UHGV virus genome: UHGV-2111131
Source of the DNA: a virus
Strand: one strand, 5' to 3'
Length of the DNA: 64,000 nucleotides
Part shown: in pieces, positions 1 to 64,000 of the stretch
Layout of the letters: every line of letters begins with the position of its first letter
How positions within the stretch are numbered: position 1 is the first letter of the stretch
Position numbers and translations under genes: made by a program
Notes under the pieces: model-generated
What the model saw: the letters and a program-made list of their open reading frames with translations, nothing else
Database searches by the model: none
Told to the model about the DNA's origin: nothing

Positions 1-208
1 GGCAGGTCGATATTGGCACTACCATCGAATGACACTCCGCCTATTGTGCGTGCTGTTTGCAGTTTTGTTGCAGTTGCAGCATTACCAGTAGTGCTCTGAT
101 TACCTGTTTTATTCACACCTGGCAGGTCGATATTGGCACTACCATCGAATGACACTCCGCCTATTGTGCGTGCTGTTTGCAGTTTTGTTGCAGTTGCAGC
201 ATTACCGT
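1..208. repeat. 120-bp-period coding repeat of the tail fibre gene (1-88 identical to 121-208)
   Basis: Exact 88-bp duplication seen directly; diverged copies near 1000-1190 and 1470-1800; each unit is one 40-aa fibre repeat. Confidence 0.85.
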
Positions 209-3200
209 TCAAACTACCATTGATGCCGCCAGTAACATTGAGTCCATTACCGATCGTAACAGTACCATTGGCATTGTTAATGATAAGCGGCCTTAAATTA
301 TTATAGGTTCCCAGGCTGTTACCCGAATCGGTCAACATGAAAAATGTGTTTGAACCATCGTTTCGGATAAAGAATCCGTAGTTTCCGTAGGCAATGCGCA
401 GACCATTCGCCGATTTTGAAATGATCTCACCAGTAGCCGTTAAACCGCCGTTGAGATTTCCTCCGGTTATTGGTAATGCGCCGACATCCGTGGCGGTCGG
501 TTTAATGTGCGAACTGTAAATTACATATACAGTTCCATCTGTCAGGCCTGTTGGTTTATTCGCTGTATAAGATGGTGATGTATGAATCGTTACGCTGGCG
601 TTACTGGTATAATCCCACTGAATATTAACACGTGTGGCGTGATTACCTATTTCAACATAAACATCATAGGTATCACCGGATGTATTCACCCATGCAAAAT
701 TAGTAAATCCAACCGATGTCCGTCGCCATAACGCACCAGTAAGACCTTTTGGACTCCCATTTCCCGCACGAAGAACAAGTTCAGATATACCAGCCTGCAT
801 AGGGGAGTTAACATTATATCCAGAACCACCAATCAGGCTTATGTAAACCACGGAACTGGACTGTGGCATGGTTACAGTTGCCAGCTTGAACCATCCAGCA
901 CCACCACTAAAAGACATTGTTGTTGAGTTGATCGTGCCTATAGACCTTGGAGTTAGCTCAATGTTTTTAGAACCATCAAACGACACCCCATTTATAGTTC
1001 TAGCGGTTTGTAACTTGGTCGCTGTAGCCGCGTTACCGGATGTATTCTGATTACCCGCAACGTTAACACCAGGTAAATTAATATTCGCAGTACCATCAAA
1101 GCTAACTCCGCCGATAGTTCTTGCCGTCTGTAGTTTTGTAGCGGTTGCTGCATTGCCAGTTGTATTCTGATTGCCAGTGGCATTCACACCAGGAATGGAG
1201 TCCCTTGATGTATATACCTGCGCCCACGCTGACCATGCCGCATCAGTGTAATCTCTTCGGGAGCGAATGAAAACCGGCGCATGTGCACCGCTCGTACCAC
1301 TCCAGCCAATAAGCAACTCGCCCTCACCAGCAGCACTCGCACCTTTCATGTGCAATACGTTGCCATACGTGGTCGGGTAGCTATTGTTGTACGCCTCGTA
1401 CATCTGCAATCCAGTAGCAGCACCTTGTGTTGTACCGGTGAGCGCAGTAACACGCCCTCTGGACGTAATTGTTGGTATCGAAATGTTCGCAGAACCATCA
1501 AACATAACACCGTTGATAGTGCGTGCAGTCTGTAGTTTCGTTGCGGTTGCGGCATTACCGGTAGTGCTCTGATTACCTGCTTTATTCACGCCCGGCAGGT
1601 CAATATTGGCACTACCATCGAATGACACTCCGCCTATTGTGCGTGCTGTTTGCAGTTTTGTTGCAGTTGCAGCATTGCCGGTAGTGCTCTGATTGCCTGT
1701 TTTATTCACACCCGGCAGGTCGATATTAGCACTACCATCAAATGACACCCCGCCGATTGTGCGTACTGTTTGCAGTTTTGTGGCGGTGGATGCATTACCT
1801 GTCAAAGATCCACTAAGAGCCACGGCACTAAGAGACTTAACACTTACATCCTGACCCCATCCGGAAACAACAACCTGACTCCACGCTGCCCAGCTTCCAT
1901 TAACAACAAAGCGAACGTATATACGTTTTGTGTCGTTGCTGATCAGCGTTTGCATGTTCGCATAATCCGAAGCAGAAACTTTGCGAGTCGACTCTACACG
2001 GAGCAAAAAGTTACCGGTTACGCCGTCAGGCTTGTTGGTAATATTTGCACCACCTCCAGAGGTTGGACAATAATAATATTTAATTGCCCCGACATCTGAC
2101 CTGATGGTCAGGTTGTTAAGATCAACCGTCTGGCCGCCAATGTCTTCCGGATCGATGGCTCCTGCTATCCCGGCACTGAATGTAGCAGCGGCTGAAAACG
2201 CTGTCTTACCTTTGAAAGTCTGTTGAGAACTCCAGGTATTAGCTGTGCTCAACAGGGGGATCTTTTCGCCGCTGGTTCCGATTTCTCTTAAACCAAGGTA
2301 TTGGATAACAGCCAGTGTGCTTGTTTTAGCCAGGATATCGCGACCGACTGACGTTAAATCAGTCTGGGAAACAGTGTCTGTACCGGTAAAGTACGGCAAT
2401 TTATTTGCGCCTGTCGCAAGACCAGCAAGCGCGGTTAAAGTTGCATCCAGAGGCTGTTTGCCTGCCAGCGCATTTGTCATTGTTGTCGCAAAGTTCGGGT
2501 CATTGCCCAGTGCTGCTGCAAGCTCATTCAGGGTATCAAGAGCTTCAGGTGATGAGCCGACCAATGCAGAGATAGCCGCTCTTACATAAGCGGTCGTAGC
2601 AATCTGCGTGTTATTCGTACCCTGTGCAGCGGTAGGCGCAGTAGGTATTCCCGTTAATGCAGGACTTGCTAAAGGAGCTTTAAGAGCCAGAGCATTGTTG
2701 ATAGTTGTGCTGAAATTCGGGTCGTTATTGATCGCAGCAGCTATTTCTTTAAGCGTATCCAGTGTGCCAGGTGCACCGTTGATAAGTGCCGTTATAGCTG
2801 CCTTAACAAAGGCTGTATTTGCGATCTGCGTGCTGTTTGTACCTTGCGCTGCCGTCGGCGCGGTTGGCGTTCCTGTCAGACTCGGGCTTTCTATTGGCGC
2901 TTTGGTATCAGCCAGCTCTTTTACAGACTTAACGGCTTTAGGGGTAGCCGCCATTGTTTCGCTGTCGCTGTTAGTTGCGCTACTGAGCTGAACTAATCCC
3001 TTTTGTGTTGTGCTTGCATCCTGCGCCGTATACTTGCTTTTAGCCAGATCGTAGGCTTTTTTAACCGCCAGCGAACTTGCAGCGACATCACTTCTGGTAC
3101 TGGTTACAGAGTCGGAAATTTCAATGCCTATCGTGAGATCGATGCGGTCGGATACATCTATCATTTCCTTAGTAATAGCAGATACGCCAGCAGGGATATT

Positions 3201-3656
3201 CACCGTACAAACAAGCAGTTCCCCATCTCCTAACTGATATGAATCGGTATAGGTTCTGGCAACAAATTCAGCCGCATGAATATGTGACGCGGTATTAACC
3301 TGATAAGAATCTTCTCCAAGGAGGTATCTTCCCTTCAGCACAATTGCATATTTCTTACCTGCGCTAAGTGCAAGAGAAATATCCTTACGCTGCTGAATAG
3401 TTACCTGGTAGAATTCACCAATATTCACTGACGCCGCGCCAGCGGTTTTATCACCATCCACTGAGGTGATTAACAGGTTCATCCCACCGCCAGGCTTAGG
3501 AAAAAAACCGGCATAAAATCCAGGGTCAACAATTCCCCTGAATTTTCGGTTTAGCGCGGCTGACAGATATGGTTCGTGGTATTGCACATCAGCCACCAGA
3601 GCCAACGACTCGGGTGATGGGTAAGTAACCGATGTGACAACTGTAACGTCATTCAT
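1..3656 (-). CDS. Tail fibre protein (position of P1 S); about 1218 N-terminal codons, C-terminal end beyond window start
   Basis: Minus-strand frame open from ATG at 3656 (AAGGA RBS) to position 1; missing from ORF track only because no stop falls in the window. Repeated 40-aa TATKLQTARTIGGVSFDGSANIDLPGVNK units and fibre motifs (NDPNF, QPLDATLTALAGL). Plus-strand ORFs here are antisense artefacts. Confidence 0.8.
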   Translation of the reverse strand, partial: MNDVTVVTSVTYPSPESLALVADVQYHEPYLSAALNRKFRGIVDPGFYAGFFPKPGGGMNLLITSVDGDKTAGAASVNIGEFYQVTIQQRKDISLALSAGKKYAIVLKGRYLLGEDSYQVNTASHIHAAEFVARTYTDSYQLGDGELLVCTVNIPAGVSAITKEMIDVSDRIDLTIGIEISDSVTSTRSDVAASSLAVKKAYDLAKSKYTAQDASTTQKGLVQLSSATNSDSETMAATPKAVKSVKELADTKAPIESPSLTGTPTAPTAAQGTNSTQIANTAFVKAAITALINGAPGTLDTLKEIAAAINNDPNFSTTINNALALKAPLASPALTGIPTAPTAAQGTNNTQIATTAYVRAAISALVGSSPEALDTLNELAAALGNDPNFATTMTNALAGKQPLDATLTALAGLATGANKLPYFTGTDTVSQTDLTSVGRDILAKTSTLAVIQYLGLREIGTSGEKIPLLSTANTWSSQQTFKGKTAFSAAATFSAGIAGAIDPEDIGGQTVDLNNLTIRSDVGAIKYYYCPTSGGGANITNKPDGVTGNFLLRVESTRKVSASDYANMQTLISNDTKRIYVRFVVNGSWAAWSQVVVSGWGQDVSVKSLSAVALSGSLTGNASTATKLQTVRTIGGVSFDGSANIDLPGVNKTGNQSTTGNAATATKLQTARTIGGVSFDGSANIDLPGVNKAGNQSTTGNAATATKLQTARTINGVMFDGSANISIPTITSRGRVTALTGTTQGAATGLQMYEAYNNSYPTTYGNVLHMKGASAAGEGELLIGWSGTSGAHAPVFIRSRRDYTDAAWSAWAQVYTSRDSIPGVNATGNQNTTGNAATATKLQTARTIGGVSFDGTANINLPGVNVAGNQNTSGNAATATKLQTARTINGVSFDGSKNIELTPRSIGTINSTTMSFSGGAGWFKLATVTMPQSSSVVYISLIGGSGYNVNSPMQAGISELVLRAGNGSPKGLTGALWRRTSVGFTNFAWVNTSGDTYDVYVEIGNHATRVNIQWDYTSNASVTIHTSPSYTANKPTGLTDGTVYVIYSSHIKPTATDVGALPITGGNLNGGLTATGEIISKSANGLRIAYGNYGFFIRNDGSNTFFMLTDSGNSLGTYNNLRPLIINNANGTVTIGNGLNVTGGINGSLNGNAATATKLQTARTIGGVSFDGSANIDLPGVNKTGNQSTTGNAATATKLQTARTIGGVSFDGSANIDL

Positions 3657-3667
3657 CAAGCATATCC

Positions 3668-4102
3668 TTATGCTGTAGTCGTGTTTATGGCCATAACTGC
3701 GGTATATGTTTTGCCCACATACAGCGAGTCTTCCTGGACACAAATAATGGCGATTGGCTTGTTCTCGTTATCCAGAACAACCAGAGTGTTGAATGGGTAG
3801 TTTTTCCCTTTCTGCAACTGGCTTTGATCAAGGTCCATTCGGACAGTAATTATCCCACCTGAGTAGGTTGGGACGAGGTTGATGGTGCAAAATTTACTGG
3901 TCAGTTCTGCCAGCTCGAAAGCCTTTGGCAGTTCTCCAATCTCATAAGTGCCATCTCCTTTCTTAGTAACCAGTGAACTGGTACCGAAAACGGCCTTGCT
4001 GATTAAAAATCGAGAGCCTTTGTTAATGGACGATTCAGCGCGCCGCTGATAGTAATAGTCCAACAACTGACTCTTATAGAGGTTTGTTGAGACGTCAGAC
4101 AT
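3668..4102 (-). CDS. Small protein directly upstream of the fibre gene (position of P1 R)
   Basis: 144-aa ORF, same strand, 11-nt gap to fibre start; no catalytic motif recognised. Confidence 0.6.
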   Translation of the reverse strand: MSDVSTNLYKSQLLDYYYQRRAESSINKGSRFLISKAVFGTSSLVTKKGDGTYEIGELPKAFELAELTSKFCTINLVPTYSGGIITVRMDLDQSQLQKGKNYPFNTLVVLDNENKPIAIICVQEDSLYVGKTYTAVMAINTTTA

Positions 4103-4143
4103 GATTTTCCCTAATCAATGTTGTGAAGCCTCATTGTAAGAGA

Positions 4144-4156
4144 AGTAACTTGTCAC
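4144..4156. promoter_or_regulatory. Possible late-promoter element AGTAACTTGTCAC upstream of the R-S operon
   Basis: One of four related partial palindromes (core GTCAYTTGT..GAC), each just upstream of a minus-strand late operon; overlaps a GC-rich hairpin at 4154-4176. Confidence 0.3.
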
Positions 4157-4180
4157 CCCGCCCTGCGGACGGGGTGATTG

Positions 4181-5028
4181 TCAGGCGTCGCTATCCAGCA
4201 ACAAATCATCTGCGCGTGTGCGATCAAACGTAGGTGTTGCTTTCACAATAGTGCCACCAGGCGTTGCGGTGATCGGGGCGCTAATCGACGTAACTCCAGT
4301 AAGCGAAGTTGTATCCGAAGTTTCAAACCAGCAGTACGCTTTTTCGGTATCAGAAATCTCGTTCAAAGTGATCATGTCGGCCTGTTCATTCACAACAACC
4401 GACAAATAGAGCGTAAGCCCATCAAACACTATATGCAGTGGCAGTAGAGGCTTTACGAACTGATTAAACTTTCTGAGAATTTCTTCTGTAATTGCGGACT
4501 GATCTATCGTGCCAGTAATACCCATTGTCCGGGNNNNNNNNNNNNNNNNNNNNNNNNNNNNNNNNNNNNNNNNNNNNAAGTCAGAAACATCTCGCCGAAT
4601 GTGCCGCCGGTAGTTTCCAGTGTGCTTTCTGGTATTAGAACTGTGCCATAGGGATGACGTTCAAGGTCCACCGGTGCATATATCGGATCCCATAAAACAG
4701 AAATACCATTAAATTCGCGGTAAATTGTCTGGTTTATAGGGCGTTCAGTCCCCTTAAAGTGAATCTCATCAAGCCGCTGTTGTAACAACATCGGAACGGA
4801 AGATGAGTTTGAGGTTCTGATAGTAAAGAACTGGCCAAGTTCATTTGTCCTAGTCTCCAGATCCTCCTTGCTCATGGAAAAAATAGACTTCCGGTTGGTA
4901 ATTCGCTCCAACCATGGGTCAACAAAGGTGTCCATCATTGACTGAACCAAATCAGCCAATGATTTATAGAGCAATGACTTTTGCTTAGCTGATGTAAGCC
5001 GATTATTAAACCAGGAACGTTGCATCAC
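4181..5028 (-). CDS. Tail/baseplate protein (position of P1 gene 16), interrupted by an assembly gap
   Basis: ORFs 4504-5028 and 4181-4525 lie on the same strand either side of a 44-nt N-run; most simply one gene whose frame is lost in the gap. Confidence 0.5.
4534..4577. other. Assembly gap (44 N)
   Basis: Run of n characters. Confidence 0.97.
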
Positions 5029-6458
5029 TCCTCCTCATACGAAATATTAAAGGTGGAGTTTTCTGTATCCAGATAAACGAAATCGTAAAAGCCGTTGGAC
5101 TCATTCCACTCGACAAATTCCAGATAAAAGTCGCGGAAATAACCCAGCGTTTCGATAAATGCCCAAACGTCTTTTTTCTTGATCAGGATGTACTTGCCGA
5201 CACCGTTCGGATCAAAGAAATTTGAGTCGCGCCCAAATTTTGTTTCCAGTGCCGACTTCAACTCATCAGTCACGTTCTCAATAGTCAGGCTTGCCGATAT
5301 CCGCCCGGTGATGGTTATCTTAAATGGTAGTTTTCTGACCTCTTTATAAGAGAATTTCTTGTTCAGTTCATTCGGTACCTTCTTAAAGGCAGTCAGGATC
5401 ATTTCTTCAAGCTCTGACTGGCTTTTATTTGGATGCCATCCTGAAATAAATATCTTATTGATATTCTGAACATTATAAGCACCATCTAATTTCTCTTGCT
5501 GGCCTTCGCCCCATGCCTTTACCCAGGACAGCCCCGGGATGTTACGAACCAGAAAATACGTATAGTCCCCGCCCCATACGACCTGATCATCATAGGCAAG
5601 GTAATATTGTGCACGGTTACGTGTGATCTCCGTTGTTTCAGCATCGGTACCTGCGGTTATAGGTGTCGTTGTCTTAACTGAAATCAAATTAGCTAAATTA
5701 GCCGCAGAATCGACAGGCGTCAGGTTTTGGCCAGCAACCAGGGTTATATCGCCGTTGGTGCACCATACCTTAAGCGTAATTGTCGAACCTTCTGGCGGTA
5801 TTTGCCCAATTAGCCCATCGCCGAATCGAACCCCCAACTGCTCGGATGGTTTATAAAACTCAACGTAGACCTGGCTTTTACTACCGGCTAACCGGAACAT
5901 AGTGCTGGAAGACCACTGCGTGGTCTTACCATCGGTCGTCACGAATACTTCCAGCTTATAGCAGACAGCAGTAAGAGCCTTTGATAACACGACTTCCAGA
6001 AATTCTTTGGCTGCCGTAACGGTATATGTCACCTCCTGGATTTCCAACTGTGCCACTTCTACCGTACCGGTGCCGTCAACCAACCTGCATACATCCATAG
6101 TCATGTAAGGGTACTGGTCGTCAGATATTAAAGGCATGTTTTTGGGGATTACCGCTGGGGCATCTTCACTTGTGGCGGTGATCTCAATCATCCCCGATGA
6201 CGGTGTTGGCTTGGTACCAACGTAACTATTCGTTTCTGCCGCTGCCAGGATAGAGGAACGCCGCGTCGCGGTCGATATAAAGCCTTCAGCCAGCGCCGCA
6301 TCGGCATACTGAAAGCACCTGTAGACAATCTGGGTAATAAACAATGTCAGCATCGAGACAAATTGAGAGCCGACAAACTTCGACCAGAATGAATCTTTCT
6401 CGACAAGCTCTTCAAACTCTGCACGAATACTGTCTTTAGTCGGTGTTGTTTTACTCAT
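5025..6458 (-). CDS. Baseplate protein (position of P1 BplA)
   Basis: 477-aa ORF, start overlaps upstream gene stop (coupled); synteny. Confidence 0.6.
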   Translation of the reverse strand: MSKTTPTKDSIRAEFEELVEKDSFWSKFVGSQFVSMLTLFITQIVYRCFQYADAALAEGFISTATRRSSILAAAETNSYVGTKPTPSSGMIEITATSEDAPAVIPKNMPLISDDQYPYMTMDVCRLVDGTGTVEVAQLEIQEVTYTVTAAKEFLEVVLSKALTAVCYKLEVFVTTDGKTTQWSSSTMFRLAGSKSQVYVEFYKPSEQLGVRFGDGLIGQIPPEGSTITLKVWCTNGDITLVAGQNLTPVDSAANLANLISVKTTTPITAGTDAETTEITRNRAQYYLAYDDQVVWGGDYTYFLVRNIPGLSWVKAWGEGQQEKLDGAYNVQNINKIFISGWHPNKSQSELEEMILTAFKKVPNELNKKFSYKEVRKLPFKITITGRISASLTIENVTDELKSALETKFGRDSNFFDPNGVGKYILIKKKDVWAFIETLGYFRDFYLEFVEWNESNGFYDFVYLDTENSTFNISYEEE

Positions 6459-6814
6459 AGCACCACGTCCTGTGTGATAGTTATATCCCTGATACGAATG
6501 GATATTTTCAACTTATCAAAAGCATCTCCCTCGGCTACTGACAAGCCAGAAATCGGTATGTCAGGTAAATCTACCGTCAGTTTTTGCAACAGCATTGCCT
6601 CAACCGCAATTTGAACATGCGACAAGTTGGTCGGTTCGTGTTTAAACTGCGGTAAAACATTGCCCCATGACGGATCTCCGTATACCTCACCCTGATAAGT
6701 GTTTAGCCACTCATATAAACGAGCGCCCCAGGCCTCCTCCTGGGACTCATACGTTTTTACGCCGGATAACTCCAGCGTCAGCAAAGGATCAATTTCGTTA
6801 TTGTTGGCCATCAA
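6455..6814 (-). CDS. Small morphogenetic protein (position of P1 PmgA)
   Basis: 119-aa ORF, overlapping stop/start with neighbours. Confidence 0.55.
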   Translation of the reverse strand: MMANNNEIDPLLTLELSGVKTYESQEEAWGARLYEWLNTYQGEVYGDPSWGNVLPQFKHEPTNLSHVQIAVEAMLLQKLTVDLPDIPISGLSVAEGDAFDKLKISIRIRDITITQDVVL

Positions 6815-9800
6815 TCAACTCTCGCGTAGTCATTCATCAACGGATCATCAATTGACAGTGGTACCGTGCGCATAACGCCCGGCTGAGGCGTGCTGACCTT
6901 TACGACAGTTCCCTGGCCTTTCGCCGAGTCTTTGGTGTGCTCTTCAATCCTGGCAAGCAATGAGGTCATCTGCGCAAACAGCCGCTTCGTTTCACCATCA
7001 AGTGAAACGGTATTATCAGCCAACTGCATTGTCGGCTTGGCACCGGAACCGCCAAGGTCACTAATAACCTGCCCGTCTATCTGCATACGACCGGTTGGTT
7101 GCTGCAAATCGTTGGCGGCAGTCGTCACCTTGGACGTGGAGGCTGGTTCAGGCGCATTATTTTTCCGCATCCCCGGCGAGTTGCGGAGTTTATCGAATAG
7201 TCCATCAATCCCCATTTGTGCGCCGAGTTGGTCAAAGTAACTTGAGTTGCTGGCCACCGGACGCGCCTCTTCAACTGGCATCGGAGTATCAACATACACA
7301 TTGCCAGCTGCTGTTGCGGTCCCCTTCCCTCGTGCACGTTCTTCGAGCGTTCCCTGAACGACTTCCCGACGCATACCCCGGCCATTCATGAATTTGTTGA
7401 CCAGATCGTTAACGCCAACAGCATTGCCGATTTTGTCTACCAGACCGCCTTTCTCAAACGGGCTATCACCAGGGGTAAACGCCAGGCCAGTAGACTGATC
7501 GATAACAGCGTTATCAGGCAGTGGTCCCCTCACTCCATATTGCGCCCCACCCTGTGCTCCTGCTCCAGGTGTATAGATTTCACCACCTAAATAGCGAGCA
7601 CGATGAGTATTGACCTTGATCGCGTACTCACGGTTTTCTTTCGATAAGTCACCTGTGCCTTTTTTCCACTTATTGATAGTGCCAAACCCAGCGTTATATG
7701 CAGTGATGGCCTCGTTTAAGTCTCCATTGGCTTGCTTCAGATACTTGCTCATGAGAAGAGCCGCAGCTTCTGCCGATTTCACAGGATCAAACGATTCACC
7801 TTCAGCTAAGCCAGTCTCTTCACGAGCAATCCCCGTGAACTGAAACATTCCCAGAGCACCGGTTTGGGATTTTGCATACGGATTACCACCAGATTCAGTT
7901 GCAGCAATCGCGTAAAGAGTGCCTTCTGGAAGACCATATTTATTCTCTAGTTCAGCAAAATACGGAGCCAACTTATCGAGATTTGCCTTACCTTCAGATC
8001 CAAGACTTCCGACTTTTACATCCAAGCGGCCATTGTTGTAGGTATCCGCAGCTTTCTGAATGTCATTCCTGGTGCCAGTGGTATTAAGCGACGATGATGA
8101 CGAGCTATTTTGACCAATAGCTTTATCAATTTTCTGCAACGCGCTATTGCCCGTTTCTACGGCATTTGCATTGATAATCTGATTCGCAGTTTCTTTAACT
8201 GTTTTATTGCTATCTTTCGCCGTGTCCAGTGCCGCATTTATCACGCGGGTAACAATATTAGTCTGTTTGGCATCGGATTCAGTTTTAGAATCAGATGTCT
8301 CCTGGTGGCTATTAACCGGAGCTTTTAACTCTGGAGCGATTTCTTTCGCATTAGCCTCGCTATTAACCGGAGCTTTTAACTCTGGAGCGATTTCTTTCGC
8401 ATTAGCCTCGCTATTAACCGGAGCTTTTAACTCTGGAGTGATTTCTTTCGCATTAGCCTCGCCGATCGGATTGGGTATTTTTGATACAATCATTGCCGCA
8501 GGGGTATTTTTAACGGCATCAACCGCTGCATCTAATGCTTTACCAGGTAAATTTTTAACCCCATCCCAAATATTACCAGCCGCCTCTTTAATGTGTTTCC
8601 CCGGGTTCTTAATGAAATCAATTGCACTATCAATTGCATCACTGAAAACCTGTTTCAGGTTATCAACAGTAAAGAAGTCTTTGATGGCATCCAGCTTTTC
8701 AAGCAGCTTATTAGATGTATCGCTAAACCATGCTGAAACAGCATCACCAATCTTTGCTGTGTAATCTTCGAACTTGGTAGAAATGGTGTCGCCAAGGTTA
8801 GAAATATATGTTTCTAAGTTGGTAATCCCACTATCAATGGCCTGGGCAATACTTTCCGTCGAAAATGATTGCAACATATTGCCGATATCCTCAAATCCAA
8901 GTGATTTGAGAACCTCACCAATGGCGCTGCTAATACCAGATACCAGTCCCCCCATATCAAGAACATTGGCTAACGTATAAGCGGCTTTTTGCTGGAATGA
9001 TGGATCTTGTCCTGATTTAAGCCCAAACGCTCGACGTTGCGCTTCTGTATCATTCCAACCGGTTACCGCATCATAAATACCTCCAGCCACTGTGCCGACT
9101 AAGGGAATTGCGCGTAACGCCCCTTTACCAACTGCCTTTAATCCAAGTTTACCTGCTGCCCGGGCAGCCAAATCTCCACCTTCATAGGCGATAGTCTTCT
9201 TGCCACCACCGCGTAGCATTCCTACAAGTTTCTTTGCCCCCAGAGCGCCAAAAGCGAGTGCTCCAGCTTTTTTCAGCATGCCACGCCCCATTAACAACGA
9301 CGCGACGCCACCGGCCCCCTTCCCTAACAGGCTAAATAGTTTGGACAGCAAGCCGCCCTTCTTTTTCCCGGTGTTTTTGGCTATCTGATCAAGGGCGCTG
9401 AGAATCTTGTCATTGCCCTCTTTAATTTCGCTGGTCTGCTCCTGAAGTTCCTGAACTGTCCGTTTTTGGGTGTTAACCTGAACGACATCGGCACTATTTT
9501 GCGATTTACGCCTAAAAAAACCTTTTCTACGGCTGTTATCGTCATTGCCACGAATCACATCGGCAATAGACTTTCTGGCACCATTAAGCGATCCACCAAC
9601 TTCTTTTGATATCCCGCCAAGCTCCTTCCCTGCTGCCCACAATGGACCAGCAACGGCATAACCTAACGCATCAACGGCACGAGTCTCTGAAGGGTTACCT
9701 ATGCCTTCAGCTACTTTTGACAGTTTTTTTAATAAACCTGATTCAGCATTTAGACGCTCATCATCCTCTTTGCGCCTGGCCTTTTCAGCACGTTCAGCAC

Positions 9801-10602
9801 GGGCATCTTCCGCTGCGGCCTTACTCCCTGACTTTCCAATAAAACGACCACGCGCATCGCGTTGGTTTTGGCTTTTTTGCGCACCGCCTTTTTGATCGAA
9901 CATTTCGCGAGCGTGTTCGGCTGCTTCGGTCCGTTGTGCCTTTATATCCTCTGGTATAGCCTTCCTGCGTCGTTTTTTACCCTTTGGTGTAGTTGATTTG
10001 GCCTGCTGTTCCTGTTGAGCAATGCCCTCCTGAACTACACGAGAAACGTCCCCTAAATTAAGCCGTTTCATTGCGTCAACAATAGGGTCTACTGATGGCG
10101 CATTGGCCACAAAGTCTGGCCGGGAATTTTCGATTGTTCGATTTAATGCCGACACACTGCGAGATACTGGGTCAACCGTTGCAACGCGTTCCCCTTTCAA
10201 ATCACGAGCGAGTTTGACCGTTTCTAACCGCTGTGCTTTAACATCCTCTGTTATTGCCTCTCTTCGTCTATTTGGGGGATTGTGCGCTGTTGGTGCAGCC
10301 TGCTGTGCACGGTTAGTGACTTTGTCCTCCCGTATACGAGAAACGTCCCCTAAATTAAGCCGTTTTATTGCGTCAACAATAGGGTCCACTGATGGCGCAT
10401 TGGTCACAAAGTCAGGACGTGAATTTTCGATTGTGCGATTTAATGCCGACACACTGCGAGAGACAGGATCAACAGTTGCAACTCGTTCCCCTTTCAAATC
10501 TTCAACAGCTTCCCGAATACCTGCAAGCTCTTCCAGCTCTTTCGCGCTGGCGGTTTCAACTGTCCTTATAACATCGTCAATATTGGCGTTTTTTCTTTCC
10601 AT
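6811..10602 (-). CDS. sit: Sit-like injection protein with lytic transglycosylase domain (tape-measure-like)
   Basis: 1263 aa; SLT motif LYAIAATESGGNPYAKSQTGALGMFQF; N-terminal duplicated ~57-aa unit (ERVATVDPVSRSVSALNRTIENSRPDFV...) and 3 x 17-aa NAKEIAPELKAPVNSEA repeats. Confidence 0.85.
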   Translation of the reverse strand: MERKNANIDDVIRTVETASAKELEELAGIREAVEDLKGERVATVDPVSRSVSALNRTIENSRPDFVTNAPSVDPIVDAIKRLNLGDVSRIREDKVTNRAQQAAPTAHNPPNRRREAITEDVKAQRLETVKLARDLKGERVATVDPVSRSVSALNRTIENSRPDFVANAPSVDPIVDAMKRLNLGDVSRVVQEGIAQQEQQAKSTTPKGKKRRRKAIPEDIKAQRTEAAEHAREMFDQKGGAQKSQNQRDARGRFIGKSGSKAAAEDARAERAEKARRKEDDERLNAESGLLKKLSKVAEGIGNPSETRAVDALGYAVAGPLWAAGKELGGISKEVGGSLNGARKSIADVIRGNDDNSRRKGFFRRKSQNSADVVQVNTQKRTVQELQEQTSEIKEGNDKILSALDQIAKNTGKKKGGLLSKLFSLLGKGAGGVASLLMGRGMLKKAGALAFGALGAKKLVGMLRGGGKKTIAYEGGDLAARAAGKLGLKAVGKGALRAIPLVGTVAGGIYDAVTGWNDTEAQRRAFGLKSGQDPSFQQKAAYTLANVLDMGGLVSGISSAIGEVLKSLGFEDIGNMLQSFSTESIAQAIDSGITNLETYISNLGDTISTKFEDYTAKIGDAVSAWFSDTSNKLLEKLDAIKDFFTVDNLKQVFSDAIDSAIDFIKNPGKHIKEAAGNIWDGVKNLPGKALDAAVDAVKNTPAAMIVSKIPNPIGEANAKEITPELKAPVNSEANAKEIAPELKAPVNSEANAKEIAPELKAPVNSHQETSDSKTESDAKQTNIVTRVINAALDTAKDSNKTVKETANQIINANAVETGNSALQKIDKAIGQNSSSSSSLNTTGTRNDIQKAADTYNNGRLDVKVGSLGSEGKANLDKLAPYFAELENKYGLPEGTLYAIAATESGGNPYAKSQTGALGMFQFTGIAREETGLAEGESFDPVKSAEAAALLMSKYLKQANGDLNEAITAYNAGFGTINKWKKGTGDLSKENREYAIKVNTHRARYLGGEIYTPGAGAQGGAQYGVRGPLPDNAVIDQSTGLAFTPGDSPFEKGGLVDKIGNAVGVNDLVNKFMNGRGMRREVVQGTLEERARGKGTATAAGNVYVDTPMPVEEARPVASNSSYFDQLGAQMGIDGLFDKLRNSPGMRKNNAPEPASTSKVTTAANDLQQPTGRMQIDGQVISDLGGSGAKPTMQLADNTVSLDGETKRLFAQMTSLLARIEEHTKDSAKGQGTVVKVSTPQPGVMRTVPLSIDDPLMNDYARVD
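8311..8463. repeat. 3 x 51-bp perfect/near-perfect tandem repeat inside sit
   Basis: Unit attaaccggagcttttaactctggagcgatttctttcgcattagcctcgct repeated three times, in frame. Confidence 0.9.
10036..10500. repeat. Two ~170-bp diverged direct repeats ~295 bp apart inside sit
   Basis: Copies at about 10036-10205 and 10331-10500 encode the duplicated N-terminal Sit unit. Confidence 0.8.
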
Positions 10603-10683
10603 GATCTTATCGCCTACCGTTTCGGTTTAAGTTTTTCTTCCAGTTTCTCCAACAGGAAAAACGCATAGGATTCAGTAAGCCTT

Positions 10684-11565
10684 TCAGCGTCCTGAATCGG
10701 TATACCCCCATACAAAACCAGGTTGGACACTAAGGTCTGATAGCTTTTCAATCCCCACCTGTGGAATGAAGTCGGTAGCCCGAAAGGGCACCCACAGACG
10801 GGTATATGCACCCTCTGTGGACTCCTTTTTATCCTGATTTGGGCATTTATGCGGCGGGAGACGAAGACGCATTTCACCTTTATCGATGTAGCACGGTAAA
10901 CCATGTTCGAGCTTTTCATGAGCCAGTCGGATGTGTGCCGCCAGCTTCATAAATTCAGTATCAATGGCCATCCGTTTAATCGTTTCATAACGACGCTCAG
11001 CCTGATCTTCACGAGTACCGCTAACATCGTTATAAAGCTCACACTGATAAGCGAATTCCCAAAAACGCAAATCAACGATCGCTTCTTTGAATTCCGCGTC
11101 GTCTTCAGGTGGCAATGCTGCACGGCGCATCTCCAGCATTTCCATTGCCCAACCATCAAGCGGCACGATACGCCATTGATAAGGTACTCCCTCTACAGAC
11201 ACCTCAATATCGTCAATGAAAGGTTCCACTTCCAGGACCTGGATATCTTCAGCCAGAGCATTCATATCGCAATCGTAATAATGCTCTTTACCGCAATGTT
11301 TACAGGTGTAGGTGAATGTCTCGACCGGTGTTTCACGGGAGCCGGTAAATATCCACCATAACGCGGTAATCCGGTCCTGCGCCGTCCATGTCAGGGGATC
11401 ATGTTTCGCGGGTTCAGCCAGCAAGGCTTTTAAATACGCCGTTGTCTGTTGTTCTTGTTCCTCCGGTGTTATCGAGTTGAAACGCATCGCATCAGCAATA
11501 TTTGGCTGACGGAACTGGATCAATTCAGTTGGCCGCGATGGTAGCGGGAAAAGAGGTAAAAGCAT
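10684..11565 (-). CDS. Morphogenetic protein (position of P1 PmgB)
   Basis: 293-aa ORF with several Cys/His pairs (CKHCGKEHYYDC). Confidence 0.6.
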   Translation of the reverse strand: MLLPLFPLPSRPTELIQFRQPNIADAMRFNSITPEEQEQQTTAYLKALLAEPAKHDPLTWTAQDRITALWWIFTGSRETPVETFTYTCKHCGKEHYYDCDMNALAEDIQVLEVEPFIDDIEVSVEGVPYQWRIVPLDGWAMEMLEMRRAALPPEDDAEFKEAIVDLRFWEFAYQCELYNDVSGTREDQAERRYETIKRMAIDTEFMKLAAHIRLAHEKLEHGLPCYIDKGEMRLRLPPHKCPNQDKKESTEGAYTRLWVPFRATDFIPQVGIEKLSDLSVQPGFVWGYTDSGR

Positions 11566-11579
11566 CCTTGCTCCTTAAT

Positions 11580-12191
11580 TCAAAGAGAAAAGCTAAAGCC
11601 CAGAAGGGAAGCCAAAGAACTTGAGGATTGGTTAAACGTGCTGTGCAATGCGAAGGTCATTGGGAATGACTTAAACTCAGTAACCTGATCTCGCGCATAG
11701 GTGACATCGCCGGTAGTGACCGGGAATACCGTCATCTCATTTTCCAGTTTGGTTAAGCCGGAAGACAGCAACCGATAAATACGCACATTGAGCAAATATT
11801 TAGACGGTATATTCCCGGTACCGTCCGGATTGATCACCCGACTTTTTGCCGTCTTAAACCAGTCCAAAACGAGGCCATCAACGGTATCCCTGACCATCAT
11901 TGTTATCTGCCCAGGCGAACGCTCCGTTGGTTGAAGGATATTCCCTCCGCCGATTTTAATCGTTTCATATTCGATGCTGTAATCGTGGTAGGTAATATCT
12001 TTGGCAAAGAAGTCTGCCCCCTCCAGTCCATCAACTTCGACAGAGAACTGCCATCCTTGCGCGAACAGCATTTTGTTCATGATGATTGACGTCAGCTTAC
12101 CAACTTCCCGCTCACCAACGCCGGAGCCAAATAATGTCGTCGTTAATGCCGAAGATACATAAGACTTTACTGAAGCAACATTAAGCCCCAT
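11580..12191 (-). CDS. Putative tail tube protein (position and size of P1 Tub)
   Basis: 203-aa ORF; assignment by synteny and size only. Confidence 0.5.
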   Translation of the reverse strand: MGLNVASVKSYVSSALTTTLFGSGVGEREVGKLTSIIMNKMLFAQGWQFSVEVDGLEGADFFAKDITYHDYSIEYETIKIGGGNILQPTERSPGQITMMVRDTVDGLVLDWFKTAKSRVINPDGTGNIPSKYLLNVRIYRLLSSGLTKLENEMTVFPVTTGDVTYARDQVTEFKSFPMTFALHSTFNQSSSSLASLLGFSFSL

Positions 12192-12201
12192 ATCAGCCTC
12201 C

Positions 12202-12792
<591 letters not shown>

Positions 12793-12810
12793 TTAACCGA
12801 TTCTACGAGT

Positions 12811-12824
12811 AGTCATTTGTGACA
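12811..12824. promoter_or_regulatory. Possible late-promoter element AGTCATTTGTGACA upstream of pmgC-like operon
   Basis: Same motif family as 4144, 23673, 44065; an 11-bp inverted repeat lies next to it at 12775-12809. Confidence 0.3.
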
Positions 12825-12826
12825 GG

Positions 12827-13303
12827 TCATTTTGCGCGCTTCAGGCAGCCATCTTCAGGTGCCGCGTTGAAAAGCTCTGCGGCCTTACGTAGCGTAAATG
12901 TTGCGATTTTTTTTCCGTCTACGTATGCATCGAATGTTTTAACTTCCATATCAGGGGTATCTGACCAAAAACCATACCAGTAACTATCACCCACAGAGGA
13001 ACCGATAGAACTGATAGGATATTCATCATCACCAACTTTCAGCGTTATTTGTTCTTTTTTAGCATCAAATGACTCACCGCCAGGTTCTGTTTTCATGAGA
13101 GTGAGTAGTCGTGTTCCTACTTGATTGGGATCCGTATTATTAAATCCAACATCGCACTCAAATGTAAGCGTATAATTATCTTTGCTGGAAACAGCATAAG
13201 AACGAACACCATGAGTCTCGCCGGTTGACCATTTGCTTACATTTGCCATTGACGAAAAAGGAGTAAGCAAAGCAAGAATTAGAAAAAATCGTTTGATGCG
13301 CAT
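12827..13303 (-). CDS. Secreted protein with signal peptide (sim region)
   Basis: ATG at 13303 preceded by AAGGAG; N-terminus MRIKRFFLILALLTPFSSMA; track ORF extends to a TTG at 13330. Confidence 0.5.
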   Translation of the reverse strand: MRIKRFFLILALLTPFSSMANVSKWSTGETHGVRSYAVSSKDNYTLTFECDVGFNNTDPNQVGTRLLTLMKTEPGGESFDAKKEQITLKVGDDEYPISSIGSSVGDSYWYGFWSDTPDMEVKTFDAYVDGKKIATFTLRKAAELFNAAPEDGCLKRAK

Positions 13304-13367
13304 TAATTTATCTCCTTTGGATATTAACAATTATTATCAATATTTTAATTAATTACCCATCATATAT

Positions 13368-14015
13368 TTACCATTCATAGGGTAAATTAAGCGCTTTTAA
13401 ACCTTGCTGGAAGGTATTAAGTGAGCCGTTCTTTTGTTGTTCCATTTTTTCGCGTGCCGCTTTCTCATACTGCTCCATCCGTTGGTTATACTCTTGCAAT
13501 TCTTCTGGAGAGAGGTTTCCCATTGGGGAGTTTGTACCCGGCCCCCTGGCCCGCTCTTCAAGCGTACCCTGAACGTTTTGATGGCGCATTCCTGGGGCAT
13601 TTCTGATTGAGTCAATGCCATTTCTTCCAACATCTTCTTTATTAACGGCATTGCTCGCCACCAGCACCCCCCAGCTAGGGATAGCAAAATCAGGAGCGGT
13701 TTCGCATGCCTTTACCATATAATCGAAAGAGCTTCGATTGATCTCGTTTGCGTCGGGATTTAATAGGCGAGAATATTGATATTTAGCATTTTCGTTGGTT
13801 GCGACTTTATACAGTTCTTGCTGCACCATCGCTTCAGAAAGTTTAAGGCGTTTCATATCTGACAGTAACTTCTTGCGCATGGATTCGTCTTGACTGACAG
13901 CAAAGCCGTAAACGTGCCCAAGGTATTTCGTATAATCGGTACAAATCTCCTTTACGCTTGATGCTGCATTAACAGTCCCAGCCATAAATAATAACGGTAG
14001 TAATAGTTTTCTCAT
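13368..14015 (-). CDS. SimC-like secreted protein (candidate superinfection exclusion)
   Basis: Second ATG (14015) has GGTGAGG RBS; signal peptide MRKLLLPLLFMAGTVNA; C-terminal motif GMRHQNVQGTLEERARGPGT also present in Sit. Confidence 0.5.
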   Translation of the reverse strand: MRKLLLPLLFMAGTVNAASSVKEICTDYTKYLGHVYGFAVSQDESMRKKLLSDMKRLKLSEAMVQQELYKVATNENAKYQYSRLLNPDANEINRSSFDYMVKACETAPDFAIPSWGVLVASNAVNKEDVGRNGIDSIRNAPGMRHQNVQGTLEERARGPGTNSPMGNLSPEELQEYNQRMEQYEKAAREKMEQQKNGSLNTFQQGLKALNLPYEW

Positions 14016-14111
14016 TATAACCTCACCTGCCTTATAACTCATTTAGGGTACATATTTTCGCCTTTAAAAAAAAGAGGTTATTAGATCCAATTGTGTATTT
14101 ATTAAGCATGC

Positions 14112-14128
14112 AATGCTCTAATAAATTT
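14112..14128 (+). promoter_or_regulatory. C1 repressor operator (AATGCTCTAATAAATTT) at the immI promoter
   Basis: 16/17 match to P1 C1 operator consensus ATTGCTCTAATAAATTT. Confidence 0.6.
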
Positions 14129-14299
14129 GTATTTTTAAGTCGCGAATGCTATCTTTTCGCATCATATTGACCTTTTAATCGTTCAGGCTTATAGTTCCGC
14201 CGTCGTAGCAAATTCTGCGACCGGGTTTAGCAGCCTGAATGATTGTGCGGACAGCCGCAGATATCCGATATTGCGGTATTTTTGTGTCCGTAAAACCGC

Positions 14300-14372
14300 G
14301 TTACGCCCAAATTATGGTGGGGCGTGATGGGGAGGCTTCGGCCTGCTGGTTTCACAATCGCCAGTCTGCTAA
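14300..14372 (+). ncRNA. c4: c4-like antisense RNA of immI (approximate bounds)
   Basis: TCACAATC (14352-14359) complements GATTGTGA overlapping the icd RBS (14425-14432); CGTGATGGGG (14323-14332) complements CCCCGTCACG (14373-14382) with one G-U. Confidence 0.4.
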
Positions 14373-14442
14373 CCCCGTCACGTCCTGCCACCTGTTTAGC
14401 AGCGGGTAGCAGGTTGTTAAACCTGATTGTGAGGCCGTAACT

Positions 14443-14664
14443 ATGGTTAATGCCAATCCTTGCGCACGCCCAGAATTCATCTGGCGTTTCTATTCCTGTA
14501 AAAAACACCACTATCACTTCGTTATCGCAGCAACTGAAGACGAAGCACGCTCTCAATTGCCTGATGGTCCCTGCATTTTTACTGCCCGTTTTTCTACTAA
14601 CTCGCGCAATTCACTTAGTTACTGGAACCTCCCCTTCTCTGCTGACGTTCAGGGGGTTTTATGA
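14443..14664 (+). CDS. icd: Icd-like small protein (cell division interference), coupled to ant
   Basis: 73-aa ORF whose stop overlaps the ant start (ATGA). Confidence 0.65.
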   Translation: MVNANPCARPEFIWRFYSCKKHHYHFVIAATEDEARSQLPDGPCIFTARFSTNSRNSLSYWNLPFSADVQGVL

Positions 14665-15704
14665 AAAAACCTCTCGTCACCCGTAATGAAATAGCCGAAG
14701 CGATCGCCCTGCATACTGCCTGTATGCCGACACGGGAGATCCCCGGCGCAATTGCCAACTATTTCATGATAACCAGGCGTTTTTATACCCGAACAGATAA
14801 GGCTGTGATCAACAGGCTACTGATAGCCGAGATCAGGGATTATTTGATTGAACAAGGACGTCTACGTTACGCAACGGTGGCAGCAGAAATGAGAAAGGAG
14901 GCACATAGAATGACCAGTAATAATTTGAATGTTAAAAAACCAGCACCTGTTGCTTCAGCAACGTCAGCACCAGCCGTGAATGTCATCCCCACCACCGGAG
15001 ACACAATCGACAGCCTGACACTGTTAAAGATGGTCAATGAAGCGCGTAAGTTATGTGGGGAACCAGAGGTTCGGAACAACAAATTCATCGAAAAAATACT
15101 CGACGAATTAGAAGGTGAGGACGGTTACACAAAAAGTGCAACCGTGCCGCCAGGTGGCGGTACGCCTATGGTTGTCATAACCATGACCTACAAACAAGCC
15201 CTGCGAGTCGCCGCGCGCGAATCGAAAGCGGTCCGCCGTTCGCTGATCGACAAACTGGAAGAATTGCAGCAGGCAAACTCACCTACCCCATCGATCCCCC
15301 AAACATTACCAGAAGCTCTACGCCTGGCTGCCGAGTTGGCAGAACAGAAAATGCAGTTGGAACAACAGCTGGTGGCCGCAGCCCCTAAAGTCGATTTTGC
15401 CGACCGGGTATCAGCGGCTAATGGAATCCTGATCGGGAACTTTGCAAAGGTCGTTGGACTTAAGCAAAACGCCCTTTTCTCATGGTTGCGCCAGAACGGC
15501 ATTCTCATGGCTTTTGGTGCGCGCAAAAACGTACCGCGCCAGCAGTACATCAACGCCGGATATTTCACGGTGAAAGAAGTGGTGCTGGATGATGAAAATG
15601 GCTACCAGATACGGCTGACGCCCCAATTAACGGGTAAAGGCCAGCAGTGGTTAACTCGCAAGCTACTTGATGCTGGTTTGTTAAAACCAGTAGCAATAGG
15701 TTAA
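14661..15704 (+). CDS. ant: Antirepressor Ant
   Basis: 347 aa; C-terminal ~140 aa (IPQTLPEALRLAAELAEQK...GKGQQWLTRKLLDAGLL) shared with KilA downstream. Confidence 0.8.
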   Translation: MKKPLVTRNEIAEAIALHTACMPTREIPGAIANYFMITRRFYTRTDKAVINRLLIAEIRDYLIEQGRLRYATVAAEMRKEAHRMTSNNLNVKKPAPVASATSAPAVNVIPTTGDTIDSLTLLKMVNEARKLCGEPEVRNNKFIEKILDELEGEDGYTKSATVPPGGGTPMVVITMTYKQALRVAARESKAVRRSLIDKLEELQQANSPTPSIPQTLPEALRLAAELAEQKMQLEQQLVAAAPKVDFADRVSAANGILIGNFAKVVGLKQNALFSWLRQNGILMAFGARKNVPRQQYINAGYFTVKEVVLDDENGYQIRLTPQLTGKGQQWLTRKLLDAGLLKPVAIG

Positions 15705-15781
15705 CAAAAGAAAAAACCTGCCAGCAAACTGGCAGGTTTCTGAGCAGATCGACCAACCCGATCTGGATCGGGCCAGAAAAA

Positions 15782-15798
15782 TTTGCTCTAATAAATTT
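15782..15798 (+). promoter_or_regulatory. C1 operator (TTTGCTCTAATAAATTT) upstream of kilA-repL
   Basis: 16/17 consensus match, 70 nt upstream of kilA. Confidence 0.6.
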
Positions 15799-15867
15799 CG
15801 TTTTCTAAGTGCAAAGAATCACCATTTCGAGCTGGTGATTGAAGGTTGATGCAAATTTGGAGAAAAA

Positions 15868-16668
15868 ATGCAACAAACATTCAATGCGGATATGAATATA
15901 TCAAACCTTCATCAAAATGTCGATCCTTCAACCACTCTGCCTGTTATTTGTGGTGTTGAAATTACGACCGACCGCGCTGGCCGTTACAACCTTAATGCTC
16001 TACACAGAGCGAGCGGACTCGGTGCCCATAAAGCGCCAGCTCAATGGCTAAGAACGCTGTCAGCCAAACAGCTCATCGAAGAGCTTGAAAAAGAAACTAT
16101 GCAGAATTGCATAGTTTCTTTCGAAGGCCGTGGCGGCGGCACTTTTGCCCATGAATTGCTCGCTGTGGAGTACGCAGGCTGGATTTCTCCCGCGTTTCGG
16201 CTGAAGGTAAACCAGACATTTATCGACTATCGAGCCGGAAGATTACAACCTGCTATTCCGCAGAGTCTCCCTGAAGCTCTCCGTTTGGCTGCCGACCTGG
16301 CAGAGCAAAAGCAACGGCTGGAGCAAAAAATGCTTATGGATGCACCTAAAGTCGAATTCGCCGAACGCGTTGCTACCGCCAGCGGAGTTCTAATCGGCAA
16401 CTATGCCAAAGTGCTCGGCCTGGGCCAAAACTATCTCTTCACCTGGTTGCGTGATAACGGAATTCTGATCGCAACCGGTGAACGCAGGAACGTCCCCAAA
16501 CAAGAATACATATCCCGTGGGTATTTCACCCTTAAAGAAACCGTGATCGATACAAGCAATGGAAGCAGGATTTCTTTCACGACTCGTATAACCGGCAAAG
16601 GTCAGCAGTGGCTGATGAAGCGATTGCTTGATGCTGGTGTGCTGGTACCTGTCGCGGCAACGCGCTAA
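15868..16668 (+). CDS. kilA: KilA-like protein (KilA-N domain plus antirepressor C-terminal domain)
   Basis: 266 aa, matching P1 KilA length; C-terminus paralogous to Ant. Confidence 0.75.
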   Translation: MQQTFNADMNISNLHQNVDPSTTLPVICGVEITTDRAGRYNLNALHRASGLGAHKAPAQWLRTLSAKQLIEELEKETMQNCIVSFEGRGGGTFAHELLAVEYAGWISPAFRLKVNQTFIDYRAGRLQPAIPQSLPEALRLAADLAEQKQRLEQKMLMDAPKVEFAERVATASGVLIGNYAKVLGLGQNYLFTWLRDNGILIATGERRNVPKQEYISRGYFTLKETVIDTSNGSRISFTTRITGKGQQWLMKRLLDAGVLVPVAATR

Positions 16669-16697
16669 CAGACGTAGTAAGAACCACCAGCATTGTA

Positions 16698-17543
16698 ATG
16701 CTGGCTAAAGTCACTTTCCTGAGCTGTATAACGATGAGCGATTTTACTTTTTCTGGCTATGAATTGGCCTGCTTTGTAACACACTCCGGTCTATCCCGTA
16801 GCGCCGGGCATATCCTGTCGCAATGTGCAAATCTCGCGGCAACAACTAGTGAATACTTCATTCACAAGCCTCACCGCCTGATCGCGGCAGAAACTGGTTA
16901 TAGCCAATCAACCGTCGTTCGTGCATTCCGTGAAGCTGTAAACAAAGGAATTCTGTCTGTAGAGATTGTTATCGGCGATCACCGTGAACGTCGCGCTAAC
17001 CTGTACCGGTTTACACCATCCTTTTTGGCCTTCGCACAACAAGCCAAAAATGCGCTGATTGAAAGCAAATTAAAGATCTCTTCAGCGGCAACCAAGGTTA
17101 AAGCTGTTCTCGCTAAGACATTGGCTTTATTTAATTTTTTATCCACACCCCCATGTCAAAATGATACCCCCTCCCCCTGTCAGGATGACGTGGCAATAAA
17201 GAATAAGAAGTCACAAGTTAAAAAAATAAAAAGATCAGTTTCCGGCGGTGCCGGAACGACCAGACTCAAAAAATTGACTTCATGGATCGCTGAGGCAAAA
17301 GCAAAGGCTGACAATCTGCGGTTATCCAAAAAACGCGCTCAAAAACATGAGTTCAAGCAGAAAGTAGAGGCGGCAGCGCGGAAATATGCTTACCTGAAGG
17401 ACAAGCGTTCTCCTGATATTGGCGGGATATCAAACTTCGATAATCTGCCGCATTGCATGACGGTAAACGAAGCTCTTAATGCGGTTTTAGCCAAAAATAA
17501 AGATAACGAACAATGGGGTATACCGGCAGGATTCAGAGGGTGA
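16698..17543 (+). CDS. repL: RepL lytic replication initiator
   Basis: 281 aa, matching P1 RepL length and position after kilA. Confidence 0.75.
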   Translation: MLAKVTFLSCITMSDFTFSGYELACFVTHSGLSRSAGHILSQCANLAATTSEYFIHKPHRLIAAETGYSQSTVVRAFREAVNKGILSVEIVIGDHRERRANLYRFTPSFLAFAQQAKNALIESKLKISSAATKVKAVLAKTLALFNFLSTPPCQNDTPSPCQDDVAIKNKKSQVKKIKRSVSGGAGTTRLKKLTSWIAEAKAKADNLRLSKKRAQKHEFKQKVEAAARKYAYLKDKRSPDIGGISNFDNLPHCMTVNEALNAVLAKNKDNEQWGIPAGFRG

Positions 17544-17593
17544 TAGATTGCTCTAATCTGGAGTCACCTGGCGTTTTCAGTTTGAGGTCGGAG

Positions 17594-17839
17594 ATGCAAT
17601 CTGATTTTTTACAGTTAGCGATCGCTTTTGCAGGATATGTTTGTATTGGCTTCTGTGTATACATGATCAGCCGAAAAATGCTTGTCGATATCGACCGCAA
17701 AGAACGAGCAGAGGAGATCTTAGTATGGATTTTCTTTGGCGCGGTCTGGCCATTAGGGATCATGTTTGCTGCAACATTTCTTCTGATGTGGATATTCACC
17801 CTTCCAGGTGATTTCTATAGAAAAAAAGCCAGACATTGA
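17594..17839 (+). CDS. Small membrane protein
   Basis: ATG at 17594 with GAGG RBS; two hydrophobic helices; track ORF starts earlier at an alternative codon. Confidence 0.4.
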   Translation: MQSDFLQLAIAFAGYVCIGFCVYMISRKMLVDIDRKERAEEILVWIFFGAVWPLGIMFAATFLLMWIFTLPGDFYRKKARH

Positions 17840-17899
17840 TACAATCGTTGCGGGTGCTTGAGGCTATCTGCTTCAGGCATTACCCGAAAAGCAGATAGA

Positions 17900-18020
17900 A
17901 GAAAGCCCCAGATAACATTACGCGTCCTGCAAGACGCTTAACATTAATCTGAGGCCATATCTATGCTTAGCATACGTAGATTAGCCTCTTACCGACCAAA
18001 AGGTCAAGGAGAAGCAGGCT
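17900..18020 (-). ncRNA. Expected position of a Sok-like antisense RNA (not delimited)
   Basis: Inference from hok/mok architecture only; no promoter or terminator identified. Confidence 0.2.
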
Positions 18021-18169
18021 ATGAAGCAGCAAAAAGCGATGTTAATCGCTCTGATCGTCATCTGTTTAACCGTCATTGTGACGGCACTGGTAACGAGGAA
18101 AGACCTCTGCGAGGTACGAATCCGAACCGGCCAGACGGAGGTCACTGTCTTCACAGCCTACGAATCTGA
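17963..18169 (+). CDS. mok-like overlapping reading frame
   Basis: 68-aa ORF, out of frame with and almost fully overlapping the hok-like ORF. Confidence 0.4.
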   Translation: MLSIRRLASYRPKGQGEAGYEAAKSDVNRSDRHLFNRHCDGTGNEERPLRGTNPNRPDGGHCLHSLRI

Positions 18170-18176
18170 AAGGTAA
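18021..18176 (+). CDS. hok: Hok/Gef-family type I toxin (51 aa)
   Basis: MKQQKAMLIALIVICLTVIVTALVTRKDLCEVRIRTGQTEVTVFTAYESER; GGAGA RBS; full-length similarity to Hok; below ORF-track size cutoff. Confidence 0.8.
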   Translation: MKQQKAMLIALIVICLTVIVTALVTRKDLCEVRIRTGQTEVTVFTAYESER

Positions 18177-18249
18177 GAGACCTGGCGGGGAGAGATCCTC
18201 GCCACTCTTCGTGTGTCAGGTATCCTCAATGCACCCTTTCCTCTCCAAA

Positions 18250-18277
18250 TAAAAAAGCTCCCGAAGGAGCTTTAAAA
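18250..18277 (-). terminator. Intrinsic terminator (bidirectional hairpin) ending the minus-strand late operon
   Basis: AAGCTCC-cgaa-GGAGCTT stem followed by T-run on the minus strand; A/T-flanked on both sides. Confidence 0.5.
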
Positions 18278-18292
18278 TACAAGGGATGACTC

Positions 18293-18802
18293 TTAATCCC
18301 ACTCAATCCAGTTGTAGACGATACGAAGTGACGGGCGCACAGCGGCAGTCACATCTTCGGTACTAAAGTCGATTGCATCACTGTAGATTTTGCAGTCCAA
18401 CATTTCAATTGTTGTAGCAGCTTTTGTCACAGCGTTAACCCCGGAAGATTTGGATTCAGGGGTAGCAGCCATCGTGATATCAACATAGTCCTTCGCCGCA
18501 ATGCGATCCTTGATGAACTGAAGAATATCGCCTTCGATAGTCTCCACGCACTGGACCTGGATTTCCCCAGAGTTTCGAATTGGTCCGTGCTGGTTGAACT
18601 TCACACCATTCGGACCATAGTCCTCCACATCCTCGCGGGTCATTTCAGGAATTTGCGACGTGCGAACCAGTACGCTGATATCTTCATGGCCTGCAAAAGT
18701 GAGCTGGAATTCAGAAGATACCAGTCGTTCGCCTTTGGCCGCGTTGGCAGTATAGCGGCCCTTAATAAATTTACGGTTTCCCTTAGTGTTATTGTGCCCC
18801 AT
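18293..18802 (-). CDS. Virion structural protein (tail-tube-like)
   Basis: 169-aa ORF in late operon. Confidence 0.55.
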   Translation of the reverse strand: MGHNNTKGNRKFIKGRYTANAAKGERLVSSEFQLTFAGHEDISVLVRTSQIPEMTREDVEDYGPNGVKFNQHGPIRNSGEIQVQCVETIEGDILQFIKDRIAAKDYVDITMAATPESKSSGVNAVTKAATTIEMLDCKIYSDAIDFSTEDVTAAVRPSLRIVYNWIEWD

Positions 18803-18813
18803 ATAAAATCCTT

Positions 18814-19395
18814 TTACTGGAACGCCCGAACAATATCGGAGCTGTTATATATCGAAGAACCGGTCAACTGGAGGTTGACGGTGTTTTTCAGGAAATGCCC
18901 ATTGCTGTCCCTGGGCGCATCGAGATCGAAACTTATGTCCTGGATAGCGACATCAATGATGTTGATCCGGCGACCAATGTTTAGCGTCACGCGCTCCGGG
19001 ATTCGACCACCAATACTGGCATCTTTAAGTTCCGGGCTAATCATCGCTGACAATGCGGCGATAGCTCCTGAAACCTCCGTGAATGGGTCAAACAAAGCGA
19101 TGAAAGTTACTGGCAGCGTGAAAGTCGGCGGTGTTCCCCCTTCCCAAACCATTAAGCTGTTCCAACGGGCAACCGACGTTGTTTCAGTACCAACCTGCGC
19201 AAAACCACTGAAGGCACCAGCAACAGATCCCATGGACATACCGGTAAACGGCGCTTCCCAATTCTGGGCCATGTTCATTGCTGCCCCCTGGCTGATATAT
19301 CCGGTAACCTGGTACTGAGAGTTCGTTAAAGTAACTTTCAGAAATGGCGATACACCGTCAGCCTGACTGTAAACCCCATAAGGTATAGGTGCCAT
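18814..19395 (-). CDS. Virion structural protein
   Basis: 193-aa ORF in late operon. Confidence 0.55.
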   Translation of the reverse strand: MAPIPYGVYSQADGVSPFLKVTLTNSQYQVTGYISQGAAMNMAQNWEAPFTGMSMGSVAGAFSGFAQVGTETTSVARWNSLMVWEGGTPPTFTLPVTFIALFDPFTEVSGAIAALSAMISPELKDASIGGRIPERVTLNIGRRINIIDVAIQDISFDLDAPRDSNGHFLKNTVNLQLTGSSIYNSSDIVRAFQ

Positions 19396-19430
19396 TCAAG
19401 TTAAAGGCCGGAGTTCTCCGGCCTCCTCCT

Positions 19431-20246
19431 TTAGCCAAGGCGCTTACGGCGCAGTTTCATTGACTTTTTGCGGGCAAGTTTTGCCGCGCCGGTCTGGGCT
19501 TTTCGACGCGCTTTTTTCAGCGCCGATTTTTGAGCCGCAGTCAGACGTTTTTTACGCAGGCGTTTACGGATGAGTTTGATCTCACCGTTACGAACAACCT
19601 TCTTAAATGCTTCAGTCAGCATTTCATCAGAAGTGCCAGCAACAACAAACGCCGCTTCCAGTTCATCACGGTCGTCGCTATCTAAACCAGCGATAGAGGC
19701 ACCAACATCAGCAGCAGCGTCGTCATCTTCATCGTCAGCCAGTGCTTCGATCAGGTCATCATCTACACCGCATGCTGCGAGGAAGTCAGCAACATTTGCC
19801 CATGCTTCGTTATAGGCATCGTCCTGTTCTTCTGTAACTTCGGAGTCGTCGTCATCAGAGATACCAGCGATAGCCTGAACGAAACCATCAAGGGAGTCGA
19901 AAGTCAGATCACCGCTATCAGCCCAGGAGAAAACGGCGTCGGCCGCATCACTCAACGCATTCTGCATAGCACTTCGATTTGCAGCTTCCAGAATCATCTG
20001 GTGCGCCTGTTCGACGGTCCATTCTTTACCATCTTTCCCTTCCAGGATTTGCTCAGGAGCCGGATCAGATGGAACGTTATCGTTAGTCTGTGCCGCCGGT
20101 TCCGGATTATTATTAATAACCGGATCTGTTGGCGGTTCGGCACTTGCTCGGGCAGACTCCATCAGCTGCACAGGATCAGAGTTCAAAGCGAAACGGGACA
20201 GTCCATTCCCCAAAAATGCCCCGGATTGAAAAAAGTTTTTGCTCAT
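19431..20246 (-). CDS. Acidic structural/assembly protein with basic C-terminal tail
   Basis: 271 aa; Asp/Glu-rich core, Lys/Arg-rich last 50 aa. Confidence 0.55.
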   Translation of the reverse strand: MSKNFFQSGAFLGNGLSRFALNSDPVQLMESARASAEPPTDPVINNNPEPAAQTNDNVPSDPAPEQILEGKDGKEWTVEQAHQMILEAANRSAMQNALSDAADAVFSWADSGDLTFDSLDGFVQAIAGISDDDDSEVTEEQDDAYNEAWANVADFLAACGVDDDLIEALADDEDDDAAADVGASIAGLDSDDRDELEAAFVVAGTSDEMLTEAFKKVVRNGEIKLIRKRLRKKRLTAAQKSALKKARRKAQTGAAKLARKKSMKLRRKRLG

Positions 20247-20255
20247 TGTATTCCC

Positions 20256-21845
20256 TTACTTAATAAGCAGCGGTACGCCCTGGATACGACGGGCTACGCC
20301 AGTCGGGCAGCAGGCCCAGACTACTTCCCATTTATCGAATTCCGCCTGCGTAACTTTCAGCACATACGGTTCTGTACCGTCAGCATCGGGATCACGAGGA
20401 GCCACCAGAGCGCCGGAGGCGACAAAGCGATCTAAAAGTTTGGTCATCCCTTTAGTCAGGCCAGCCGCAGTAATACCGTCCGGGCTATGCTTCATCTGTC
20501 GTGCTAACTGGACAAAGAAACGGCTGATTGCATTCATCAGGGATGGGACGTGCTGGAAGTGCAGATAGTTATCCTGCGTGCAGCAAGTTAAAGCATCGTC
20601 GATGATCATCTGGCCAGAGCTGCCAACAGATACTTTATTGAGACGGCCCTTGACCATTGCTTCTTCGTCCGGTGTATCTTCCGGATACAGCGGTTGAATT
20701 GACGCACGAGCAATGACGGCACGTTCTTCACCAGCCGGTGAGTAATGCCAACCGCCTACATCAGAGTTTTTCTTGACGCCATGAGCTTTCGCCGCATACG
20801 CCACGCCAGACAGACCAAAGACCACACGGGATTGGGTCCATTTGTCTTTGCAGGAGAACGGGTAGTGATAGACAGAACAGCTTACATAATCGGTACCAAG
20901 TAAACCGGTACCCTCAACAGCTGTTAGTGCTTCTGCGTACCTTAATGTCGGTTTGACATCAAAGAAGCCATCAATCAGGCGATCTGCACAGATTTTACCT
21001 AATGCGGTGATAGCCGCATTGTCATAGCAGCCCAGGCCAAGAACAGCGGTGTACATGTACGGCGCATTGTTCAGCACTTTCACCGCACGCAGGTACGCAG
21101 CGGTTGAGATTTTCGACTGATCACCGTTGGTACCACCAGTGAACGCCAACGATTTTTTGTTTGTTACTTTCGCTGTAGAAATCAGATCTTCATTAACAAC
21201 CGCGCGCAGATATTTAGAACGGGCTTCCAGAGCCGTAGGCAGATAACACAAGCGGCCCATGTCATCTTTCGCTTCTTCCGCCAAAGACACAGTGTGTGTC
21301 TCCAGGGTCGTTACCACACCAAGCGAAGTCGTCTGGGTCAGTTTTAAGATGAAGCGTTCATTACCCGCGCTGTCCGCTGTTGCCGTTTCGATGGTTAACT
21401 CACGGGTAGGTGAAATACACGGATCACCATCATCAACGTAGATAGCAAATGCTTCGCCGCTATCAAGTTCAATTTCAGAACCGTATGGCAACGCACTGTA
21501 AGCCGGTTCGCCTGATTCATCGAACATAATAATCGGGAACTTCGCATCATCCGGAACAGCACGGACAACATAACCAGACGTTTGCTGAATAGCTTCGTAC
21601 ACATGGCGAATTGGTTCGAACTGTGAGCCGGAAGACGGCTTCAGCGGTTCGCCGAGAACATCTTCGTAATTGGACTCAGTAACCGCAAGAACAGTAAACG
21701 GCTTGCCACGCGCAAATACGCCAATACCAGCCCATAAGCTGCTATTTAATGCAACACCGGTAGATAACGTCGCATCGGCATTGATCGGGCTAACCGCGAC
21801 GCTGGATGCATTACCTAATGACTGTTGAATTGAATATTGAGACAT
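20256..21845 (-). CDS. Tail sheath protein (position of P1 gene 22)
   Basis: 529 aa; N-terminal pattern G.F.RGKPF...VT....EDVLGEP resembles contractile sheath N-termini. Confidence 0.6.
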   Translation of the reverse strand: MSQYSIQQSLGNASSVAVSPINADATLSTGVALNSSLWAGIGVFARGKPFTVLAVTESNYEDVLGEPLKPSSGSQFEPIRHVYEAIQQTSGYVVRAVPDDAKFPIIMFDESGEPAYSALPYGSEIELDSGEAFAIYVDDGDPCISPTRELTIETATADSAGNERFILKLTQTTSLGVVTTLETHTVSLAEEAKDDMGRLCYLPTALEARSKYLRAVVNEDLISTAKVTNKKSLAFTGGTNGDQSKISTAAYLRAVKVLNNAPYMYTAVLGLGCYDNAAITALGKICADRLIDGFFDVKPTLRYAEALTAVEGTGLLGTDYVSCSVYHYPFSCKDKWTQSRVVFGLSGVAYAAKAHGVKKNSDVGGWHYSPAGEERAVIARASIQPLYPEDTPDEEAMVKGRLNKVSVGSSGQMIIDDALTCCTQDNYLHFQHVPSLMNAISRFFVQLARQMKHSPDGITAAGLTKGMTKLLDRFVASGALVAPRDPDADGTEPYVLKVTQAEFDKWEVVWACCPTGVARRIQGVPLLIK

Positions 21846-21905
21846 AACTTTCCCTGTTATGCGCCCCGCACGGGGGCGCTATGTTAAACGGAGAACTTCC
21901 CGTGA

Positions 21906-23633
21906 TTACTCAGAGTCACCGGCATCAATCATGTTACCGGTCAGGAAGTTAATTCCGCCATTTTTGGCCATAGTCAGAGTTACACGCGTGAAGTAGTCAG
22001 CGCCGTTACGTGGGTGCATATCGTTGATAGCCGAACCCCACAGAGTGGTTCGGTTGACTAGTGCCGGGGTGGTCGGATGCTGGAATGGGACAGCCGGGAC
22101 TGCATCACCAGTTACGAAGCCCGCTTTGCCCGGATTTTCATCACGGACGTAGCACAGCACATCCATTGGGCTGAACTGGATACCGTCGGCGGTCAGGTTC
22201 GTACAAATACCTTCTGGTACTTCGAACACTTTGACGTTGCCGAACAGAGTGCCAATGTAGTGGACGTATGGGGTCTGGATGTAATCTTCTGCTGGCTGGA
22301 AGAAATCCTTCGGCAATTGTTTGAAGAAAGATGCCGCATCAGCACCGGCATACATCCCCATCGCACCAGAAGATTTAATACGCTCAATAATACCGCGATA
22401 TACCGTCTGGAATTTGCCTCGAATGATGGTTGCCCACACATCAAAGGACTGGTTAGCTGGCAGTGCAATATCAAAGGAGTCGGTCGCAAGAGTTCGCCAA
22501 ATCATGATACGAAGACGAAGCATATCTTGCTCATGGGACAGGTATTCCTTCAGGGTGCGGAACTGTAGGGAGCCAAGATCCAGACCAAATTCACGCTGTG
22601 CTTCATACGCCGCCTGTACCGTGTGCTCAGCCGCGATGACGAACTGGTTTGGGAACAGGGTGTAACTCTTCATTTCGTGGTTGATAAGTGGGATCAGCTC
22701 AGGAGCTGCTTCTATATTGATCTCCACCTCAATGGCGATCTCAGTGCCTTTATCCGGCGCTTTGGAGAACGACAGGGCAATCTGACCAACGTTGTAATTC
22801 AAAGAGCAAGTAACAGTGATTTGTTCGCCTGCTTTGTTATTGAATGTGTGAAGCAGAGTGCCGGAGCCGTTATCAACAACAGACTTAATACGGTTAACGT
22901 AGATGTTTGTGCGACCTTTGCGAATCGGGACATTCTGACCTTCGACATCTTCCATCTTGAAGGTTGCAGTTTTGCTGGTGCCGTCGGAGCTTGCAACCAG
23001 CACATAGCGGCGGCGCAACTGGCTGTACACGCCAACGGATTGCATGTCCAGAACATCACCAATAGCATAAGAGCCAAAAGAAGAACCCGCTACGTTAAAG
23101 ATTTCATAGATTTCGGACTTGTCACGCGTAACCGGAATGAATGTACACGCATCAGCGGTAGCTGCCCCCAACTGAACAGGCAGGATCATCGCCAGGAATA
23201 AAGGCAGACGCATAACCCCGTCAGAAACACTCATCATCTCTGCCGCGACTGATTCCAGCATCGCTTTATTGGTGGCATCCATGCTATTGCGGGTGGACTC
23301 AATCAGGCAGTTTTCCAGCGTCTGGTGGCAGGAGGCCAGAATTTCCGGACGTGGCATAGATTTATGTGTTGCGGCGTAGTCAGCCAGTGCACTTGCCCAC
23401 GCTGTAGCGATTTGAGCGGTGGCATTATCAGAGATACCCGCAAAAATTGGGTCTTTACGTGCAGCTTCAAGGATAGATGCGGCACGCGCGGCATCATCTT
23501 TAATGAATTGGTTATCAGTACCGAACTGCGCAGTGCTTGCCCAGCCAAGCACAGCTTTAGAGCGTTTTGCGATATCTGCAATACGATTCTGGTATTCGCG
23601 TAAGTTACTCAATTTACTCTTCCTTAAACACAA
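21906..23633 (-). CDS. Putative major capsid protein (position of P1 gene 23)
   Basis: 575-aa ORF (TTG at 23633; alternative TTG at 23612 after AAGGAAG); first gene after parS. Confidence 0.5.
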   Translation of the reverse strand: MCLRKSKLSNLREYQNRIADIAKRSKAVLGWASTAQFGTDNQFIKDDAARAASILEAARKDPIFAGISDNATAQIATAWASALADYAATHKSMPRPEILASCHQTLENCLIESTRNSMDATNKAMLESVAAEMMSVSDGVMRLPLFLAMILPVQLGAATADACTFIPVTRDKSEIYEIFNVAGSSFGSYAIGDVLDMQSVGVYSQLRRRYVLVASSDGTSKTATFKMEDVEGQNVPIRKGRTNIYVNRIKSVVDNGSGTLLHTFNNKAGEQITVTCSLNYNVGQIALSFSKAPDKGTEIAIEVEINIEAAPELIPLINHEMKSYTLFPNQFVIAAEHTVQAAYEAQREFGLDLGSLQFRTLKEYLSHEQDMLRLRIMIWRTLATDSFDIALPANQSFDVWATIIRGKFQTVYRGIIERIKSSGAMGMYAGADAASFFKQLPKDFFQPAEDYIQTPYVHYIGTLFGNVKVFEVPEGICTNLTADGIQFSPMDVLCYVRDENPGKAGFVTGDAVPAVPFQHPTTPALVNRTTLWGSAINDMHPRNGADYFTRVTLTMAKNGGINFLTGNMIDAGDSE

Positions 23634-23672
23634 GGCACTTGTGTGAATCCCTTTTCGGAAGAGATTTTATTG

Positions 23673-23693
23673 AAAGTCACTTGTTGACTTTCT
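23673..23693. promoter_or_regulatory. Possible late promoter: palindrome GAAAGTCA-cttgt-TGACTTTC
   Basis: 8-bp inverted repeat about 20 bp upstream of a TAAAAT -10 on the minus strand. Confidence 0.35.
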
Positions 23694-23747
23694 CGTGACA
23701 AGCAATTTTTTTATTTTTTTCGGGAGTAGGGGAGGAAGGTAAAATAC

Positions 23748-23835
23748 AAGGTGAAATCGTGGCGATTTCACCTTGAAATTTTAGATGGATTTACTTTAAA
23801 AACAGTAGGTTAATAGTGGAATTTGAATGGCGAAA
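23748..23835 (-). other. parS: parS partition site (centromere)
   Basis: Heptamers ATTTCAC/GTGAAAT and hexamers TCGCCA around an AT-rich bend region, directly downstream of parB. Confidence 0.7.
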
Positions 23836-23837
23836 GT

Positions 23838-24839
23838 TTAAGGCTTCGGCTTTTTATCGAGGCTCTTTCTAAGGATATGCCCAATCATCCTGTCGAGTTC
23901 TTCCTGTAGCTCTTTTGAAAGTCGATTAAACTCATAAGAAAATGCACGGCCTTTCACGCGCTTCCTTGCAAAGCGATCCTTGTCCTCAAATTTCCATAAT
24001 TCAGTAACTACGGACTTATCTTTAGAACCTTTATCCGTGAGTAGTGAGGCTTCCTTTGTTATCAAGCGCAGGATTTTATTTTTAACTTCATCTTCGGCCA
24101 TTTCTTCAATGGATAAGATGTCGTTTATTTCCGGGGATATGTTTTGAATAAGCTGATCAAACTCTAAATTCTTGTTCCCCATTTCGTCGCCAACAGCACA
24201 AAGCGTTTTGTAGTCCGAAAAGGTTAATTCCGACTGCACAGGGAAAAGGGCGACTAATTCTTCCGGAGCACTCGCTGCCTGGAGAGCACGCGTGACTTTC
24301 GCCTGAGACAGCCCTTCCTTGGCTGCAATATCCTTCTGACTCATCCCATCATTTTTCATTCGCATCAAACGCAGACCTATTTCTCGAATGCTGTGCTGCA
24401 ATGCTGTCTGAACGTCTTTCGCTAAATTTTGCGCTTCCTGAACGCTGATCTCCTGGTCCGTGACTAAAACCCGCAACCCTACGTTCTCTAAGATGGCAGA
24501 AGCTCGACGCCGGGAACCATCCAAAATTTCAATTTTCCCTGTAGCCCGTCTAACACCTATTGCAGGGTAAAATTGCTGATGCTTAATAGTGCTTCGGATA
24601 CTTTTTAATGATTTTGGCGTAAGAGATGCCTGGTCACGCCCGTTGTTATGCTGATCAACAAAGGTATCGCTTTCTACCTGGTTCGGAGGTATTACCTCTT
24701 CAATAAATGTGGCCTGGCGACCAGTTGATAACTTGAATACCTGCTCGACTCGATCGCCAGAGGATGAAGAACTATCAAATCCGCTTAATATTGAAGGATT
24801 AAGGGTTCGCCCAATTGTTGGTCTGTTTTTCTTTGACAT
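23838..24839 (-). CDS. parB: ParB centromere-binding protein
   Basis: 333 aa (P1 ParB length); ParB/Spo0J-like HTH region. Confidence 0.9.
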   Translation of the reverse strand: MSKKNRPTIGRTLNPSILSGFDSSSSSGDRVEQVFKLSTGRQATFIEEVIPPNQVESDTFVDQHNNGRDQASLTPKSLKSIRSTIKHQQFYPAIGVRRATGKIEILDGSRRRASAILENVGLRVLVTDQEISVQEAQNLAKDVQTALQHSIREIGLRLMRMKNDGMSQKDIAAKEGLSQAKVTRALQAASAPEELVALFPVQSELTFSDYKTLCAVGDEMGNKNLEFDQLIQNISPEINDILSIEEMAEDEVKNKILRLITKEASLLTDKGSKDKSVVTELWKFEDKDRFARKRVKGRAFSYEFNRLSKELQEELDRMIGHILRKSLDKKPKP

Positions 24840-24855
24840 GGGGGTTTCTTACTCC

Positions 24856-26052
24856 TCAGTTAGATCTGATAAATTCAATACGGTCAAAAACTGCTTTAGC
24901 AAAATCTTCCGCAGCAATTCGCGCGTTCTTCAATGCATCAGCACTACCAACATACGTTGCCGGGTTAGCTGAAATAACAGTGTCAAAAGACTCGCCGCAG
25001 CGTTCAAAACCGTCAAGGCGAGGGAGGACAACATCAAGCATATCCCCACCGAACACTTCTTTAGCCAGGCTATGGCAATACTTATGGTCTGCCTTGTTAC
25101 TCAACTTGGACATAAAACCAATGTTAGTTGCAAGCTGACACTCGCAGCCTTCATCCGAAATGAGTTTCACCAACTCAGGAAGACGGGCAACGTATTTAAG
25201 CGATGAGTGGAAATCAACCGTTGCAGGCGGCAGAGGTGTAAACAATATATTGGCCGAGGCCAAAGCATTTTTCAGGAAGGCGTCAAGGTGAGGACCACTA
25301 TCAACGAGGATAAAGTCATAATCGCTCTTCAGCTTATCAATCACATTTTCTTTCAGGACTGCATGGATATTCTGACCCGGTAGATGCTCATTGCACAGCT
25401 CTCTCCAATCGGATGCAATAAAGGCATCGTCAATCGACGCAGGCATAACGTCAACCCCAGGTACAACAGAAGGAACAATAAACTCCTCTAACAGCTCTTC
25501 ACGGCTTACATTCTGCAACATAGCCTGTGCAGATGTTGCGTTTACGATACCAATAGAGTGTTTATGGCTTAAAAACATCGTTGCTGAAGATTGCGGATCA
25601 AGGTCAATAACCAGAATCCTTAAATCTTCCATCAGAAGATGAGGGTGAGCACGCATTGCATGCGCCAGAGAAACCGTCGATACAGTTTTTGACACACCGC
25701 CTTTAAGATTGGAGATGAAAATCACATACGCTTCGCTGTAGCGATCCCGGTATTTTGGCACTCCGCGATGTTCATATATGTCAATGATGTTCTGTATTGA
25801 CATCGCATATTTCATTGAAGAGCCAGCAGGGCGTTTATCGAAAACATAACCCTTTTCTTCCATTTCACTTACGGCATAGTCAACGTTCGCACGAGTCAGT
25901 AGAGGCAATTTCGCCAGTGCCGCTTTCGCATAGACCTGGTAAAACTCGTTCGCGTGTAGCTCATCCTTTTGCAACTGTACTTGTTCAGTCAGAACATTGA
26001 GCATTCTATTTGCTCTTTGAGCAACCTTGTGAAGCTGGCTGGAATCACTCAT
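24856..26052 (-). CDS. parA: ParA partition ATPase (type Ia)
   Basis: 398 aa (P1 ParA length); deviant Walker A KGGVSKT; long N-terminal extension. Confidence 0.9.
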   Translation of the reverse strand: MSDSSQLHKVAQRANRMLNVLTEQVQLQKDELHANEFYQVYAKAALAKLPLLTRANVDYAVSEMEEKGYVFDKRPAGSSMKYAMSIQNIIDIYEHRGVPKYRDRYSEAYVIFISNLKGGVSKTVSTVSLAHAMRAHPHLLMEDLRILVIDLDPQSSATMFLSHKHSIGIVNATSAQAMLQNVSREELLEEFIVPSVVPGVDVMPASIDDAFIASDWRELCNEHLPGQNIHAVLKENVIDKLKSDYDFILVDSGPHLDAFLKNALASANILFTPLPPATVDFHSSLKYVARLPELVKLISDEGCECQLATNIGFMSKLSNKADHKYCHSLAKEVFGGDMLDVVLPRLDGFERCGESFDTVISANPATYVGSADALKNARIAAEDFAKAVFDRIEFIRSN

Positions 26053-26182
26053 CGAAAGTCATCCTTTATGCTGTATTTTTGAATTTAATTAAAAATGCTG
26101 CATAAAATAATAATGTATGCGTAGATGCTTGTACATAGCATTCTCTGCGTGTTTGGTTCATTTTGCGCGATTGAGAGTTACA

Positions 26183-26205
26183 AGGAGGGCACAAAAAAGC
26201 CCCGT
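26183..26205 (-). terminator. Intrinsic terminator between the inserted two-gene unit and the par promoter
   Basis: GCCCC-gttca-GGGGC hairpin followed by T6 on the minus strand. Confidence 0.55.
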
Positions 26206-26220
26206 TCAGGGGCATCAGTG

Positions 26221-26481
26221 TTATTTGCTAAGAGCAGCGAATAATCGTTCGAAATCGATAGTATCTATAGCACGCGTAAGCGCCGGAAGTTCAGCCTCAA
26301 AGTACCCATGTCGATCGTAAAAGAAGGGACCGAAGAGCGAGGCATGTTGGATTCTACTTCGCCACAGCCCGGACACACAGTTAAGCCCATTACCGGCTAA
26401 AAGGCTAAAAAACTTCTCTGGATTATCGTGGTAAAGCTGGGAATCAATGGTGGCGGTTAACTCTTCCATAGGGAAGCACAC
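26221..26481 (-). CDS. Hypothetical protein
   Basis: 86-aa ORF downstream of the T5orf172-like gene. Confidence 0.35.
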   Translation of the reverse strand: MCFPMEELTATIDSQLYHDNPEKFFSLLAGNGLNCVSGLWRSRIQHASLFGPFFYDRHGYFEAELPALTRAIDTIDFERLFAALSK

Positions 26482-26502
26482 CCGCCCTGTATCCCAGGGA
26501 TA

Positions 26503-27030
26503 TTAAGTCCGAAGCATAAACATTGCTTTCAGCAATTCACATTGAGCGCGGATCGCGTCCGGTTCATAGCCAGATATGGAGACATAAGCCACGTCCCTCA
26601 TTCCTGCGTCATCTTTGAAAGTCACGATAGAAGTAACATCCAGCTCTTTTTCGAAAGAGCAAGCAGCATCTACTGGACGCTGAAGTAAATCATTCGACTT
26701 AATGCGCTCGAGAATCCCTCCCCACATATCATTTAGATATTCGATATGAGCCAAAACCTTATCAAGACACTCTCGTGTAAACCATTCAGTATGCCCGCCA
26801 CCTGCGCTTTTCTCCCACGGCGCATTCCAGGGGAAAAAGGTTGCGTGTAAAGCCCGCTCAAGATTAACCATTGCCAAACGCGTACCACGATAGACCCGTG
26901 AAAGCGCAAAATCGGGACTCACTTGTAGCCCTTTAAACCGTGTCAATGGACCACATGAAATGCCGATTATAAAAGTATCTCCGTTCTCTGGCACCAGAAC
27001 GTAGAGGTAGTGTTGTTTCTCTTCTTGCAT
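26503..27030 (-). CDS. T5orf172 / GIY-YIG-like domain protein
   Basis: 175 aa; YLYVL...IIGIS ... ERALHATFF ... GGHTEWF motif pattern. Confidence 0.55.
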   Translation of the reverse strand: MQEEKQHYLYVLVPENGDTFIIGISCGPLTRFKGLQVSPDFALSRVYRGTRLAMVNLERALHATFFPWNAPWEKSAGGGHTEWFTRECLDKVLAHIEYLNDMWGGILERIKSNDLLQRPVDAACSFEKELDVTSIVTFKDDAGMRDVAYVSISGYEPDAIRAQCELLKAMFMLRT

Positions 27031-27059
27031 ATCAATACCACTGCTTGATGAGAACCGCG

Positions 27060-27325
27060 CAAATGTTGACTATGCGCGAAGGTTAATGTGAATAGTTGAC
27101 TATGCGCGATGTGACTACAGTCAAAAGTTGACTGTAGTCGATTTAACTCCACCAAAGATCGACTATGTAAGATATTGTCGGGAGAAACGTTGACTATACG
27201 CGATGAAATGCCCCTAAAAGCCATCTCAATAGCGACTTGCAGAATATTGACGCCAGCAAAAATCCACCAGCGTCAACGAATGTCGCCTATAGTCAACTTC
27301 TCGCTATCGCATATAGTCAATATTA
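27060..27325. repeat. incA-type iteron array (RepA binding sites, both orientations)
   Basis: At least 8 copies of core GTTGACTAT(G/A)CGCGA, direct and inverted, downstream of repA. Confidence 0.65.
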
Positions 27326-27369
27326 TGGATTGCGCTTATGGATCTGGAAGCCGATTTTCCTGCCGTTTT

Positions 27370-28218
27370 TTATCTCTGAAAATTTAAGATATTCAATAGC
27401 TTAACGCTATTTTGCACGCTAACGGATGATTTGAGATTAAGCCTCGCTCTAAGGCGCTCAATGCTGACAGGTGCCGGGTTGGCGGGTAGAGCCTCAAAGA
27501 ATGTATACAGTACCTTGGCCGTCTCTTTGCGCCCTAGTTTATCCAGCATCTTCAGCTTCAGGATTCGCTTATAGTCAACATAGTAAAGTTCAGATAGCTG
27601 TTTCTGCGGCTGGATCTCGATAACATCAAGCTCGGTATTCAGGCTGCTATATGCCAACAAGTTGACGTTAATGTTATTGAGATGACCTTTTGCCGCCGGG
27701 AAGCGGAATTTGACAACTGTCTGCTGAATGCGTGTCAGAGAGTCATCAATACTTTTACGGAACGCCTTTGAAAGGCGCTTACGTGGATAGCCGCATCGAT
27801 CGGCAAACTCGGAGAATGGCAGGGTGATTATGCCGTCATCATCAGGTGCGTAGTCAAACAACGCGGAGGTTATGCCCACCCACACCTTAAAATCAGTATC
27901 CATATCCAGGCGTGGACCATGAATTTCAATTCCCTCATAGCCTTCCTGCTCAACAATTTTGAGGCTTGATAGTTCTTCAGTTGCGTTCGTTGTGTTTGTT
28001 GTAACTGACGATCCGCGACGTAGCGCCACATTGGTAGATTTTAAGGTTGGCACAAACACACCTAAGCGCAACAAAGCGATGGGTTGTATAGTGCTGTTGT
28101 TATTGGGCTTCAGGCTGTGGATTTCTCCTGTATTTCCTGCAACTTCTTCAACGCTAAGGAAGCCTTTACTTTCTTCCGGCATCACGGTTTCTCCATGTGT
28201 GGCGCGGCCTGACGTCAA
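27370..28218 (-). CDS. repA: RepA iteron-binding replication initiator
   Basis: Flanked by iteron arrays; likely true start is the ATG at 28182 (GGAGA RBS), giving 270 aa. Confidence 0.8.
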   Translation of the reverse strand: MTSGRATHGETVMPEESKGFLSVEEVAGNTGEIHSLKPNNNSTIQPIALLRLGVFVPTLKSTNVALRRGSSVTTNTTNATEELSSLKIVEQEGYEGIEIHGPRLDMDTDFKVWVGITSALFDYAPDDDGIITLPFSEFADRCGYPRKRLSKAFRKSIDDSLTRIQQTVVKFRFPAAKGHLNNINVNLLAYSSLNTELDVIEIQPQKQLSELYYVDYKRILKLKMLDKLGRKETAKVLYTFFEALPANPAPVSIERLRARLNLKSSVSVQNSVKLLNILNFQR

Positions 28219-28224
28219 TTTGGA

Positions 28225-28480
28225 TGGCTGTTATCAACAGCTGTGAATATTCAGGCTCTAAAATCGCTTACAGTCAATGTTTCTGTCGCGTATAGTCAAC
28301 AATAAATCGCGTGCAGTCAACAATAAATCGTGCACAGTCAACATAAAATCGCGTATAGTCAATGTTGATCCCATTTCAAGCCAGTAATGACGCGGCTTAC
28401 AGCGATCCGGGATCTTCTTTGGATCTTCCTAGGTTCTCTTTAGGATCTGTTTATTGGATCTATGCTGTGGATAAGTTGAA
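28225..28480. other. Plasmid origin oriR: DnaA boxes, incC iterons, GATC cluster
   Basis: DnaA-box-like TTATCAACA (28231) and TGTGGATAA (28466); 4-5 iterons in 21-bp register (28270-28365); six GATC in about 95 bp (28367-28460). Confidence 0.6.
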
Positions 28481-28516
28481 TAAACCGGCCAACAAAGCCG
28501 GTTGGAAGGAAGGGTA

Positions 28517-28909
28517 TTATTCTACGCTTTCGATAAGAAGACCATGTTCATAACATTTAAGCTCATCGCCTTCGTACAGGAATTGGTATCCAATACCACC
28601 ATTTTCATGGACATTAGGGAATAACTCATAACTCACTGAAGAGCAAATCACACCAATGCAGCGATCAACGCCTTCTCGTTCTTCAGTGCTGAAAAAATCC
28701 TCTTCGGTAAGGACATGAGTACATTGCTCATCAGCATAGGTCGGAAATACATGCTCGATGCAATCCGGGTGTTTTAAACCAAGCTGATCGGCAAGCTCGA
28801 AAGCATGACGGTATTGTTCAGATCCTGGCTTGCCAACAGTGATGTGCTCAATTTTGTAGATTGAAGTTGCTTTGTTGATAGTTTGCTTTACTGTTACTTT
28901 ATCAGACAT
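28517..28909 (-). CDS. Hypothetical protein (position of P1 UpfA)
   Basis: 130-aa ORF. Confidence 0.5.
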   Translation of the reverse strand: MSDKVTVKQTINKATSIYKIEHITVGKPGSEQYRHAFELADQLGLKHPDCIEHVFPTYADEQCTHVLTEEDFFSTEEREGVDRCIGVICSSVSYELFPNVHENGGIGYQFLYEGDELKCYEHGLLIESVE

Positions 28910-28920
28910 AAAAATCCCTT

Positions 28921-29253
28921 TTAGTTACCTCTGATAGCGCGGTTGTAATCATTAACGTTGCGATTCTTCCTGTTAATCCCCATCAGCATCGTTTCTGTAT
29001 CGAGGATATACGCTGGCAGATCATCAAAATATTCACTGCTAAACTCTGGCATCCTGCACATAAATGCACTTTTGGGGGCAGGGTGGTTAACCTTTGTCGG
29101 CGTCGGCGTTAAATTCGCTGATCGACTCCCGGAGCAACCGCTGAGTGTCAGCAGGAATACGCTGGCGAACATTACCCGCCGCAACAAGTTGTTTCTGAAC
29201 TTCAGCTTTTCGTTCCATTTGCCTGTCAGCATACTTGGCTTGTTCTGATTCAT
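28921..29253 (-). CDS. Lipoprotein precursor (Mlp-like)
   Basis: Lipobox LLTLSGCSG; true start probably the internal Met; overlaps ppfA-like ORF in another frame. Confidence 0.6.
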   Translation of the reverse strand: MNQNKPSMLTGKWNEKLKFRNNLLRRVMFASVFLLTLSGCSGSRSANLTPTPTKVNHPAPKSAFMCRMPEFSSEYFDDLPAYILDTETMLMGINRKNRNVNDYNRAIRGN

Positions 29254-29509
29254 TTTTCACTTCCTGGCTGTGAAAATGTTGCTCTGCTTTGTTCATCGTC
29301 TCAATGGTCTGGTTAAGATCCATTATTGACTTATCACGTTCCTTAACAGCCTGATCAAGACTGCCAATTTTCTCCATGGCTTGCTTTAGCTGATGACGTT
29401 CCCACGCAAACCCAGCACCAACAAGTGCGCAAATCAGAACAAGAACACCAGTAGCAGCAAGTTTCTCCTTCAAAGACAAAGCTGTTTTTAACGTAGAAAA
29501 GAATGACAT
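29087..29509 (-). CDS. Membrane-anchored periplasmic protein (PpfA-like)
   Basis: N-terminal TM segment then coiled-coil region; start taken at internal MSFFSTLK. Confidence 0.5.
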   Translation of the reverse strand: MSFFSTLKTALSLKEKLAATGVLVLICALVGAGFAWERHQLKQAMEKIGSLDQAVKERDKSIMDLNQTIETMNKAEQHFHSQEVKNESEQAKYADRQMERKAEVQKQLVAAGNVRQRIPADTQRLLRESISEFNADADKG

Positions 29510-29548
29510 GTCTTCCTCCTGAAGAAAAATTATCAATGAAGTCCTTTG

Positions 29549-30337
29549 TTACCGTGCCGCTTTGTTTAATTCATCAAGAACAGAATCAGGAACCAAAGCG
29601 GCGACTGCGCTGGCTGTGCTGGCCTTATTTGCTGATGCTTCCGCAAGCGCGGTACCGATAGCATGGTTATAAGCAGTTATGGCTACGTTGGCGCTTTCAT
29701 TCGCTCGTTCATACTGCTGTTGTAACGCAGTTGTGGGTGCTGTTGTCTGGTTGAAAACAACCCCAAACTGTTCAGTTGCTACTTTCAGAGATTCAATTTG
29801 CTCTTCTGTTAGTGCTGGTGGGGGAGTGGCAGTGCCGCCGCCTGAACCAGAGCCTGACGAGCTTCCTGAGCCAGTGTTAAGGGTCTGGTTAATCTCCCCC
29901 ATAGCAGCGACTAAACTTGATGTATTAAGCGCGTTTACAGCGTCCTCAAGCGATTTAGTAATAGTCACATCACCAATGGCAATAGAGATCGGCAGTTCTG
30001 AAACTTCTCGCTCATTAGCACGACAGTAAACATCCCAACCAATATCGAGTTGAAGGAGCATTGACAGATCAGCATAACCAGCCAACAGGTCCGCGTGCTG
30101 AGTTGCCAGCCCTCCAATATTCGTTAAACCGGTTGCGGTTGTTCTGATCGTTGAAACATAGCTGGTAATAGTGTCGGGATAGACAATTGTATCCAGAATT
30201 AATCCGGTCAATTCTTCTGCAAGCAGTTTTGCTGTGTTAGCACTGTTTCGTGCCGATGTTATGGCACCAGGTGTTTTCATCCCACCGGCGGCGGCCAATT
30301 TTTTATATGCGGATAACTGGTAGTCTTTTTCCAGCAT
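29549..30337 (-). CDS. Ala/Thr-rich protein with Gly/Ser linker (position of P1 UpfB)
   Basis: Start taken at MLEKDYQ, leaving an 8-nt gap to the upstream gene. Confidence 0.55.
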   Translation of the reverse strand: MLEKDYQLSAYKKLAAAGGMKTPGAITSARNSANTAKLLAEELTGLILDTIVYPDTITSYVSTIRTTATGLTNIGGLATQHADLLAGYADLSMLLQLDIGWDVYCRANEREVSELPISIAIGDVTITKSLEDAVNALNTSSLVAAMGEINQTLNTGSGSSSGSGSGGGTATPPPALTEEQIESLKVATEQFGVVFNQTTAPTTALQQQYERANESANVAITAYNHAIGTALAEASANKASTASAVAALVPDSVLDELNKAAR

Positions 30338-30345
30338 GATATCTC

Positions 30346-52938: not shown

Positions 52939-53114
52939 TGCGTGTGGCATTTTTCGGCTTGTTACCGTACCCGCCTTGTTTTTGGACTTCTGCGCTAATT
53001 GCAAAGCCGCATGTCCTGATGGCTGACAACATCATCCCGGCACCAAAGCGCCGCCATACCGGTATTGCATCGGCACGACGAGCAGCAAAGAAACGCAGGA
53101 GAGCAAAACGATGA
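52938..53114 (+). CDS. Small basic protein (58 aa)
   Basis: Strong RBS AAAGGAGGTGAGTA; below ORF-track cutoff. Confidence 0.3.
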   Translation: MRVAFFGLLPYPPCFWTSALIAKPHVLMADNIIPAPKRRHTGIASARRAAKKRRRAKR

Positions 53115-53299
53115 AAAACCGTAAAGCAAAGATTCTGTTAGTTCGCAGAAACGCTCCTGGCGTCTGGCAGTGGGTGAGACTCAGCAACCGACGGGTGGGG
53201 TTAATGAAACATTACGGGATGATGGATTGTGGTTTTTGCAAAAAGCCCAGCGCGGCGCAAAACCGCTGGAAAAACCACTTGCGTACTAAAGGAGAGTGA
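53111..53299 (+). CDS. Small basic protein
   Basis: 62-aa ORF with RBS. Confidence 0.4.
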   Translation: MKNRKAKILLVRRNAPGVWQWVRLSNRRVGLMKHYGMMDCGFCKKPSAAQNRWKNHLRTKGE

Positions 53300-53300
53300 T

Positions 53301-53510
53301 ATGGCTATTGCCGCAAGTTACACCATGCATCTCTATTGTGACTGCCGCCAGTGTACGGAAGGTGTATATCCAGTGCCAGACTTCGGAGAGTATATCGGTA
53401 CGTCATGGGCTGGTTGTGCAAAAGAGGCGCGTAAGGATGGCTGGCGAATAAGCAAAGACAAAACACGTGCTTTTGCGCCCGGGCATAAAGTTTTGAGGAT
53501 TAACAAATGA
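53301..53510 (+). CDS. Small Cys-rich protein
   Basis: CDCRQC; RBS AAAGGAGAG. Confidence 0.4.
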   Translation: MAIAASYTMHLYCDCRQCTEGVYPVPDFGEYIGTSWAGCAKEARKDGWRISKDKTRAFAPGHKVLRINK

Positions 53511-53914
53511 CCACTATAACCAAAGAGCGACTGCTGACAATCAAGCAGTGGCGCGAAACATACGGACCGGGTAGCAACGTTGTACTGCCAGCAGAAGAAG
53601 CGGAAGAACTGGCACGAATTGCTCTGGCATCGCTGGAAGCAAAACCAATAGGTGCATTCCACATTGCAGAACAGCAAGTTGACGGCACAAGTGACTATCT
53701 CAAGGATGGAGAATGGCCTATTGATAATGGGATTATTGAAGTCTACACCGCCCCGCCAGTACCGGTAGTACCTGCTGCATTACCTGAGAACGACGATGAG
53801 GACGGGCATGACATTGATTATCTTGAGCCATCTGAAGTTTACGCGCTTGGGCGAACAGCTGGCTGGAACGCCTGCCGCGCCGCCATGCTAAACAAGGAGG
53901 AGAACAATGGATAA
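53507..53914 (+). CDS. Hypothetical protein
   Basis: 135-aa ORF. Confidence 0.45.
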   Translation: MTTITKERLLTIKQWRETYGPGSNVVLPAEEAEELARIALASLEAKPIGAFHIAEQQVDGTSDYLKDGEWPIDNGIIEVYTAPPVPVVPAALPENDDEDGHDIDYLEPSEVYALGRTAGWNACRAAMLNKEENNG

Positions 53915-54596
53915 TCGATATGAAATAGCAGAACAAAATGGCATGAGCCTAGAGTTCGCTGACTGGTTCTTTGATAACAAAAAAGATGGCTGTGGAAACG
54001 CTTGGTTCGTGATGATGGCTGCCATGTGGGAAGGCTGGAAAGGCCGGGCAGAACCGCCAGTTCCTGTAATACAGGCTGATGTCGCGCAGGCAATTGAAAA
54101 ACTCAAACGGAAATTAGTGGAATGCAATCGCTATAACTACTGCGCAGATGCAGTTAAGGGCGTTGAGTATGCCTGCCACGCTGCCATGCTTCAGGGTAGC
54201 CAACCTGTAAGCCAAACTTACAAGTTTCCAGTTAATACACCTTGCCAAGATGCGCCAGCCCATATCTGGCTGCAAACAGCTGGAGTATGGCCAGAAGATG
54301 GCGAGTTAAGCGAATTAACGTGGTGCAGCCACAATCAGCACCATGATGACACGCTATATGTTCGAGCTGACTTGGTAAATGGCAATTCTCCGGTAACTCC
54401 GGATAGTTGGATAAGCTGTAGTGAGCGAATGCCCGCTCAAGATGATTGGATTTTAATTTATTCAAAGCACGGTGAGTATATGGCAGGACAGGTGCAAGGG
54501 GAATACGTGGAGTTGAGCGATGGCACTTTATCGTGGTTAGGGAACGCCTTGTTCTGGATGCAGCTACCAGAACCGCCGCAGGAGGTGAATCAATGA
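53907..54596 (+). CDS. DUF551-like protein
   Basis: C-terminal WISCSERMPAQDDWILIY pattern. Confidence 0.45.
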   Translation: MDNRYEIAEQNGMSLEFADWFFDNKKDGCGNAWFVMMAAMWEGWKGRAEPPVPVIQADVAQAIEKLKRKLVECNRYNYCADAVKGVEYACHAAMLQGSQPVSQTYKFPVNTPCQDAPAHIWLQTAGVWPEDGELSELTWCSHNQHHDDTLYVRADLVNGNSPVTPDSWISCSERMPAQDDWILIYSKHGEYMAGQVQGEYVELSDGTLSWLGNALFWMQLPEPPQEVNQ

Positions 54597-54678
54597 CTTG
54601 GCCTGAAGCATTCGCAACGGTAGGAATTGTGATGGCGGCAGCACTGGGTTTGTATTCAATTTGTCGCTGGTGGTAACG

Positions 54679-54912
54679 ATGGGAAAATTAACTTTTGTAG
54701 TCGAATTTGAGGATGGCAAAGAGCCACCTGTTAGCGCCAATCTTGATGTTGCTGGTGGCAGGCTGGCTTCGGTTCTATTTGGTGATTACCGCGACGACTT
54801 CTTTAAGCCTGAAGAAGTTGATGTAGTGCGAGAAGCATTAAATGAGCTAAGTGTTGACAACGATGATGCTCATGCGGAAATCATCCAAAAAATGGAACTG
54901 CTAACTCACTAA
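54679..54912 (+). CDS. Hypothetical protein
   Basis: ATG at 54679 after GGTGGT. Confidence 0.35.
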   Translation: MGKLTFVVEFEDGKEPPVSANLDVAGGRLASVLFGDYRDDFFKPEEVDVVREALNELSVDNDDAHAEIIQKMELLTH

Positions 54913-55090
54913 ATTAGCAATTATGGTGCTATCACCTACGGCAACGAGAGAAATTTTATAATGTCAAAAGTAAATGTTTTGATTTTTTCAGCAATTGTTG
55001 GCTTTGGTTTTACTGCCGGAGTGCAGATTTATATTACGTGGAAAAAAATCATCAACTACGTATGGAGTTGTTTTATTAAGTGAGGTAAGT

Positions 55091-55384
55091 ATGTGGAGAG
55101 GTAATAGTCATGGCAAAAGCCAGATGATACTTACCGAATATCAGTTTGACCATAAAACCAATAAATCACGTTCAGTATATTTGCTCCGACACAATAGCCG
55201 CGTAAGAAATACCGTGCTGGAACAAAATCTGACAGTTGAAATGGATAATTACGGGGGATTCAAGCCAACAATATCGCTTGATGATTTTCCTCGTGGCTTA
55301 AGCGAAAGAGAAGCAATGCTGAAATTAGCAGAATGGCTACAAAGATTAAGCATTGCTATTGAAGATAACTGGTCTGAACCTTAA
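55091..55384 (+). CDS. Hypothetical protein
   Basis: ATG at 55091 after GAGGTAAG. Confidence 0.35.
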   Translation: MWRGNSHGKSQMILTEYQFDHKTNKSRSVYLLRHNSRVRNTVLEQNLTVEMDNYGGFKPTISLDDFPRGLSEREAMLKLAEWLQRLSIAIEDNWSEP

Positions 55385-55390
55385 ATTTAT

Positions 55391-55765
55391 ATGATGACAC
55401 TAAAACATTTTCTTGACCGCCCATTATGGGCGGCAGCCGCAGGCTATGACTTTAATTATATGGATTGCATGTCTTATACCGCCAATGCATACGACCATTC
55501 GTTCAGCCTGCTGTTTAATTCTTTAAGAATATTGCCGCAAACAGAAGTTGGAGAGCTTCATTTATGGCTATTGGGCTTTATCGCGGCTGGAGTTGGTATT
55601 GCTGTATGGCCTTTTATTTTCTGGCTGGTGGCTGTTGTAGTGTGGTTTAAGTGCAAGACGTACCGGAGAAAGTATTTCTTAGGTGATGGAATGACTGATA
55701 TTGCCAAAATGAACATTGAAAAATGGACTAAGGAATGTGAAAAGAAATGGCGCAAAAAGAAATGA
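55391..55765 (+). CDS. Membrane protein
   Basis: Two TM helices. Confidence 0.4.
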   Translation: MMTLKHFLDRPLWAAAAGYDFNYMDCMSYTANAYDHSFSLLFNSLRILPQTEVGELHLWLLGFIAAGVGIAVWPFIFWLVAVVVWFKCKTYRRKYFLGDGMTDIAKMNIEKWTKECEKKWRKKK

Positions 55766-56685
55766 CCAGAATCACTGAAGAGCGTATATCAGAGATTATT
55801 TCCCGTATCGAAATGTATGGTCACGGTGCTGGATATACGGCAGATGAAGTATTGGCACTTGCCCAAATGGCTTTGGCGGCTTGCAAAGATGATAAAAAAA
55901 TGAAGCTTATCGACTTGTTAGTGAAGGAGCTGCCTAAGTGCGGCGGGTGGCCTGATGGAATGAGTTATTGTTACCTACCCAGTGTCAATTTAATGGCACC
56001 ATGCGCGACTTTTGCTTTTGGCTCAGACCACAAAAAAGACACTTTCTTTGGGCGCAATTTTTGTTGTGAGATTGAGCTTCCAATTGGTGGCCTTGATAGC
56101 GATGAATACCAGTCAGTTGTCACTCGCGAACAATACGAATCAGCTCTCATAGCGTCGCAGAAAGTCGAGTTCAATGGTGATGAACTTGAAAGTAAGACTT
56201 ACAGGTTGGATTTTGGGCAATGGCTGGAACAGCAACGCGGGAAAATCGATGTGGACTGTGGTTGTGTGTCCACTGAAACATTCATGCACTGGCTGTGGGT
56301 AGCTTACGAGGCTGGCAACTATCCGGATATTCCGGATAGTTCGGTGCCAGCGCCAGGAAAGGGCGTCACCGGTGAACGTATCCGCATTAAGCCGCATGTT
56401 TATCGCGAACTGGTTAACCGTCTCCACGATACAGCGATCAAGTGTGCTGGCACCCAGCAATTACGAGAAAGAATTAGCCGTGTTTTGGGCGACGTTATTA
56501 CACCAGATCATCATAAACAAGCCGAGAAAAGTGACCTGGAAAGGTGTCACCTTGAGGCGGCATTAAACATTAAGCCGGGGCATACGCTTGGCATTATTGA
56601 TGCACTATTGGTTCATAAGATGGCCAGGGCTTTATTGCCGCTGGTGGCTGAAAAGCATGAGGTGGACCATGCCAACGAAAGCTGA
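55747..56685 (+). CDS. Hypothetical protein
   Basis: 312-aa ORF. Confidence 0.5.
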   Translation: MAQKEMTRITEERISEIISRIEMYGHGAGYTADEVLALAQMALAACKDDKKMKLIDLLVKELPKCGGWPDGMSYCYLPSVNLMAPCATFAFGSDHKKDTFFGRNFCCEIELPIGGLDSDEYQSVVTREQYESALIASQKVEFNGDELESKTYRLDFGQWLEQQRGKIDVDCGCVSTETFMHWLWVAYEAGNYPDIPDSSVPAPGKGVTGERIRIKPHVYRELVNRLHDTAIKCAGTQQLRERISRVLGDVITPDHHKQAEKSDLERCHLEAALNIKPGHTLGIIDALLVHKMARALLPLVAEKHEVDHANES

Positions 56686-56953
56686 ATTACAGGTGCGCGT
56701 AGATGAGCTTGAAAAAGAGAACGCGAGCCTCAAAAAAATGCTGTCGCGGGCGGAAAGGGAATTATCAGGCAAATTATTGCCAGAAGAACTGCCACCAGCA
56801 GATATACCTGATCGAGTGTCCTGGTGGATGAAGTATTTCCGTGCACCGTGGGAGGCGTTTTGGTGCTACGACCAACGCAGATGGTGTGATGAACTTGATA
56901 GCAATTTTCCCTACTTTGCGGAAGGGAACACCTGCCCTCAATGCAGGGGATAG
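56669..56953 (+). CDS. Small coiled-coil / Cys-containing protein
   Basis: ATG at 56669 after GAGGTGG; ends CPQCRG. Confidence 0.4.
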   Translation: MPTKAELQVRVDELEKENASLKKMLSRAERELSGKLLPEELPPADIPDRVSWWMKYFRAPWEAFWCYDQRRWCDELDSNFPYFAEGNTCPQCRG

Positions 56954-57288
56954 CATTTGACGAAATCGATCACCCTATCCTGAACTTCAGAAAGAAGGTC
57001 TTTTTCACGCGCCAGGACGTCAGGATATTGACGTTCTGGCCTTACCAGATGCCGGAGCTTCCCATTAAGCAGAATGGCCTCAGAAAACACTTTTACGCTG
57101 TGCTTTATCCCCTCTGTTTCACTTTTCAGCGTCAAAATAAAGCGCAATTGCTTATTAGCCTGATTCGGATTCAATACACGAATTTGCAGTTCGTCTATGC
57201 TGTTCCGCAATGGGATTGATGCCACCACACTGGTGCAGTCTCTGATTGTCTGAATTGAACGGCTAACATTGAGAACGTTATTGTGCAT
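56938..57288 (-). CDS. Hypothetical protein
   Basis: 116-aa ORF, only minus-strand gene in this block; weak RBS. Confidence 0.35.
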   Translation of the reverse strand: MHNNVLNVSRSIQTIRDCTSVVASIPLRNSIDELQIRVLNPNQANKQLRFILTLKSETEGIKHSVKVFSEAILLNGKLRHLVRPERQYPDVLAREKDLLSEVQDRVIDFVKCYPLH

Positions 57289-57320
57289 GTGCCTGATCCA
57301 CTAACTCCTGGAGGTTTCTT

Positions 57321-57572
57321 GTGTCAGATCGAAATATAGCAGCTAAAAGCCAGGAAGAGCGAGACAAGGTGAACGTAGACCTTGCCGCCAGCGGCGTTGC
57401 TTACAAAGAACGGCTGAATATACCTGTGATTGCAGAGCAGGTGGCCCGTGAGCAACCGGAAAACCTGCGCGCCTATTTCATGGAACGGCTACGGCACTAC
57501 CGGCAGTTAAGCCTCCAGTTGCCAAAAGGGAGCGATCCGGTGTATCAGAACGAGGATGCACCAAAAAAATAA
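57321..57572 (+). CDS. hot: DNA polymerase III theta-subunit homologue (Hot)
   Basis: [38 protein letters not shown] resembles HolE; GTG start after GGAGG. Confidence 0.7.
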
Positions 57573-57657
57573 CGGCAAGATGGGGGAGAAATGTGATTAG
57601 CCCCCAGCGTGGCGCGCCTACAAACCCCGCTTTCACAAACTATGCCTTTTCAATGTA

Positions 57658-57677
57658 TACTGTATGAATAAACAGTA
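57658..57677. promoter_or_regulatory. LexA box upstream of humD
   Basis: TACTGTATGAATAAACAGTA (CTGT-N8-ACAG), about 20 nt before humD. Confidence 0.75.
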
Positions 57678-57695
57678 TCATTGAGGTAAAACGCT

Positions 57696-58085
57696 ATGGG
57701 CTTCCCTTCTCCTGCGGCGGATTATGTTGAAAGCCGAATTTCTCTTGATCAGCAGATAATTAGACATCCTTCAGCGACCTACTTCATGCGGGCAGCTGAT
57801 AGCCATCACCGTGAGGGAATATTGCAGGGTGCTTTGCTGGTGGTTGATTCCTCGCTTACTCCGGTTGATGGTTCTCTGCTTGTGTGCGCTATGGAGGGTG
57901 AATATCGCATAAAGAGATACAGGAAGTATCCGCGCCAGCACCTGGAGGACTTAAGCACCGGGAAGAAAGAGGCGTTACCAGTAGATGACGATGGATACAC
58001 GGGCAGTAATGCTGTTTTTGGTGTGATCACTCATGTCATCAATGATGCCCGAAGTGGGGAATTTGATGATTGTCCGGTTATTTAA
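57696..58085 (+). CDS. humD: UmuD-like protein HumD
   Basis: 129 aa; LexA/UmuD-type fold, size of P1 HumD. Confidence 0.8.
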   Translation: MGFPSPAADYVESRISLDQQIIRHPSATYFMRAADSHHREGILQGALLVVDSSLTPVDGSLLVCAMEGEYRIKRYRKYPRQHLEDLSTGKKEALPVDDDGYTGSNAVFGVITHVINDARSGEFDDCPVI

Positions 58086-58157
58086 GCTGCAAAGTGCTGG
58101 TGCTTTATGCCTGTGAAGTTTATAATTGTGTACACATAACGAGTACACGAGGTGTTT

Positions 58158-58379
58158 ATGCAATCCATTAACTTCCGTACCGCGCGTGGCAACCTTTCTG
58201 AAGTGCTCAACAATGTTGAAGCCGGGGAAGAGGTTGAAATCACCCGCAGAGGCCGTGAGCCAGCAGTAATTGTCAGCAAGGCTACTTTCGAAGCCTACAA
58301 AAAAGCGGCGCTGGATGCTGAATTTGCATCCCTGTTTGACACCCTGGACTCCACCAACAAGGAACTGGTTAACCGATAA
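58158..58379 (+). CDS. phd: Phd antitoxin
   Basis: 73 aa [39 protein letters not shown]; palindromes GTGTACAC/GAGTACAC in promoter. Confidence 0.9.
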
Positions 58380-58759
58380 TGAGACATATATCACCGGAAG
58401 AACTTGTTGCGCTTCATGATGCGAATATAAGCCGCTACGGCGGCCTGCCTGGCATGTCAGATCCGGGTAGGGCAGAGGCCATTATCGGGAGAGTTCAGGC
58501 CAGAGTTGCCTACGAAGAGATCACCGACCTTTTCGAAGTCTCCGCCACCTACCTGGTGGCTACAGCGAGAGGGCATATATTCAATGATGCCAATAAGCGT
58601 ACCGCGCTAAACAGTGCGCTGTTATTTCTACGCCGTAACGGGGTGCAGGTATTTGACTCCCCTGAACTGGTAGACCTTACCGTAGGGGCTGCGACCGGAG
58701 AGATATCTGTATCTACTGTCGCCGCCACGTTACGTAGATTGTATGGTTCTGCGGAGTAG
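58379..58759 (+). CDS. doc: Doc toxin (Fic-fold kinase)
   Basis: 126 aa; start overlaps phd stop; Fic-like [11 protein letters not shown]. Confidence 0.9.
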
Positions 58760-58763
58760 ATCA

Positions 58764-58943
58764 ATGGCACGTAAATACAACAAATTGTCCCGTAGAGCGT
58801 TAAAGATGCTTCTTGATGGCGTGAGTCGCCGCGAGGTAAAGCAATACCTGGTTGGTAAGCAAATTGGTGCCAGGACCGCTATTGCTGTGTTATGCCGTCA
58901 GGAAATGGTTGTGCTTAAACAGAGAATGCCGGGCAGCAGATAA
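58764..58943 (+). CDS. Small protein downstream of doc
   Basis: ATG at 58764 after GGAG. Confidence 0.4.
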   Translation: MARKYNKLSRRALKMLLDGVSRREVKQYLVGKQIGARTAIAVLCRQEMVVLKQRMPGSR

Positions 58944-58970
58944 AGCCCAATCAGTGATGAAAGGTGTGAT

Positions 58971-60014
58971 GTGAAAGCCGTAATTACTCCCTTTGTACAA
59001 AAAGAGCTTGGCGTCGCCACATTCAAAGTGGATCAGGAAGTCAGAAAGCTGGTGGAGGCTGGCCGTAAATTTATTATGGAGCCGGTGCCGCGTGAGTTAA
59101 TCGAGCACATGGACGACGGCCTCGTTGTTTCCGAGCAAACTATGGCAACAAATGAGGCGTTGCAGCCGTTTTTTAACAGCGATGAACTGTTTCGCCGTAT
59201 TGGTGGAATTGACGCGCTGGTGGCGTGGTTGCGTAGGAAAGAGGGTCAATGCCAGGCCGCAGATCGTAGTTGGTGTGACAACCATATTGTCCACGCTGAA
59301 CGAGACAATAGCGCGGTGTTGTTGTGCTGGCATCACGATAACCATTACCGGATGCGTGGTTTTAATGAGCTGAAAGAAACGCTGCATAATAATCGCGTTA
59401 ACTGGATACTGGATGTCGCCCGTCAGGAAATGGGGCTTTCAGATGGCCATGATTTAAGTATTCAGGAACTGTGCTGGTGGGCTTTCATGCGCAACATGAT
59501 GCACCTGATGCCGGAAGAAGTTTGCCGTATATCAATAAATAAGATGAAAGCCGCAACGCAGGATAGCGGACCTCTGAAAGAGGCAGATATTCGCCCGTAT
59601 GACGATCGCGCTACAGCATATGTTCAGATGATGGAAGAACGCGCCGCGCCGATGCGTGCAAAAGTATGCTCTGTGGATGTTGACTCCGACCCTGGCATGG
59701 CGCATTTCAAAATACCAAAACTGCAATCGCTAAAATTACCTGAGTACATGGACTTTGTTGCTTCCCGTCCATGCTGTGGGTGTGGAGCGGCGGGAGCTGG
59801 CGCTCACATTACGCCTTATATCGTTCGTCATAGTCGATTATGCGCGCATGACATTTACGCAATTCCTCTGTGCCAGTCATGCCAGCGTGATATTGAGCGT
59901 GACCGCGATAATTGGGAGAAGACGCACGGTAGGCTGGCGATGCATCAACGATTGTTCTTTGATTACGCGCTTGGAGTCGGCGCTATCACAAGTCACTCGT
60001 CGAGCGTTAGATAA
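58971..60014 (+). CDS. Cys/His-rich protein downstream of doc
   Basis: 347 aa; [12 protein letters not shown]...CQSCQRD cluster. Confidence 0.55.
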
Positions 60015-60015
60015 A

Positions 60016-60032
60016 ATTGCTCTAATGTATTG
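60016..60032 (+). promoter_or_regulatory. Degenerate C1 operator (ATTGCTCTAATGTATTG)
   Basis: First 11 nt match consensus; upstream of lpa. Confidence 0.4.
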
Positions 60033-60102
60033 CTATTTCTTTAATCGAGGGTATTATATTCCACGTTGATTAGTTGACATGGGCTAATCAGTAGGTGACA
60101 GG

Positions 60103-60555
60103 ATGTTACTTAACTGGCAGGGACGCCACTTCATGGAAATAAAACACTCACGAATAACATCGTACGAGATTGCGGATTACATGATCCGCACTAAATCTCT
60201 TCTATCAGCGAAAGAACTCGCAGCAATTCTTGAAAAGGAATACCCGCATCTGGATGTCGATAAGCGCGATGTTTATCTGCGCTTAAAGGCTATCGCTGTG
60301 TCTAAGTATTCGTCTGTTTTGATTGATGACAGTACACGCCCACGTAGATTTCAGATCCACTCTCTGAATCCTGAATTCTTTCGCCGTAGCCGCGCTCCGC
60401 GCCGGTTTGATGAAAAACTCCAGAACGAACTCTATATGACGCAGGACGAAAAGGAACGCCGGGAGCACCAGCCTTGGGTAATGGCGCGTCAACTTTTCAA
60501 TAAGGTGGCCCGTCAGCACCGTCATTACGGTAATGCCACATCCGCACGTATCTGA
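60103..60555 (+). CDS. lpa: Late promoter activator Lpa
   Basis: 150 aa; position before pacA. Confidence 0.6.
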   Translation: MLLNWQGRHFMEIKHSRITSYEIADYMIRTKSLLSAKELAAILEKEYPHLDVDKRDVYLRLKAIAVSKYSSVLIDDSTRPRRFQIHSLNPEFFRRSRAPRRFDEKLQNELYMTQDEKERREHQPWVMARQLFNKVARQHRHYGNATSARI

Positions 60556-60640
60556 TTGATTGCTTGCCCGTTCCGGGCCTTTTGACATGTGACTTTCGTT
60601 ACCCTCGCGTCAAAAAGAGTTTTTACGAAAGGAAGCATAA

Positions 60641-61834
60641 GTGACCTGGGACGATCACAAAAAGAATTTTGCTCGCCTGGCGCGAGATGGTGGTTACACC
60701 ATCGCACAGTATGCCGCCGAGTTTAATCTTAACCCTAATACCGCACGTCGTTATCTCCGTGCCTTCAAAGAAGACACCAGGACTGCGGACAGCCGCAAGC
60801 CAAATAAGCCAGTCAGGAAGCCACTAAAAAGCATGATCATTGATCACTCTAATGATCAACATGCAGGTGATCATATTGCGGCTGAAATAGCGGAAAAACA
60901 GAGAGTTAATGCCGTTGTCAGTGCCGCAGTCGAGAATGCGAAGCGCCAAAATAAGCGCATAAATGATCGTTCAGATGATCATGACGTGATCACCCGCGCC
61001 CACCGGACCTTACGTGATCGCCTGGAACGCGACACCCTGGATGATGATGGTGAACGCTTTGAATTCGAAGCTGGCGATTACCTGATAGATAACGTTGAAG
61101 CGCGGAAGGCCGCGCGCGCTATGTTGCGTCGGTCCGGGGCCGATGTTCTGGAAACCACTCTTCTTGAAAAGTCTCTTTCTCATCTCCTTATGCTGGAGAA
61201 CGCCAGGGATACGTGTATTCGCCTGGTGCAGGAAATGCGCGATCAGCAAAAGGACGATGATGAAGGTACTCCGCCTGAATACCGTATCGCGAGCATGCTA
61301 AACAGCTGTTCCGCGCAGATAAGCAGCCTGATCAACACCATTTACAGCATCCGGAATAACTATCGAAAAGAAAGCCGGGAGGCGGAAAAGCACGCTTTGT
61401 CTATGGGGCAAGCTGGCATTGTTAAGCTGGCATACGAACGAAAGCGTGAAAATAACTGGTCAGTGCTGGAAGCAGCTGAATTCATCGAGGCGCATGGCGG
61501 GAAAGTGCCGCCCCTGATGCTGGAGCAAATCAAAGCCGATCTGCGTGCTCCGAAGACCAATACCGATGATGAGGAAAGGCAAACAGCCGTCGGTGGCCCT
61601 TCTCTTGAAGATCTGGACAAAGTTGCGCGAGAACGGGCCGCCAACCGCCGCGCCGATGCCGCATTGTGGATTGAGCAGCGTAGGGAAGAAATCGCCGATA
61701 TCGTTGATACAGGCGGTTATGGAGATGTTGATACTGAAGGTGTATCAAACGACCCATGGCTGGAACAAGACCTGGACGAAGACGAGGAGGAAGACGAAGA
61801 AGTTACCCGCAAGCTATACGGGGATGATGATTAA
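60641..61834 (+). CDS. pacA: Terminase small subunit PacA
   Basis: 397 aa (P1 PacA length); pac site lies inside the gene. Confidence 0.85.
60832..60995. other. pac packaging site: 4 + 3 TGATCA/GATC hexamers
   Basis: GATC clusters at about 60834-60873 and 60963-60992 flanking an ~90-bp spacer. Confidence 0.65.
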
Positions 61835-63320
61835 TGGCCAGAAGTTGCGTAACGGATCCACGTTGGCGCGAGCTGGTGGCGCTATATCGTTATGACTGGA
61901 TTGCTGCCGCTGATGTTTTGTTCGGCAAAACACCTACCTGGCAGCAGGATCTGATTATTGAGTCTGTGCAGGAACAGGGTAGCAAGACATCTGTTTCGTC
62001 TGGTCACGGTACCGGGAAATCAGACATGACTTCTATCATGATCATGTTGTTCATAATCATGTATCCCGGTGCCCGCGCCATTATCGTTGCGAACAAAATT
62101 CAGCAGGTAATGACCGGTATATTCAAGTACATCAAGATAAACTGGGCTACTGCCACCAGCCGTTTCCCATGGCTTGCTGATTATTTTGTTCTGACAGAAA
62201 CCGCTTTCTATGAGGTTACTGGTAAAGGTGTATGGACTGTAGTACCGAAGGGCTTTCGTCTGGGAAGTGAAGAAGCTCTCGCCGGTGAACACGCAGATCA
62301 TCTTCTGTATATTATCGATGAAGCCTCCGGTGTCAGTGATAGAGCTTTCGGTATCATCACCGGTGCTCTTACCGGACAGGATAACCGCATCTTATTACTG
62401 TCACAGCCTACACGCCCAAGCGGCTATTTCTACGATACACACCATAAACTGGCCAAGCGTCCTGGTAACCCTGATGGCGTTTATACGGCGATCACGCTTA
62501 ACAGTGAGGAATCACCGCTGGTAACGCCAGCATTTATCAAAATGAAGCTGGCGGAGTACGGCGGGCGNNNNNNNNNNCTATGTACATGATTAAGGTACGC
62601 GGCCTATTCCCTAAATCACAGGATGGCTTCCTTCTTGGACGTGATGAGGTTGAACGTGCAACGCGGCGGAAAGTCAAGATTGCCAAAGGATGGGGCTGGC
62701 TTGCATGTGTGGACGTTGCTGGTGGTACGGGACGGGATAAGTCCGTTATCAATATCATGATGGTGTCCGGCCAGCGAAATAAACGCCGTGTAATCAACTA
62801 TCGAATGCTGGAATACACAGACGTTACAGAAACGCAGCTTGCCGCCAAAATTTTCGCAGAATGCAATCCTGAGCGATTCCCAAATATCACCATAGCGATA
62901 GACGGCGATGGCTTGGGTAAAGCAACGGCGGATCTGATGTACGAGTATTATGGTATTACCGTACAGCGTATACGCTGGGGTAAAAAGATGCATAGCCGTG
63001 AAGATAAGAGCCTGTACTTTGATAAACGTGCTTATGCCAACGTTCAAGCCGCAGAGGCCGTAAAATCTGGTCGTATGAGACTGGATAAGGGTAATGAAAC
63101 TATTGAGGAAGCGTCGAAAATCCCTGTAGGGATTAACTCCGCAGGTCAATGGAAGGTGATGAGTAAGGAGGATATGAAGAAAAAACTCAACCTGCACTCA
63201 CCAGACCATTGGGATACATATTGTTTCGCTATGCTGGCGGATTATGTTCCCCAGGATGAAGTGCTTAGCGTCGAAGACGAAGCGCAGGTTGATGAAGCTC
63301 TGGCATGGCTTAATGAATAA
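61834..63320 (+). CDS. pacB: Terminase large subunit PacB (interrupted by 10-N gap)
   Basis: Two collinear ORFs joined across the N-run; total about 495 aa. Confidence 0.8.
62568..62577. other. Assembly gap (10 N)
   Basis: Run of n characters. Confidence 0.97.
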
Positions 63321-63344
63321 CTCATTGACCATGCCGGATAGAAA

Positions 63345-64000
63345 CTATTGCGCGCTTTCGGGGTTGTCGTTTACTGGCTGCCCCTTCTTAGTTTTACGGC
63401 TGCGCGTAACTGATGCGGCTGATTTGACCTTTTTCTCTTCGCGAGTGATGGCAATTTGTTTTTTTACATTTTCAATATCTGCCAGGCGATATATTTTTGC
63501 CTGCGGCCAGCGGTCGCAGATGATCGGTTCTATAGAGTCATAAAGGCTAAATTTTGCTTTTTCGAATTCACCGTTGATGATAATTCCATCACGGAGAGTT
63601 TCATCGCAGATAAACACGCCACACAGTGGCACATGGTAACTAACTGATTTACCATCATTGTAGTTAGGGCTACTGGAAATGTAGTGGACGCGCAGCATTG
63701 TTTCGCTAAAGCCGTGTACACGCATACGGAATTTTTCATCCTCCGGGTACTGCTTCATTAGCTCTTTTGTTGCTTCCAGGTTCTCTATGTATTTCGCACT
63801 GTGCTCATTGATCCCCGCGCTTTTCTGGATGCGAATGTCCTTATCAATCAGATGAATAATGCGGCCAGCGGTCATGTTGACGCTGTTCACAGCTTCTGTC
63901 TGATAAGTTGTAACCTTACGCACACCGCGAAGGATGTTAGGCACTGGATATAAAATAGTCTTTGGGATATTGAGGTCTGGGTACTGTTCCAGTTCCCGCG
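63345..64000 (-). CDS. c1: C1 repressor of lysis, C-terminal ~218 codons; start beyond window end
   Basis: Frame open to window end; PNILRGVRKVTTYQTEAVNSVNMTAGRIIHLIDKD...; cognate operators present throughout the window. Confidence 0.9.
   Translation of the reverse strand, partial: RELEQYPDLNIPKTILYPVPNILRGVRKVTTYQTEAVNSVNMTAGRIIHLIDKDIRIQKSAGINEHSAKYIENLEATKELMKQYPEDEKFRMRVHGFSETMLRVHYISSSPNYNDGKSVSYHVPLCGVFICDETLRDGIIINGEFEKAKFSLYDSIEPIICDRWPQAKIYRLADIENVKKQIAITREEKKVKSAASVTRSRKTKKGQPVNDNPESAQ

Follow-up and report, generated by a model that had tools for sequence, protein, structure and literature searches.

Two in-frame repeat sites account for a long allele of the tape measure protein Sit in a P1-like phage-plasmid

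Introduction

P1 is a transducing phage in standard use, and the phage-plasmids related to it are widespread and carry resistance genes. The Sit protein of P1 and P7 is said to have been described, by Lehnherr in 1998 and by Lobocka in 2004, as a structural injection transglycosylase. More recent work has assigned it as the tail tape measure protein of P1 (Gonzales 2022, PMC9024508; PMC12810830), on the basis of virion mass spectrometry, of its size, and of its helical N-terminal two thirds (PMC9024508). The contractile tail of P1 is unusually long, with 53 rings, a rise of 40 Å, and a length of 245 nm by cryo-EM (PMC10304247), and the tape measure is unresolved in the cryo-EM maps.

Several better characterized systems resemble Sit in part. 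According to PMC13585406, lambda gpH (Katsura and Hendrix) and T4 gp29 (Abuladze 1994) are long proteins lodged in the tail tube that set the length of the tail, as we propose for Sit. However, their length changes were engineered, whereas the sit length series is natural and lies within one phage group. We found no sequence similarity between Sit and these two proteins; only SLT-related families and structures were matched. T5 pb2 (Boulanger 2008) and TM4 Tmp (Piuri and Hatfull 2006) fuse a ruler and a cell-wall hydrolase, like Sit, a comparison made in PMC9024508, but they involve other enzyme families and phage morphotypes, and beyond the SLT domain there is no homology. Finally, siphophage tape measures (Belcaid 2011; TP901-1, Pedersen 2000) are reported to have in-frame repeats that add to the length of the protein or make it vary, as is the case here. 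The tape measures of contractile-tailed phages are mostly devoid of tandem repeats (PMC13585406). In this respect sit is a myophage case, where, unlike in the siphophage examples, copy number varies among near-identical genomes.

Here, we describe a long allele of sit found in UHGV virus genome UHGV-2111131, in a stretch of 64,000 nucleotides that was analyzed as a whole and that we call the window. A first-pass annotation of the window had singled out this gene for its length and its internal repeats.

Results

The window carries a P1-type sit gene

The gene encodes a protein that aligns over its full length, and colinearly, with Sit of P1 (96% identity) and P7 (98%). The SLT domain and the C-terminal part are common to all three, and the gene is likewise flanked by pmgB and pmgA. 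These alignments are interrupted only at the two repeat sites and by an indel of 10 aa within the SLT domain. Sit also matched phrog_2533 and transglycosylase PHROGs. The gene order pmgB-sit-pmgA-bplA is that of P1, with flanking ORFs of 293, 119, and 477 aa. PmgB is the proposed tape measure chaperone and PmgA a baseplate wedge protein similar to T4 gp25 (PMC9024508), so that sit stands between chaperone and baseplate genes, the position expected of a tape measure. From these sequence comparisons, we classify the gene as the P1-type sit of a P1-like (punavirus) phage-plasmid. The coordinates of its features are given in Table 1.

Table 1. Features of the sit locus in the window.
Feature	Position	Strand	Basis and remarks
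sit CDS, 1263 aa	6811..10602	-	ORF call; P1-family tape measure protein with lytic transglycosylase domain
SLT lytic transglycosylase domain, aa 881-990	7633..7962	-	Pfam PF01464, E = 1.9e-27
Gly/Ala/Leu/Lys-rich hydrophobic stretch, ~aa 415-510	9073..9360	-	Sequence reading and hydropathy table
Three 51-bp (17-aa) units, aa 715-765	8308..8460	-	Tandem Repeats Finder and self-repeat search; order T-A-A
99-aa module copy A, aa 35-133	10204..10500	-	Extra copy; gap in P1, P7, SJ46; present in phi456
99-aa module copy B, aa 134-232	9907..10203	-	Counterpart of the single module of P1/P7, 93-94% nt identical
Copy A conserved half, codons 1-55: DLKGERVATVDPVSRSVSALNRTIENSRPDFVTNAPSVDPIVDAIKRLNLGDVSR	10336..10500	-	92.7% nt identical to copy B half
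Copy B conserved half, codons 1-55	10039..10203	-	92.7% nt identical to copy A half
pmgB, 293 aa	10684..11565	-	ORF; phrog_1854 'PmgB-like', E = 1e-154; P1 synteny; adjoins sit upstream
pmgA, 119 aa	6455..6814	-	ORF; phrog_1896 and P1 annotation; overlaps sit stop codon

The first-pass annotation had presented Sit as an injection protein. It had the right gene, the product of which has since been given the role of tail tape measure (PMC9024508, PMC12810830), and the phenotype of relevance is thus the length of the tail. We regard Sit as both a tape measure and a lytic transglycosylase, the latter cutting the peptidoglycan during injection. P1 Sit has been detected in virions by mass spectrometry (PMC9024508). 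The SLT region of the 1263-aa allele matches MltC-type enzymes among PDB sequences, and Glu903 sits in an ATES motif where E903 and S904 are invariant in an alignment with P1, P7, SJ46, and phi456; the domain is predicted to be a lytic transglycosylase with a catalytic Glu-Ser motif. The hydrophobic stretch that precedes the repeat array is typical of tape measure proteins, for which it would have a role that is only inferred. Single-sequence AlphaFold2 models, which are of low confidence and were read just for a coarse division into helix and coil, predict mostly helices for residues 1-400 (mean pLDDT 57) and 600-706 (mean pLDDT 44), the repeats appearing as breaks or coil.

Two repeat sites make up the difference in length

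Sit has 1263 aa in the window, 1140 aa in P1, and 1130 aa in P7, which makes the proteins of P1 and P7 shorter by 123 and 133 aa, with one 99-aa module and one 17-aa unit instead of two and three. The ORF and the P1 record thereby bear out the lengths that had been put forward for the window and for P1. The attribution of the extra length to repeats also held, since the alignments sum exactly in both cases. Relative to P7, the 99-aa duplication and two extra 17-aa units give 1130 + 99 + 34 = 1263 aa. Relative to P1, the SLT domain of which holds a 10-aa insert that is absent here (indel site aa 912/913), the sum is 1140 - 10 + 99 + 34 = 1263 aa. Among 120 alleles, the differences in length were confined to the 17-aa array, the 10-aa SLT indel, and rare singletons.

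The shorter repeat is located past the long N-terminal region and ahead of the SLT domain. Tandem Repeats Finder reported a 51-bp unit in 3.0 copies at 8308-8462 (99% matches, score 303), and the self-repeat search found three 51-bp copies with 98-100% identity; the array of three units annotated previously at 8311-8463 is the same one, shifted by 3 nt from the in-frame array at 8308-8460. The units are EANAKEITPELKAPVNS followed by EANAKEIAPELKAPVNS twice, with the consensus EANAKEI(T/A)PELKAPVNS, two prolines per unit, and a predicted coil conformation (pLDDT ~30, single-sequence AlphaFold2). Units 2 and 3 are identical and form a perfect repeat of 102 bp. Being head-to-tail, near-identical, and 17 codons long, the units constitute an in-frame minisatellite, and the array behaves like a young one.

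The longer repeat lies directly after a conserved N-terminal head of 34 aa. It had been noticed as two diverged repeats of ~170 bp (10036-10500), which are real but cover only the conserved halves of a larger unit of 297 bp. The self-repeat search gave a match of 212 nt with 84% identity and a spacing of 297. Copies A and B are head to tail and 78.5% identical in nucleotides overall, a figure that combines a first part of 165 nt with 92.7% identity and a remainder of 132 nt with 60.6%. The conserved halves differ by 10 synonymous and 2 non-synonymous changes (dS 0.28, dN 0.017), and dS rises to 0.94 in the second half. The ratio dN/dS between the copies is ~0.06 in the first half and ~0.5 in the second, values that point to strong purifying selection on the first half of the module. 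Each unit has 6-7 prolines, and both repeats are predicted to be partly or wholly non-helical (pLDDT < 50, single-sequence AlphaFold2). We did not find any Pfam domain above noise in either repeat unit. Full-length Sit matched NCBIfam and PDB sequences only at the SLT domain, and its PHROG search gave no named match in the 99-aa unit. Neither repeat is attributable to chance, because one contains a perfect repeat of 102 bp and the other is an in-frame unit of 297 bp.

Two other readings of these regions were discarded. The locus is not phase-variable in the on/off sense, as both units are multiples of 3 and changes in copy number keep the frame; the only frameshifted sit alleles have a 1-nt deletion adjacent to a homopolymer, unrelated to the repeats. 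The ORFs on the plus strand over the repeats (8207-8764 and 10103-10630) have no Pfam or PHROG match and were treated as by-products of stop-free repeats.

Copy number varies in plasmids and isolates

We searched for variation in the 120 best-matching entries of the protein database, each of which represents a 90% cluster. In these best matches, the 17-aa unit is present in 1-5 copies, in at least 13 array patterns, and many array variants coexist with no obvious lineage pattern. PLSDB contains 37 plasmids with two or more 17-aa units, of which 11 have three or more; one of them (CP063718.1) has four units and a Sit of 1280 aa, and the closed plasmid NZ_CP010173.1 has a T-A-A array identical to the one in the window. 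Arrays of two units are found in alleles that have the 99-aa duplication as well as in alleles that lack it. The 99-aa module itself is present in 1-3 copies across alleles, and the duplication junction was found in 137 of the 378 plasmid records. Intact Sit alleles range from 1124 to 1307 aa, and proteins of exactly 1263 aa were deposited from several NCBI isolates.

The Escherichia phage phi456 (OR339795) forms particles and plaques with a Sit of 1231 aa, which shows that a phage with the duplicated allele can be functional. It has the same two-module 5' haplotype as the window, with a dS of 0-0.02 over the N-terminus and unit B, but differs by a single divergent 17-aa segment and an SJ46-like central region. 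No isolated phage of the phage collection has two or more 17-aa units, and the viability of such multi-unit alleles is suggested by their intact ORFs. A search of the plasmids with a synthetic junction between the end of A and the region downstream of B, as expected if copy A occurred alone, had no match at E < 1e-60, so that no allele with just this copy is known. The protein search for intact three-module proteins returned only truncated or partial ones. Four plasmids have three modules, and in these AAAAGGTTTTTTT has lost 1 nt beside a homopolymer run; the two that were read (L007 and L012) are identical across sit. The loss may stem from a sequencing error or mark a real pseudogene. Beyond the P1 group, self-BLAST found no internal repeats in 10 distant Sit representatives, and the modules are therefore specific to this group. 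In these distant relatives, the counterpart of the 99-aa module is a low-complexity spacer, hypervariable in both length and sequence, which suggests that the length of the region is weakly constrained.

The 297-bp duplication is old and its copies recombine

That such repeats would be prone to recombination and make the length of the protein vary had been anticipated, and the ranges of copy number given above for the two units agree with it. The exchange patterns do as well. The middle unit of the three-module allele is a hybrid that starts as B and ends as A, and three plasmids have a B-type patch inside unit A; we take the hybrid unit and these conversion patches to show exchange between the copies. 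The word expansion, used initially for both sites, is apt for the variable copy number and inapt if it implies a recent 297-bp duplication, considering the dS between the copies (0.28 and 0.94) and the frequency of the junction in plasmids. In the region downstream, dS between the window and P1 or P7 is only 0.05, and the 5' haplotype is shared with phi456 even though the latter differs from the window downstream. These comparisons argue that the duplication is old and common, and that it is part of a distinct 5' haplotype, which is exchanged among sit backgrounds by recombination.

We propose that the two-module 5' haplotype would move between sit backgrounds by homologous recombination, while gene conversion and unequal crossing-over would still take place between the conserved halves of 165 nt, occasionally giving rise to three modules. 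The number of 51-bp units would rise and fall through replication slippage or unequal exchange, slippage being deduced from the patterns, and the reading frame is kept, 51 being divisible by 3. The single unit of P1, P7, and SJ46 begins with ~66 nt of A-type sequence and continues as B-type, as expected from an unequal crossover between A and B. More speculatively, the single-module Sit of these phages might have arisen by contraction from an ancestor with two modules.

Discussion

Taken as a whole, the data are best explained by a long tape measure allele with two recombining in-frame repeat sites and, as its predicted consequence, a longer tail, a reading that we consider probable. The 53 rings of 40 Å and the 1140 aa of P1 Sit give a ratio of ~1.86 Å per residue. 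The 123-133 extra residues would add ~18-25 nm, i.e., ~5 tube and sheath rings beyond the 53 of P1. The tail lengths published for P1-like phages with known alleles are inconsistent or absent, and the electron-microscopy figures in print for P1-like tails disagree widely, with values of 120 nm (PMC9024508), 140 nm (PMC11117986), and 245 nm (PMC10304247). Furthermore, the repeats may not act as a rigid ruler of 1.5 Å per residue, being proline-rich and predicted to be non-helical.

This last point leads to the most serious alternative, in which the extra residues are a neutral length polymorphism of flexible linkers. Disordered and compact in the 40 Å lumen, they would leave the tail and the infectivity unchanged and alter only the spacing between the N-terminal motif and the SLT domain. 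The prolines, the coil or broken helices predicted with pLDDT < 50, the hypervariability of the matching N-proximal region in distant relatives, the weak constraint on the second half of the 99-aa unit (dN/dS ~0.5), and the many array variants found side by side without obvious lineage pattern are all in line with it. However, the low dN/dS of the first half of the module (~0.06) is not that of a featureless spacer, and the ratio per residue in P1 exceeds the helical value, implying that non-helical parts of Sit count in the length. In addition, engineered in-frame duplications in lambda gpH, T4 gp29, and TP901-1 lengthen tails proportionally, as is established (PMC13585406, which cites Katsura and Abuladze). 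On balance, we find a neutral polymorphism somewhat unlikely.

The constraint on the first half of the module could instead reflect docking, its 55 aa and their PVSRSV motif being a putative binding site, for example, for the chaperone PmgB, the tail terminator gp24, or the DNA end. Two copies would then change valency and not the ruler. Such a site would account for the 10 synonymous versus 2 non-synonymous differences between the conserved halves, for the conservation of the motif D..V(P)RSV in relatives with only 25-35% identity, and for a location that immediately follows the conserved head at the N-terminus of Sit. Yet, the synonymous bias could predate the joining of the two copies, a single copy suffices in P1, P7, and SJ46, Pfam has no known domain in the unit, and NCBIfam, PDB sequences, and PHROGs gave full-length Sit no named match there. 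A change in docking valency therefore seems improbable to us. We give even less credence to the artefact raised at the outset, i.e., copy numbers collapsed or inflated by the assembly of the window. The exact protein is recorded from a single 91-kb contig (JGI/ENA/GEM sources), and short reads can miscount the 102-bp perfect repeat. On the other hand, the T-A-A array and the duplication are also found in closed plasmids that come from different countries and unrelated hosts, 1263-aa proteins come from several NCBI isolates, and the 297-bp copies, just 78.5% identical, cannot be collapsed or inflated in assembly.

If the longer allele does make a longer tail, one may tentatively go further and regard sit as a natural stepwise series of tape measures, in which tails would differ by whole rings within a single phage group, the minisatellite and the recombining two-module cassette would continually generate the steps, and the host envelope would possibly select among them. 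A Sit of ~1362 aa would be possible if the three-module form is intact, and tails might be matched to envelope thickness, for example, that of the O-antigen or the capsule.

The sit alleles are a naturally occurring set of rulers of different lengths, an example of variation already known in kind, with no new mechanism involved. They differ by steps of 17, 99, and 10 aa and make the ruler rule testable in a very long contractile tail without engineering. The series also bears on the number of residues per ring and on whether flexible proline-rich segments count. Finally, the length of sit is a simple typing marker for P1-like plasmids, although short-read assemblies may miscount the repeats there.

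Two in-frame repeats in the tape measure gene

The sit gene has in-frame repeats at two sites, which are polymorphic in copy number among close relatives and bear signatures of recombination between copies. The gene is 96-98% identical in nucleotides, across 96-97% of its length, to sit of P1, P7, RCS47, JL22, and other punaviruses, and its product matches the PHROGs of P1-type Sit and of tail/injection transglycosylases. The Glu-Ser motif of its lytic transglycosylase (SLT) domain, E903/S904, is invariant in a five-way protein alignment. The neighbors are PmgB (phrog_1854), PmgA, and BplA, in the same order as in P1. Sit was found in virions and assigned as the tape measure protein in a study which suggests that PmgB may be a chaperone (Gonzales et al. 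2022, PMC9024508). A 2026 cryo-EM study of P1 also names Sit as the tape measure, the protein not being resolved in the tail lumen (PMC12810830).

Tandem Repeats Finder places 3.0 copies of a 51-bp unit at 8308-8462 (99% matches, score 303), confirming the array claimed in the first-pass annotation, whose coordinates were displaced by 3 nt. Two diverged repeats of about 170 bp had also been listed there. These exist, but their coordinates covered only the conserved halves of two larger units: a repeat search of the window returned a 212-nt direct repeat with 297-nt spacing and 84% identity, and alignment with reference proteins gave a true unit of 297 bp (99 aa), present as two head-to-tail copies, or modules, A and B. 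In the five-way alignment, the difference from the P7 protein (1130 aa) consists only of module A and two additional 17-aa units (1130 + 99 + 34 = 1263). The P1 protein (1140 aa) has an additional 10-aa insert in the SLT domain, directly past the catalytic motif, which is missing from both the window and P7 proteins. This third length polymorphism of sit (TLTRSPNGKL in P1, PLTRSPDGKL in others) occurs in 55 of 120 related protein clusters.

Features of the sit gene and its product
Feature	Sit position (aa)	Window position	Strand	Remark
sit ORF		6811-10602	-	1263 aa
Copy A	35-133	10204-10500		
Copy B	134-232	9907-10203		
17-aa array	715-765			three units EANAKEI(T/A)PELKAPVNS, order T-A-A (T or A at residue 8)
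SLT domain	881-990			Pfam PF01464
10-aa indel site in SLT domain	between 912/913	7866/7867		

Other features of the window

Two more tandem repeats lie outside sit. One (1515-1799, minus strand; 120 bp x 2.4, 85% identity) encodes 40-aa units (GN.STATKLQT.RTIGGVSFDGSANIDLPGVNK.GNQSTT) in a long frame downstream of bplA that is open past the window start, presumably gene S for the tail fibre. The other (28286-28362; 21 bp x 3.7, TCGCGTACAGTCAACAATAAA, 82% matches) may be an iteron-like array. On the plus strand, an Rfam match to the sok antitoxin RNA (17852-18026, RF01794, 114.9 bits) suggests a hok/sok-type toxin-antitoxin locus in this P1-like element. The C4 antisense RNA (RF01695) and the a1/b1 target element (RF03163) at 14189-14395 (plus strand) form a P1-type immI immunity region, and three tRNA genes (Asn-GTT, Thr-TGT, and one with a CAT anticodon) are found at 34917-35070 and 36502-36577 (plus strand).

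In the related records L007-L013, the gene that follows pmgA and corresponds to window 5025-6458 is named 'bleomycin hydrolase' in RefSeq (WP_029487598.1) instead of the baseplate wedge protein BplA, a name that contradicts both the P1 annotation and PMC9024508 and probably reflects mis-annotation. In the records of phages 673R5 (L004, ON470615.2) and 813R1 (L006, ON470617.2), sit is annotated as several short 'hypothetical protein' coding sequences, probably as a result of frameshift errors in the records.

Copy number variation in public records

A match to sit was found in 493 records of the plasmid collection, and the lengths of the matching spans are stepwise (3393, 3444, 3690, 3720, 3741, 3792, 3822, and ~4088 bp). 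Using a 102-bp query from inside the array (E < 1e-25), we found at least two copies of the 51-bp unit in 37 plasmids and at least three in 11, including CP063718.1, which has four units and a Sit of 1280 aa. A 200-bp query spanning the A-end/B-start junction matched over its full length in 137 of 378 plasmids, among whose hosts are E. coli, Shigella flexneri, and Salmonella enterica.

Among the 120 best-matching protein-database entries, each the representative of a 90% cluster, the 17-aa unit is present in one (60 clusters), two (8), three (24), four (26), or five copies (2), counts that come from a score-ranked list and are not frequencies. These entries have at least 13 different orders of unit variants, with Sit lengths of 1224-1307 aa, and their indels relative to the window protein fall in three classes only: the 17-aa array, the 10-aa site, and five singletons of 2-5 aa. 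Two-unit arrays are found alongside the duplication (T-A, 1246 aa) as well as in alleles that lack it (A-A, 1147 aa). The exact window protein is on record from one 91-kb contig (JGI/ENA/GEM sources), and its copy number is given as assembled. The sit records span many laboratories, hosts, and countries and include many closed plasmids, so the polymorphism is not an assembly artefact.

History of the repeats

The 51-bp array is young: its units are 98-100% identical (three copies in the repeat search of the window). The variety of arrays (T-A, A-A, T-A-A, T-A-T, T-AK-T, T-A-A-T, T-A-A-A-T, and others) points to repeated gains and losses of units. From established knowledge, tandem copies of this size would be gained and lost through slipped replication or unequal exchange.

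In contrast to the array, the 297-bp duplication is old. Copies A and B have 92.7% nucleotide identity in codons 1-55 (dS 0.28, dN 0.017) and 60.6% in codons 56-99 (dS 0.94, dN 0.47). Between the window and P1 or P7, Sit aa 233-450 show a dS of ~0.05 (dN 0.002). Against P1, P7, or SJ46, dS is 0.20-0.26 in the N-terminal 34 codons (dN 0) and 0.25-0.30 in the module first half (dN 0.017-0.029). Phage phi456 barely differs from the window over these two 5' segments (dS 0-0.02, dN 0), yet diverges downstream (dS 0.11); the two-module 5' end (~700 nt) is thus a separate old haplotype recombining into different sit backgrounds.

Comparisons of diagnostic sites indicate that copies A and B still swap sequence. 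In the three-module allele of pEC15-3 and pXH987, the middle unit has a B-type first half and an A-type second half, as expected if B and A had crossed over unequally, and in three plasmids a patch within unit A, at diagnostic sites 33-39, is B-type. Together with the many array orders, these hybrids bear out the earlier proposal that the repeats are recombination-prone. P1, P7, and SJ46 each have one unit, in which the first six diagnostic sites (nt 18-66) are of type A and the later ones of type B; this would fit the reciprocal deletion product, although conversion or ancestral states could also give the pattern. No allele with module A alone was found in the plasmids searched. Three-module sit is present in four Hangzhou plasmids, two of which (NZ_CP060921.1 and NZ_CP102674.1) were read and are identical across the gene. 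At gene nt 1081, a 1-nt G deletion in AAAAGGTTTTTTT, adjoining a homopolymer run, ends the ORF early at aa 505, and NZ_CP060916.1, from the same source, is likewise 1 nt short. The deletion may mark a real pseudogene or be an error in sequencing the homopolymer.

Possible consequences for tail length

No Pfam family covers the 99-aa or 17-aa units, and the SLT domain was the sole match of full-length Sit among NCBIfam and PDB sequences. When 1.84 billion representative proteins were searched exhaustively with HMMER, Sit aa 134-433 matched only 17 clusters. Internal repeats are absent from the distant full-length relatives (1081-1367 aa), as judged by self-BLAST of 10 representatives; at the module position these relatives carry a hypervariable, charged, low-complexity spacer, flanked by a conserved N-terminal head and an RDxxGRF motif that is likewise conserved, with a short D..V(P)RSV motif as its sole retained element. 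Prolines number 6-7 per 99-aa unit and two per 17-aa unit. Low-confidence, single-sequence AlphaFold2 models of aa 1-400 break the helices inside each 99-aa unit (pLDDT <50 at aa 38-47, 62-75, 89-114, 136-146, 161-172, and 199-213), and in a similarly low-confidence model of aa 600-1000 the 17-aa array falls within a coil of 66 residues (aa 707-772, pLDDT ~30) with helical regions on either side.

Tape measure length sets tail length in lambda (gpH), T4 (gp29), and TP901-1, according to work cited in PMC13585406. The P1 tail has 53 rings with a rise of 40 A (PMC10304247), from which we calculate ~1.86 A of tail per Sit residue, a value above that of a pure helix (1.5 A). If each residue accounts for 1.5-1.86 A, the 123 residues that the window protein has beyond P1 Sit would lengthen the tail by 18-23 nm, about 5 rings; the gain could be greater for fully extended repeat segments. 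We put the chances that the window-type Sit gives a measurably longer tail at about even. It is distinctly less probable, but a serious alternative, that the segments act as neutral linkers, compact within the 40 A lumen, with a tail gain close to zero. Phage phi456 forms particles and plaques, hence a phage with the two-module allele is viable. Reported lengths of P1-like tails conflict: 120 nm (PMC9024508), 140 nm for P1-CTX (PMC11117986), and, by cryo-EM, 245 nm overall, including a 53-ring sheath of 210 nm (PMC10304247). The match of ~750 helical residues to the tail in PMC9024508 depends on the 120-nm figure. These published measurements are too inconsistent to choose between the two readings.

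Siphophage tape measures are well known to vary in length through repeats and duplications. A 2026 survey (PMC13585406) reports that tandem repeats are absent from most myophage tape measures, whereas the window sit has them. We found no paper describing length variation of sit in P1-like elements; PMC9603915, for example, does not mention the gene. Given the siphophage repeats and the engineered duplications that lengthen the tails of lambda, T4, and TP901-1, the variation in sit is of a known type, but here the length series is natural. Rather than a new mechanism, the sit alleles provide a natural allelic series that is both clear and useful.

Follow-up and report, generated by a model that had tools for sequence, protein, structure and literature searches.

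The Sim protein of phage P1 (SimC) is reportedly a processed periplasmic superinfection-exclusion protein, and the exclusion phenotype documented as Sim in P1 is attributed to SimC. In phage T4, the tail-associated lysozyme gp5 is inhibited in the periplasm by Spackle (Sp), and the genetic target of two further superinfection-exclusion proteins, Ltp of TP-J34 and gp15 of HK97, is the tape-measure protein; to our knowledge, sequence mimicry of the tape-measure protein has been reported for neither Ltp nor gp15. In colicins, the TolB-box and the TonB-box are short, disordered motifs; they imitate a natural ligand of a periplasmic partner or compete with it.

Concerning the P1-like phage-plasmids, the sim locus is one of eight hypervariable regions, and these elements have been tied to the spread of blaCTX-M-55 (PMC9603915). 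Sit is described as the tape-measure protein (PMC9024508) and is left unresolved in the cryo-EM maps of P1 (PMC12810830). The SimA family is already annotated and uncharacterised; text searches of the literature found no work on the function of SimA, on a motif common to SimA and Sit, or on simA as a truncated gene.

The window, i.e., the whole stretch of 64,000 nucleotides analysed here, is a P1-like phage-plasmid. Its positions 12700-14700 are 97% identical over their full length to Escherichia phage vB_EcoM-Ro157c2YLVW, whereas P1 covers only 47% and P7 only 36% of them. This gap in coverage is due to the sim locus, which has pmgC on one side and the c4-icd-ant immunity operon on the other. 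The locus contains simC-simB-simA in P1, upf50.0/upf50.5 in P7, and two genes labelled 'hypothetical' in the window as well as in Ro157c2YLVW. The gene under study lies, as is typical of the SimA family, between the c4-icd-ant operon and pmgC/LPsit (Table 1), and this synteny holds with P1, P7 and Ro157c2YLVW as well as with loci from Salmonella, Klebsiella, Cronobacter and metagenomes; the exception is the locus of a distant member (L090), which is non-syntenic. At the position homologous to that of the C1 operator in the window, the annotation of P1 contains Oc4 and a predicted promoter, PsimA. The second gene encodes a YfjT-like exported protein, aa 10-167 of which are matched by phrog_3429. 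In each of the seven lineages looked up, the SimA-family gene is followed by a YfjT gene (PF27224), which is its direct neighbour in six of them; in L005/L006, one gene of 117 aa is situated between the two, and in Cronobacter phage JK004 the SimA-family gene (gene_13) adjoins the YfjT gene as in the window.

The earlier note had labelled the 215-aa protein SimC-like. This label is wrong: the best BLASTP match to P1 SimC has E=29, SimC belongs to a different PHROG (phrog_14355), and phrog_3933 matches the window protein from aa 1 to aa 215, which places it in the SimA family. The signal peptide and the helical domain with the pattern CTDY[TV][KR]YLGH...LSEAMV...IPSW, both marks of this family, are present. 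Homology to P7 Upf50.0 and DUF5384 was likewise rejected (BLASTP E=0.37; no match to PF17358 in the window protein, whereas Upf50.0 itself matches PF17358 with E=3e-43). The start codon that yields 215 aa is the second ATG (14015), which is preceded by the Shine-Dalgarno-like sequence GGTGAGG; an upstream in-frame ATG at 14042 would yield 224 aa, i.e., nine more residues. The first 48 aa of the 215-aa protein exhibit 85% identity to the simA region of P1. P1 SimA itself (52 aa) is the same as the window protein through residue 45, then diverges and stops, which identifies P1 simA as the 5' stump of a gene of the window type; the remainder was, to judge from this comparison, replaced by the simB-simC cassette. 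Judged by its profile match and its position, the window protein is thus a full-length SimA-family member, and its gene belongs to the accessory genes of the hypervariable sim locus.

The 28 clusters of SimA homologues all stem from enterobacterial contigs about 90 kb long, and some of them bear the NCBI name 'simA domain protein'. An alignment of the window protein with 18 members exhibits 35 invariant columns. A profile searched exhaustively against 1.84 billion representative proteins gave 11 matches, all belonging to the SimA family, and as far as such searches reach, P1-like elements are its only carriers. The SimA gene is matched by 267 plasmids of PLSDB, 84 of them at full length. P1-like phage-plasmids are common: among 5,426 complete E. 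coli genomes, the gene or a remnant of it is present in 251 and a full-length copy in 81, and 248 of the 252 places at which these genomes match are situated on plasmids.

Within the SimA protein, four parts can be distinguished. Residues 1-15 are modelled by AF2 with a pLDDT below 50, and in the region of the signal peptide all family members agree at N16, A17 and S19. The helical domain reaches a pLDDT of 90-96 over about aa 20-130; a Foldseek search of its model found no significant match in the PDB (none with E below 2.7), and Pfam, NCBIfam and PHROGs were uninformative as to its function. A relationship to PTP-like phytases (PF14566) was considered and rejected, the score of 26.6 bits being below the cutoff of 27 and the match covering only positions 46-132 of the 158 profile positions; furthermore, the catalytic C-x5-R loop is absent, with no R at +6 after either C25 (TDYTKY) or C104 (ETAPDF). 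The Sit-like motif, which follows the helical domain, has a pLDDT of about 45 and is situated in a linker that is probably flexible. The long helix of the C-terminal module comprises residues 170-196 in the AF2 model of the window protein, whereas other lineages possess alternative tails (a Cys-pair module, 'VAP*' or 'PIEYSSPTN*') and some stop shortly past the motif. By this comparison the protein is modular, its C-terminal module being exchangeable between lineages.

Table 1. Location of the SimA-family gene, of sit and of associated features in the window
Feature	Position	Strand	Basis and remarks
SimA-family exported protein CDS	13368..14015	-	ORF list; 215 aa; phrog_3933 full length, E=4e-137
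Predicted type I signal peptide, MRKLLLPLLFMAGTVNA / ASS	13965..14015	-	Read from sequence
All-helical N-terminal domain, conserved, aa 18-135, invariant Cys C25 and C104	13611..13964	-	AF2, family alignment
Sit-like linear motif, SIRNAPGMRHQNVQGTLEERARGPGTNSPMGNLSP, aa 136-170, core aa 139-161	13506..13610	-	BLASTP, Sit profile
Variable C-terminal module, long helix in the window protein	13371..13505	-	AF2, family alignment
C1 repressor operator (Oc4/Op51 equivalent)	14112..14128	+	1 mismatch to ATTGCTCTAATAAATTT; in the divergent control region upstream of the SimA-family gene
YfjT-like exported protein gene	12827..13330	-	ORF list; next gene downstream of the SimA-family CDS; start probably MRIKRFF at 13303
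sit, tape-measure / injection transglycosylase, 1263 aa	6811..10602	-	ORF list; SLT domain
SLT lytic transglycosylase domain of Sit, aa 881-990	7633..7962	-	Pfam PF01464, E=1.9e-27; motif about 80 aa further on
Sit motif copy 1, aa 1070-1104, KFMNGRGMRREVVQGTLEERARGKGTATAAGNVYV	7291..7395	-	35-aa segment; in conserved island
Sit partial motif copy 2, LRNSPGMRKNNA	7153..7188	-	Inside insertion of about 53 aa

The pairwise alignment of the window protein with Sit, which the earlier note had proposed as a check, gave 23 identities over 47 positions (BLASTP, E=9e-9), spanning aa 131-177 of SimA in the 224-aa numbering and aa 1060-1102 of Sit; a second, weaker match falls on the partial copy in Sit, from aa 1136 onward. 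The shared motif of '~20 aa' is therefore real, and its strings and coordinates had been read correctly in SimA and in both copies of Sit, but it had been drawn too short: the shared segment extends over about 35 aa and reads K/E-F-x-N-x-x-G-M-R-x-x-x-V-Q/E-G-T-L-x-E-R-A-R/Y-G-x-G-T..., and in several lineages the similarity reaches as far as G-T-x-S-x-M-G-N-[VL]-S. In the window, the core motif of SimA is NAPGMRHQNVQGTLEERARGPGT (aa 139-161, positions 13533-13601), and the corresponding 35-aa string of the first copy in Sit (7291-7395) is NGRGMRREVVQGTLEERARGKGT. A BLAST of the SimA ORF against the six-frame ORFs of the window (215 of at least 80 aa) matched, apart from the ORF itself, Sit alone (E=2.2e-7), and tblastn of SimA against a phage collection of 2.3 Gb retrieved sit genes at E of about 7e-3. 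The profile of the Sit family (phrog_2533) matches aa 129-171 of SimA with E=8e-8 among 38,880 families, the alignment covering profile positions 929-972 of 1130. Sit-family proteins are marked by a long helical tape-measure region, an SLT domain and a conserved C-terminal end, ...PLSIDDPLMNDYARVD; since the profile match is limited to aa 129-171 and Pfam detects no SLT domain in SimA, SimA has a motif in common with Sit but falls outside the Sit family.

Pairs of SimA and Sit from the same element were compared for E. coli, Cronobacter phage JK004, and contigs assigned to Salmonella, Klebsiella and metagenome samples. Across the SimA family, the first half of the motif hardly varies (N-x-x-G-M-R-[HQ]-Q). 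The window type, the 163-aa class of E. coli, P0011, P0018, P0019, P0020, P0028 and P0043/L090 also possess the second half, V-[QE]-G-[TS]-[LM]-x-x-R-A-[RY]-G-x-G, which has been replaced in JK004, L011-L014 and L062. The residues common to SimA and Sit are those that are invariant in nine divergent Sit proteins, namely GMR, V-x-G-x-L, RA and G-x-G. The closest agreement concerns P0028, the SimA segment of which matches a Klebsiella-type Sit at 27 of 35 positions. Within one element the match is not necessarily the best: the window SimA segment agrees with its own Sit at 19 of 35 positions and with the Klebsiella-type Sit of L009 at 23 of 35, and covariation of the SimA motif with the Sit motif of the same element was not significant (11 pairs, permutation p=0.18). 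For the distant member P0043/L090, no Sit was found in its 20-kb locus; a metagenome scan for its Sit partner was empty and a Sit-based scan of viral contigs was filled by E. coli elements.

Searches for other carriers of the motif gave only Sit fragments when the C-terminal part of Sit was used as query, and only three SimA fragments from 14 candidates with a 41-aa motif profile, the sensitivity of which is poor. Concerning other proteins of sim-locus cassettes that might copy virion proteins, BLASTP of P1 SimB and SimC, P7 Upf50.0 and Upf50.5, YfjT-like proteins and others against all window ORFs gave no credible match; a hit of SimC to an out-of-frame ORF (63178-63540, E=0.001) was judged to be due to chance.

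The sit gene of the window exhibits 96-98% DNA identity to those of P1 and P7. Its motif is situated in a conserved island that follows the SLT domain and precedes the C-terminal end: among ten divergent Sit proteins, aa 1041-1100 show an identity of 0.66-0.80, whereas the flanks show 0.1-0.48. In all Sit proteins examined, the segment reads K-F-[ML]-[NS]-x-x-G-M-R-x-x-x-V-Q-G-T-L-x-[ED]-R-A-[RY]-G-x-G-[TV], usually followed by T-x-M-G-N-V, with K, F, GMR, VQGTL, RA, G and G being invariant. The partial second copy (LRNSPGMRKNN, aa 1139 onward) and the insertion that contains it are found only in the E. coli-type Sit of the window, i.e., in one of nine aligned proteins, the other eight being from Cronobacter, Salmonella, Klebsiella and others. 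In an AF2 model of aa 860-1263, the SLT domain has a pLDDT of 86-94 and everything after it a pLDDT below 50, such that a contact between motif and SLT domain is not readable from this model.

At the DNA level, the two motif copies of the window are identical at 56 of 90 positions, with 21-22 of 30 matches at first and at second codon positions and only 13 of 30 at third positions. In four lineages, merely 5-8 of the 17-20 codons that encode identical residues in SimA and Sit have the third base in common. Such scrambling of synonymous sites indicates that conservation acts at the peptide level and that the similarity is old, not the product of a recent exchange of DNA; recent gene conversion between sit and simA is ruled out by the same comparison, apart from L006, in which the SimA gene and sit agree over a short stretch (19 of 21 nucleotides). 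No part of SimA is, furthermore, better conserved than the motif: in the members furthest apart, 17 of 23 residues (74%) are identical in the motif and 45 of 121 (37%) in the N-terminal domain. In the 163-aa class, a recombination breakpoint is situated immediately past the motif, and where the downstream module was swapped the motif was kept. These patterns argue that the peptide is under selection in both SimA and Sit.

A function of SimA may be proposed on this basis. Exported via its Sec signal peptide, SimA would combine a helical domain capable of forming a disulfide with a flexible linker and a C-terminal module that can be exchanged; the linker would present a linear motif, the 23-35 residues of which are homologous to the conserved block of Sit. 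Sit, as a tape-measure and injection protein, is presumably freed into the periplasm upon contraction of the tail. In a cell that carries the element, periplasmic SimA would act through its motif as a decoy and occupy the partner that the motif of Sit must engage during penetration of the envelope and delivery of DNA; alternatively, it would co-assemble with the incoming Sit. In either case, superinfecting P1-like phages would be blocked after adsorption. A probability of roughly 40% is assigned to this reading of SimA as a periplasmic decoy, or dominant-negative, against incoming Sit that excludes superinfecting P1-like phages. The binding of both peptides to one and the same periplasmic partner would be the most economical explanation of their similarity, and the model supposes expression of SimA in lysogens, the existence of such a partner and an exclusion phenotype. 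The more general proposition, that a prophage-encoded decoy with a tape-measure motif jams the entry of related phages and that Sit residues about 1070-1100 are the docking site of a partner in DNA delivery, is more doubtful.

Several observations suggest a role as decoy. The gene occupies the locus of the superimmunity genes of P1, with a C1 operator and a predicted promoter region upstream, and the homology of the motif is significant in the pairwise comparison, in the window-wide comparison and against the Sit profile. The motif is situated in regions of low pLDDT in both proteins, as is expected for a linear binding motif. Since every Sit examined has the motif, including those of P1 and P7, neither of which possesses a full-length SimA, P1 and P7 themselves would be potential targets. 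Several points count against it: P1 retains merely the stump of 52 aa; SimA does not covary with the Sit of its own element (p=0.18); JK004, L011-L014 and L062 keep the first half of the motif alone; the N-terminal domain has no informative structural or family match; and a stoichiometric decoy would have to be abundant. The mimicry proposed in the earlier note thus keeps its foundation, in that the shared motif is significant and apparently under selection in both proteins, and loses the SimC-like label; the test for specific matching of SimA to its cognate Sit was negative. To judge from its locus and its signal peptide, the window protein may be a periplasmic exclusion protein, and exclusion of related phages by mimicry of Sit is plausible.

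The same motif might also be a shared localisation signal that has no part in exclusion, by which SimA and Sit would dock on a component of the envelope (peptidoglycan, a periplasmic chaperone or protease, or an inner-membrane protein), the actual task of SimA lying elsewhere, e.g., in lysogenic conversion of the envelope or in a partnership with the YfjT-like protein. Such an explanation, which appears rather unlikely, would accommodate the low-confidence regions that hold the motif in both proteins, the lack of matching between SimA and its cognate Sit, and the dispensability of one half of the motif in several lineages; the exported YfjT-like protein downstream in all lineages examined suggests a two-protein periplasmic module. 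However, the confinement of the SimA family to P1-like elements is odd for a general docking peptide and better fits a function tied to P1, and the locus houses superinfection-related cargo of these elements.

Less probable still is that SimA inhibits Sit directly, its motif being a copy of the Sit segment that contacts the SLT domain or neighbouring Sit chains in a trimer. Periplasmic SimA would then bind the incoming Sit and either inhibit the transglycosylase, much as Spackle does the gp5 lysozyme of T4, or poison the assembly of Sit as a dominant-negative subunit; exclusion would still result, with a phage protein and not a host factor as the partner. The position of the motif about 80 aa past the SLT domain and in a conserved island, and the conserved folded domain of SimA, which could be a steric block, agree with direct inhibition; the internal duplication of the first half of the motif in E. 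coli-type Sit fits a self-interacting element. The model of the Sit tail, in which the motif itself falls below a pLDDT of 50 and no contact can be read, and the lack of covariation of SimA with its cognate Sit argue against it. Very improbable, finally, is an evolutionary relic, i.e., a fragment of sit captured by illegitimate recombination and functionless in the sim-locus gene: the recombination hotspot of the sim locus with its several cassette breakpoints and the nucleotide run in L006 would fit such an origin, but the residues were kept while synonymous sites were otherwise scrambled, the motif is conserved above the rest of SimA even in members with 37% identity in the N-terminal domain, and this conservation falls on the residues invariant in Sit.

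If SimA does act as a decoy, it would constitute the first case of superinfection exclusion via mimicry of a tape-measure motif, a variant on exclusion that targets the tape-measure protein, and would help to explain the turnover of cassettes at the sim locus of P1-like phage-plasmids. If it does not, the corrected annotation stands, i.e., a modular protein of the SimA family instead of a SimC-like one. The motif common to Sit and an exported accessory protein provides a handle of 23-35 residues for finding the partner of Sit, and it suggests what the intact form of the vestigial simA of P1 does.

P1 SimA, annotated as 'putative superimmunity accessory function', agrees with the window protein in family and locus; it is, however, truncated: helical domain, Sit-like motif and C-terminal module are all missing from it, and the intact form is the window gene. 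SimC of P1 is encoded at the same locus, is likewise said to be exported and processed, and the block after adsorption proposed for SimA is the function reported for Sim. SimC exhibits, however, neither sequence similarity to SimA nor any similarity to Sit or Sit-like motif, and exclusion is documented for SimC only, such that the Sim phenotype of P1 is not transferable to the window protein. Equally to the proposed SimA, T4 Spackle is a small exported phage protein directed against a cell-wall-degrading tail component of the superinfecting phage, but Spackle is a folded inhibitor that acts on the lysozyme domain and copies no segment of its target, and the model of SimA has no match in the PDB. 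The colicin boxes are comparable in mechanism to a decoy or competitor acting in the periplasm, but they serve entry instead of exclusion and are unrelated in sequence to the SimA motif. Concerning Ltp and HK97 gp15, both are prophage-encoded envelope proteins that block the entry of DNA through interference with the tape-measure protein, and SimA exhibits predicted targeting to the envelope by a signal peptide and a link in sequence to the tape-measure protein. Ltp is a lipoprotein and gp15 an inner-membrane protein, and in SimA the link to the tape-measure protein consists of a shared peptide and not of escape genetics.

Sit is 1263 aa long in the window, compared with 1140 aa in P1. It carries a tandem repeat and, near its N-terminus, a direct duplication (see table); because Sit is the tape measure, both could alter tail length. 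The insertion of ~53 aa containing a partial second motif copy is particular to the window's (E. coli-type) Sit, being missing in the other Sit proteins of the same alignment (8/8). The first half of the SimA motif (GIDSIRNAPGMR; RNSPGMR in some alleles) is closer to this partial copy 2 than to copy 1. In one Salmonella lineage (comparison locus L006; L006:10001-10669 vs L006:13897-17151), the motif copies of simA and sit match at 19 of 21 nucleotides (AACTCGCGA.GCATGCGGCA.), a hint, and the sole one, of local gene conversion between these genes.

Features of the window (positions in the window; ~ marks approximate values)
Feature	Position	Strand	Remarks
Exported YfjT-like protein	12827-13330	-	phrog_3429; PF27224 in precomputed annotations
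51-bp x3 tandem repeat in sit	8308-8462		EANAKEIAPELKAPVNS x3
Direct duplication of ~50 aa near Sit N-terminus	~10045-10497		Sit aa ~36-88 and 134-186
Sit insertion of ~53 aa with partial second motif copy	7153-7290		Sit aa ~1105-1150; GIDGLFDKLRNSPGMRKNN
C1-operator-like sites	14112-14128, 15782-15798, 30712-30728, 34234-34261, 44097-44113, 49862-49878		match to ATTGCTCTAATAAATTT, <=2 mismatches

Masked-base (N) runs at ~4540-4590 and ~62570-62585 appear as X in the translated ORFs 4504-5028 and 61834-62589.

A second E. coli allele class of the SimA family ends in '...ERARGPGVAP*' and comprises 163 aa counted from the second ATG; it is known from L041:9974-12147 (IMG/VR), about 20 similar loci, and the PLSDB plasmid matches H78-H83. 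Its recombination breakpoint is situated directly after the Sit-like motif. Next to this allele, on the downstream side, come a YfjT-like gene that has diverged (28% identity) and an additional ORF of 357 aa. A distant member of the family (L090:10001-10531, IMGVR_UViG_2871745582_000001, and protein P0043) exhibits 37% identity in the helical domain and retains the motif NAPGMRHQAVKGSMAERARGDGT. The gene neighbourhood of L090 differs from that of other SimA-family genes, and a Sit homologue was looked for in its 20-kb locus and not found there. Upstream lies a possible PAAR-like ORF, judged from its sequence, and downstream are large ORFs with the appearance of DNA methyltransferase and DnaB-type helicase genes.

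In all lineages fetched, the YfjT-like gene is located downstream of the SimA-family gene, and its product could be the partner of SimA or the actual effector. Concerning regulation, seven C1-operator-like sites exist in the window, compared with 0.02 expected by chance; the one at 14112-14128 belongs to the divergent c4/simA control region and precedes the ATG at 14042 by 70-86 bp.

In the comparison of window 13880-14042 with P1 47912-48070 (L001:2905-3063), the SimA of P1 (52 aa) is identical up to residue 45, diverges thereafter and then reaches a stop. On this alignment, P1 simA is the 5' stump of the window's SimA-family gene, so the simB-simC cassette of P1 has replaced the remainder of an ancestral full-length simA together with the YfjT-like gene.

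What the first reader, a model, noticed from the sequence alone, without database searches (positions are those of the whole stretch)
17860..18280. Hok/mok/sok-type toxin-antitoxin locus missed by the ORF track
A 51-codon ORF (18021-18176) encodes MKQQKAMLIALIVICLTVIVTALVTRKDLCEVRIRTGQTEVTVFTAYESER, which aligns over its whole length with Hok/Gef toxins. An out-of-frame 68-aa ORF (17963-18169) overlaps it the way mok overlaps hok. A 10-bp-stem hairpin sits in the leader (17864-17900) and a bidirectional terminator follows (18250-18277). I do not recall a hok homologue at this position in the P1 reference, so it may be cargo giving the plasmid a second post-segregational killing module beside phd-doc.
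Basis: partly seen in the sequence, partly recalled or inferred. Interest (0 to 1): 0.6.

Follow-up and report, generated by a model that had tools for sequence, protein, structure and literature searches.

The report
Known hok/sok killer module in P1-like plasmid
This is a complete, ordinary hok/mok/sok toxin-antitoxin locus sitting where reference phage P1 has three dispensable genes; the arrangement is real but already annotated in hundreds of P1-like plasmids, where it is commoner than the reference layout.

Summary
The 51-codon ORF at 18021-18176 is a Hok/Gef toxin (Pfam PF01848, 78.7 bits, E 2.4e-22). The canonical hok-family RNA elements surround it:
- an overlapping +1-frame mok ORF (17963-18169) with its own GAGG SD;
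- an antisense Sok gene (about 17971 to 17901, minus strand) with a conserved promoter position;
- a 5' tac element (17852-63) complementary both to a 3' fbi element (18224-36) and to the anti-SD box that sequesters the mok SD.

The fold is conserved and covaries across 27 loci from six genera.

Relative to reference P1, window 17558-18250 replaces rlfA-rlfB-pmgF. It holds an 81-aa membrane ORF plus the hok cassette.

It is not new. RefSeq annotates the same peptide as "hokD" in the same repL-bplB setting in 235 complete E. coli genomes and 262 PLSDB plasmids, against 99 plasmids with the reference layout. One P1 record labels it MokW. Venturini et al. 2019 described the substitution.

phd-doc is also present (58158-58756), so hok/sok is a second addiction-type module. 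The "bidirectional terminator" is P1 backbone and convincing only on the minus strand.

Verdict: real and correctly interpreted, but already known. Low interest.

The parts
17558..18250 (.). Segment that replaces P1 rlfA-rlfB-pmgF (693 bp here against 1826 bp in NC_005856)
   Evidence: blastn against the P1 reference: homology 15800-17557 and 18251-19000 only. Junction alignments.
17547..17557 (+). ATTGCTCTAAT, the retained left 11 nt of the P1 C1 operator Orlf (Op55) at the left junction
   Evidence: Alignment with P1 and P1 annotation of the operator at 51575-51591. The right 6 nt differ, and C1 binding was not tested.
17594..17839 (+). 81-aa predicted membrane protein of unknown function. 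It is a neighbour, not part of the TA module. The 108-codon ORF starting at 17513 is the mechanical extension.
   Evidence: RefSeq calls WP_001426344.1 at the equivalent position. phrog_3772 E 1.7e-53 over residues 28-108. Found only in P1-like phages.
17818..17845 (+). Candidate hok promoter: TAGAAA, 16-nt spacer, TG-extended TACAAT; +1 predicted at about 17852
   Evidence: Consensus scan. Homology among hok loci begins at about 17849-17851. The Rfam model starts at 17852.
17852..18236 (+). Full-length hok mRNA unit, from tac to fbi. The conserved block is shared with hok loci of Escherichia, Shigella, Kluyvera, Citrobacter, Photorhabdus, Erwinia and Kalamiella.
   Evidence: blastn limits, ref positions about 10-12 to 397. 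MFE -165.7 kcal/mol, z -8.25. 86.3% of cells paired across 27 loci against about 41% in slid controls.
17852..17863 (+). tac (translational activator) element GGGUGCUUGAGG
   Evidence: Pairs with fbi in the full-length fold (P = 0.996) and with ucb in the nascent and truncated RNA. Pair 7/406 is U-A in 19 loci and C-G in 6 loci.
17864..17898 (+).
   Evidence: Helix 2 is 92% paired, with 2 pairs changed on both sides.
17903..17909 (+). ucb / anti-SD box (AAGCCCC)
   Evidence: Pairs with the mok SD in the full-length fold and with tac in the 61-nt nascent fold. GCCCC is invariant in the alignment.
17901..17971 (-). Sok antisense RNA (about 71 nt). It covers the mok SD and the mok AUG.
   Evidence: Coordinates transferred from the annotated sokW of 933W. 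The fold is a long hairpin plus a U-rich tail, -31.9 kcal/mol, z -5.6.
17978..18007 (-). sok promoter by positional homology: -35 TTGACC (18007 to 18002), 18-nt spacer, -10 TAATCT (17983 to 17978)
   Evidence: TTG and the TAnnnT pattern are conserved across the 27 loci. It falls below the consensus-scan threshold, so it is inferred, not shown.
17951..18169 (+). mok: SD GAGG 17951-17954, ATG 17963, 68 codons, stop TGA 18167-18169, +1 frame relative to hok
   Evidence: The mok ATG is conserved in 26 of 27 loci. The product matches phrog_37205 (E 8e-21).
18006..18176 (+). hok: SD AAGGAG 18006-18011, ATG 18021, 51 codons, stop TAA 18174-18176
   Evidence: Pfam PF01848 78.7 bits. 42% identical to R1 Hok. 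92-94% identical to HokW and to chromosomal E. coli copies.
18159..18162 (+). UACG at the Tyr47 codon: the position reported to be recoded Tyr to Cys by TadA A-to-I editing in hokC/D/E
   Evidence: TACGAA is invariant in 27 loci. The editing statement comes from preprint 10.1101/2025.08.07.668861. Editing was not tested here.
18183..18204 (+). GC-rich 3' stem-loop, the expected 3' end of the processed (truncated) mRNA
   Evidence: Helix 17 is 88% paired with 4 pairs changed on both sides. The role of this stem in R1 is described in PMC9841398.
18224..18236 (+). fbi (fold-back inhibitory) element CCUCAAUGCACCC
   Evidence: Conservation among loci ends exactly here.
18254..18273 (-). P1-backbone terminator hairpin downstream of bplB. 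It may also stop hok transcripts weakly.
   Evidence: Called only on the minus strand. Identical in reference P1. Folds.

Best explanation
This is an intact hok/mok/sok type I toxin-antitoxin cassette of the hokD/hokW clade, carried as accessory cargo by a P1-like phage-plasmid in the variable slot between repL and bplB.

The inferred mechanism follows the R1 paradigm:
1. A weak constitutive promoter (17818-17845) makes a stable full-length mRNA (about 17852-18236 or a little longer).
2. In that mRNA the 5' tac pairs with the 3' fbi, and the mok SD is locked by the GCCCC anti-SD box, so neither mok nor hok is translated.
3. Slow 3' trimming back to the 18183-18204 stem-loop removes fbi. tac can then pair with the anti-SD box, which exposes the mok SD and the Sok target.
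4. While the plasmid is present, the short-lived Sok RNA (about 17971 to 17901, minus strand) pairs over the mok SD and AUG, blocks mok translation, and so blocks the coupled hok translation. The duplex is degraded.
5. If Sok supply stops, through plasmid loss or transcription shut-off, the stable mRNA pool is translated. The 51-aa Hok peptide inserts in the inner membrane and kills the cell.

On a roughly one-copy plasmid prophage this gives a second post-segregational killing module beside phd-doc.

Shown here: sequence membership, the architecture, conserved and covarying RNA structure, the in-silico conformational switch, and the genomic context.

Inferred, not shown: transcript ends, Sok expression and half-life, toxicity, and the PSK phenotype.
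For: Toxin: PF01848 78.7 bits against a cutoff of 22. TRKDLCEV and YE motifs are conserved across 27 homologues.

Leader: Rfam RF01794 114.9 bits against 59.

The locus is 86.5% identical over 17840-18236 to the hokW/mokW/sokW locus of 933W. Its Sp5 counterpart was shown experimentally to be a type I TA (PMC8621323).

mok ATG and SD, hok SD, and the sok -35 and -10 positions align with those of 933W and an R1-type locus.

tac/fbi pairing has P = 0.996 in the full-length RNA. The tac/ucb state costs +12.9 kcal/mol with fbi present but only +1.0 kcal/mol after truncation.

The structure is kept in 86.3% of cells across 27 loci against about 41% when slid. Thirty-four pairs show changes on both sides, and 0 of 500 shuffles reach the covariation score.

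Conservation among loci from different genera begins at the predicted +1 and ends at fbi.

The same junctions occur at 99% identity or more in 262 PLSDB plasmids and 235 complete E. coli genomes. Against 99 plasmids with the reference layout, this suggests the insert is not deleterious and may help persistence.

The displaced genes rlfA, rlfB and pmgF are non-essential in P1 (PMC10695390).

The family's defining elements are taken from PMC9841398.
Against: No expression or phenotype data exist for this copy.

The sok promoter matches consensus poorly (-10 TAATCT is 3 of 6, with an 18-nt spacer) and was not called by the scan.

The MFE of the truncated RNA does not itself adopt the open tac/ucb state. 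That state is 1.0 kcal/mol higher, with P about 0.15.

The cassette has no terminator of its own. The P1 hairpin is weak in the plus direction.

The clade it belongs to is typical of chromosomes and prophages. Tested chromosomal hok loci (hokA, hokB, hokC) reportedly failed to mediate PSK, as summarised in preprint 10.1101/2025.08.07.668861. The nearest characterised relative, hokW-sokW, was linked to phage release rather than maintenance.

Near-identity of the plasmid copies means recent spread, so prevalence is weak evidence of selection.
Confidence: 0.8

Rival explanations
1. Same molecular module, but its selected role in the phage-plasmid is to help lysis and virion release on induction, as reported for hokW-sokW of prophage Sp5, rather than to kill plasmid-free segregants. 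Sok would fall on induction and Hok would weaken the membrane early.
For: The nearest characterised relative (86.5% nt identity) loses sokW RNA and makes HokW after mitomycin C in a RecA-dependent way. Phage yield halves when that locus is deleted (PMC8621323).

Here the cassette lies on the same strand as, and directly downstream of, the C1-repressed kilA-repL lytic operon (operator at 15782-15798). Only two weak 5-bp terminator-like hairpins lie between them. Sense read-through could therefore run into the sok promoter on induction.
Against: P1 has its own holin, endolysin and accessory lysis genes. No data exist for any P1-like element. The read-through idea is inference from orientation only. 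This role is not exclusive of PSK.
Confidence: 0.25
2. The module serves mainly as an abortive-infection or exclusion device against other phages. Host transcription shut-off by an invading phage depletes Sok and triggers Hok.
For: [quoted passage not shown]
Against: The reported effect is modest and came from a high-copy plasmid. The same preprint found no enrichment of hok near defence systems. The copy here is single and low-dose. Nothing in the window links it to a defence island.
Confidence: 0.1
3. The cassette is a passenger that is transcriptionally or functionally inert, like several chromosomal hok loci, and is simply hitch-hiking in a recombination hot spot of P1-like genomes.
For: rlfA-rlfB-pmgF is one of eight highly variable regions of P1-like phage-plasmids (PMC9603915). 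RCS47 and SJ46 carry decayed versions that keep 17724-17983 but have lost the hok ORF. Chromosomal hokA, hokB and hokC could not mediate PSK. The sok promoter match is weak.
Against: Every known functional element is intact in this copy: both ORFs are open, both SDs are present, tac, fbi and ucb are complementary, and the 3' stem is present. A toxin with no working antitoxin would be counter-selected. A dead toxin would be expected to accumulate lesions, and none is seen in the 100%-identical copies.
Confidence: 0.1

Closest known systems
hokW/mokW/sokW of Stx2 phages 933W and Sp5 (VT2-Sakai)
   Same: The two loci are 86.5% nt identical over the whole transcript, 17840-18236. The toxin is 47 of 51 aa identical. 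The tac, fbi, mok ATG and long Sok hairpin are the same. It is phage-borne and experimentally a type I TA (PMC8621323).
   Different: In 933W mok is in frame with hok, giving a 70-aa N-extended Hok. Here a 1-nt insertion at 18004 puts mok in the +1 frame (68 aa) and also changes the sok -35 from TTGCCT to TTGACC. The Sok 5' recognition region differs at about 7 of 24 positions. The host element is a lambdoid integrated prophage, not a plasmid prophage. The demonstrated role there is phage release.
hok/sok (parB) of plasmid R1, the archetype
   Same: The architecture is the same. It has an out-of-frame overlapping mok (70 codons in R1 by my recollection of the sequence, 68 here). It has an antisense Sok over the mok SD and AUG. 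It has tac/fbi long-range pairing, an anti-SD box, and a 3' stem-loop. It sits in a plasmid context, so post-segregational killing is the expected role.
   Different: The toxin is only 42% identical. The Sok and target hairpin here carries about 18-20 extra nt. R1-type loci have their own strong terminator after fbi, whereas this cassette ends at fbi and abuts the P1 bplB terminator. tac/fbi is 12 bp with one bulge here, against about 7 bp in R1.
Chromosomal E. coli hokD (relF) clade
   Same: Chromosomal E. coli and Shigella copies give a toxin 48 of 51 aa identical and 88% nt identity over the transcript. RefSeq names this plasmid copy hokD.
   Different: The location differs (chromosome or cryptic prophage). 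From memory (Pedersen and Gerdes 1999), the K-12 hokD copy lacks the upstream regulatory region. NCBIfam HMM scores for this peptide are below the curated cutoffs (49.5 against 73 for the Hok subfamily model). The 'HokD' label therefore rests on close sequence identity, not on an equivalog model.
phd-doc of P1
   Same: Both are addiction modules on the same replicon. phd-doc is present in the window at 58158-58756. The expected phenotype, killing or arrest of cured cells, is the same.
   Different: phd-doc is type II (a protein antitoxin degraded by ClpXP, with Doc a Fic-family kinase; established knowledge). The two are unrelated in sequence and mechanism.

Membership tests
[quoted passage not shown] | Toxin of about 50 aa matching the Hok/Gef profile above the curated threshold | tested here: met
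   78.7 bits against gathering score 22, profile 1-42 of 42. PHROG 251 E 4.9e-32.
[quoted passage not shown] | Overlapping mok reading frame with its own SD, starting upstream of hok and running across the hok SD and start | tested here: met
   GAGG 17951-54, ATG 17963, open to 18169. The ATG column is conserved in 26 of 27 loci. The frame varies among loci but always crosses the hok SD.
[quoted passage not shown] | cis-encoded antisense Sok RNA complementary to the mok SD and AUG, with its own promoter and a terminal hairpin plus U tail | tested here: met
   Positional homology to the annotated sokW. Hairpin z -5.6. The -35 TTG and the -10 TAnnnT are conserved. Expression itself cannot be tested here, and the promoter is weak by consensus.
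[quoted passage not shown] | Long-range 5' tac / 3' fbi pairing that closes the full-length mRNA | tested here: met
   12 bp with one bulge; P = 0.996. Helix 1 is 90% paired in 27 loci with U-A to C-G covariation. Further compensatory changes are visible in the Photorhabdus and Citrobacter ends.
[quoted passage not shown] | Anti-SD (ucb) sequestering the mok SD, and a tac/ucb alternative pairing that becomes accessible after 3' truncation | tested here: met
   In silico only. The SD is paired to GCCCC in the full-length fold. The tac/ucb state costs +12.9 kcal/mol in the full-length RNA against +1.0 kcal/mol in the truncated RNA.
[quoted passage not shown] | Leader RNA matching the Rfam covariance model above the gathering score | tested here: met
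   114.9 bits against 59. Note that the model matches the hok-sense strand.
[quoted passage not shown] | Differential RNA stability, 3' processing, RNase III cleavage of the duplex, and killing of plasmid-free cells | not testable with these tools
   Needs northern blots or rifampicin chase, and plasmid-loss assays.
HokD equivalog (name given by RefSeq) | Score above a curated NCBIfam cutoff for a named Hok subfamily | tested here: not met
   Best hits are NF007279 at 49.5 bits (cutoff 73) and HokA NF007290 at 38.1 bits (cutoff 89). The hokD name in RefSeq must come from another naming rule. Clade assignment rests on 94% aa identity to chromosomal copies.
Reference P1 (NC_005856) gene order repL - rlfA - rlfB - pmgF - bplB | Presence of rlfA, rlfB and pmgF between repL and bplB | tested here: not met
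   Homology breaks at 17557 and 18251. The flanks are 98-99% identical to P1.

The most novel reading that the evidence does not exclude
In P1-like phage-plasmids the hok/sok cassette may be wired into the lysis-lysogeny switch. It sits co-directionally at the end of the C1-repressed kilA-repL operon, with no strong terminator in between and with the conserved half of the Orlf C1 operator retained at the junction. On induction, sense read-through would then collide with the sok promoter, which is embedded in the mok/hok start region, and occlude it. Sok would drop and Hok would be released. One cassette would thus serve as a post-segregational killer in lysogeny and as a lysis or commitment helper on induction. 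This would generalise the hokW-sokW observation and give it a mechanism.
Probability: 0.15. Interest if true: 0.45.

Novelty: already known. Interest (0 to 1): 0.12.

Why it matters
As a finding it matters little. It is a textbook type I toxin-antitoxin locus that public annotation already labels, in a variable region already described.

Three modest points of value remain:
- The reference P1 genome is unrepresentative at this locus. The hok-bearing layout outnumbers the rlfA-rlfB-pmgF layout about 2.6 to 1 among PLSDB plasmids. Anyone modelling stability of P1-like plasmids, which are important carriers of ESBL and mcr genes, should count two addiction modules, not one.
- Small-ORF and RNA annotation is uneven. 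Phage records leave the locus unlabelled or call the hok ORF 'MokW', and none annotates mok or Sok.
- The co-directional placement behind the C1-controlled lytic replicon offers a simple test of whether phage-borne hok/sok modules respond to induction.

Tried and rejected
(1) Chance ORF or spurious similarity. Rejected by Pfam, Rfam and PHROG scores and by structural covariation.

(2) A locus new to P1-like elements. Rejected, because it is annotated in RefSeq and GenBank and described in print.

(3) The 108-codon ORF at 17513-17839 as part of a mobile two-gene hok module. Rejected. Homology to non-P1 hok loci starts only at about 17840-17850. The ORF, more likely 81 aa from 17594, occurs only in P1-like phages. 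Its function stayed unknown (only a sub-threshold Pfam hit and no NCBIfam hit).

(4) The hairpin at 18254-18273 as the cassette's own bidirectional terminator. Rejected. It is P1 backbone and convincing only on the minus strand.

(5) The Rfam 'sok' hit as direct evidence of the antisense gene. Set aside, because the model matches the sense strand and so supports the hok leader. Sok was placed by homology to the annotated sokW instead.

(6) Expecting the truncated mRNA's MFE to show the open state. It did not. Constrained folding showed the open state is near-isoenergetic only after truncation.

(7) The NCBIfam HokD equivalog test gave sub-threshold scores.

(8) The consensus promoter scan did not find the sok promoter. 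It was located by alignment.

(9) Three literature calls failed on term syntax.

(10) I did not use the large protein-database searches, structure prediction or fold search. The family assignment was already unambiguous and they would not have changed the verdict.

Full report
OBSERVATION. The ORF listing returns the 51-codon ORF 18021-18176 (+) with the quoted translation, and the 68-codon ORF 17963-18169 in the +1 frame. The peptide matches Pfam HOK_GEF over the entire 42-position profile (78.7 bits, gathering score 22, E 2.4e-22). It also matches PHROG 251 'MokW-like host killing' (E 4.9e-32). Rfam RF01794 ('sok') matches 17852-18026 at 114.9 bits (gathering 59). That match is on the plus strand and runs to the hok AUG, so it models the hok leader rather than the antisense RNA itself. 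The 10-bp leader hairpin (17864-73 with 17889-98) and the 8-bp hairpin at 18254-73 are real.

CONTEXT. The window is a P1-like phage-plasmid. kilA, repL, bplB, pmgG, genes 21 and 22, the C4 antisense RNA and its targets, three tRNAs, and phd-doc (58158-58756) are all present.

Against reference P1 (NC_005856), homology runs to 17557 and resumes at 18251. So 693 bp here replace the 1826 bp holding rlfA, rlfB and pmgF. The left break lies inside the C1 operator Orlf, and its conserved left 11 nt, ATTGCTCTAAT (17547-57), remain. The right break lies just before the hairpin downstream of bplB. That hairpin is therefore P1 backbone, not part of the insert. It scores as a terminator only on the minus strand.

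The insert has two parts. The first is an 81-aa predicted membrane protein (17594-17839; RefSeq WP_001426344.1; phrog_3772, function unknown) found only in P1-like phages. The second is the hok cassette.

ANATOMY OF THE CASSETTE. Homology to hok loci elsewhere begins at about 17840-17851 and ends at 18236, for 933W and for 47 loci from GTDB genomes. Those limits are the predicted transcript start and the fbi element.

The features, in order, are:
- candidate hok promoter: TAGAAA, 16-nt spacer, TG-extended TACAAT (17818-45), with +1 at about 17852;
- tac: GGGUGCUUGAGG (17852-63);
- leader hairpin (17864-98);
- anti-SD box: AAGCCCC (17903-09);
- mok SD: GAGG (17951-54);
- mok: ATG 17963, stop 18167-69;
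- hok SD: AAGGAG (18006-11);
- hok: ATG 18021, stop 18174-76;
- GC-rich 3' stem-loop (18183-204);
- fbi: CCUCAAUGCACCC (18224-36).

On the minus strand, transferring the annotated sokW coordinates of 933W places Sok at about 17971 to 17901, across the mok AUG and SD. It folds as a long hairpin with a U-rich tail (-31.9 kcal/mol, z -5.6). Its promoter by alignment is TTGACC (18007-02), an 18-nt spacer, then TAATCT (17983-78). The TTG and the TAnnnT pattern are conserved in 27 loci, but the match to consensus is too weak for the scan to call. The promoter is therefore inferred.

RNA STRUCTURE. The full transcript folds to -165.7 kcal/mol (z -8.25), with the 5' end paired to the 3' end and the mok SD paired to GCCCC.

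I aligned 27 non-identical loci from Escherichia, Shigella, Kluyvera, Citrobacter, Photorhabdus, Erwinia and Kalamiella and projected the window's MFE structure onto the alignment. Of all cells, 86.3% form standard pairs, against 39-44% when partners are slid by 1-3 columns. Thirty-four pairs have changes on both sides, against 10-18 in the slid controls. The covariation score is 0.168, against about 0.07, and 0 of 500 shuffles reach it. The structure was derived from one member of the alignment, which inflates the paired percentage somewhat, but the doubled covariation is not explained by that.

Covariation is plain in tac/fbi. Escherichia has GGGUGCUUGAGG with CCUCAA-GCACCC. Photorhabdus has GGGCGCUUGAGA with UCUCAAGCGCCC. 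Citrobacter has ...GAAG with CUUC....

The R1 model (Le Rhun et al. 2022, PMC9841398) requires tac to be able to pair with either fbi or the anti-SD box. The 61-nt nascent RNA does pair tac with AAGCCCC. In constrained folds, the tac/ucb state costs +12.9 kcal/mol while fbi is present (P of tac:fbi = 0.996). After truncation at 18208 it costs only +1.0 kcal/mol (P about 0.15). The unconstrained MFE of the truncated RNA did not itself show the open state, so the switch is thermodynamically permitted rather than demonstrated.

MOK. The mok ATG column is conserved in 26 of 27 loci, but the frame differs:
- It is in frame with hok in 18 loci, giving an N-extended Hok as annotated for mokW.
- It is an intact +1-frame ORF of 55-68 codons in the window and two others. 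By my recollection of the R1 sequence, this is the same arrangement as the 70-codon R1 mok.
- It is a 19-codon ORF ending at the hok ATG in five loci.
- One locus (L025) has ATA in place of the mok ATG.

In every locus with an intact start, the ORF crosses the hok SD. That fits a translational-coupling role rather than a conserved Mok peptide. The indel responsible in the window is the T at 18004. It lies inside the sok -35 hexamer on the other strand, giving TTGACC with an 18-nt spacer here and TTGCCT with a 17-nt spacer in 933W.

HOW IT MOST LIKELY WORKS. Every family feature that can be checked in silico is met, and the nearest relative is an experimentally verified type I TA (Takada et al. 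2021, PMC8621323). I therefore assign the canonical mechanism:
- The full-length mRNA is stable but translationally closed.
- Slow 3' trimming opens it.
- Labile Sok blocks mok, and so blocks the coupled hok translation, and triggers degradation of the duplex.
- When Sok supply stops, Hok is made and kills the cell through the inner membrane.

On a unit-copy plasmid prophage the natural consequence is post-segregational killing, in addition to phd-doc. Which biological role is selected remains open:
- hokW-sokW aids phage release on induction.
- R1 hok/sok weakly excludes T4 (cited).
- Chromosomal hok loci tested did not give PSK (preprint 10.1101/2025.08.07.668861).

These are kept as rival explanations. 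The same preprint reports TadA A-to-I recoding of a Tyr codon to Cys at position 46 in hokC, hokD and hokE. The corresponding UACG (Tyr47, 18159-62) is present here, and TACGAA is invariant in all 27 loci. Editing was not tested.

WHAT IS KNOWN. The identical 901-bp interval spanning both junctions occurs at 99% identity or more in 262 PLSDB plasmids and in 235 of 5426 complete E. coli genomes. RefSeq labels it 'hokD: type I toxin-antitoxin system toxin HokD'. Only 99 PLSDB plasmids carry the reference rlfA-rlfB-pmgF interval, so the hok layout is the commoner one.

Six phage records share the layout: phi456, vB_EcoM-Ro157c2YLVW (two accessions) and three records named P1. One of them labels the hok ORF 'MokW'.

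In print:
- Venturini et al. [quoted passage not shown]
- Yang et al. 2022 (PMC9603915) list rlfA-rlfB-pmgF among eight highly variable regions of P1-like phage-plasmids.
- All three displaced genes are non-essential in P1 (PMC10695390).

RCS47 and SJ46 carry decayed forms that retain 17724-17983 but lack the toxin ORF.

VERDICT. The finding is already known, so I score interest at 0.12. The least ordinary reading that the data leave open is that co-directional placement behind the C1-repressed kilA-repL operon couples Hok release to induction. The operator is at 15782-98, and no strong plus-strand terminator lies before hok. I give that reading about 0.15 probability.

Noticed in passing
window 18004 (within 18002-18007): A single extra T, relative to 933W and an R1-type locus, shifts mok from in frame to the +1 frame. 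On the other strand it also changes the sok -35 from TTGCCT (17-nt spacer) to TTGACC (18-nt spacer). One indel therefore touches two overlapping functions.
   Followed up: partly
alignment A4 of 27 hok loci (window 17963 column): The mok start codon is conserved in 26 of 27 loci, but its frame relative to hok takes all three values. Eighteen loci are in frame, three (including the window) have an intact +1-frame ORF of 55-68 codons, five have a 19-codon ORF ending at the hok ATG, and one locus has lost the ATG. This argues for coupling rather than a Mok peptide function.
   Followed up: partly
L005 (RCS47, FO818745) 1501-1760 = window 17724-17983; also SJ46: RCS47 and SJ46 keep the hok promoter, the leader, the sok gene and the sok -10, but have lost the hok ORF and the sok -35. 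RCS47 also has ISEc46 inserted after repL. These look like decayed descendants of the same insert.
   Followed up: partly
window 17547-17557: The conserved left 11 nt (ATTGCTCTAAT) of the P1 C1 operator Orlf/Op55 survive at the left junction, just upstream of the 81-aa ORF. Whether C1 still binds there is unknown.
   Followed up: no
window 17594-17839: An 81-aa predicted two-helix membrane protein (phrog_3772, WP_001426344.1) of unknown function is found only in P1-like phages. SJ46 has a 44%-identical homologue at the same position.
   Followed up: partly
window 17852-18026 (+): Rfam family RF01794, named 'sok antitoxin', matches the hok-sense strand and extends to the hok AUG. A hit to it locates the hok leader and does not show which strand encodes the antitoxin.
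   Followed up: yes
window 18159-18162: The Tyr47 codon UAC followed by G sits in CCUACGAAU, and TACGAA is invariant in all 27 loci. This is the position reported to be recoded to Cys by TadA editing in hokC, hokD and hokE.
   Followed up: no
window 17948-17971 (Sok 5' region): The 5' recognition part of Sok is the most variable part of the locus between otherwise near-identical E. coli hok loci (about 7 of 24 differences from 933W), while the Sok stem is almost invariant. This may limit cross-talk with chromosomal or prophage sok copies, of which E. coli genomes with a match have a median of two.
   Followed up: no
window 15782-15798 to 17852: The C1 operator of PkilA is intact (1 mismatch to consensus). 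Only two weak 5-bp terminator-like hairpins (16755-69 and 17796-811) lie on the plus strand between it and hok.
   Followed up: partly
window 14189-14395; 34917-36574; 58158-58756: Other P1 landmarks are present: the C4 antisense RNA and its a1/b1 targets, three tRNA genes, and phd-doc (Phd 100% and Doc 96% identical to the sequences I recalled for P1).
   Followed up: no

Follow-up and report, generated by a model that had tools for sequence, protein, structure and literature searches.

The enzymes I-TevI and those of the Seg type from phage T4 have an N-terminal GIY-YIG catalytic domain, a flexible linker and a C-terminal DNA-binding domain, and free-standing GIY-YIG homing genes drive co-conversion of the markers that flank them (discussed in PMC8263062). 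Phages also have free-standing putative homing genes of the T5orf172 family (GIY-YIG superfamily), for example gp53, gp121 and gp130 of phage ICP1 (Barth, Dunham & Seed 2023, PMC10448857). The signatures by which such genes are recognized are variable presence, instability, a site near essential genes or exchange boundaries, and domain shuffling; zinc-finger DNA-binding domains (CapR, DUF723 or DUF4397) are found in 87% of T5orf172 homing genes (PMC10448857). A different arrangement is seen in Odn (ICP1 Gp88), in which a T5orf172 nuclease is fused to an initiator-like DNA-binding domain and cuts at iterons. Odn carries its DNA-binding domain at the N-terminus; this domain has 42% identity to the PLE RepA_N domain, and the target of the enzyme is a foreign satellite (PMC8263062).

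Here we describe a T5orf172-family gene, referred to below as X, in the window, that is, the whole 64,000-nucleotide stretch of UHGV virus genome UHGV-2111131 that was analysed. The window is a P1-like phage-plasmid with the minus-strand order incC iterons, repA', incA, X, terminator, Ppar, parA and parB (Table 1), and its replicon cassette is of the p0111 type, the alternative to the IncY cassette of P1. The gene lies where the sequence-only reading had placed it, between the incA-type iterons (27061-27330) and Ppar/parA, its start codon 31 bp downstream of the end of the last incA iteron. The terminator that the same reading assigned to it is real, although 26183-26205 was about 8 nt off: the hairpin GCCCC-TGAAC-GGGGC and its U6 run occupy 26189-26213 (-11.9 kcal/mol, z -2.1). 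An iteron-like ATTCGCTTATAGTCAAC (82% identity to the reference iteron, family D2) is also found at 27563-27579 within the repA' coding region. In one relative, L055 (NZ_CP043337.1), 30 bp are missing at the equivalent of window 27065-27094, exactly one incA repeat unit, so the copy number of incA iterons differs among cassettes.

Table 1. Coordinates of the features of the replicon region in the window.
Feature	Position	Strand	Remark
Gene X	26221..27030	-	Single 269-codon frame plus stop; T5orf172/GIY-YIG family; pseudogene in the window
Premature stop TAA (Lys176 to stop; AAA in relatives)	26503..26505	-	Alignment with RCS47, 673R5
Missense K21I, 'FKIG' motif of the T5orf172 domain	26968..26970	-	K21 invariant in 37 aligned sequences
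Missense G223W, C-terminal domain of X	26362..26364	-	G223 identical in P0001 and P0004
N-terminal domain of X, residues 1-105, T5orf172/GIY-YIG nuclease fold (predicted)	26716..27030	-	
C-terminal domain of X, residues 128-269, predicted alpha/beta winged-helix	26224..26649	-	Interrupted by the stop codon
Intrinsic-terminator-like hairpin and U-run, 3' of X, ahead of Ppar	26189..26213	-	
incA-type iteron array, core GTTGACTATGCGCGA, both orientations	27061..27330		Repeat families D2, D4, D5, inverted pairs
repA', p0111-type initiator	27370..28182	-	
incC-type iterons, 21-bp spacing, in origin	28259..28383		Repeat families D1, D3
Exchangeable replicon cassette (incC iterons, repA', incA, X, terminator)	26155..28377	-	blastn against P1
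Ppar promoter, P1-type, directly outside the cassette	26107..26135	-	Promoter prediction and P1 annotation
parA	26052-24856	-	
parB	24839-23838	-	

The interval had been read as a two-gene unit. Its two ORFs, 26503-27030 (175 aa) and 26221-26481 (86 aa), are present on the minus strand with the motifs quoted for them, but they share one frame of 270 codons with a single in-frame TAA, and relatives carry one CDS. Translation of 26221-27030 gives the TAA at 26503-26505 as the sole internal stop; RCS47 and most relatives have AAA (Lys176) in its place, within a single 269-aa CDS annotated 'GIY-YIG nuclease family protein'. PHROG 2876, a 269-position profile, matches the window ORFs collinearly (1-175 and 184-269) and an intact copy over 1-269. 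A 61-mer centred on the TAA occurs exactly in 3 of 382 plasmid records and with a one-base difference in 373 of them, the stop being missing from ~98% of plasmid copies, which have AAA (Lys) instead. The K176* allele is common to pSvP1_F, p2_115106 and the ETEC1731 plasmid, and none of 44 IMG/VR loci has it.

That the locus nevertheless encodes two distinct working proteins, one of 175 aa with the T5orf172 domain and a partner of 86 aa, would agree with existing annotation: RefSeq lists the 175-aa product (WP_001154681.1) in three plasmids with the stop, one of the three K176* records also has a hypothetical protein downstream of it, and for pSvP1 Venturini et al. speak of '2 orfs inserted between repA and parA' (PMC6906374). 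However, the gap between the ORFs consists of the TAA and seven codons in the same frame, and the stop interrupts the predicted C-terminal domain directly past a modelled helix at 157-173. Homologues of X at 25-44% identity are single ORFs, while the 86-aa ORF begins with GTG, matches only positions 184-269 of PHROG 2876 and has no family of its own. Given this sequence evidence, we consider the two-gene reading effectively refuted.

Besides the shared stop, X in the window has the private substitutions K21I, A30T and G223W. K21I is found neither in 40 IMG/VR loci nor in the three K176* plasmids, and comparison with the IMG/VR loci and the K176* plasmids makes G223W private to the window as well; G223 is kept between the X lineages P0001 and P0004, which are 44% identical. 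Judged by the shared stop together with private changes at conserved residues, the window copy is a pseudogene in continued decay. The neighbouring repA' has a private 25-bp deletion near 27401 that frameshifts its last 34 codons, RepA' ending in ...SVQNSV and then KLLNILNFQR before the stop, where relatives have IRKAMKDLEAIEYLKFSEIKNGRKIGFQIHKRNP and a stop. The deletion is in none of the 40 IMG/VR loci, RCS47 or the three plasmids, and with a 100-nt query for the deletion region every E. coli genome match among those listed spans 125 nt. With the stop in X and the frameshift in repA', both cassette genes are damaged in the window.

Canonical P1 does not contain X: of the interval, NC_005856 matches just window 26060-26148. 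The sequence-only reading had incA abutting the par promoter in P1, so that the two ORFs looked like an insertion between incA and par. Neither point survives comparison. P1 has 213 bp of non-coding spacer between incA and Ppar, and the whole block 26155-28377 is substituted for the incC-repA-incA of P1. In blastn against P1 the window is homologous over 21060-26154 and 28378-31876 only; homology ends 66 bp past the X stop and restarts within oriR, and 26155-28377 stands in place of 1.49 kb of P1. Since the entire incC-repA'-incA-X block is swapped, X is not a simple insertion. The P1 replicon (IncY: incC-repA-incA, then par) agrees with the window in gene order, in the left part of oriR (DnaA box, Dam sites) and in the par operon, ParA and ParB being about 99.7% or more identical; it differs in its iterons, in its RepA, just 42% identical to RepA', and in having the spacer at the place of X.

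A remnant of X in the spacer would have shown that P1 lost the gene, but blastn (word size 7) and tblastn (E<=100) of the 213 bp found no X remnant and nothing meaningful, and none is annotated; X may have been lost from P1 or gained by its relatives. The spacer (61276-61488 of the P1 record, ~5056-5268 of L001) has no detectable kinship with any X lineage, nor any detectable relationship to the sequence 3' of X. Among plasmids, PLSDB holds repA' in 399 records and X in 390-395 (~98-99%), and of 5426 complete E. coli genomes 415 have the cassette. A repA' probe matches these genomes at 418 places, eight of them on chromosomes and not on plasmids, where P1-like elements may have integrated or been mis-assembled.

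In protein collections of 5.8 billion and 1.84 billion entries, searches returned only four full-length lineages of X (P0001, P0004, P0009 and P0011), 25-44% identical to each other. P0001, the window type, has 1241 members and the other three are rare; P0009-type X is absent from PLSDB, where its N-domain gives cross-matches to the P0001 type only. Gene order in the repA-parA interval across P1-like elements likewise speaks against an insertion, all four lineages occupying the same slot in the order RepA, iterons, X, ParA, ParB. One of them, L005, has a RepA 83% identical to that of P1 and yet carries X (P0009). Given that three further P1-like lineages, L005 included, carry X between the iterons and ParA, canonical P1 appears to be the exception in having no X.

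The cassette is exchanged on conserved backbones. L004 and L005 are near identical in ParA (100%) and gp23 (99%), but their RepAs are only 41% and their X proteins 28% identical; homology between the two is lost ~170 bp upstream of repA and regained 63-84 bp past the X stop. Two independent swaps, window/P1 and L004/L005, thus have breakpoints 63-84 bp downstream of the X stop. From L004/L005 and the synteny comparison, we infer that RepA, iterons and X travel as one cassette of which X is always the terminal gene. Between the window and L004, identity is 43% for X, 83% for RepA and 89% for ParA. Exchange also seems to occur inside the gene: L005:8065-8295 and L007:5157-5387, the T5orf172 cores of the respective X alleles, have 76% nucleotide identity across 231 nt, whereas the X proteins are 38% identical overall and the flanking repA genes have no nucleotide similarity, which suggests domain-level exchange of N-domains between X alleles. 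A 197-aa protein of an E. coli plasmid (P0005, 108-kb contig) joins an unrelated ~78-aa N-terminus to X residues ~105-224 and is, by this composition, a rearranged or chimeric copy of X.

Distant relatives of the N-domain behave differently. The five that we sampled lie in assorted mobile-element cargo regions and none adjoins rep, so the idea that this T5orf172 subfamily is generally tied to plasmid rep genes was dropped and the linkage to rep is peculiar to the four P1-like lineages. The closest non-P1 relative with a C-terminus of another kind is P0012 (212 aa), from the metagenomic phage contigs L009 and L010; its neighbours, in a lysis/replication region of the phage, are HNH_3 endonuclease genes. 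Read by eye, its C-terminal ~70 residues are a candidate MarR/ArsR-type winged helix.

The T5orf172-like assignment of the 175-aa ORF is borne out by Pfam: PF10544 matches it at 21.8 bits (E=2.8e-4; gathering cutoff 20), and the intact proteins score 27.5 bits (P0001, E=4.8e-6), 25.1 bits (P0009) and 26.7 bits (P0011). The catalytic core (Tyr, Arg, Glu) and a K-I-G motif are present in the family, Y10, K21, G23, R31, E58, E82 and F84 being the same in all 37 sequences of the family and subfamily alignment, with K21I in the window copy. From this 37-sequence alignment, whose C-domain part holds four sequences only, AF2 gave a confident two-domain model (pLDDT 84.6). In the model the N-domain of ~105 residues adopts a GIY-YIG alpha/beta fold, and structure matches in BFVD are T5orf172 proteins, among them ICP1 ORF88 (Odn; E 1.3e-3), as well as a 'Hef-like homing endonuclease'. 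The N-terminal ~105 residues of X are accordingly predicted to fold as a nuclease domain of the T5orf172/GIY-YIG type that keeps the catalytic Tyr, Arg and Glu. By sequence, X matched no solved structure in the PDB at E<=1 and no NCBIfam model.

For the C-domain (~140 residues) the closest fold is the WH1 winged-helix of iteron-plasmid initiators, with modest scores and at the level of fold only. We therefore treat a Rep WH1-type winged-helix domain as a prediction from the model, a lead in which homology is unproven. The C-domains alone matched no Pfam family, an hhalign comparison of the X and RepA families reached a probability of 0.1, and blastp of the C-domains against five RepAs found nothing below E 0.3. 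A recent RepA-derived chimera of the kind seen in Odn is thereby ruled out at the sequence level; the likeness of fold remains.

X is often broken. Of 44 IMG/VR loci, 35 have an intact gene and 9 (~20%) a disrupted one. No fewer than four independent events account for the broken copies, which include stops (codons 68, 112 and 228), a truncation near codon 100 and a fragment at a contig end; by position, the disruptions lie at codons 55 (the contig-end fragment), 68, 112, 119 and 228. The codon 112 stop is common to five loci, and L029 has its own independent stop at codon 228. X of 673R5 has two frameshifts, and the clusters P0002, P0003 and P0007 are truncated forms. Among intact alleles pN/pS is 0.34 (33 non-synonymous and 27 synonymous changes), as compared with 0.00 for repA' (1 and 36) and 0.00 for parA (1 and 71). 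By these measures X is a fast-evolving, weakly constrained and dispensable gene, whose catalytic motifs are still kept across deep divergence.

How does this locus compare with the described nucleases? The putative homing genes of ICP1 have the conserved Arg and Glu of X, and like X combine a nuclease with a separate terminal domain, are free-standing, lie near essential genes or the edge of an exchanged block, frequently suffer stops and frameshifts, and share domains between alleles at the nucleotide level. X differs from the T5orf172 homing genes of phages in having no zinc-finger, its C-domain being modelled as an initiator-type winged-helix-like fold, and it belongs to the maintenance module of a temperate phage-plasmid, whereas the ICP1-type genes are found in structural and replisome operons of a lytic phage. 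With I-TevI and the Seg-type enzymes X would share the domain architecture, as modelled, and there is no detectable sequence kinship beyond the superfamily; X has a different putative DNA-binding module and is in no intron. Odn and X both appear to pair a T5orf172 nuclease with an initiator-resembling domain, in X at the level of the predicted fold, and X can be likened to Odn in being tied to replicon type, co-varying with RepA and iterons. Unlike that of Odn, the putative binding domain of X is C-terminal and without sequence similarity to the local RepAs, and what it resembles is a WH1 fold as found in Rep_3-type initiators rather than RepA_N. Moreover, Odn attacks a foreign satellite, whereas X adjoins the iterons of its own replicon.

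Our main reading, to which we give a probability of about one half, is that intact X is a homing-endonuclease-like or origin-directed nuclease that aids the spread or retention of its replicon cassette. We take X as homing-endonuclease-like because it matches the published signatures (PMC10448857): its presence varies, with none in canonical P1 and a copy in a relative with an 83%-identical RepA; it degenerates recurrently through stops, frameshifts and truncations; it sits at a boundary of recombinational exchange beside essential maintenance genes; and its nuclease domain appears to be exchanged between alleles. The weak constraint on X fits this reading too, and among nucleases of known function Odn is the nearest precedent. 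X would then be a free-standing site-specific nuclease whose C-domain recognizes DNA in or beside the replicon of a rival P1-like plasmid that lacks X or has a different cassette, or alternatively docks on RepA. The GIY-YIG domain would nick or cut the rival DNA, which would then either receive X and the adjoining repA/iteron cassette through recombinational repair or simply be destroyed. Expression would probably come by read-through from the autoregulated repA' promoter: no sigma-70 promoter is predicted upstream of the X ATG, and no promoter or terminator between repA' and X, which makes co-transcription plausible. Such a gene would not be needed for plasmid maintenance and would decay once fixed, as in the window. 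However, active homing genes typically come and go among close relatives, a pattern that p0111 cassettes do not show, since ~98-99% of them have X, and the pN/pS of 0.34 is also compatible with a mildly useful accessory function.

X might instead be a replicon accessory factor that binds iterons or heterodimerises with RepA' via the Rep-WH1-like domain and modulates initiation, in handcuffing/copy-number control or in incompatibility, with the nuclease secondary or making a site-specific nick. We regard this as rather unlikely. X is present in nearly all repA' cassettes (~98-99%), but ~20% of its copies are knocked out without sign of plasmid loss, and canonical P1 and other IncY replicons function without it. 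It co-varies with RepA type, always directly after incA, and is probably co-transcribed with repA', yet it diverges far faster than RepA (43% against 83% identity, window vs L004), and its pN/pS of 0.34 stands against ~0 for repA' and parA. The best structural analogues of the modelled C-domain, Rep WH1, are dimerisation and iteron-contact modules, but the best-conserved part of X is the set of catalytic residues of the nuclease domain. A more specific proposal, unlikely in our estimation, makes X the plasmid counterpart of ICP1 Odn: a Rep WH1-like domain would target the iterons/origin or RepA of a rival, and cutting would lead to exclusion or to conversion of the cassette.

The sequence-only reading had also pointed to the defence and anti-defence contexts in which T5orf172 domains recur. 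That X is an effector of this sort, acting on its own in anti-phage defence or anti-defence as cargo of the phage-plasmid, is decidedly unlikely. Nucleases are common conflict effectors (PMC8263062), X evolves rapidly, and the distant N-domain relatives do lie in mobile-element cargo, one near Mrr- and WYL-domain genes and others beside toxin-antitoxin or HNH genes; X itself, however, is tied in four lineages to a replicon cassette and not to a variable cargo hotspot or a defence island, has no partner gene and is often inactivated. Nor does it match any defence-system protein model of PADLOC-DB v2 at E<=1.

X is already in RefSeq annotation, and two papers mention the gene without a function. 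What appears to be new is that it is a single gene, that its family of four lineages is tied to the P1-like replicon cassette, that it sits at the cassette boundary, and that its C-domain has an initiator-like fold. The annotation is corrected accordingly: the '2 orfs' or 'gp57 unknown' are one GIY-YIG-type gene, often a pseudogene, and the laboratory reference P1 is without a gene that is usually present here in its natural relatives. P1-like phage-plasmids are widespread, carry resistance genes and have two replicon types, IncY and p0111, on near-identical backbones; a nuclease-family gene that always borders the exchanged block is an obvious candidate for the driver of replicon-module exchange. 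If the Rep-like targeting domain is real, nucleases would have taken over DNA recognition of the initiator type a second time, independently of Odn. If X does act like Odn, it would provide a mechanism for switching between IncY and p0111 and would be a weapon of a new type in plasmid incompatibility.
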